Notes under the pieces: model-generated
Database searches by the model: none
Told to the model about the DNA's origin: nothing
What the model saw: only the letters and a program-made list of their open reading frames with translations
Shown: in pieces, positions 1 through 32,000 of the stretch
Position numbering within the stretch: the stretch's first letter is position 1
Layout: the number at the start of each line of letters is the position of its first letter
Made by a program: the position numbers and the translations under genes
NCBI GenBank assembly: GCA_030614005.1
Contig: JAUWKS010000028.1
Span: forward strand, 10,087 to 42,086
Direction: 5' to 3'
Origin: Candidatus Heimdallarchaeota archaeon
Lineage (GTDB): Archaea > Asgardarchaeota > Heimdallarchaeia > JABLTI01
DNA length: 32,000 nt

Positions 1-65
1 ATTTACCTTTAATTCTTTTGGTTAATTTCTTTAATAATAGTAACTTTCATTTTTATCTGTAAAGA

Positions 66-557
66 TTATTCCTCATTTTCATTTGTATTCTCTTCAAAGT
101 CTTTTTCTATTTTTCTATTTTCCACTAGTTTACTTTTGAACATAGCTAATAATAGATAAGATATTGCAATTCCTGTTGTAATACCTAAACCAACAGAACT
201 TGTATAGATGAATAGCCAATTTCCTTGGGTTGGATCGCTTACACTATATTTCAAAATTAACGAGAGTATTAGTGAAATAGCTAAAACACCCATTGTAAAT
301 AAGAAGAGTATATTTCTATCGAAATTCTTTTCCAATTTCAAGAAAATAAATAAACTAAAAATTGTAAGAATTGCCCCACTTCCAGCACCGATGCCAATAT
401 ACATGAGAACATTCAAAGCGATTTCTTGACTAAATAAGATCCAAATAATAACAATGAATAATGCACCCATAACTACTAAGGTTAGCATTAGTATTATTGA
501 CATAAATCGAGATTCGAAGAGTGCTTTTGCTTTTTCTTGTTTTTCTTCTGATGCCAT
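66..557 (-). CDS. Small integral membrane protein (about 4 TM helices), unknown function
   Basis: 163 aa ORF with an ATG start, four hydrophobic stretches and charged termini. It is divergent from the PLP enzyme across an AT-rich spacer. Confidence 0.75.
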   Translation of the reverse strand: MASEEKQEKAKALFESRFMSIILMLTLVVMGALFIVIIWILFSQEIALNVLMYIGIGAGSGAILTIFSLFIFLKLEKNFDRNILFLFTMGVLAISLILSLILKYSVSDPTQGNWLFIYTSSVGLGITTGIAISYLLLAMFKSKLVENRKIEKDFEENTNENEE

Positions 558-680
558 TAGCTTGTCTCCTACAATTGAAAAAAAAATGCTTGTTACGATT
601 TAAAATTCCTTTCATCAAAATTAGTATCAATTTATTTAAAAAGTTAGATTTAAATCATTTATATAAAAAAAAGAAATCAG

Positions 681-1934
681 GTGTTAGAATTGACAGAGAA
701 GTATGTTGATCCATCAAAAGGTATTGGTGTAAAATCCAGTAAAATCATCAAGCAAGAGAATCTTGGAAAAAGAATTGGTACAGCAGTTGTTCATGCCGGA
801 GAAGAGATCAATCCTCAAACGAGAGGTGTTGTTTCCCCAATTGATTTCTCTACTACTTATGCTTATAAAACAGCTGAAGAATGGGCTGATGTGTTTTATC
901 GAGGAAAAGAAGGATATGCATACTCCCGACATGGAAATCCAACTCGAGCAATATTCGAAAAGAAGATTGCAATACTTGAAAATGGTGAAGCTGGTATTGG
1001 TTTTAGTTCTGGAATGGCGGCGATTTCATCTGCAATATTCACCTTTTTAGAAACGGGTGATGAAATAGTTATTACTGATCGTTGTTATCCTGGTACTCGT
1101 CACTTGTTAAATCAATATCTAAAGAGGTGGGGTTTCAAAGTTCATTTTGTTAATGCTACAAATATTGATAATGTCAGTGAGAAAATTACCAAAAAAACAA
1201 AAATAGTCTATATGGAGGGTCCTGCTAATCCTACCTTATCCTTGTGTGATATTGAAGCAACAGTAAAACTAGCTAAGGAAGCAGGTGCTAAATATTTCTT
1301 TGATAACACGTTTGCTAGTCCAATAAATCAACAACCAATGGATTTAGGAGCAGATGTTATTATTCACAGTGTAACAAAATATCTTGGAGGGCACAGTGAC
1401 GTTTTGGGGGGAGCAATTGTTTCTTCAGCAGAAGATCGTGCTGAAATTATGAATACCACCGTTTATTATGGAGGAGTCATGGCGCCATTTGATGCTTGGC
1501 TAACTATACGGGGAATAAAAACACTCGAGTTGCGAGTTAAAAGACATAATTTAAATTCACTAGCTTTGGCTGAATTCCTGGAAGATCATCCAAAAGTTCG
1601 AGAGGTTTACCATCCTGGATTAAAGAGTCATCCCCAACATGCACTTGCTAAAAAGCAGATGAAAGGTTTTGGTGGCATGGTAAGTTTCTGTGTTGGCAAA
1701 AGCGATGCGGATGGTGGAACTTTTCTCAATGCGCTGAAAATTGTCAAACGTGCAAGTAGTTTAGGTAGTGTTGAATCTCTTGCTCAGGCATCTGGTAGCA
1801 TGATTTACCTTGAATTTACAGAAGAAGAAAAACGAGCAATTGGTATTAATCCTGGTTTCATTCGTTTCTCTACCGGCATTGAAGACAAAGATGATTTAAT
1901 CGAAGATGTTGATCAGGCCTTAAGTAAGATCTAA
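681..1934 (+). CDS. PLP-dependent trans-sulfuration enzyme (cystathionine gamma-synthase/lyase, methionine gamma-lyase family)
   Basis: Motifs YSRHGNPT, SGMAAI, DNTF, HSVTKYLGGHSD (PLP lysine) and GFGGMVSF. The true start may be TTG at 690, which follows AGGTG. Confidence 0.95.
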   Translation: MLELTEKYVDPSKGIGVKSSKIIKQENLGKRIGTAVVHAGEEINPQTRGVVSPIDFSTTYAYKTAEEWADVFYRGKEGYAYSRHGNPTRAIFEKKIAILENGEAGIGFSSGMAAISSAIFTFLETGDEIVITDRCYPGTRHLLNQYLKRWGFKVHFVNATNIDNVSEKITKKTKIVYMEGPANPTLSLCDIEATVKLAKEAGAKYFFDNTFASPINQQPMDLGADVIIHSVTKYLGGHSDVLGGAIVSSAEDRAEIMNTTVYYGGVMAPFDAWLTIRGIKTLELRVKRHNLNSLALAEFLEDHPKVREVYHPGLKSHPQHALAKKQMKGFGGMVSFCVGKSDADGGTFLNALKIVKRASSLGSVESLAQASGSMIYLEFTEEEKRAIGINPGFIRFSTGIEDKDDLIEDVDQALSKI

Positions 1935-2084
1935 TTATTCCTTTTTTACTTCCTAATTAATACTTACCTTTAAATATCAAGGGTTGAAAGCATAGTTAGA
2001 GGTCTTACCTCTTATCTCTACCTATTACACAAATAATCAATTATTTTCCATTTTTTGCTACAATATTTAATAGGTGTGAAAAAA

Positions 2085-2744
2085 ATGAGATACGTATTCG
2101 AACCATTAATCCTACAGGCAATTTGTAAAGAAGTGTTAAAGAATGTTGAAAACTCAAATAAAAATTCAGAACAGAAGTTAAATGAATTATTTGATAAACT
2201 AACTGCGAAATTGGCTCAAGAGTTTCCAACTTATATTAATACAGAAGAACGTAATTGGATTTTTAACAATGCTGGTGGCGCAATGGGGTCACTAACATTA
2301 TTACACGGGTCTCTGAAGGAATATTTGATTTTTTTTGGTACTCCTATTGGTACACATGGTCATTCAGGAAGATATCGAAGAGCAGATGTTTTTGATATAA
2401 TGTTAGATGGAGAAATGCTATGTTATAACGAAGATGAAATCACTCGAGCAACTTATTTGCCTGGTGATATGGCAATTCTAAAACGAAAACTAGCAAAAAG
2501 TTATCGAGTACCTGAAAGAGCTTGGATGTTAGAATACGCCCGAGGTAGTATTCCCGCTATGATTAGATTTGGCATTGGTGATAATCTCTACAGTAATTTT
2601 GATTATAAAAGCTCAAATCAGCTCATCAGAACTTACGGTAAAATGGTTGTTAAGAATCTCTTTAAGCTAAAGAAGAAAAGAAACTTACCTGTGAGCGAAA
2701 TTTATCGGGAAATTTTTTTACAGAGTAAAATTGATACATTATAA
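2085..2744 (+). CDS. ERG2 / sigma-1 receptor family protein (C-8 sterol isomerase-like cupin), lacking the N-terminal TM helix
   Basis: WIFNNAGGAMG, EYLIFFGT, GHSGRY and WMLEYARGSIP match yeast Erg2/human SIGMAR1 signatures recalled from memory. ATG 2085 follows an AGGTG RBS; the ORF track starts at TTG 2055. Confidence 0.9.
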   Translation: MRYVFEPLILQAICKEVLKNVENSNKNSEQKLNELFDKLTAKLAQEFPTYINTEERNWIFNNAGGAMGSLTLLHGSLKEYLIFFGTPIGTHGHSGRYRRADVFDIMLDGEMLCYNEDEITRATYLPGDMAILKRKLAKSYRVPERAWMLEYARGSIPAMIRFGIGDNLYSNFDYKSSNQLIRTYGKMVVKNLFKLKKKRNLPVSEIYREIFLQSKIDTL

Positions 2745-2777
2745 TAGTATCAATCCATAGAAGTTAAATCACTAACA

Positions 2778-4001
2778 CTAAGTTTTTCGATTAACTTCCA
2801 TTATTTTTTCAGCTAGTTTTATTGTAGAATTGTACCCATTTTCAGCCGATTTTGTTGGAAGAACAATACTACAGAATGGATCTCCTTTTTCAAGGAGAAC
2901 ATTATAATGAGTTCGGTCTACGATCCACTTACTTTTTGGATATTTCACTACTGGAAATTTTTCTTCAACATCTGAAAATAAAATACCTTTCACCGAGTAA
3001 TTATGATATTTGGGTTTCTTAGGAAGCTCATGAACAACTCCATTAAAAGCATCAATATGTAGTTTTACAACATTGTGACCTGTTGCATATTCTACACATT
3101 CCAGGCAGCCTTGGAATCGCGGATTAACTTCCATGAAAAAAAGCTTTTCATTTTTGATGACAAAATCGATTCCATTTGACCCAACTAAATCTAGTTTTAG
3201 AAAAATTTCTCTGATATTTTCTAGACTTTGATCAAGTAATTTAGGGTTTGTTTCTGTTTCTTTTAATGGAACGATATTGCCACAATAAGAAAAATCTCCG
3301 GGAGAATTAAAATTACTATCACCGATAATTTGTTTGTTTATCGAAAGAATCTGCACAACATCTTTTGCACAAATAACAGACGAGCTTGCATCTGAACCTT
3401 TGATAAACTCTTGTAACCAAACTTCTTTATCGTAGTTTTCGTCTTTCAACTCAAAGTATTCCTTAAGTTCAGTATATTTGGACCAGTACTTTATACCAAC
3501 TCCTCCTCCGCCACCAGAACCTCTTGTAACAAGAGGAAATGGTCTATTTTTTGCCTCTTCTACTAGCTCCTCAATATTTGTGAATGATTGGGAAAACGGA
3601 ATATGAAAACCAGCATCCTCAGCAATTTTAAACATCGCTTTTTTATCTCTGGTTAAAGCAAATTTTTCAGGAGAATTTGCATATACTTTTGGTCCTAACT
3701 GATTGAATTGCTCAACAATTTCTGGATAACGATCAAACGCAGATCCAAATAGAATTCCATCAAAATCTCTTTGTTCATCTATCATAATTTCAGAAAGAAT
3801 ATAGAGATATTCCGGTGGAGAACGATGCAAAGGTCGATGAAGTGTTTGTCCTGGTTTTTGTCTTAGAACAGAAAAACAATTTTTGGAAATGTTAATTAAA
3901 TCCATGTCTCCAAAATAATCAATTGTACCAATATCATAGCCTGCATTTTTTGCTGCTTTAGCGATAGGTCTGGCATTAAAGCCAGAAATTAGAAATTTCA
4001 T
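2778..4001 (-). CDS. ATP-grasp carboligase (COG2232-like, often linked to C1/cofactor genes)
   Basis: N-terminal GFNARPIAKAA...IDYFGDMDL and ATP-grasp motifs WLQEFIKG, YCGN, GSNGIDF and EVNPRFQG. Confidence 0.85.
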   Translation of the reverse strand: MKFLISGFNARPIAKAAKNAGYDIGTIDYFGDMDLINISKNCFSVLRQKPGQTLHRPLHRSPPEYLYILSEIMIDEQRDFDGILFGSAFDRYPEIVEQFNQLGPKVYANSPEKFALTRDKKAMFKIAEDAGFHIPFSQSFTNIEELVEEAKNRPFPLVTRGSGGGGGVGIKYWSKYTELKEYFELKDENYDKEVWLQEFIKGSDASSSVICAKDVVQILSINKQIIGDSNFNSPGDFSYCGNIVPLKETETNPKLLDQSLENIREIFLKLDLVGSNGIDFVIKNEKLFFMEVNPRFQGCLECVEYATGHNVVKLHIDAFNGVVHELPKKPKYHNYSVKGILFSDVEEKFPVVKYPKSKWIVDRTHYNVLLEKGDPFCSIVLPTKSAENGYNSTIKLAEKIMEVNRKT

Positions 4002-4018
4002 TGAAGTCTAGTCTCTAC

Positions 4019-4618
4019 TTATGCCATTTTTTCATTTATTTTATTAAAGGTATCCAATCCCGTTTCAAACAATTTGGTAAAACCAGGAATAGTTCTATCT
4101 CTGAAAAGAAGGAGTTGTTCCATTAATTGGAATTGTAGCATAGCTTGCTCGATAAATAGTTTTGAATGAATTGTTTTGTAATCTTCTACAATGAATTCGA
4201 TTTCAGCCAATGCAATACCTACTAGCTGCATTATGCCCCTAAATTCACCAAGAGATTTGGCATTTTCAAGCTTCTTTATGTTGAAATATATCAATTGGAG
4301 TTTTTGATCATACCTCGAACGTAATCGCAATAAAATAACTAATTCTTTAAAAAAATCTTCAAGCATACCGATCAATTCAACATCAGTCTCAAGCTTATTT
4401 GTTAATAATTCATTATCTTTTGTTCTTATTCCGCTTGAAGATACTAGTGATGGTAGAGCCTCTGCTGTATCTCTTAATATCTCTGTTAGCTCACACAGTG
4501 ATTCTTTCAATTCAGTAAGTAGTAACTTGTCTTTTTTGCTTATTGTCTTCCCTCTAGTTTTACTAGCAGGGGTTTGCTTTTTTGGTTTACTACTCTTTTT
4601 CTTTGTTGACATTGACAA
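4019..4618 (-). CDS. Hypothetical helical protein with a Lys/Ser-rich N-terminal tail
   Basis: 199 aa ORF directly upstream of, and co-oriented with, the ATP-grasp gene (17 bp gap). No recognisable motif. Confidence 0.75.
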   Translation of the reverse strand: MSMSTKKKSSKPKKQTPASKTRGKTISKKDKLLLTELKESLCELTEILRDTAEALPSLVSSSGIRTKDNELLTNKLETDVELIGMLEDFFKELVILLRLRSRYDQKLQLIYFNIKKLENAKSLGEFRGIMQLVGIALAEIEFIVEDYKTIHSKLFIEQAMLQFQLMEQLLLFRDRTIPGFTKLFETGLDTFNKINEKMA

Positions 4619-4788
4619 TCAACCTTTTGCTTTACATGCATTTACAATTTCAATAAGTATTTAGATGGTTTATCACGTTCTATTATCTATACTATCAATT
4701 AAATCCTTAGGAATAGCTAAAAACTAAAAAGGTTTCACTTCCTAAGTAAGTAAATAAGTAAAAAAAAGTAAATTAGGTGCCAATAATA

Positions 4789-5640
4789 ATGATACGTCAA
4801 CCCGCTGTTGCAGGATCATTTTACCCAAAAACAGAATCGCAATTAATTGAAATGATTGAACATTGTTTCAAAGATAGTGAAATTGGTCCAGGAGAATTAC
4901 CGGACAAATCCAATATACCTCCAAGAAAAGGGGAAATAGCTGGATTTATTGCTCCCCACGCTGGTTACATTTATTCTGGTCCTGTTGCTGCACATGCTTA
5001 TTTAAAACAGTACAAAGATGGGAAACCAGAATTCTTTGTTATAGTTGGTCCTAATCACCGAAATATTGGTCCTCCTATAAGTGTTTATTCTGAAGCTGCT
5101 TGGAACACTCCATTAGGTGATGCGATAATCCCTAAAGAAATTGTTACTAAAATTGTCAAACAACCCTATTTCCGGGCAGATACTGCTGCACATATGATGG
5201 AACATAGCATTGAAGTTCATGTTCCATTTTTACAATATTTATATGGTGGAGATGTGCCTATTATACCAATTTGTGTTAAAGATCAAAGTAAAGAAATGAG
5301 TGAAAGAATTGGTTTGTCTTTAGCAAAGGTATTAGCTGACCACGATTATTGTTTAATTGCTAGTACAGATCTCACTCATTTTGAAAGTGCTGATTCTGCT
5401 ATATCCAAAGACCAATTTGTAATTCAAAAGATAAAGCGAATGGACCCAGGTGGTTTAATTGATACTGTTGAAGAATATCGAATTACAATGTGTGGACCTG
5501 GACCAGTAGCTGCTGTATTAACTGCACTGAAAAAGAGTGGTTCTAAAGATGTTGAAATTTTGAAATATTCAACAAGCGGTGATATAACAGGTGACAAAAG
5601 CTCAATAGTTGCTTACCTTTCAGCAATAATAAAAAAATAA
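4789..5640 (+). CDS. amrB: MEMO1 family protein (AmmeMemoRadiSam system protein B)
   Basis: IRQPAVAGSFYP, PHAGYIYSG, GPNH, EHSIEVHVPFLQ, STDLTH and MCGPGP. ATG 4789 follows AGGTG; the ORF track starts at GTG 4777. Confidence 0.93.
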   Translation: MIRQPAVAGSFYPKTESQLIEMIEHCFKDSEIGPGELPDKSNIPPRKGEIAGFIAPHAGYIYSGPVAAHAYLKQYKDGKPEFFVIVGPNHRNIGPPISVYSEAAWNTPLGDAIIPKEIVTKIVKQPYFRADTAAHMMEHSIEVHVPFLQYLYGGDVPIIPICVKDQSKEMSERIGLSLAKVLADHDYCLIASTDLTHFESADSAISKDQFVIQKIKRMDPGGLIDTVEEYRITMCGPGPVAAVLTALKKSGSKDVEILKYSTSGDITGDKSSIVAYLSAIIKK

Positions 5641-5675
5641 ATGACTTTAGAATTCTTGCTGATTATACAAGAACT

Positions 5676-6041
5676 CTAACTTTCAACTTTTTCCTCTGTT
5701 AATTCGTCAAAGAATGAATTTCGTTCTTCCTCAGACATTGTTCGATCTAAGTATAACCACACTTTCGATCTCCACCCGCAATCTTGGCAGACATATACTG
5801 GATAGCTGTTAAAAATACCCATTTTCCCCATAACATCGATTTCTTTGATGCGTAAACTAAAGCATTTAGGACAAATTCTGATATCAGGTTCGCCCCATTG
5901 TTTCAATTTATCTAATTCTTCTGCTAAAGAAGCTATTTTTACAACATTCTCAATTTTTATTTTTTCCTCTGTTTTTTCTTCTTCTTCCTCTACAACCTTA
6001 GTTGATGGTTCACCGTATTTTTCTTTTTCTTCTTCAGACAT
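5676..6041 (-). CDS. Acidic zinc-ribbon protein
   Basis: CPKC and CQDC pairs with a Glu-rich N-terminus. ATG at 6041; the ORF extends to TTG 6056. Confidence 0.75.
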   Translation of the reverse strand: MSEEEKEKYGEPSTKVVEEEEEKTEEKIKIENVVKIASLAEELDKLKQWGEPDIRICPKCFSLRIKEIDVMGKMGIFNSYPVYVCQDCGWRSKVWLYLDRTMSEEERNSFFDELTEEKVES

Positions 6042-6384
6042 TTTTCTTCCATCCAAAATTGTTTAAAATAGGGTATAAACTACTTTTAATGTTCTCTTAA
6101 CTAAAAGATTTGTTATTCTGGTGAAATATCAAAGATTGTATATCTCTTTTCAATCTTTTTATTGACTTTTTTTTCAGAAAAAATATTCTTACGACAAAAA
6201 AGGGGTCATTTGTTATTAAAAATATCCACTAAACAATTAACTAAATAGTTATTTTATTAGTAACTGGTAAATACAAAAAACTTTTATCATTATTTCTAGT
6301 GATGTTTAACTTGTTGCACTATTATGAATGCGCGCGTGATAGTGTTTCCTATTCGGAAAAGTGTAAAGGAGGTCTCTCACAAGT

Positions 6385-6756
6385 TTGGATAGAAATGGCT
6401 TAACAGATATCGAGGTAAAACAGCGGATAGAAAATTATTTGGATAAACGAGGTGTAAAATACAGGAGAAACGTTCCCTTTGGCAATCGTAAAAAACTAAA
6501 TTATGTCTTTACTAATGATCATGGTGAAACGGTAGGTGTATATTTGTTGCTTTGGTGGCGACCAGTAACATATAGAACAATATTTGATTTAATAGATTGG
6601 TCAAATAATGAAGAAATTCATCGTTTAATCTTGATTTGCAGAATAATGGGGGAAAGGGCTCGAGAAATTATGCACAAAGAGCCCAGTAATGTCAGTTATA
6701 TCTTAGAATCTCGTTTCAGACGAGATGATTATAACCCGCTGCTTGCAGCATTTTAG
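6385..6756 (+). CDS. Small protein with a probable restriction-endonuclease-like (PD-(D/E)XK, Mrr-like) fold, catalytic residues apparently degenerate
   Basis: The pattern helix (E..IENYLDKRG), then Y.RNV..., a beta hairpin and a 'LILIC' strand resembles Mrr-cat-like domains. There is no clear D and ExK. GGAGG lies upstream. Confidence 0.5.
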   Translation: MDRNGLTDIEVKQRIENYLDKRGVKYRRNVPFGNRKKLNYVFTNDHGETVGVYLLLWWRPVTYRTIFDLIDWSNNEEIHRLILICRIMGERAREIMHKEPSNVSYILESRFRRDDYNPLLAAF

Positions 6757-6835
6757 CTAGTGAGGCTTGCCCTCTCTGCTATCACTTTTTCTCTTTCCTG
6801 ATAATTTACTCGAGTCAAGGATTATTTTTGTCAGA

Positions 6836-7327
6836 TTAATCAAATAGTCTTCGAACTAGTTTTACTTTTTGGTTTTCATCATTGTATGTTACAAGACCAT
6901 TATTTCTCAGATCAAATATGGTTCTCAATGTTGCTGCTGGTTGAATTCCACTTGCTTTTGAAAGTTCGTCCTTTGTCATGAGTGCTTTTTTGCCATGTAA
7001 GAGAGTGAGCATTCTCATATGTGCGTTACCATCTAGAACTTGTTCAGTCAGTATGATATAGAGTTTCATTACTTCTTGCAAATCTATTTCTACATCAGCT
7101 CTTCCTTTCAGATCCTCATACACACTCGAGAGCTCCATCATTTCCTCTTCCATTTGCTTCAATTTTTCTGTAGCAGACATCTTTTCTTTTTCAAAACTTT
7201 CTGATGCTCTTTTTGTTTCAGCTAATTTTTGATCATTAGCAGCAATTTTCGCTTCCAATTCTTTGATATAGCTTTGTATGCTGTCAAATGCATTTTGTAT
7301 CGTATCGTTTGTCAATATATAACCCAC
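6836..7327 (-). CDS. Coiled-coil protein with a C-terminal winged-helix domain
   Basis: Heptad-rich residues ~10-75, then MTKDELSKASGI...TLRTIFDLRNNGLVTY, a typical wHTH ending in a wing. Confidence 0.75.
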   Translation of the reverse strand: MGYILTNDTIQNAFDSIQSYIKELEAKIAANDQKLAETKRASESFEKEKMSATEKLKQMEEEMMELSSVYEDLKGRADVEIDLQEVMKLYIILTEQVLDGNAHMRMLTLLHGKKALMTKDELSKASGIQPAATLRTIFDLRNNGLVTYNDENQKVKLVRRLFD

Positions 7328-7520
7328 CTAAAGATACAAAGATTTTTTTACTTAAATATTCTTCGCACTTTCAAGCTTCTACCAATTGTTTGGAAAAAAT
7401 CATTATTCTTACCTAGAATAAATAAAAAAGTATCATTCCATAGTTTTAAAAGCAAATCAACCCGAAAAACTTTAAAGCAGATTTTAGTGCAAGCGTAATT
7501 ATAACCAAGAGGGTAATATA

Positions 7521-7805
7521 TTGTTTAACAAAGTTCCTGTCCGAAATGAAATTATTGCCGATGAAGTCGTTATAGGACCACCTGGTTTAACGAGGTTTGA
7601 GAAAGCTCGCATTTTGGGAGCAAGAGGACTACAAATTTCTTTAGGTGCACCAATCTTAATTAAAATTAAGAAAGATATTACCGATCCTATTCTCATTGCA
7701 GAAGAAGAATTATATAAGAATGTTCTACCTCTAACAATTGCCAGATTACTACCTGATGGGAAATTTCAAAATATACCATTGAGCTGGTTATTGAAAGGTA
7801 AATAG
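7521..7805 (+). CDS. rpoK: DNA-directed RNA polymerase subunit Rpo6 (K/omega)
   Basis: [22 protein letters not shown] and IAEEEL....[11 protein letters not shown]. Confidence 0.97.
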
Positions 7806-7826
7806 ATTTTATTTTACCTTCCTTTT

Positions 7827-9194
7827 TTAATTTTGAATATTAAATGAATCCCCAGCTTTAGGTATGTAAGTGATCTTCTTTCTATCAAATTCTTTCTGTA
7901 CGGATTGTGCTGCTTCTTTAACACAATGAACAAATATGTACTTGTCACTGTTTATAGCTTTTAGCATTTTGACAAGTTCATTTCTTTGAGCGTGTCCTGA
8001 AAATTGGAATTGCTTCACTTTAGCTTTTATTTCAACATTGGTGCCTTGTCCTTTCCTACTTTTTGACCAATTGAATAACTGTATATTGCGTTCACCATCT
8101 ATGATAGATCTCCCAATAGTTCCTTCAACTTGATAACCGGATATTGCAATAAGATTTTCAGGAATGCCTGCGCCATGCAAAAGGTAAGAATGCATTGGTC
8201 CTCCCTCAAGCATACCTGAGGTGGAGAGAATGATGTTTGGTTTCTTTTCAGTAACAATCATTTTTCTGAATGTATCTAAATTATCGGCAATATTACGATT
8301 CATTGGAATAAAATTCCGTAGATCAAAGGGAACTTCGATTCTATGATCTTTGCACCAACTAAGTATTTTTTTAGAAACCCAATATTCAGTGAAATAACTA
8401 CGATAAATTCGGTTCATTTTCAAGAGCATTCCGTCCATGTAGATATTGAAATTGCTTCCAATGAACTCTCGAGCAAGAATCGCTTCTATTTCTTGTCCTC
8501 TCCCTAAAGCGAAAGTTGGGATTATTGTTATACCACTATTTCTTCTTGTATTATAGATTGCATCTACTATTGCGTGATTTGGTTTTTCTCTATTTGGTAA
8601 ATCTCTCAAACCATTTGTTGCTTCAGATATAACTACAGAAATGTCCTCAAGTTGTGGATATTTATTTGAATCGTGATAAGGAGTTGCGAAGGTATTAATG
8701 TCTCCTGTATAAAAAATAAGTTGTCCTTTCCAATTTAGCAAAATGCTTGCAGAACCTAATATATGTCCTGCGTCAAAAAATGTTGCAGTAACACCATCTG
8801 CAACTTTGAATGATCTATCGTAATAATGAGTGCTAATTTGATACAGAGTATCATACATATTATCTTCAGTCCAATGTCTCCCGCCTTCGATTTTAAGATG
8901 ATCTCTCCACAAAACAGCGCAAATTTCTTTTGTGGGATGAGTCATATGGATATCTCCTCTATAGCCCAGCCTAACTAATTTTGGAATATAACCTGAATGA
9001 TCAAAATGAGCGTGTGATAAAACAACCCCATGCAAATCTTTTGCTATTTCATCTATTCCTTCTGGGGCAACAGTAGGCTTTTTTGGACGAATTTTCAAAC
9101 CACAATCTAATAGTATTCTTGTATCTTTGTCTTCTAAGAGGATGGCACTTCGACCGATTTCTTGCGCTGCACCATATATTGTAATTTTTACCAA
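7827..9194 (-). CDS. Beta-CASP family MBL-fold ribonuclease (aCPSF-like, without KH domains)
   Basis: GAAQEIGRS, LDCG, SHAHFDHSG, AGHILGS, YTGD, FALGRGQE, GYQVEGTIG and FSGHA. Confidence 0.93.
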   Translation of the reverse strand: MVKITIYGAAQEIGRSAILLEDKDTRILLDCGLKIRPKKPTVAPEGIDEIAKDLHGVVLSHAHFDHSGYIPKLVRLGYRGDIHMTHPTKEICAVLWRDHLKIEGGRHWTEDNMYDTLYQISTHYYDRSFKVADGVTATFFDAGHILGSASILLNWKGQLIFYTGDINTFATPYHDSNKYPQLEDISVVISEATNGLRDLPNREKPNHAIVDAIYNTRRNSGITIIPTFALGRGQEIEAILAREFIGSNFNIYMDGMLLKMNRIYRSYFTEYWVSKKILSWCKDHRIEVPFDLRNFIPMNRNIADNLDTFRKMIVTEKKPNIILSTSGMLEGGPMHSYLLHGAGIPENLIAISGYQVEGTIGRSIIDGERNIQLFNWSKSRKGQGTNVEIKAKVKQFQFSGHAQRNELVKMLKAINSDKYIFVHCVKEAAQSVQKEFDRKKITYIPKAGDSFNIQN

Positions 9195-9464
9195 TTAAGT
9201 TTCACAACCGATAACATCTCAAATGTAAGTGAGATAATTTTGATGAAAACACATTCTGCAATAAGTGTTTCGATACTGCTTCTAATTAACTCACAAGAGT
9301 ATTTTATTCTTCTTGTTGCAAAAAGAACGAATTTACACAATTGTGAAAGGTTTATTTTCAGAAAGTACCAGTAATATAATGATAATGTATGTTTAAATAA
9401 AGGTTTGATAATTTGATATACATTCTAAAATGTTAGTAATAGAAATAAAATCGAGGTTTTCTCA

Positions 9465-10157
9465 TTGAGTGATAAAGAAAAAATAAGTGATGCCTACCAA
9501 AATTTTGCAGAAGGGTTAGAAGAGATTGAAGAAGAAGATAAGGAAAAGCGAAAAGAAGTATTGAAGAAAGGGATAATGGATCTTGAGCAAGAATATCGTG
9601 ATGAAATTAAAGGCACTCATGCAGTTGATGCACGAATAGTTAAACTCCGAAAGGACGCAGATATGCCTGAATTGATTGGTGTTGGAGACCGTGTACAAAA
9701 GAGTCGATTTAAAGACAAAAGCAAATATGAACAGTTTCTTGCCAAGGAAATATTAGAAGTAGGCATAGAGGAAAGTAAAAGTTATGGAGGAATTATGACC
9801 TTCAAAGAATTTTGTCTACGCTTTGTTAAACAAAGACCTAACTGGGAAGCACCTTCTAAGGAAATTAGAAAAGCTTTAGAATATCTCGCTAAAGCAGGAC
9901 TCATTCCCAAATTATATAAAATGAAGACTAAAGACAATCTGATTACGTTTAAACCTGTTGAATTACACGGTGATGTCATAACTGTTCTTAATATTGCATC
10001 AACTACTGGTTCAATAAGCGTTGCAGAAATTGTGGCAATAATCGGATGGAAAAAAGAGCGTGTTGAATTAACGTTAAGAAATTTGTCTGAACAAGAAATG
10101 GCTTATTATGATAAAAAGGAAGATGTCTATTTCTTTCCGAGTTTAAGAAAGAAATAA
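9465..10157 (+). CDS. ESCRT-II Vps22/Vps36-like protein (EAP30 domain, tandem winged helices)
   Basis: GGIMTFKEF, ELHGDVITVLNIASTTGSISVAEIVAIIGWKKERVELTLRNL and VYFFPSL align by eye to human SNF8 (GGLITLEEL; ELNMDHTVVLQLAEKNGYVTVSEIKASLKWETERARQVLEHL; YWLPAL). Confidence 0.85.
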   Translation: MSDKEKISDAYQNFAEGLEEIEEEDKEKRKEVLKKGIMDLEQEYRDEIKGTHAVDARIVKLRKDADMPELIGVGDRVQKSRFKDKSKYEQFLAKEILEVGIEESKSYGGIMTFKEFCLRFVKQRPNWEAPSKEIRKALEYLAKAGLIPKLYKMKTKDNLITFKPVELHGDVITVLNIASTTGSISVAEIVAIIGWKKERVELTLRNLSEQEMAYYDKKEDVYFFPSLRKK

Positions 10158-10248
10158 ACAGTTCATTTTCCTTTCAATTCAATTCTTCAAAAAGAATTAT
10201 AAGTTCTCTCTTTTTGCTTTCGTACAACTATAAATTGGTCGTGAATAA

Positions 10249-11481
10249 TTGAAGAAGATCCTTATTGTTGATTATATAGTCGGAGGAGGATTTGCAGAAG
10301 AAGATCTCCCACTAGATCGTCTTGCAGAAGGTTATGCTATTTTACGAGCATGTGTAGAACATTTTGCTATGCTCGGTTATAAAATTTCTACCTTAATAGA
10401 TCAAAGACTTATGCAACATATCCGAATCTCTCCAATACATGATTTCATTTCTGTTGCTACTTACGAAGATTTTATTACAGGATTACAAACTCTATCTGAT
10501 AAAGTAGATTATTCAATGACTTCTGCACCTGAATCAAAAGGCATTTTGAAAGATCTTTCTTCACTAATGCAAAATTCAAAATCACTTTATCTTGGTAGTA
10601 AACCAGAATCAATTGAAATTGCTGCTGACAAAATAAAAACAATGGAACTTGCTAAGAAACTGGGTTTAAATGTTCCAGCTACCTTTTCCCCTTCGTATAA
10701 CGACTCATTTGAGAAAATTCAGTCTGACGTAGATATCCTTGGATATCCCTTAATTATTAAACCAATTGACGGTAGTGGTTGCAAAGGATTAACTAAAGCA
10801 ACCAATGCAGATGGTCTGCGATTTGGATTACAGTCTGCTCATTCAGTAACTAACATGGAGAACTGTATTGTTCAGGAATTCATCCCAGGAGTGCCTATCA
10901 GTGTGAGCATAATCGCAAAAAATGAGAAAGTATATCCTATTTCAATTAATCGCCAAAAACTTCGATTAGATTCCAAGAACTATACTGGTCACTATCTCGG
11001 TGGTGAAATTCCTTTTAGCATTCCTGAATATAAAGATGAAATTATTAAAACTTCTATAAAATTAGTGAAAGAAATGGGTTTACAAGGGTGTGTAGGTGTA
11101 GACCTTATCGCTGGAGAAGAAGGTGTATTTGTTATCGAAGTAAATCCTCGAATAACTGTGCCCTATATTGCCCTTAAAGAGATAACGTCTCAAAATCTTG
11201 CGCAAATTTTAGTAGATTTAATAGAACACGATAAAGAAGTTCCTGAAATTACCTTTAATGGTTGTGTAACCTTTTCCAAGGTTTCTATTCCATCTTCTGT
11301 TAGCAAAACAGCTCAGTTTGAGCGAGTCACAGGAATTGATGGTGTTCAAGCTCCTCCATTGTCCATTAGTAACAATTCTCAAATTTACTCTTTAATTATG
11401 GGTTTCGGGCCCACTATTGCTCAAGCAAGAAAAGATTTCCAGCGAGTCAAAAATGAAGTTTTAAATAGCTTATCAGGTTAA
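10249..11481 (+). CDS. ATP-grasp ligase, MfnD (tyramine--L-glutamate ligase)/COG1821-like
   Basis: N-terminal ILIVDYIVGGG...EGYAIL, APE, DKIKT, IIKPIDGSG, QEFIPG, GCVGVD and IEVNPRIT. Confidence 0.8.
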   Translation: MKKILIVDYIVGGGFAEEDLPLDRLAEGYAILRACVEHFAMLGYKISTLIDQRLMQHIRISPIHDFISVATYEDFITGLQTLSDKVDYSMTSAPESKGILKDLSSLMQNSKSLYLGSKPESIEIAADKIKTMELAKKLGLNVPATFSPSYNDSFEKIQSDVDILGYPLIIKPIDGSGCKGLTKATNADGLRFGLQSAHSVTNMENCIVQEFIPGVPISVSIIAKNEKVYPISINRQKLRLDSKNYTGHYLGGEIPFSIPEYKDEIIKTSIKLVKEMGLQGCVGVDLIAGEEGVFVIEVNPRITVPYIALKEITSQNLAQILVDLIEHDKEVPEITFNGCVTFSKVSIPSSVSKTAQFERVTGIDGVQAPPLSISNNSQIYSLIMGFGPTIAQARKDFQRVKNEVLNSLSG

Positions 11482-11584
11482 CTTCTTTTTTCCTGAAAAA
11501 TAATTTTATATCTATTTTTTAAAATTAGCTAGAAATAAAATAGGTTAGAGTCTCGAGAGAACTCAAATAATAAAATTAGAAGGT

Positions 11585-11824
11585 TTAGTTGGTACCACTA
11601 CCAACTGCTAACTTCTCGATAACTTGTACTTTGCCGTCTTTAATTTGGACCATAATTCTTGTAACATAACCAGCGATTCTATTTCGCATACGTTTAGATT
11701 GAACGTTTGTAAGTTTATTAACAAGTAATTTGTTATGATCAAAGTCAATTGAGAGGTGCTGGTGATATTTAGCAACTAACTCTTTAGATGTTCTTTTGAT
11801 TTTATCAGATCGAATATTACCCAT
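11585..11824 (-). CDS. rps17e: 30S ribosomal protein S17e
   Basis: MGNIRSDKIKR...DFDHNK...SKRMRNRIAGYVTR. ATG at 11824. Confidence 0.97.
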   Translation of the reverse strand: MGNIRSDKIKRTSKELVAKYHQHLSIDFDHNKLLVNKLTNVQSKRMRNRIAGYVTRIMVQIKDGKVQVIEKLAVGSGTN

Positions 11825-12132
11825 TGGCAATCCTCCGTAATATATTATAAATTGCCTAACTATCCTTTAATAAATCTTATCAACTATCTCTATTTTGAGA
11901 ATATAGTTAATTATAAGGTTCTACACTATTAACCGAGTGGAAAAATAACTTTAAATAATCTTCTTTTTTGTGTAAAGTAATTCCTAGATGATGGTAAACC
12001 TTATGAGGACTTTGTCATCTTAAAGTCTATGAAAAGTTTAAAAATAATGATTGATTTGACCGGTTACGGCTAAATCAAAGAAAGCAAAAATTCGGAAGAA
12101 TAGACTATAGTCAAAAACCTAGGTGAAAGAAA

Positions 12133-13968
12133 TTGAATATTCGTTCAAAGAAATTTATGACATATGCACTTTTAGTTTTAGTGATACCCTTTGTCTCGCT
12201 AATGACATTAAAACAACATGACGTTGCTGCTGAAAGTCCAACTATTAGTATTACTGATGTGACCTCTACTCCTACGTATCGAATTGATGTCACAGTTGAA
12301 ATTACTTTAACTGGGTACAATTATGATTTGTATACCGAAACACTTTACTTGTATCTAAATCAATCTGAAGCAAATATCCTCATTGATCTTGCCGATGATG
12401 AATATACTGGTTATAATTCTTCCAAAACTTTCGGTAGACAAGATGAAGCAACTTTTGAAGCTTCTATTCTTTCGCCAACATTATCTGATGGTTCAGGCGA
12501 AGATTCAGCTAAATATAATGTAACTGTTGTTGCTCTTACAAATACCGACGAACAAAGTGATATTGTTGCATGGAGCGGTGGTTACATTTTCATTGATACT
12601 GAACCTCCTAAGGTTATCTTTGATACCCCAGCAATAGGTTACGAAGAAGTTTGGGGAATTTACCAAATAAAAGCCAATATAACTGACATCTCAAATTTGA
12701 GCCTTGTCCAATTTTTTGTTAATGGTGAAGAACGACATAGAATTGAAAACCCTGATCCAGCACAAATAACATTTACTTGGGATTATGAAAGCTACAAAGA
12801 AGTTGCTGAAGAACCTCTAATTAAGGTTGCAGCTTACGATAATAGTTCAGCAATGAATCTTGAGGATAATACTACAACAGTAAAAGTTGTAGGACCTTCC
12901 TTACAATTAGAACAATCCATTCCAACAATCATCGACTCAAATGAAACTTTGTATTTTAATGCAACAATAACAGATACAAATAACCCTGAAATTGATCTTG
13001 ATTATGTTGGACTCCTATACTCCATAGATGGAGGAGCATGGGTTGAAGTAGCATTCAATAATCTAACAGTAGATGAAGCAACTCAAGGTAAATTCAATTA
13101 TACTCTTAGTCCACAACCTGTGGGAACAATGATTGAATGGAAAATCTATGCAAATAATACTGATGGACAATATCATGAATTCAAGAATGAAACATATCAA
13201 CCATTTGTAGCAAAATCAGTATTTCCAGACCACATCCTACCAACAGGTGAAGTAGAATATGATACAACAGTAACTTATGGCTTAAATGTAACTGTGAAAC
13301 TAAATGTAACAGAGCATAGTGTGGTTAACTTCTGCTATTTAAATTACAGAATTGATATAGAAGATGATTTTGAAGAGCTATTATTAACCAATACTACGAC
13401 AGGCGCAACAAACGATACTTGGTTCTATTTTGAATATAATTTCACAGAAACTTATGACGTATTTACTATTATTGACTTCTATTTCTGGGTAAATGATAGT
13501 GGTAGTAATGAACTCACTCTAGATGATGGAGGAAAATATTACCATATCAAAGTAATGCCAATCGATTTGGTTGCACCTGTGATCAACATCACCGCAGTAC
13601 CAGAAACAATTGTTTCCGGTCAGAATATTACTATAACAGTAACCATTGAAGAATCCAGTATTCTACTCTCGGTTCAAGTATTTTATACTGTTAATGGTGA
13701 ACAACATGTAGTTGATATGACCTACGTGTCTGGAACAACATATTCTGCAAGCTTTGTAGTACATGCAAGCACAGGTGATAAAGTAGAAATCTTTGTGAGA
13801 GCATATGATGAATACTATAATACTGCAGTTTCTGAAGTATACCAGTTCGATATCGAATCCGCAAAACCATCTGGATCACATTCAAACGCTTGGTTATGGT
13901 TAATGCTTATTGCTTTGATTATTATCCCACTAGCAATAACATTCGTATTACTAAAACCACAAAAATAA
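12133..13968 (+). CDS. Cell-surface glycoprotein with multiple Ig-like beta-sandwich domains, an N-terminal signal/TM segment and a C-terminal TM anchor
   Basis: Hydrophobic N-terminus, C-terminal WLWLMLIALIIIPLAITFVLL followed by KPQK, recurrent D-x-x-x-P linkers (DTEPP, DHILP, DLVAP), and about 21 N-x-S/T sequons counted by hand. Confidence 0.85.
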   Translation: MNIRSKKFMTYALLVLVIPFVSLMTLKQHDVAAESPTISITDVTSTPTYRIDVTVEITLTGYNYDLYTETLYLYLNQSEANILIDLADDEYTGYNSSKTFGRQDEATFEASILSPTLSDGSGEDSAKYNVTVVALTNTDEQSDIVAWSGGYIFIDTEPPKVIFDTPAIGYEEVWGIYQIKANITDISNLSLVQFFVNGEERHRIENPDPAQITFTWDYESYKEVAEEPLIKVAAYDNSSAMNLEDNTTTVKVVGPSLQLEQSIPTIIDSNETLYFNATITDTNNPEIDLDYVGLLYSIDGGAWVEVAFNNLTVDEATQGKFNYTLSPQPVGTMIEWKIYANNTDGQYHEFKNETYQPFVAKSVFPDHILPTGEVEYDTTVTYGLNVTVKLNVTEHSVVNFCYLNYRIDIEDDFEELLLTNTTTGATNDTWFYFEYNFTETYDVFTIIDFYFWVNDSGSNELTLDDGGKYYHIKVMPIDLVAPVINITAVPETIVSGQNITITVTIEESSILLSVQVFYTVNGEQHVVDMTYVSGTTYSASFVVHASTGDKVEIFVRAYDEYYNTAVSEVYQFDIESAKPSGSHSNAWLWLMLIALIIIPLAITFVLLKPQK

Positions 13969-13980
13969 TCAAATTATTGA

Positions 13981-14000
13981 TTGAGGGTTTACTCCCTCAA
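13981..14000 (+). terminator. Hairpin downstream of the surface-protein gene
   Basis: TTGAGGG-TTTACT-CCCTCAA, a perfect 7-bp stem followed by a T-rich tract. Confidence 0.45.
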
Positions 14001-14251
14001 AATATCTCTTTTTTCATATCAAGTTTTAATAATTTTCTTAGTTAAATTTCTAAAAAAAATATGATTTATTAAAAGTAATTTTGAATTTTTAATTCCAAAT
14101 TAATTAATTTTTTTGCCTCTCTTGCCTTAGAATAATTTTACTTGTTACTTTAGTAAAATATTTAAGAAATTAAGAAGCAACTATTAATATTTGAAAAGTA
14201 TAAAAATAATTACAATTAAAATTATTCAATTAACAGATATATGTACATTAA

Positions 14252-14746
14252 ATGAGCTCTCCCCAAATGATTCAGAATTTAATTATTATTAAAGATAGTT
14301 TATCAATTTTTAATACAAACTTTGGCAATTGCCATAAATTAGATTCTGATCCTTTATTGCTTTCAGCATTTTTTGATGCGCTCCTCATATTTGCAAATGA
14401 ATTTGAACAAGGAAAATTAGAACAATTAAACTTTAAAGATACAAAAGTAAATTTCTATAGTAAAGATAAACTCCTCTTTTTAACCATTTCAGATTTAGAC
14501 GATAAGCAAGGTGTAATTCAAACTAAATTGAAAAAAATTGCAAAATTCTTCTTAGATGAATATGCAGAAGTTTTAACAAATTATAACGGAGAGATATCTC
14601 AATTTTACGAATTCAAGGATTTATTAATTGAAGAGAAAATTGCCCAAATTAATTGTGGAAAGTATCCTGAATGTTCAAGTTGTCCAAATAGGGATAATGA
14701 TAGTGTTATTCTTACTGAAATGTTGAAAAATGACTCAATTGAATAA
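14252..14746 (+). CDS. Longin-like domain protein with a C-terminal Cys motif
   Basis: Order beta-beta-helix(LLSAFFDALLIFANE)-beta-beta-beta-helix(KLKKIAKFFLDEY)-helix(FYEFKDLL) typical of longin/sigma-adaptin folds. Tail CGKYPECSSC. Confidence 0.7.
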   Translation: MSSPQMIQNLIIIKDSLSIFNTNFGNCHKLDSDPLLLSAFFDALLIFANEFEQGKLEQLNFKDTKVNFYSKDKLLFLTISDLDDKQGVIQTKLKKIAKFFLDEYAEVLTNYNGEISQFYEFKDLLIEEKIAQINCGKYPECSSCPNRDNDSVILTEMLKNDSIE

Positions 14747-14887
14747 GATGATTTAGAAGAGATTTTTACAATATTTTATTCCTTGAAATTTTTTAGTTTT
14801 TGTGTGTCGTGCTGATTCAATAATAATTTAAATTGGAAATTAAATAATGTTCTCAAATATATCAAGAGAAAATTAGGTGAGCTATCT

Positions 14888-15088
14888 ATGCCTGTAATAA
14901 CAGTAGAAGGTTCAATAAAGAGTGTTAACGAAAAAAGGAAATTGGTTGAATTGCTAACAAAAGCAATGAAAGAAGCTTATGGATATCCCGAAGAATTTTC
15001 ACATATAACAGTGATCATTAATGAGAATAGTTCTGAAAACATTGGAACCAATGGTAAGCTTCTGGTTGATATAAGAAAAAGTGAATAG
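14888..15088 (+). CDS. 4-oxalocrotonate tautomerase family protein
   Basis: 66 aa with the catalytic Pro1 (MPVITVEG), KRKLVELLT and an IINE...NIGTNGKL pattern. Confidence 0.9.
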   Translation: MPVITVEGSIKSVNEKRKLVELLTKAMKEAYGYPEEFSHITVIINENSSENIGTNGKLLVDIRKSE

Positions 15089-15094
15089 ATTTCT

Positions 15095-16067
15095 CTATTC
15101 CTCTTTCTTTAAAACATACGCAAGTTTTACCCAATCTTCCTTGAACCCTTTAGCTTTGTAAAGATTGTAAGCAGGACTATTGGACAAATCAACATTCAGA
15201 CTTGCAGTTTTATAGTCATTTTCTACCAATTTATTTAGCATTGTATCTATGAGAAATGAACCAATACTGAGTCTACGATATTTTGGATGTACACCCAATA
15301 TCCAAAGATTGCCATTTTGTGGTCCATGAGATTCTCTAACTACTGAAAAAGCAATCATTTTGTTATCTTCAAATATACCAAATGAGCTCTCATTGATTAA
15401 TTTGAATGAATCATCTATTATTCTATTTTCGAAATAATCTTTGATTTCATCATCAGATAAACTTTGCATCCATTTATCTTCGGTGTCTTTAAGTGTGCTA
15501 TAAAAGCAATTGTAAAAGTCATCATTATTTGCATGCGAAATTGGTTTTATCTGTCGTTTGGTATCTACTTGCAGATGGCGTTGTTGATAATTAACAAGAT
15601 CCATTCTCATATGACAAATTTGTTCTATTAAGTCAAATTTATTCGAATCATATAGTTTCTTGAATAATTGTTCTTCTTCGGAACCTTCTTTGTTAAAAAG
15701 TAATTCAATCCGTGTATTACTCACTTTGATTAAAGTATTCAATTGCATCTTTGAGTAAATGCTTAGCAATATTCTCTTTGTCTTTATTGAGTCCTATAAT
15801 TGGATGACCACCTAATGCAAAAGGATTGAGCTCTAGTTCTGTTTTTGAATGTGCAAATAGCATTAACCATCCAACTAGTTGAGTATCACGTTTTGCTTGA
15901 ATAATTTGAGGTTCAATGGTATATTCAAGATTTTTCAACCAATTAGTAAAATTATCTACTGTATATTGGTTCCCCTTAACATTCCAACTGTCTACTGATA
16001 ATTTGGCTAGCTCTGCTAATTCGATTTCAGCATAATTATTTGTGATGTAAGTTATTTGATTGGCCAT
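15095..16067 (-). pseudogene. Tandem-domain GNAT acetyltransferase interrupted by a 1-nt frameshift near 15717-15719
   Basis: The upstream ORF (16067-15717) has a GGAGTG RBS and ends at YFNQSE*. The downstream frame continues TRIELLF...KKLYDSNKF and includes a full second GNAT (LGVHPKYRRLSIGS, NSPAYNLYKAKGF). Removing one A from GAG TAA TAC ACG gives GAG TAT ACA CGG (E-Y-T-R) and joins the frames. Confidence 0.75.
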
Positions 16068-16381
16068 AATATCACACTCCTTGAAGAGGCAATGAAAATA
16101 GCATAGTCTGCAAAAATATCATGAATGTGTTAAAGGAGAAATAAAACAAAGAACAAATATTGACATTAAGAAAAAACTTGATTAGTTTGATCTTCTGGAT
16201 GCAAATAAAAGTTGATTGTTGTTTTTTCTAGAGTTGTTCAAAATTTCCAAACCATGTCATCTTCTACTTACCTCTTTTTTTCCTCTATTGACAACTTTGA
16301 ATAGCAAAATATGCGATACAAAACAGAGCGTACTACTACTTGCAAAGGATATTTTTGCTCTTGATTGGAAACTAGAAAAAA

Positions 16382-18157
16382 TTAGTGATAGAGAAACATA
16401 AATCTCTCCATATAAAATAAAAACACCTGATTATAATATCCAGGGAAATATAAATCACTTGCGTGACCAGCTAACGGAAAAATTAACAAACACACTTCTG
16501 CATTATCTCGATTTAAATAGGTATTTTCCAATGATCGGGATCGGAAAATAAGGTGATCTTGATCCCCTTGGTAAATCAGGCATGGGGGACTCTGGTTATT
16601 TACCAATAATTCCGGATTTCTCCATTCGGGTTTAGATTGTTGAGCAAAACTCAAGGAGACATTATTTGCTGGATAATACGGAATAATACCTTTGATGGAA
16701 TAGTTCGCACTGAACGTCTCGGTATAATTACCACTGACTATACTGAGTGCTGTTGCACATGCTAATTGACCTCCAGAGGAACCTCCAGATATAAACACTG
16801 AATCGAGATTCGCGCCATACTCCGTATTATGCTCCTCCAAATAGAATGTAAAAACTCCAATATGACGCATCATATCATCCAATGTGAAATTCCCTAAGAC
16901 ATTAGATGGTGTAATAATGGGAATTCCCATACTTTCAGGACCATTATTCAATCCATATTGGATATCAAATACGCAATATCCCTGCGCTGCAAAATAACGA
17001 TTCATGGTGAGTACATTTCCTAACCCCTTATCCCCAATTGTCAAACCGCCCCCATGTATTCTAATCAAAGTTGAACGATTTCCTGGTAGAGAATCAGAAT
17101 CAGTGGGGGGAAGATAAGCGTCAAAATATAACTTTACATTCGCATCCACCGTAAAATTACTCGAAGATCCGTCTAAGTATAACACATCTTTTCTCACAAT
17201 ACAATCATAAATGTGGGGTCCGAGTAAATACCCTCCAATTGAGAAGGGTGTTTGGAGAAATGCATCGGCATAACCCGAATTATCAATAACTGCTTTCCAA
17301 TCCCCAGAAAAGACCGGATTAAAACGGGCGGAAAATGCTTCATCTGCATCTTGGGCAAATTGTGGGGTTAAACCAAGTGGAACGAAGCATAATCCTGAAA
17401 GAACAATCCCTAAGATTACAAAGAAGCTCAGCGGAATTCGTTTTAGTTTTCCACTTATGGAGCGAGTTAATTTGAAAAGGATGAACGTGAAACTGAGGAT
17501 GCCAATTCCAATAAATAGTGCTGCTTGTCCTGCAAATACTCTAAACATAAAGAGCCTAAGCCTTCCTTGGAGGCCGTAGAGCATTGCATAGCATACCAAC
17601 CCCCCCAAGCCTATTTCAAGAATACAAATGATAATTATAACCCATTTCAACCAACTCACTCGTTTCTGGGTTTTGATGCTTCTGTTCCAAACTAAATCTT
17701 CTGGAATGGGAGAAGTCGACAAACAAATATCGTTTTTCGAGATAGCAGGGATAAGCCCTAAGACGGCGCCATAGATCACAATTCCAAAATTTGCTCCATA
17801 CAATAACACACCCAGTCCAAGATTAACTGAAATTACATCATTAAAGCCAATGAAAACAGCAAAAAAAGTAAAGAGCATGGCCAAAATTACTCCTCCAAAA
17901 TAACCATAACATAAGAGATTTAATCGAAATCCTCGTTTCATAGTTGTTCTTAATTGGTGGCTTAGAAAGAACGAATAGAGCATTGTGACAGAAAGATTGC
18001 TAATGATGAAAATTCCAACCATACTTTCGAAAATCGCCGATGATCGTATAATTAAATAAAGAAAATTTGATATCCCTACTATCACATTTAAAACGAAGAT
18101 AATCCATCCGAAAATCTTTATTTTGAATAAAGAATTCAACTCGGCCATATGTAACAT
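16382..18157 (-). CDS. Membrane-anchored alpha/beta hydrolase (HSL-like esterase/lipase) with an N-terminal multi-TM domain
   Basis: IHGGG oxyanion motif, GGSSGG nucleophile elbow, GDQD acid and GHASD His. About 6 hydrophobic segments occupy the first 270 aa. Confidence 0.88.
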   Translation of the reverse strand: MLHMAELNSLFKIKIFGWIIFVLNVIVGISNFLYLIIRSSAIFESMVGIFIISNLSVTMLYSFFLSHQLRTTMKRGFRLNLLCYGYFGGVILAMLFTFFAVFIGFNDVISVNLGLGVLLYGANFGIVIYGAVLGLIPAISKNDICLSTSPIPEDLVWNRSIKTQKRVSWLKWVIIIICILEIGLGGLVCYAMLYGLQGRLRLFMFRVFAGQAALFIGIGILSFTFILFKLTRSISGKLKRIPLSFFVILGIVLSGLCFVPLGLTPQFAQDADEAFSARFNPVFSGDWKAVIDNSGYADAFLQTPFSIGGYLLGPHIYDCIVRKDVLYLDGSSSNFTVDANVKLYFDAYLPPTDSDSLPGNRSTLIRIHGGGLTIGDKGLGNVLTMNRYFAAQGYCVFDIQYGLNNGPESMGIPIITPSNVLGNFTLDDMMRHIGVFTFYLEEHNTEYGANLDSVFISGGSSGGQLACATALSIVSGNYTETFSANYSIKGIIPYYPANNVSLSFAQQSKPEWRNPELLVNNQSPPCLIYQGDQDHLIFRSRSLENTYLNRDNAEVCLLIFPLAGHASDLYFPGYYNQVFLFYMERFMFLYH

Positions 18158-18233
18158 TTGTTTTCTGGATTTTTAATTCTTTGTTATATTCTTTATCGAT
18201 CCATTTAGAATTATACTAGAATTTTATTTCAGA

Positions 18234-18266
18234 AATAAGTGGTGGGCCCACGCGGGTTCGAACCAG
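18234..18266 (-). repeat. Degenerate direct repeat of the tRNA-Ile 3' end (att-like site)
   Basis: AATAAGTGGTGGGCCCACGCGGGTTCGAACCAG versus 19546-19578 AATAAGTGGTGGGCCCACCCGGATTTGAACCAG: 30 of 33 identical by hand alignment. Confidence 0.85.
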
Positions 18267-18363
18267 CAAAACAAGATTAATTGCCTACAAGGGTTCTATC
18301 ACTATTTTGAGGAAAGAGGTTAGGGGGCTTATCTTTAAATAATCTATGGTTGGAGATTAAAGT

Positions 18364-18966
18364 ATGACTTTCGATCCTCAGCAATTCTCAATAAAAAAGC
18401 AATTTGGTTCCGATTGGTTTGTTATCCGCCCAGCAAAAACTTCTGATAGAGAGCTAGTATGGGAAGGATATCAAAATGCTCCAAAAGAATTCTTCAGACA
18501 AATTACCGAAATTACTCGAAAAATGGTTGAATATTGGTATCCTCTAGATCGTGAAATTGATTTTGAACAAGCTTTACCGTTCAATGTTATGCTTCTGAAT
18601 GAGAAAAAGCAAGAAAAGGCATTTGCTGGAAACATGACTTTAGGCTTTACAAAAAACAACCGCTTTTGTCACACAACAACTATGGGAATGGGAGTTCTAC
18701 CAAAATTTCAAGGAAGAGGGATTGGATCCTTTCTTACTGAACTATCAATAAAAATAGCAAGAGCTAAACCTGGGATTGTCCGATTACAATTGCAAGTTTG
18801 TGCAACTAATCCTGCTCGAAAAATCTATACAAAATATAGTTACAAAGAAGAAGGCGTTCTAAGAAAAAATTGGTTGTATTCTGATGGAACTTTAGATGAT
18901 ATGATTACTATGGGTATAATCTTTCCAGAAAAGCTAGAATTGTTAAAGAAAAAGAAAGAGGAGTAG
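18364..18966 (+). CDS. GNAT family N-acetyltransferase
   Basis: MGVLPKFQGRGIGS (acetyl-CoA-binding motif A), LQVCATNPARKIYTKYSYKEEG. GGAG RBS upstream. Confidence 0.9.
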   Translation: MTFDPQQFSIKKQFGSDWFVIRPAKTSDRELVWEGYQNAPKEFFRQITEITRKMVEYWYPLDREIDFEQALPFNVMLLNEKKQEKAFAGNMTLGFTKNNRFCHTTTMGMGVLPKFQGRGIGSFLTELSIKIARAKPGIVRLQLQVCATNPARKIYTKYSYKEEGVLRKNWLYSDGTLDDMITMGIIFPEKLELLKKKKEE

Positions 18967-19141
18967 TGTAAATCATTATCTGTTTTATAATTCTTAGTAG
19001 CTAATAGAAAAACGAAATCATCTCGCAAGCGATTTGCAAAAGCATAAGCTTCTTTTTTATAAATATCTTGAAATCTTTCTATTGGAATTACTATTTTCAT
19101 AAATCAATCAACCTTCCTTATCGGGAGTTTGCTGTTATAGA

Positions 19142-19447
19142 TTACATAAAAGATTTCAACATTATAGATGCCCATTCTATAACATCGGAATTAGCATTTT
19201 GTTCGTCAATTTTTTCAAGAAGCTCTTTTGAGTTTTCAATGCTTCTGATTTCAGCTATTGCTTCATCTAGAACTCCCGGATAAATTACTTTCATTTTATA
19301 TACAAAATCCTCATTTGTGGGATAGAAACCTTTAGACAAGAATTTTTCTTGTCCATATTTTACATAACAAAGATAATCATCAAAATCATATTCATATTTG
19401 CTGATATATTTCTCAATAATCCCAATTATTTCATCTTCAGTTTTCAA
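19142..19447 (-). CDS. Hypothetical protein (islet orphan)
   Basis: 101 aa with a TTG start preceded by a strong AGGAGG RBS. No motif recognised. Confidence 0.65.
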   Translation of the reverse strand: MKTEDEIIGIIEKYISKYEYDFDDYLCYVKYGQEKFLSKGFYPTNEDFVYKMKVIYPGVLDEAIAEIRSIENSKELLEKIDEQNANSDVIEWASIMLKSFM

Positions 19448-19551
19448 AAATATCTCCTCCTAATGTTGTATGGTTTAACATATTCATAAATTAATATATC
19501 AATTTTCAAAATTAAATTATTTAGGAGTAAAAATTATCTTTAGAGAATAAG

Positions 19552-19660
19552 TGGTGGGCCCACCCGGATTTGAACCAGGGGCCTCCCGGTTTTTGAGATA
19601 AGCAGACTCGTCTGATTTTCTTATCAGCCGAGCGCTCTAACCAAGCTGAGCTACGGGCCC
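19552..19660 (-). tRNA. tRNA-Ile(GAT) with encoded CCA and a 31-nt canonical 37/38 intron (19591-19621)
   Basis: Reverse complement: GGGCCCG TA GCTC AGCTTGGTTA GAGC G CTCGG CTGATA [31 nt] A CCGGG AGGCC CCTGG TTCAAAT CCGGG TGGGCCC A CCA. All stems pair, and the anticodon is GAT. Confidence 0.95.
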
Positions 19661-19970
19661 TTTTTGTATAGTTTTTATACTTCTGATTTTGACTTTTTTC
19701 ACTTAAAAAAGTTTATCATTGGATTATATATTCTCTTAGTGGCATGTTATAAATTATGTGTTTCGCAAATTCTACTTTTATTGTAGTATTACTCTTTGAT
19801 AAAAGGCGATTTTTTTTGCTTCTTACTAAATTTTATTATACTTTACCTACAAACCAAAGTTTAAAATAAACAAGTTATAACATTATAGTGAATTTAGAAA
19901 GCTAATTATAGGAAATTGACAAAAATCATGGTAGTCTACTAAATTACCAGTAAAAAGGCAGGAACTCAAC

Positions 19971-20549
19971 ATGTCACAAAATGATGGAAAAGCAATAAAC
20001 GCAATCTTAAAGTTAGTACTCCTAGGCGATGGTGCTGTAGGAAAAACAACTATGAGACGCCAATTTCTTGGTGAAGGATTTAAAGCAGGATATTCTGCCA
20101 CCATTGGTGCTGATTTTGCAATTAAGAGAATTAATCTTGAAAATTACCGTTTAACATTTCAAATCTGGGATTTAGCAGGTCAACAAAGGTTCGCTGCTGT
20201 TAGAGAATTATACTATCGTGGTTCTCGTGGTGCCCTGTTAGTTTTTGATGTCACTAACCCCAGCTCATTTAACAATCTCCCTACTTGGCTTGAAGAGCTC
20301 TGGAAAAAAGCTGGACGAGTTCCTATGATTCTCTGCGGAAATAAGATTGATCTTCGTTCTGAAGTTCCAAAAAGCATTTCTCCTGAATTGGGCCAAGAAT
20401 ATGCAAGAAGGCTTTCAGAAGCATTGGGATATGAAGTTCCTTATATTGAAACCAGTGCTAAAACTGGCGAGAAAGTTAATGAAGCATTCTTCCTCCTTGG
20501 TTTGAGTATTATTCGTTCCGTTAAACAACCAAAAACTATCCTAGAGTGA
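19971..20549 (+). CDS. Rab-like small GTPase, copy 1
   Basis: G1 GDGAVGKT, G2 TIGADF, G3 WDLAGQ, YYRGS, LVFDVT, G4 NKID and G5 ETSAK. No C-terminal Cys. Confidence 0.95.
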   Translation: MSQNDGKAINAILKLVLLGDGAVGKTTMRRQFLGEGFKAGYSATIGADFAIKRINLENYRLTFQIWDLAGQQRFAAVRELYYRGSRGALLVFDVTNPSSFNNLPTWLEELWKKAGRVPMILCGNKIDLRSEVPKSISPELGQEYARRLSEALGYEVPYIETSAKTGEKVNEAFFLLGLSIIRSVKQPKTILE

Positions 20550-20757
20550 TGAATGATAGATTTTCTATCTCATCCATTTTTCTCTCATTATCTTTTTCCC
20601 AACAATTAATAAAATTTAATATAGTATGTTCATAAATCAAATAATCAATCAATTAGCTTTAATCGAATCTGCAGTATAGCAAATCCTTTAAAGGAATAAT
20701 CAATCACAATAAAATTAGCATTCCAAAGAAACTATTGATTATGGAGCCAGAAAAAAC

Positions 20758-21327
20758 TTGAGTAGTCATCAAAAATCTACAGTATACAAAGTTGTTTTAC
20801 TTGGAGACGGTGCTGTCGGTAAAACAAGCATTCGACAACAATATCTTGGCAAAGGTTTCAAAGAAGGTTACTCAATGACCATTGGTGCCGATTTTTGTGT
20901 TAAACGTGTTGAGCTCTCCAATATAATCATTACTTTTCAAATATGGGATCTTGCTGGACAACAAAGGTTTGATGTAGTTCGAGAAGTGTATTATCGTGGT
21001 AGTAGTGGTGCATTATTGATTTTTGATGTATCAAATCCCGGCTCTTTTGAGAATTTACCTGCTTGGTTAAATGAATTAACAAAAAACAATTACGATCGTA
21101 TTGTTCCCATTGTTTTAATTGGAAACAAAACTGATCTTCGTGGAACCGCTCCTTGTTTGCCCAAAGAAGCAGGACAACAATATGCTGCTGCTTTATCTCA
21201 ATGGACTGGTTTTGATGTTCCTTATCTTGAAACATCTGCAAAATCTGGTTTAAATGTTGAAGAGGCATTTGGTCTTCTTTCAAAACAAATTGAGCTTTTC
21301 TTGGATAAATACCAACTACGAGGTTAA
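20758..21327 (+). CDS. Rab-like small GTPase, copy 2
   Basis: GDGAVGKT, TIGADF, WDLAGQ, YYRGS, LIFDVS, NKTD and ETSAK. TTG start after GGAG. No C-terminal Cys. Confidence 0.95.
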   Translation: MSSHQKSTVYKVVLLGDGAVGKTSIRQQYLGKGFKEGYSMTIGADFCVKRVELSNIIITFQIWDLAGQQRFDVVREVYYRGSSGALLIFDVSNPGSFENLPAWLNELTKNNYDRIVPIVLIGNKTDLRGTAPCLPKEAGQQYAAALSQWTGFDVPYLETSAKSGLNVEEAFGLLSKQIELFLDKYQLRG

Positions 21328-21392
21328 CCTCGCTTTCTCTCTTTCTTTCCTTTCCTAACCTATCTTTTGCAAATGTATATATATAATCGAGG

Positions 21393-21420
21393 CGATATAT
21401 TATCGTGCACTTCGGTGCAC
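21393..21420 (+). promoter_or_regulatory. Stable RNA hairpin(s), including a C(UUCG)G tetraloop, in the Rab-OSTC intergenic region
   Basis: GTGCAC-TTCG-GTGCAC at 21405-21420, immediately preceded by CGATA-TAT-TATCG. Confidence 0.45.
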
Positions 21421-21454
21421 TTAATTTTATATTAATGGAAAGGATGTAAATTCT

Positions 21455-21975
21455 ATGTCTAATAAGAAAGATAGACACAAAAAAGAGGCAGGTGCAACAA
21501 GACGACGTTTAGATCGTCTACATAAAAACTTACCATTGCACCTATCGTACGAAGACCTGACTATCAATTAAGAAGAGTCAAGTTATCTGTCCCGAAAAGA
21601 ATACCTACTAGCATAATCTTAGCATTCGTTTTGCTGGGACTATTTTTTGTATATGCTGGAGGTTTTGCCGCTTTAGCTCAAGATGAGTTAAATGCATACG
21701 TTACAGATGTTTATAACAATCCAGTAACAATCTATCCTGAGGGATTGGATCACCAATTTCTTTATGAAGGAATTGCTGCCGGAACGCTAATGTTTATTGG
21801 CGCTTTTGGATTCTACCTCATAGATAAAACAACAAAGTATGCTTATTCGCCCAAGCATGCTACACTATGTTTAGTAGTAGGTATGGGACTAATTATTGCC
21901 GCACTCTTTCCAATTATGTATATGTTATTAACCAAGTTAGATTTATTGAAGATATTATTTCCTGCAACATCTTAG
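21455..21975 (+). pseudogene. OSTC/DC2-like (OST3/OST6 family) oligosaccharyltransferase subunit, copy 1, with a 1-nt deletion at ~21536
   Basis: ATG 21455 reads MSNKK...LDRLHKNLP. Adding one T (CCA TT GCA to CCA TTT GCA) gives PFAPIVRRPDYQL, matching the paralogue's PFAPLVRRPDYQL, and joins the 21631-21975 ORF. Confidence 0.8.
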
Positions 21976-22096
21976 GGAAATATTCTCTTTCTTTTTTTTG
22001 TTCAGTTCTTAAGAAATCCTTTTTAATGAAAAATGTCCGAATTAGTCAAAGAATACTACTTAGTGATATCATAAAATCAAAGGATGAGTCAAAATT

Positions 22097-22597
22097 ATGT
22101 CAAAAGCAAAGACAAGTAGTCGAACAGCTAAAAAGGATGATAATACTCCTTTAATGGAACGGCTGCCTTCAAATGTGCCCTTTGCACCTCTTGTTCGTAG
22201 ACCTGATTACCAACTGAGATTTGTTAAATTCTCGGTTCCAACAACTATACCAATTGAGATAATAATCGCGGTAGTATTTATTGGATTATTCTTTATCTAT
22301 ATGGGTGGATTCTACGATTTAGCTCAAGACAATCTAAGTGCCTTTGGTTCCGATAAACAAGGCAATCCAATAGTAATTTATCCAAACCAATTAGATTCCC
22401 AATTTCTTGTTGAAGGAATGGCTGCAGGACTCCTAATGTTTATTGGAGCTGGTGGTTTCTTTCTACTTTATTACTCAACGCAATATGCTTATTCACCAAA
22501 AAATGCTACTGTTCTTCTAGTAGTTGGAATTGGTGTTGTCGCACTTGCATGGATAGCAATAATGTATATGTTGCTTACGAAAATGGGTATTTGGTAA
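22097..22597 (+). CDS. OSTC/DC2-like (OST3/OST6 family) oligosaccharyltransferase subunit, copy 2
   Basis: Three TM helices. GGFYDL...SQFLVEGMAAGLLMFIGAGGFFLL...TKMG aligns by eye to human OSTC GGIIYDV...[24 protein letters not shown]...MKLPG. Confidence 0.85.
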   Translation: MSKAKTSSRTAKKDDNTPLMERLPSNVPFAPLVRRPDYQLRFVKFSVPTTIPIEIIIAVVFIGLFFIYMGGFYDLAQDNLSAFGSDKQGNPIVIYPNQLDSQFLVEGMAAGLLMFIGAGGFFLLYYSTQYAYSPKNATVLLVVGIGVVALAWIAIMYMLLTKMGIW

Positions 22598-22747
22598 GTA
22601 AAATAAGTAACCGAAGGAAGGCTTTATTGCTTAACTTCACTTTTCTTTTATTTTTAATAAACTCAAAAAAATCTGAAATTAGCAGAAATTAAATAGAGAA
22701 AATGTGTGATCGAGTTAATTTCAATCACATAAAAAAAGTTAAAGAAA

Positions 22748-23158
22748 TTATTTTTCATCTTTAAATTGTTTATCAATTAATTCTTGGAAATCTTTCTTCT
22801 TTTTTGCACCAGAAAATTGGCCAACAACTTTTCCTTCTTTAAAGAGATAGAAGGTAGGAACATATCTGATTTGATATTGAATCGCTGCCTGCCTTTCTTG
22901 ATCGGTGTTAATTTTACCAAAAGCAACTTTTCCTTTATAGATTTCAGCTAAATCTTTTGTTATAGGATCCATTATTTTACAGGGAGGGCACCAAGTTGCA
23001 TAGAAATCAACGATTACATATTTGCTATTATCAATAAATGCTTGAAGATCTTTGCTCTTTAAAACCGTAACTTCTCCGCTTGCATTTGTACTTTGGTTCA
23101 TAATATCACTCACAATTTTTGCTTTAATTAGTTCTAATTCTTTGTCTTCTGAACTCAA
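22748..23158 (-). CDS. trxA: Thioredoxin
   Basis: VDFYATWCPPCK, IRYVPT and FKEG, with an archaeal-type N-terminal helix (DKELELIKAK). No signal peptide. Confidence 0.93.
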   Translation of the reverse strand: MSSEDKELELIKAKIVSDIMNQSTNASGEVTVLKSKDLQAFIDNSKYVIVDFYATWCPPCKIMDPITKDLAEIYKGKVAFGKINTDQERQAAIQYQIRYVPTFYLFKEGKVVGQFSGAKKKKDFQELIDKQFKDEK

Positions 23159-23508
23159 TTTTAATACCTCGTATAAAGTTTTACTTTAATAAGTTTGTTA
23201 ACTGACCCAATTCAGATATTTTATTGGATACGTTTTAACTATTTTTTTGTTCTGAGATATGAACTAATTAAATCTAATATAGAAATTATTTAAAATTTCC
23301 ATTATAGAATGTAAGTTTAGACCTACCTCTTTTCTTTCTTTCTTAAGTTCAACCTATTTAATTTAACTTTCAATAAGAAATCTTTAGAATAGAAAGACAG
23401 TAAATAATATTAACTACAATAGCACAGTTAGTTACTAGTAATAGGGTGTATTCACTTCCCCTCTATGGTGAACCATCAAAAGAAGATAGTTTAGGAAAGT
23501 ATGTTACA

Positions 23509-25038
23509 ATGGCTGAAACGGAACTTTATATGATTCTCGGAGTTACAGGTATCTTTGTGCTAGTTATTGGTGCAATTCTTTGGAATCAAATTAGACAGAC
23601 AAGAAAGAAAAGTAATCTAAGCGAATCTGCTCAAGGTAGCCCCTCTAGTTTTAATGCTGAAGATAAAACAAAAAAGATCTTTCGTTTGGACAAGCGTGAA
23701 ACACAACTAAGAAGAGAGCGAATCTTAGAAGGGGGCACTTTACCTGAACTTTCAGAATTAATTATTTATTCACCTTTGAAAAATGAAAAAATAGATTCTA
23801 AAGAAGTTGATATTAGAGGCAAAGTAGCGATTAAATCTATTGTTTGGATTAACTGTCAAGCTGCCTTTGTTGATGTAGATGGTTCTTTTATTGGTTCAGT
23901 TCCTTTAACTCGAGGCAAAAATGACCTTGAAATTGTAGTTATTGGTCCCTATGGAAAATCAATTTATACATCACTCGATGTTAATTGTACTTCAAAAGAA
24001 GCACCAAATTTACCAGCCGGTACTAGAATACTCTTTCCTCATGTTGGGCTTGATATACATACTGGATCACAAACCGAATCGTTTATCGCTGATTCAGAAA
24101 TGGCTACTTCGGAAGATGGAGTGCCTGTAATGAAATATACTACTCCTAAAACTGATCCAATTATCGTCTCTGAAAGTGAAATTGATCCCTCTGTTTTGGC
24201 TGCTTTAAAGGGTGATCCAATAGCTGATACCCCAATTGATATTCCAGACATCCCTGATTTAGGCGTTATAGAAGCAGAAGAAACAATGGATATCCCAGAT
24301 ATCCCCGATATTTTAGGTGATGAAACGGTTGATGAAATTCAGATACCTGATATCCCCGATGTAGATATAGATGAGGGAGATAAAGCATCTAAAGAATCTG
24401 CTATCACTGTAGATTCAGAAGCAATCGAAGAATCAGTAAAAATCATTGAAGAAACAATGATGATTGAAGATGAAAGTAAAAAAACTGACAGTGAGTTTCC
24501 ATTAGATAAAATGTTCCCAATTCAACCTGGTGATAAAACGGAAGCAGAGGAAGAGGAAAAAATAGAACTATCTGAATTTCAACCACTACAACAAAACATT
24601 GTTGGTATTCAAGAATTAACGGTTGAAACTACTCATCAAAAATTAAAAGATGAACGCTCAACTGAAATTCTGCAATATTCAGGTTTCATCTCTAGAGAAG
24701 ATGGTGAACAAATTAAAGTACTAAAAATAGAGAAACGAATTGAGAAAATTGATGATAAATGGTTCTCAACACTCGGTATTGCCAATCTAACTGATGCTGA
24801 ACTAAGTCTGATAGAAATTTCCGAATTTATTTCTGGAACATTCAAGATAAAGGATATGCTCCCAGTGAATGTTTTAGAACCAATTGTTGATACCTTGCCT
24901 GAAGGGGTAAAAATCACTTGGACAATTAATGATGTGAAACCACAGATGAAATTGTTCATAACTTATAATGAAGATGTCAATCCATTGGAACTAATAACTG
25001 AAGAGCAAAAAACACCAAAAATAACCATTAGAAGATAG
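23509..25038 (+). CDS. Single-pass membrane protein: TM anchor, Ig-like domain, acidic disordered linker with 3x IPDIPD, C-terminal beta-sandwich
   Basis: TM ILGVTGIFVLVIGAILW followed by RQTRKK; Ig-like segment IRGKV...VWIN...VDVDGSF...VPLTRGKNDLEIVVIGPYGK; D/E-rich middle. ATG 23509 is preferred; the ORF track starts at GTG 23446. Confidence 0.8.
   Translation: MAETELYMILGVTGIFVLVIGAILWNQIRQTRKKSNLSESAQGSPSSFNAEDKTKKIFRLDKRETQLRRERILEGGTLPELSELIIYSPLKNEKIDSKEVDIRGKVAIKSIVWINCQAAFVDVDGSFIGSVPLTRGKNDLEIVVIGPYGKSIYTSLDVNCTSKEAPNLPAGTRILFPHVGLDIHTGSQTESFIADSEMATSEDGVPVMKYTTPKTDPIIVSESEIDPSVLAALKGDPIADTPIDIPDIPDLGVIEAEETMDIPDIPDILGDETVDEIQIPDIPDVDIDEGDKASKESAITVDSEAIEESVKIIEETMMIEDESKKTDSEFPLDKMFPIQPGDKTEAEEEEKIELSEFQPLQQNIVGIQELTVETTHQKLKDERSTEILQYSGFISREDGEQIKVLKIEKRIEKIDDKWFSTLGIANLTDAELSLIEISEFISGTFKIKDMLPVNVLEPIVDTLPEGVKITWTINDVKPQMKLFITYNEDVNPLELITEEQKTPKITIRR
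24238..24390 (+). repeat. Three 17-aa-period repeats with the core IPDIPD
   Basis: DIPDIPDLGVIEAEETM / DIPDIPDILGDETVDEI / QIPDIPDVDIDEGDKAS. Units start at 24238, 24289 and 24340 (51-nt spacing). Confidence 0.9.
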
Positions 25039-25055
25039 GTTACATAACCTACATT

Positions 25056-26366
25056 CTAATTATTTTTCTTCTTTAATTGAATATATTTTGCATGTATCTT
25101 TTTTAGCACTTGATGATCTGTCAAGATTCCTTTAGGACCTGGTTTTACTTTTCGAAGTCTAAGTGGAACCCCATCCATTCTATATGCAGTGCCCACTGAT
25201 TCAACTCCTGAAATTGTAACAGGAAAAACAACTTTAGCTAAACGTGTTGTTGGTGTTTCATATGGATCTAGAGCAATTACCGGTATACGCGTAAAATGGT
25301 CCATCACCTTTCTAGGAGAGTTTCCAACTGGATCAGAAGCAACAATAAAAGCAGCATCAGCTTCTTGTTGAGATAATACACTAGCCATAGAAAATTCCCC
25401 GGGGTTATATTGGGGGAACCCTCTTGCTAGAGAAACCGCAAATGGGTATCCAGTTATCCAAGTAATTACATTTTGAGCACCAGTGACATTATAATGTCCT
25501 CGAAGTGGCATAACATAGAATTTTGTGTGTTCATTTAAATCACGGACTAAACTTAATGCCGCATCTACATTTCTGTGTTTACCTTTTGTAGTTGCCAAAC
25601 CCAAACCGAAGAAAATTACTCCATGTTTTGCATCTTTCATTAGTTCAGCTAGTTGTTGTATTTTCTCTACTGGAATACCTGAAACTACCTTCTCTGTTAA
25701 TTCTCTTCCTCGAAGTACAGCTCTTAGAGCACTAATAAATTCAAAATCACCATCTGGTTCGATTTGTATGAAATGATTGGCTAACTTTGCTGTTTCAGTG
25801 AAACGTATGTCAATAACCACAACAGTTCGTTCTTGAAATCCTTTTTCTCTAAAATAACCCCTTGGAAAAGTTGTATATCTGCTCATATGTCTTGGATGTG
25901 CTTCCATTGGATTACAACCAAGATAGATAATAAGATCAGATCTATTCCTAATTTCTCCCAAAGTACAACCAGCCAAACCAATCTCTTGAATACCCATAAC
26001 AGAAGGACCATGACAAACGGATGGGCAATGATCCCAAATTGCGCCTGCTTCTTCAGCTAATTTGATACTTTCCTTGTGAGCTTCGGCTTCAGTTGAACCA
26101 AATCCATAAAAGATTGGGAATTCAGCTTCAAAAAGTATTTCTGCTGCTTTCTCAGCAGCTTCATCATAACTAACTTGAGTAAATTTGCCGTCTATTTTTA
26201 TTAATGGAGAGAGGAGTCTTCTTCCATCTTTGTTCCCAGAGATTTTAACCGCTCCTAATTGGCAAGCATTTTTTACTTCAATTATTTTCCCTTTATCTAA
26301 AACAACTTCAATGTCATCGCAGAGGCTTCCACAGAATGGACAAACTACATCTTTTACAACTTTCAA
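25056..26366 (-). CDS. fwdB: Formylmethanofuran dehydrogenase subunit B (Mo/W-bis-PGD)
   Basis: VVCPFCGSLCDD [4Fe-4S] motif, SVCHGPS metal-ligand Cys (TGT), GCNPMEAHPRH and PLRGHYNV. TTG start after GGTGA. Confidence 0.96.
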   Translation of the reverse strand: MKVVKDVVCPFCGSLCDDIEVVLDKGKIIEVKNACQLGAVKISGNKDGRRLLSPLIKIDGKFTQVSYDEAAEKAAEILFEAEFPIFYGFGSTEAEAHKESIKLAEEAGAIWDHCPSVCHGPSVMGIQEIGLAGCTLGEIRNRSDLIIYLGCNPMEAHPRHMSRYTTFPRGYFREKGFQERTVVVIDIRFTETAKLANHFIQIEPDGDFEFISALRAVLRGRELTEKVVSGIPVEKIQQLAELMKDAKHGVIFFGLGLATTKGKHRNVDAALSLVRDLNEHTKFYVMPLRGHYNVTGAQNVITWITGYPFAVSLARGFPQYNPGEFSMASVLSQQEADAAFIVASDPVGNSPRKVMDHFTRIPVIALDPYETPTTRLAKVVFPVTISGVESVGTAYRMDGVPLRLRKVKPGPKGILTDHQVLKKIHAKYIQLKKKNN

Positions 26367-26391
26367 ATTTAATCACCAATAAATAGTTGTT

Positions 26392-26811
26392 CTAGCTAAT
26401 TTTATGGGCCTGTTTCTCCAATATTTGAAGTAATTCCTCTACCTCAAGTATCTTTTCTTTAGTTGGTGTGATTGTTGCTTTGACACCTTTATATTGTGGG
26501 ACACCAATACCTGCTGATCCTGGAGGAGTTATCCAATTTGCATACATACCCAGTGGCATAAAGATAATTCCTTCGTGTGGAGCATCCTTAGAAAGTCTCG
26601 CGCTAACAACAATTTCTCCCTCTGAAGTAGAGATTTTAACATTGTCATTTTCTTTTACATCAAGCCTTTCTATATCTTTAGGATCCAAGTAACAAACTCC
26701 AGTAGCTACTCTAGCTTCCTCAGAAATTTTAATGCCGACTAAAGTGATTCCTTGTTCTACTGTTCTACCAGAGGTAAATATTACTTCTAAAGAAGGATTT
26801 CGTTCAGACAT
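26392..26811 (-). CDS. fwdD: Formylmethanofuran dehydrogenase subunit D
   Basis: TSGRTVEQG, C...P.D...L, GIIFMPLGMYAN and GVPQYKG. Confidence 0.95.
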   Translation of the reverse strand: MSERNPSLEVIFTSGRTVEQGITLVGIKISEEARVATGVCYLDPKDIERLDVKENDNVKISTSEGEIVVSARLSKDAPHEGIIFMPLGMYANWITPPGSAGIGVPQYKGVKATITPTKEKILEVEELLQILEKQAHKIS

Positions 26812-26892
26812 GCAATAATCAACTAATTTATTTTTTGTTCTAGTTTTAATTCTTCTTATAGATTTCTTACGAAGAGATTAATTTAGTTTGTG

Positions 26893-27384
26893 TTAGAATT
26901 TCCCGGCTATTTTTTCTGCAAGTTGAGTTCTTTGAATTTCTTGGTTGATACTTCTTACTGTATGATTTATTATTATTGCTTGTACACCAGCAGTTAAGAG
27001 ATCCCAATTACTGATATAGGGCGCTAAATAGAGCGAAATATCATTATTATCAGAAATCAGATTTAATTGAAGTGAGTGTTGAATTATATGGGCAAAATCA
27101 GGTTGGCTGCTTATTTTGGAAATACATTCTTCTCGGATATCATCAATAAAATCATCCAAGAAATGTAAGTTTTTTTTAATAATTGCTTTCAAAGTATAAA
27201 GAACGCTATTCAAGTTATCAATACTTGCTTTTTTGAAGTTAAAATTCTTGAATTTATCTGAACTTGTTCCTGATTGTTGTAGAACTAAGGCTTCAACTAG
27301 TAGTGTAGCTTCATCTAAGATGTGCGTAAATTCTTCAGCAGCTTGCTTAATTCTGGGTCGTAAGTATCTTCGATTCTTGAACAT
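26893..27384 (-). CDS. Hypothetical helical protein upstream of fwdD
   Basis: 163 aa ORF with an ATG start, co-oriented with fwdDB. No motif. Confidence 0.7.
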   Translation of the reverse strand: MFKNRRYLRPRIKQAAEEFTHILDEATLLVEALVLQQSGTSSDKFKNFNFKKASIDNLNSVLYTLKAIIKKNLHFLDDFIDDIREECISKISSQPDFAHIIQHSLQLNLISDNNDISLYLAPYISNWDLLTAGVQAIIINHTVRSINQEIQRTQLAEKIAGKF

Positions 27385-27568
27385 GGTTGAAACCTGTATG
27401 TTTTCACACCGTGATAAAAGAACATTTAAACCTATTTTTCTAGCTGATAATGTAACTGTATTTTATCTTGAAAATCTAAGAAGAGAATGTGAATATTGTA
27501 CGTTTGATTAATGTTTTAAACAAGAAAATATAAGAATATAGAAAAAATAAAAATTAGAACATCAATGA

Positions 27569-27877
27569 GTGTTTCCTTTGCCAGCACATGAACGAATTAC
27601 TTACCGAATAACTATTGATGCAACTCTCTGTAACGGTTGTAATAATTGTACAACTGCATGCCCAGTAAATGCTGTTCTGGGTGAAGATGAGCGCTTCGAT
27701 ACTGAAGAGGATCCCAGAGTAATAGCGATAAAAAATGGTGTCGCTGTAGTAATTAATCCCTTTAGATGTGATGGCGACGGAGTTTGTATGATTGTTTGTC
27801 CACAAAATTGCATTTCTATTGAGTTTATTCCCTTAGATGAGTACGTTGAAGTTGAACAAGAAACTTCTAAAACTTAA
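27569..27877 (+). CDS. 2[4Fe-4S] ferredoxin (FwdG-like)
   Basis: CNGCNNCTTACP and the variant CDGDGVCMIVCP. Start codon uncertain. Confidence 0.85.
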   Translation: MFPLPAHERITYRITIDATLCNGCNNCTTACPVNAVLGEDERFDTEEDPRVIAIKNGVAVVINPFRCDGDGVCMIVCPQNCISIEFIPLDEYVEVEQETSKT

Positions 27878-27919
27878 TATTACCCTTATCATTAAATCTA
27901 GAATTATTGAGGTAAAAAA

Positions 27920-28693
27920 ATGACACGAGTGTCCTCTGTTAAAAGAAAAATGCATTTAGTTACAACAGAACGGAAGGATCGCTACGATAAGACCTCTCTT
28001 ATATTAGATCTTGAGAAATGCACTGGTTGTAATCTTTGTTGGACTATTTGTCCAAGATATGCTATTGAGCGTGGACCAATTGGAGCATCTTTAAGGGATC
28101 GTGTAATTGCTCCACCAATAAGAATCAATTACCACAAGTGTGTTTTTTGTGGTTTGTGTGCTTATATTTGCCCATTTGATGCTCTATCCTTAATTGTAAA
28201 TGATAAACCAGCAGAGAAAATAAAAAGTGGAGTATCTATTCCCTTTCTTAAAGGACACAAAATAAAAGTGAGTAGAACAGGTTATACTGCACTCAAATTT
28301 ATTGATGGAGAAATATCAGTTGATGATGATGAATGCCCTGGAGGGTGTTCAACATGTATCGATGTTTGTCCCGTTGAATGTCTTACTCTTCCAGTATCAT
28401 CTAAAGAGAAACCTTGGGAAAAAGTGCCAAAAATTGCTGTGGATAGAGATAAGTGCCTATTCTGTGGTGCTTGCCTATTTGCTTGCCCGGCAAATGGTGC
28501 TGTTAAATTAGAGCGAACTGAAATTAAGTGTAGTGAGGAAGGTTCTGAGAGCAAAATATGGAAAAATCTAGAAGCAAAATTGAAAAAACCAGTACAATCT
28601 CGAGACTGGTTCTATGAAGAAAGAGTAAAAACAGCTCCTGGCGGTGGACGAAAATTAGCTCCAAAAAGAAAACAACTAAAGGAACAAAAATAA
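27920..28693 (+). CDS. Polyferredoxin with four [4Fe-4S] motifs (FwdF-like)
   Basis: CTGCNLCWTICP, CVFCGLCAYICP, CPGGCSTCIDVCP and CLFCGACLFACP. The ancestral stop is probably TGA at 28655-28657 (see findings). Confidence 0.9.
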   Translation: MTRVSSVKRKMHLVTTERKDRYDKTSLILDLEKCTGCNLCWTICPRYAIERGPIGASLRDRVIAPPIRINYHKCVFCGLCAYICPFDALSLIVNDKPAEKIKSGVSIPFLKGHKIKVSRTGYTALKFIDGEISVDDDECPGGCSTCIDVCPVECLTLPVSSKEKPWEKVPKIAVDRDKCLFCGACLFACPANGAVKLERTEIKCSEEGSESKIWKNLEAKLKKPVQSRDWFYEERVKTAPGGGRKLAPKRKQLKEQK

Positions 28694-30414
28694 TTAACGG
28701 TTATCTTGTCGATCCCGCTAACGGAATTACAGGGGAGAAAAAAGACGTTTTTGTTATCGATGGGAAAATTGCAGAGGAAAGTGAATTTCGTTCTGATATA
28801 AAAATCAAGGTGATAGATGCTTCAGGTAAAGTTGTTATGCCTGGTGGAGTTGATATTCACGCTCATATTGCTGGTCCTAAAGTAAACTCTGGAAGGTTGC
28901 TTCGACCAGAAGACCATATTATTGATCCGCTAAAAAAGACAGCTGTAGCTCGTTCAGGAACGGGACGATCTGTTCCATCGACATACTACACAGGATACGC
29001 TTATGCTCGTTTAGGATATACTTTTGCTATGGAACCTGCAATGCCTCCTCTTGAAGCTCGGCATACTCATGAAGAGTTAATGGATATTCCGATTATTGAT
29101 AAAGGCGCCTATACTCTCTTAGGAAGCAATTGGTTTGTCCTAGAACGCATCAGTGAAATGAATAAAGATGAAATGGCTGCTTTTGTTGCTTGGTTGCTCA
29201 AAGCATCCGGTGGATATTCTATCAAATTGGTAAATCCAGGTGGAGAAGAAACTTGGGCCTGGGGAAAGAATGTTCATACTTTAGATGATCTAGTGGGGTC
29301 ATTCAAAGCAACTCCAAGAAAAATTATCAAAACATTGGCAGCAGTAAATGAGCGATTATCATTACCTCAAACAATTCATTTGCATACCAATAATTTGGGT
29401 ATTCCTGGCAATCATGATGTAACTTTGGAAACTATGAATGCAGTAAAAGGCATTAAGCCAGGAAAAGGTCGAAAAACAAATATGCATTTAACTCACATTC
29501 AATTTTCTTCTTATGGTGGTAAGGGCTGGAATGATTTCTGTTCTGAAGCGCCAGAAATCGCACATTATATCAATAAGAATGATCATGTTTCTTGTGATGT
29601 CGGTCAAATTATCTTTACTAATACTACAACAATGACTGCAGATGGTGCTTGGGAATGGACTTTGCGAGGAATAACTGAACATTTAGCTTGGTCCCCACGT
29701 TCTGGTTCAAAATGGATGAACACCCAAGTGGAACTTGAATCTAGCTCTGGTGTAGTGCCATATATCTTTAGAAGAAAAAATCCAGTAAATGCGGTTCAAT
29801 GGGCAATTGGGTTAGAATTTCTCTTAATGATTAAAGATCTAAACAAAGTAAATATTTCAACAGATCATCCAAACGGTGGTCCATTCACTTTCTATCCAAC
29901 AATTTTCAGTTGGCTAATGAGTAAAGAGGCTCGAGATAGAATGCTCTCGAGAACTGATAAAGCAGCGAAAGAAAAAACATCTTTAGCTGAACTTACTCGT
30001 GAATTTTCTCTGGCAGAAATTGCTCAAGTAAGTAGAGTTAGTGCTTCAAAAATACTCGGATTAAAAAATAAAGGTCATTTAGGCATCGGCGCTGATGCAG
30101 ATATTGCTATCTATGATTTCAAAGCTCCATTGAATGAGCTAAATAAGAATTACAAAGCCGTGGAAAAAGGATTTGCAAAAGCTGCTTATACAATTAAAGA
30201 TGGAGAATTAGTTCTTAAGGATGGAGAAATTGTCTCAAGTCCATTCGGTAGAACTTTTCGCGTTGAAGCAAACATCCCTGAAGATTGGACTCTTCAAATA
30301 AGAGATGCAATTGAGGATCGATTCAGAAAGCATTATACAGTAAGCTTAGCAAATTATGCTGTCCAAAAAGAATATTTCCCAAATGAGGAATTAATCACAA
30401 CTGAACCCCGATAA
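28654..30414 (+). CDS. fwdA: Formylmethanofuran dehydrogenase subunit A (binuclear amidohydrolase)
   Basis: DIHAHIAG, SIKLVNPGG, HLHTNNLG, HIQF and STDHPNGG. The conserved N-terminal KIINGYLVDPANG...DGKI lies upstream of the track's GTG 28810. The frame is open from 28618 with no ATG/GTG/TTG; ATT 28654 follows GGTGG. Confidence 0.95.
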   Translation: MSSKKKTTKGTKIINGYLVDPANGITGEKKDVFVIDGKIAEESEFRSDIKIKVIDASGKVVMPGGVDIHAHIAGPKVNSGRLLRPEDHIIDPLKKTAVARSGTGRSVPSTYYTGYAYARLGYTFAMEPAMPPLEARHTHEELMDIPIIDKGAYTLLGSNWFVLERISEMNKDEMAAFVAWLLKASGGYSIKLVNPGGEETWAWGKNVHTLDDLVGSFKATPRKIIKTLAAVNERLSLPQTIHLHTNNLGIPGNHDVTLETMNAVKGIKPGKGRKTNMHLTHIQFSSYGGKGWNDFCSEAPEIAHYINKNDHVSCDVGQIIFTNTTTMTADGAWEWTLRGITEHLAWSPRSGSKWMNTQVELESSSGVVPYIFRRKNPVNAVQWAIGLEFLLMIKDLNKVNISTDHPNGGPFTFYPTIFSWLMSKEARDRMLSRTDKAAKEKTSLAELTREFSLAEIAQVSRVSASKILGLKNKGHLGIGADADIAIYDFKAPLNELNKNYKAVEKGFAKAAYTIKDGELVLKDGEIVSSPFGRTFRVEANIPEDWTLQIRDAIEDRFRKHYTVSLANYAVQKEYFPNEELITTEPR

Positions 30415-30420
30415 AATTAT

Positions 30421-31260
30421 TTGGTGGATAAAATGAAGCAATTTATACTGACTCAAAAAAAACCAGTAATTAATCCCAATATTCCAATCGAAGCCGATGT
30501 AATATCTCCTGATATTTTTGCAAAGAAGAGTATTGAGGAGATAAAGAAATTAATAATCTGGCGTGGGAACAGACAATTAGCTCTCGAAGAAATTTTTAGC
30601 TTATCAGGTGAGGAACACGCAGGAGACTCTCCAGCAGAAATTGAAATATTACTCACAGGTGAATTATCAAAGTATAAGCATATTGGAGAAAAAATGTCTG
30701 AAGGCAAAATTACTATTAAAAGTTCAATTGGAATGCATTTAGGTTCACTCATGTCTGGAGGTAAAATTGTCGTAGAAGGCGATACACACGATTTTGCAGG
30801 TGCAAATATGACTGGGGGAGAAATTCACATTCAAGGTAATGCGGGACATTATTTAGGTGGATCAATGAGAGGAAATTGGCGTGGGATGAGTGGTGGTAAA
30901 ATCAAAGTAGATGGCAATGTATTGAATGAGTGCGGTATTTGGATGCGAAAAGGTATTATTGAAATCGCTGGTTCCGCGACAATGTTTCTAGGGATGCATC
31001 TGCACAGAGGAACAATTATTGTCCATGGAGATGTTATTGAAAGAGCTGGAGCAGAGATGACAGGTGGAGAGATAATTATTTTAGGAAAATTACATAAAAA
31101 TCTTCCATCTTTTGAATTCAAAGAAACAATTGATGAATTACCTATTGAAGGGTATGGAACAATTAAAGGTCCCTTTTTAGTGTTTGTTGGAGATTATGCT
31201 GAAAGAAAACAAGGGAAAATGTTTCTGCTTAAAAAGAAGAATGAACATCTAATCGATTGA
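30421..31260 (+). CDS. fwdC: Formylmethanofuran dehydrogenase subunit C
   Basis: IPIEADVISPD, WRGNRQ, GxxMxGG beta-helix repeats and GDYAE..QG. The start may be GTG 30424 or ATG 30433. Confidence 0.96.
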   Translation: MVDKMKQFILTQKKPVINPNIPIEADVISPDIFAKKSIEEIKKLIIWRGNRQLALEEIFSLSGEEHAGDSPAEIEILLTGELSKYKHIGEKMSEGKITIKSSIGMHLGSLMSGGKIVVEGDTHDFAGANMTGGEIHIQGNAGHYLGGSMRGNWRGMSGGKIKVDGNVLNECGIWMRKGIIEIAGSATMFLGMHLHRGTIIVHGDVIERAGAEMTGGEIIILGKLHKNLPSFEFKETIDELPIEGYGTIKGPFLVFVGDYAERKQGKMFLLKKKNEHLID

Positions 31261-31263
31261 TTA

Positions 31264-31989
31264 TCATTTCCCAGTAAAAACACTTCTTGAAGCAACATCA
31301 TATACTGTTTCTAGTAAGTTAAGATTATCAATATCTTGGTTGAAATTGATTTTTCCATCAATATTAACTTCTAGATCTAAAACAAAATTAACTTCTTTAA
31401 TTTGTAATTTGATTTGGTGACTTTTTGGTTTGTAAGTTTTAAGCGTGAATAAAAACATTTTATCATTGTGAGTAATTACCTCTAAATTTCCTGCGAGATA
31501 ATCACTGAGGGCTAAATCATTAACGGTTAAAGTTTTAGGAATAACTTTTAATCTCGTTTTTGATAATTTCAAATAAAATTTTTCTAAATCCATTTCACAA
31601 GGAGAAAATCGTAGGTTTATTTTCTTACTTAAGAAATCTATCGCTTTTTTAATTTGAGATGGTTTTCCGGCAAACAAACAGAGGTAAATGCCTGCCGGTG
31701 TTTCCAAATCTGTTGGGGGATCGAGTATCTTTATTTTTATTGCTTCATAAATAACCATGTTTTCTGACCGCATAGATGGAAGAGTTCTATGTGGGAAAAA
31801 GAATCTTTTTTCGGTCATTCGGTAATATTTGCCTTGGAAATAACTACTTGCTAATGGATCAAAGGTAATAAAATCAGTATCAATTGAAGGATCACCAAAG
31901 TCTATGCTTGCAAACTGCTCATCTGTGAGATGTTCTTCTCCTACTAAATATCCCCAGAAAAGACTTATAGTATTCATATTATTATCCAC
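31264..31989 (-). CDS. Hypothetical protein
   Basis: 241 aa ORF convergent with fwdC. No motif recognised. Confidence 0.7.
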   Translation of the reverse strand: MDNNMNTISLFWGYLVGEEHLTDEQFASIDFGDPSIDTDFITFDPLASSYFQGKYYRMTEKRFFFPHRTLPSMRSENMVIYEAIKIKILDPPTDLETPAGIYLCLFAGKPSQIKKAIDFLSKKINLRFSPCEMDLEKFYLKLSKTRLKVIPKTLTVNDLALSDYLAGNLEVITHNDKMFLFTLKTYKPKSHQIKLQIKEVNFVLDLEVNIDGKINFNQDIDNLNLLETVYDVASRSVFTGK

Positions 31990-32000
31990 TCAAATACTCT

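Follow-up and report, generated by a model that had tools for sequence, protein, structure and literature searches.

The endogenous ligand of the sigma-1 receptor (SIGMAR1) is still debated. In a 2023 paper, the receptor was described as an evolutionary isolate with yeast ERG2 as its sole known homologue (PMC10094450), a view that contrasts with the hundreds of prokaryotic homologue clusters of the ERG2/sigma-1 receptor family (763 sequence clusters at E <= 1e-3). The prokaryotic homologues are small, many lack a membrane anchor, and a site of the Asp126/Glu172 type was present in most of those examined. The closest systems described are anchor-less proteins of ~186 aa from Myxococcota (where NCBI names them 'ERG2 family protein'), Dadabacteria, Spirochaetota, Clostridia and Mycobacterium, which comprise the same domain from end to end, have no transmembrane (TM) helix and are encoded, like the gene studied here, by stand-alone genes without conserved partners in hosts that mostly lack a triterpene cyclase.

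The DNA analysed (the window) is a stretch of 32,000 nucleotides from the genome of a Candidatus Heimdallarchaeota archaeon (G000) and contains a gene of this family. In the reading that we favour, with a probability of roughly 0.55, the gene encodes an imported, small, anchor-less lipid-pocket protein of the sigma-1 type that was not inherited from the archaeal ancestor of eukaryotes; its predicted function is assigned by homology.

Family membership and sequence motifs

The gene and its diagnostic motifs are located as follows.

2085..2744, + strand: ERG2/sigma-1-receptor-family gene, 219 codons plus stop (Pfam PF04622, AF2, Foldseek, dN/dS)
2265..2288, + strand: NNAGGAMG, residues 61-68
2358..2375, + strand: GHSGRY, residues 92-97
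2385..2396, + strand: DVFD, residues 101-104
2523..2537, + strand: WMLEY, residues 147-151

The 219-aa protein matched Pfam PF04622 (ERG2_Sigma1R) with an E value of 1.1e-58 and 198.5 bits (cut-off, 21 bits), and covered positions 21-208 of the 210 positions of the family profile; in a genome-wide PF04622 search, the gene scored 203 bits. The Xenopus and human sigma-1 receptors were retrieved from the PDB sequences by phmmer at E 6e-29 to 1e-26. Seven family-invariant residues (E79, Y80, G95, G109, E150, Y151 and G154), at alignment columns with 93-100% conservation across 120 members, are all kept. An initial annotation, made from the sequence alone, had assigned the gene to the ERG2/Sigma1 family and proposed an HMM search; the PF04622 match bears this assignment out, and the four motifs that it had named, with D(VF)D as the third, were each found where it had placed them.

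Predicted fold, ligand pocket and membrane contact

The AF2 model of the protein had a pLDDT of 94.4 and a pTM of 0.91. Sigma-1 receptors (8wue, 7w2e and 5hk1) were the top Foldseek matches, with E 2e-20 and TM scores of 0.78-0.80, followed by generic cupins as the next fold class (TM 0.35-0.42). In the model, a cupin barrel is closed by two C-terminal helices, as in the sigma-1 receptor fold, and comparison with SIGMAR1 structures (5HK1, 7W2B and 8WUE) gave an rmsd of 1.8-2.5 A over ~195-201 aligned columns. The structural elements and pocket residues are listed below, with residue equivalences for Asp104, Glu150 and Tyr80 read from the 5hk1 and 7w2b alignment offsets.

2103..2222, + strand: two N-terminal helices (residues 7-22 and 28-46), separated by an insert of ~10 residues that is specific to the clade (AF2 model, alignment)
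2259..2546, + strand: cupin beta-barrel (residues 59-154) with the predicted ligand pocket (model secondary structure, 7w2b/5hk1 alignment)
2322..2324, + strand: codon of Tyr80, equivalent to sigma-1 Tyr103 (column 99% conserved in 120 family members)
2394..2396, + strand: codon of Asp104, equivalent to sigma-1 Asp126 (Phe in fungal ERG2 enzymes)
2532..2534, + strand: codon of Glu150, equivalent to sigma-1 Glu172
2550..2666, + strand: helices equivalent to sigma-1 alpha4 and alpha5 (residues 156-170 and 174-194), forming the alpha4/alpha5 lid in the model
2697..2738, + strand: extra C-terminal helix (residues 205-218), confined to this Heimdall clade (model, pLDDT ~80)

Asp104 and Glu150 thus stand at the positions of the ligand-binding residues Asp126 and Glu172, as had been annotated. 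Besides these and Tyr80, with which they form a buried triad, the likeness to SIGMAR1 extends to a GxxxG-like GGAMG and to the alpha4/alpha5 lid. The pocket differs in that Trp89, Trp164 and Val84 of SIGMAR1 are replaced by Ala66, Val142 and Asn61, and the lid helices are far less hydrophobic and are basic. At N61, N62 and A66, the pocket agrees with the family consensus, to which the fungal enzymes also conform.

The N-terminal TM anchor of SIGMAR1 is missing. No TM helix was found in the window protein, whose highest 19-residue Kyte-Doolittle mean was 0.94 (typical of a TM helix, ~1.6), and a hidden upstream anchor was looked for with equally negative outcome, as there is no coding potential 5' of the gene and the profile match begins at position 21. 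Use of an upstream in-frame TTG (2055) as the start would add 10 residues, which are non-hydrophobic. The earlier statement that an N-terminal TM helix is missing was thereby confirmed, whereas the description of the protein as starting directly at the cupin region was incorrect, since the helices at residues 7-22 and 28-46 precede the barrel and the anchor helix alone is missing. The term 'soluble' may not apply: the alpha5-equivalent helix (residues 174-194) is amphipathic and basic, with a hydrophobic moment of 0.43 and a net charge of +5, and would fit a peripheral membrane protein.

Fungal ERG2, represented by sequences from Hanseniaspora (P0158) and Auriculariales (P0157), belongs to the same Pfam family and shares NNAGGAMG, GHSG and the Glu of (L/V)E(Y/L), but has an N-terminal anchor and differs in its acid residues. 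In the fungal proteins and their bacterial kin ('DDYF ... FALE'), which have an N-terminal anchor as well, the Asp stands two residues earlier and a Phe occupies the Asp126 position. Their arrangement, (D/E)-D-(Y/W)-F with (F/W)-A-L-E, is replaced in the window protein by D-V-F-D with W-M-L-E. The sigma-1-type acid pair was present in 155 of 195 family sequences and the fungal type in 29 of 195, the latter limited to fungi and close bacterial relatives.

Insertion locus and its relatives

The gene lies in a block inserted between two convergent genes, both of them housekeeping genes that lie outside the inserted unit and served as site markers.

681..1934, + strand: left flank, Cys/Met-metabolism PLP enzyme (Pfam PF01053, E 2e-138)
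1931..1935, + strand: CTAAT, left short repeat at the block border, holding the stop codon of the PLP-enzyme gene
1940..2777, no strand assigned: 838-bp inserted block with promoter region, ERG2/sigma-1-family gene and short 3' spacer
1969..1976, + strand: TATA-like box TTTAAATA, a putative promoter element
1995..2012, + strand: upstream block GTTAGAGGTC with inverted repeat AGAGGTcttACCTCT, conserved in three ERG2-bearing lineages
2073..2076, + strand: Shine-Dalgarno-like GGTG, 8 nt 5' of the ATG
2778..2782, + strand: CTAAG, right short repeat, holding the stop codon of the ATP-grasp gene (reverse strand)
2778..4001, - strand: right flank, ATP-grasp enzyme (Pfam PF02655)

Synteny of the PLP-enzyme gene extends to all 11 genomes of the genus; that of the ATP-grasp gene covers the genus and also the distant relative L107. 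The ERG2-family gene was found in two of the 11 genomes, namely G000 and G010 (Candidatus Heimdallarchaeota archaeon HM7_B34), whose copy of the block has 86% nucleotide identity. On the distant contig L107, an ERG2-family gene adjoins the ATP-grasp gene at the corresponding position. The TTTAAA of the TATA-like box, the GTTAGAGGTC block and the GGTG(A) are kept in G000, G010 and L107, although the remaining spacer has diverged. Seven further species of the genus are without the gene, with the flanking genes 34-82 bp apart. The near relative G001 (L014) lacks the block at a precise junction, an empty site that reads ...GATCTAAT up to the junction and TTTTTCG... after it. That this site represents the ancestral state was ruled out by the L107 contig together with the ATP-grasp tree, in which L107 is sister to G000, G010 and G001 (98/97); for the same reason, the state of G001 is a secondary, precise deletion. 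The 838-bp block, which brought this one gene together with its upstream signals, entered at the root of a small subclade within one Heimdall genus, and was lost once by precise deletion.

Between G000 and G010, the gene showed a dN/dS of 0.12 and a dS of 0.65, compared with a dS of 0.59 for a flanking gene. After its entry, the gene diverged in step with its neighbours and was maintained by purifying selection, in this one subclade; intact copies are present in G000, G010, L107 and two further sequences. A search for a compositional trace of the transfer was negative: the composition is fully native (GC3 0.245, compared with 0.237 for the flanking gene).

Sterol pathway genes in the host genome

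No match to SQS_PSY (squalene synthase), squalene epoxidase, squalene/oxidosqualene cyclase, P450 (CYP51) or ERG4/ERG24 was obtained in G000, and control genomes were matched in each of these searches; as the genome is 90% complete, the absences are strong but not absolute. FA_hydroxylase gave a single, sub-threshold match, which is interrupted by a stop codon. Neither a sterol transporter nor a reductase or other steroid-modifying partner was found in the genome or the neighbourhood of the gene. An SRD5A-like steroid/polyprenol reductase was considered as a partner and dismissed, because it is present in nine of the 11 genus genomes with or without the ERG2-family gene. The earlier remark that archaea are not known to make sterols agrees with the outcome of the cyclase search that had been proposed. 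The sterol pathway in which fungal ERG2 acts is thus absent from this 90%-complete genome, and a ligand of the cell's own sterol synthesis is excluded by the absence of squalene synthase, epoxidase, cyclase, CYP51 and ERG24.

Distribution and bacterial affinity

ERG2/sigma-1-family genes were present in nine of 399 Asgard genomes, belonging to five of 85 genera, and their carriers fell into three separate clades in the careful tree described below. The window protein has ~50% identity to the 186-aa Myxococcota proteins, 28-32% to solved sigma-1 receptors and ~34% to a bird sigma-1 receptor. Its residues 166-173 form the subfamily motif D-N-L-Y-S-N-F-D. Exactly 26 of 195 family members have the general form of this motif, D-N-x-x-S-N-x-D; they comprise the window clade, Asgard clade 3 and one bacterial subclade of 17 rows, and the eukaryotic sequences among the 195 lack it. 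At the level of sequence, this rare motif ties the window gene to a bacterial subfamily (Myxococcota, Spirochaetota). The bacterial members with D-N-x-F-S-N-x-D (L047, L064, L074, L094, L049 and others) are the closest counterparts, sharing the Asp/Glu/Tyr triad, the alpha4 motif and the ~50% identity. Compared with the bacterial ~186-aa proteins, the Heimdall clade, hosted by an archaeon, has ~10 additional residues inserted after the first helix and before the second, a C-terminal tail of ~25 residues that is basic and includes the extra helix, and one more residue after GHSGRY, which is common to another bacterial clade.

A triterpene cyclase was encoded in one of seven genomes tested from the nearest bacterial subfamily, and sterol or hopanoid synthesis is impossible in about half of the sampled carrier genomes; the cyclase-less carriers include mycobacteria, Clostridia and Spirochaetota. 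Gene neighbourhoods revealed no conserved partner, either at 22 cyclase-poor and Asgard loci (122 ORFs) or at 20 loci of the Myxococcota type (89 ORFs). Response regulators and radical SAM enzymes were the commonest neighbour families at these 42 homologue loci, which showed no lipid theme.

Gene trees

The gene tree is based on 185 columns and has a weak backbone. The backbone of a quick 118-row IQ-TREE tree, which showed an N-extended bacterial sister clade, was discarded: a constrained tree was better than the free tree by 36 lnL units, so the quick search had been inadequate. In a careful maximum-likelihood search with 81 rows, the window clade grouped with bacteria in a 24-row cluster that includes the D-N-x-x-S-N-x-D subclade (branch support 63/91). 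Both eukaryotic clades were placed with bacteria in another clade of 24 rows (96/82), outside of which the window clade fell; fungal ERG2 formed a clade of its own (100/99) with Myxococcota and gammaproteobacterial sequences. When the window clade was constrained to join the eukaryotic sigma-1 receptors, lnL decreased by 6.5, and the arrangement was not rejected by the AU test (p 0.43). The nesting within a bacterial clade that the initial annotation had envisaged was therefore recovered in the ML tree, weakly (63/91), and a position sister to the sigma-1 receptors survives the AU test.

Proposed function and alternative explanations

In the favoured reading, that of an imported lipid-pocket protein, the protein would sit on the membrane surface via its basic amphipathic alpha5-like helix. 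A hydrophobic ligand, which would be a non-sterol lipid or a polycyclic one that the cell scavenges, would leave the bilayer and pass the alpha4/alpha5 lid to reach the cupin barrel, as in sigma-1 receptors, and Glu150, positioned by Asp104 and Tyr80, would hold a positive centre on it. This centre could be an ammonium group, for a role in binding or as a carrier, or a carbocation-like transition state in double-bond migration. We lean towards binding or handling of the ligand as the probable role: with an acid pair of the sigma-1 type, unlike that of proven enzymes, the protein is a less likely catalyst of the sterol C8-C7 isomerisation known from fungi.

The protein might nonetheless be an active double-bond isomerase acting on sterols or polycyclic triterpenoids from the sediment, with Glu150 and Asp104 as an acid-base pair, in the way that ERG2 acts on delta-8 sterols; we regard this as possible but rather doubtful. 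Full family membership and an intact pocket speak for it, as do residues N61, N62 and A66, which correspond to the ERG2/bacterial consensus and not to the Trp-rich sigma-1 version, and the existence of cyclase-less carriers such as mycobacteria, Clostridia and Spirochaetota. Some bacterial steroid gene clusters include ERG2-family genes (PMC9531527). In an unpublished genome, a fungal-type bacterial homologue (L093) lies 27 bp after an ERG4/ERG24 reductase gene. Against an isomerase, fungal ERG2 and its bacterial kin have D at position 102 and F at 104 ('DDYF...FALEY'), whereas the window protein has the sigma-1 arrangement, and animal sigma-1 receptors, which share it, are not known to isomerise sterols. 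No sterol transporter, reductase or steroid-modifying partner is encoded in the genome or near the gene, and the SRD5A-like gene occurs in nine of 11 genus genomes regardless of the ERG2-family gene. A stronger version, in which the gene encodes the C-8 isomerase of a complete but cryptic sterol pathway in the archaeon, is close to refuted: apart from the family name, it could appeal to genes left unassembled at 90% completeness, but none of the pathway searches in G000 gave a match where the controls did, and even the steroid-precursor genes are missing from Asgard archaea (Hoshino & Gaucher 2021, PMC8237579).

As to the origin of the gene, it had been suggested that it could bear on the origin of this ER protein family, through vertical inheritance in Asgard archaea or because its clade is the closest prokaryotic one to the eukaryotic sigma-1 receptors. 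We consider this improbable. The AU test keeps the grouping of the two clades (p 0.43), the constrained tree outscored the poorly searched quick tree, and both clades have the Asp126/Glu172-type pair; this pair, however, is the majority state of the family (155 of 195) and so is not a shared derived character. The eukaryotic clades lie in a bacterial clade without the window clade (96/82), D-N-x-x-S-N-x-D links the window clade to bacteria and not to eukaryotes, sequence identity is ~50% with bacterial proteins but 28-34% with sigma-1 receptors, and the gene arrived alone, as an insert within one genus, in a phylum of which nine of 399 genomes carry the family. The suggested bearing on the ER protein is accordingly unsupported, with the sister position left standing at p 0.43. 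The more specific proposal, that the Heimdall clade is the closest prokaryotic relative of the sigma-1 receptor and that the receptor's Asp/Glu ligand site began, in the archaeal or bacterial partners of eukaryogenesis, as a means of handling lipids independently of sterols, likewise appears most unlikely. What holds from the earlier interpretation is the alternative of a transfer with patchy Asgard distribution, given the nine of 399 genomes, the three clades and the 838-bp insert. The donor type named there, sterol-making bacteria, fits poorly with the presence of a cyclase in one of seven genomes of the nearest subfamily and with the sigma-1 type of the acid pair; the gene could have come from a bacterium or from another Asgard archaeon. 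A mis-binned bacterial contig or a decaying pseudogene would be in keeping with the nearest named relatives being bacterial, and has next to no probability: mis-binning is refuted by the synteny of the flanks in 11 of 11 genus genomes, the contig carries Asgard signature genes, the window includes genes for ESCRT-II EAP30, two Ras/Rab-like GTPases, an OST3/6-like protein and an intron-bearing tRNA, and the gene is intact in G000, G010, L107 and two more sequences, with a dN/dS of 0.12 and native composition.

For the origins of eukaryotes, the result is mostly negative: being an imported accessory gene, the window gene is not citable as an archaeal forerunner of sigma-1 receptors or sterol biology. 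Anchor-less homologues, the 219-residue one included, should express and crystallise easily, and identification of their ligands could reveal the original purpose of the pocket.

Loki-group homologues

The Loki-group ERG2/sigma-1 proteins (L015-L018 and P0105) are tail-anchored members of the same family, and their genes too are rare and accessory among Asgard archaea. Their clade is distinct from that of the window protein and has a Spirochaetota protein as its sister (99/95). They lack D-N-x-x-S-N-x-D and have a C-terminal TM helix (residues 198-229 of P0105); their genes are an independent acquisition.

Protein family and predicted fold

The gene under study and its immediate surroundings comprise the following features (strand given for genes):

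681-1934, + strand: Cys/Met-metabolism PLP enzyme gene (left flank)
1940-2777: 838-bp block of extra DNA, with borders CTAAT and CTAAG
1995-2012: GTTAGAGGTC block with inverted repeat AGAGGTcttACCTCT, ~75-90 nt upstream of the ERG2-family start codon
2085-2744, + strand: ERG2/sigma-1-family ORF, 219 codons, open frame
2778-4001, - strand: ATP-grasp enzyme gene (right flank), convergent with the PLP gene

The encoded protein matched Pfam family PF04622 (ERG2_Sigma1R; E 1.1e-58, profile positions 21-208 of 210) as well as the sequences of the solved Xenopus and human sigma-1 receptors (E 6e-29 to 1e-26), which bears out the family assignment made in the initial annotation. All four motifs reported there were recovered (NNAGGAMG, residues 61-68; GHSGRY, 92-97; DVFD, 101-104; WMLEY, 147-151), and the claimed equivalents of Asp126 and Glu172 were confirmed as D104 and E150 by alignment to 5hk1 and 7w2b, with Y80 corresponding to Tyr103. 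An AlphaFold2 model based on a 120-sequence alignment was confident (pLDDT 94.4, pTM 0.91). Its top Foldseek matches were sigma-1 receptors (E 2e-20, TM 0.78-0.80, rmsd 1.8-2.5 A over ~195-201 aligned columns), with generic cupins ranking far lower.

The protein had been described as soluble and starting directly at the cupin region. Consistent with the lack of an anchor, no transmembrane stretch was detected in it (maximum 19-residue Kyte-Doolittle mean 0.94), and use of an alternative in-frame TTG start at 2055 would add only 10, non-hydrophobic residues. The cupin is, however, preceded by two helices in the model (residues 7-22 and 28-46), which appear to be counterparts of the receptor's post-anchor helices, so that only the anchor helix itself would be missing. 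The helix equivalent to alpha5 (174-194) is amphipathic (hydrophobic moment 0.43, net charge +5); a basic tail specific to the clade and an extra helix (205-218) come after it. Because of this basic amphipathic helix and the tail, solubility is unproven, and a peripheral membrane protein is at least as likely as a soluble one.

Genomic context and history of the insertion

The locus was compared across the genus by a DNA search that covered all 11 species. The PLP and ATP-grasp genes are adjacent in 11/11 species, and the ERG2-family gene was found only in the window's own genome and in Candidatus Heimdallarchaeota archaeon HM7_B34 (86% nt identity). A gap of 34-82 bp separates the flanking genes in seven species (G003-G009), and the same search detected no ERG2-family gene anywhere in these genomes. 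In the close relative G001 (flanks 87-88% identical at the nucleotide level), the two stop codons overlap at a junction in which ...GATCTAAT is directly followed by TTTTTCG...; since this junction lacks exactly the segment 1940-2777, the extra DNA is delimited as an 838-bp block. The metagenomic contig RCNB010014990.1 (L107) encodes a protein 69% identical to the window protein, followed downstream by a convergent ATP-grasp gene and the same 198-aa ORF as in the window. In a tree of ATP-grasp proteins, L107 is sister (98/97) to a clade of the window genome, HM7_B34 and G001 (100/100). The simplest explanation is that the block was inserted once, at the root of this subclade, descended vertically from then on and was secondarily lost from G001 by a single precise deletion.

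Vertical descent since the insertion is supported by the parallel divergence of the gene and its flank (identity to the window copy in L107 and HM7_B34: ERG2-family protein, 69% and 84-86%; ATP-grasp protein, 63% and 87%), by similar dS values between the window genome and HM7_B34 (0.65, compared with 0.59 for the PLP gene), by a dN/dS of 0.12, which also indicates purifying selection, and by a native composition (GC3 0.245 vs 0.237 in the flank). The gene's own upstream region came with the 838-bp block: a TTTAAA box, the GTTAGAGGTC block and a GGTG ribosome-binding site are kept in both genomes and in L107. The GTTAGAGGTC block, conserved even in the distant L107 despite the diverged surrounding spacer, could serve as a binding site for a regulator or form a hairpin in the 5' UTR; an Rfam search of the window returned no family at 1995-2012.

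Distribution and phylogenetic origin

PF04622 was found in 9/399 genomes and 5/85 genera of the Asgard phylum, and the family comprises 763 clusters (E <= 1e-3) among 1.84 billion representative proteins. In a search of one genome per prokaryotic species, the best 80 of 162 loci were kept; these were mostly from Myxococcota/Polyangia, the remainder being from Dadabacteria, Spirochaetota, Clostridia/Bacillota, Chloroflexia, Mycobacterium and one Promethearchaeota (Loki-group) MAG. The top matches outside the window protein's small Heimdall clade were 186-aa proteins, ~50% identical and named 'ERG2 family protein [Myxococcota]' by NCBI. Prokaryotic members are already annotated in databases, and two papers discuss those of myxobacteria, Dadabacteria and sponge symbionts (PMC8237579, PMC9531527). 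Our search found no paper describing such a protein in Asgard archaea, and the consulted part of PMC8237579 does not mention an Asgard ERG2-family gene. The Loki-group gene is tail-anchored and in 3/3 genomes (G260, G232, G261; loci L015, L016, L017) flanked by the same ORFs of ~393-396 aa and ~247 aa, indicating a stable locus in that genus.

Trees were built with FastTree (overview, 195 rows), with a quick IQ-TREE search (118 rows) and, more carefully, under PMSF with ultrafast bootstraps (81 rows, 185 columns). Eukaryotic sequences were labelled by source name (bird sigma-1 receptor, Galdieria, amoebozoan, two fungal C-8 sterol isomerases). In the careful tree, a 24-row clade (96/82) unites bacterial sequences with the fungal ERG2 clade, itself nested with Myxococcota and gammaproteobacterial sequences (100/99), and with the eukaryotic sigma-1-like clade (100/99), but excludes the window clade. 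The latter groups with a long-branched second Asgard clade, L019 and L020 (87/95), and both cluster, with weak support (63/91), with a Myxococcota/Spirochaetota subclade and an N-extended bacterial clade, one member of which is from Bdellovibrionota. The third Asgard clade, formed by the Loki-group proteins, is independent and has a Spirochaetota protein as its sister (99/95).

The initial annotation had suggested that the protein might bear on the origin of this ER protein family or else derive from sterol-making bacteria. Constraining the window clade to join the eukaryotic sigma-1 clade lowered lnL by 6.5 and was not rejected (AU test, p 0.43); given this value and the weak backbone, the gene tree alone is compatible with a sister relation to sigma-1 receptors. 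An earlier AU test against the quick IQ-TREE tree favoured the constraint, which reflects a poor quick search and nothing more. Other characters point to bacteria. The helix alpha4 motif D-N-x-x-S-N-x-D occurs in exactly 26/195 aligned sequences, namely the window clade, L019/L020 and one 17-member bacterial subclade, and in none of the eukaryotic sequences of this alignment; a one-residue insertion after GHSGRY is common to the window protein and the N-extended bacterial clade. These shared features, taken with the identity ranking and the insertion inside the genus, make it much the more likely that the gene came from bacteria, possibly by way of another Asgard archaeon. The original observation is sound and the ER-origin reading unsupported. 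Transfer is supported, although the source subfamily mostly does not make sterols; a triterpene cyclase was found in 1/7 tested carriers of the motif-sharing bacterial subclade.

Sterol pathway and putative function

The 90%-complete genome yielded no match to squalene/oxidosqualene cyclase, whose presence the initial annotation had left to be checked, or to squalene/phytoene synthase, squalene epoxidase, cytochrome P450 or ERG4/ERG24, and only a sub-threshold, stop-interrupted match to FA_hydroxylase. An endogenous sterol substrate is therefore all but excluded, in agreement with Hoshino & Gaucher 2021 (PMC8237579). A full-length triterpene cyclase is encoded by 12 of the 25 bacterial carriers tested and is lacking in the other 13. 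The neighbourhoods of 42 homologues revealed no conserved partner gene; the single sterol-gene neighbour was an ERG4/ERG24 reductase that ends 27 bp before the homologue L093, a member of the fungal-type clade, whose neighbour, cyclase and tree position all rest on genome G418, flagged unpublished. Anchor-less ERG2-family genes were also observed in mycobacteria (L097, Mycobacterium colombiense; L087, Mycobacteriaceae MAG) and Clostridia/Bacillota (L066, L078, L079). No triterpene cyclase was found in L097, L087 and L079, the carriers of these groups included in the test; such organisms may encounter steroids from a host or from the environment.

The acid pair cleanly splits the 195-row alignment into two arrangements. 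The window protein shares the sigma-1 arrangement (W-M-L-E-Y, with Asp at the Asp126 position; 155/195) with the eukaryotic sigma-1 clade and most bacteria, and D-D-Y-F ... F-A-L-E (29/195) is confined to the fungal enzymes (such as P0157 and P0158) and their bacterial kin, a few Myxococcota/gammaproteobacterial proteins (such as L076, L093, L095 and L096). Proven isomerase activity is known only from the latter class, and animal sigma-1 receptors, which are of the Asp126 type, are not known to have it. The split may mark off true C-8 sterol isomerases from other family members. Whereas the receptor pocket is Trp-rich, that of the window protein (N61, N62, A66, V142) follows the general family consensus. 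By homology, it would act as a peripheral-membrane lipid-pocket protein that draws a hydrophobic ligand from the bilayer into the pocket, where Glu150, held by Asp104 and Tyr80, would fix the positive centre of the ligand. Fungal-type sterol isomerisation seems to us less likely than a role in binding or handling a lipid that is non-sterol or scavenged.

Other features of the window

That the contig is from an Asgard-type archaeon is seen from the ESCRT-II-like, GTPase, OST3/OST6-like and intron-bearing tRNA genes among these features:

9465-10157: EAP30/Vps36-family (ESCRT-II-like) gene, encoding an Asgard signature protein
10249-11481: second ATP-grasp gene, paralogue of the one flanking the insert
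19555-19660, - strand: tRNA gene, 106 nt
19971-20549 and 20758-21327: tandem Ras/Rab-like small GTPase genes (Pfam Ras, E 7e-48 and 5e-46)
22097-22597: OST3/OST6-like ORF, below the Pfam cut-off
22748-23158: thioredoxin gene, near the GTPase pair

The tRNA gene matches the full 71-position Rfam model despite its length, implying an intron. A 611-aa ORF at 12133-13968 had no Pfam match at E 1e-5, and GC falls to its minimum for the window (0.276) between ~14000 and 16000.
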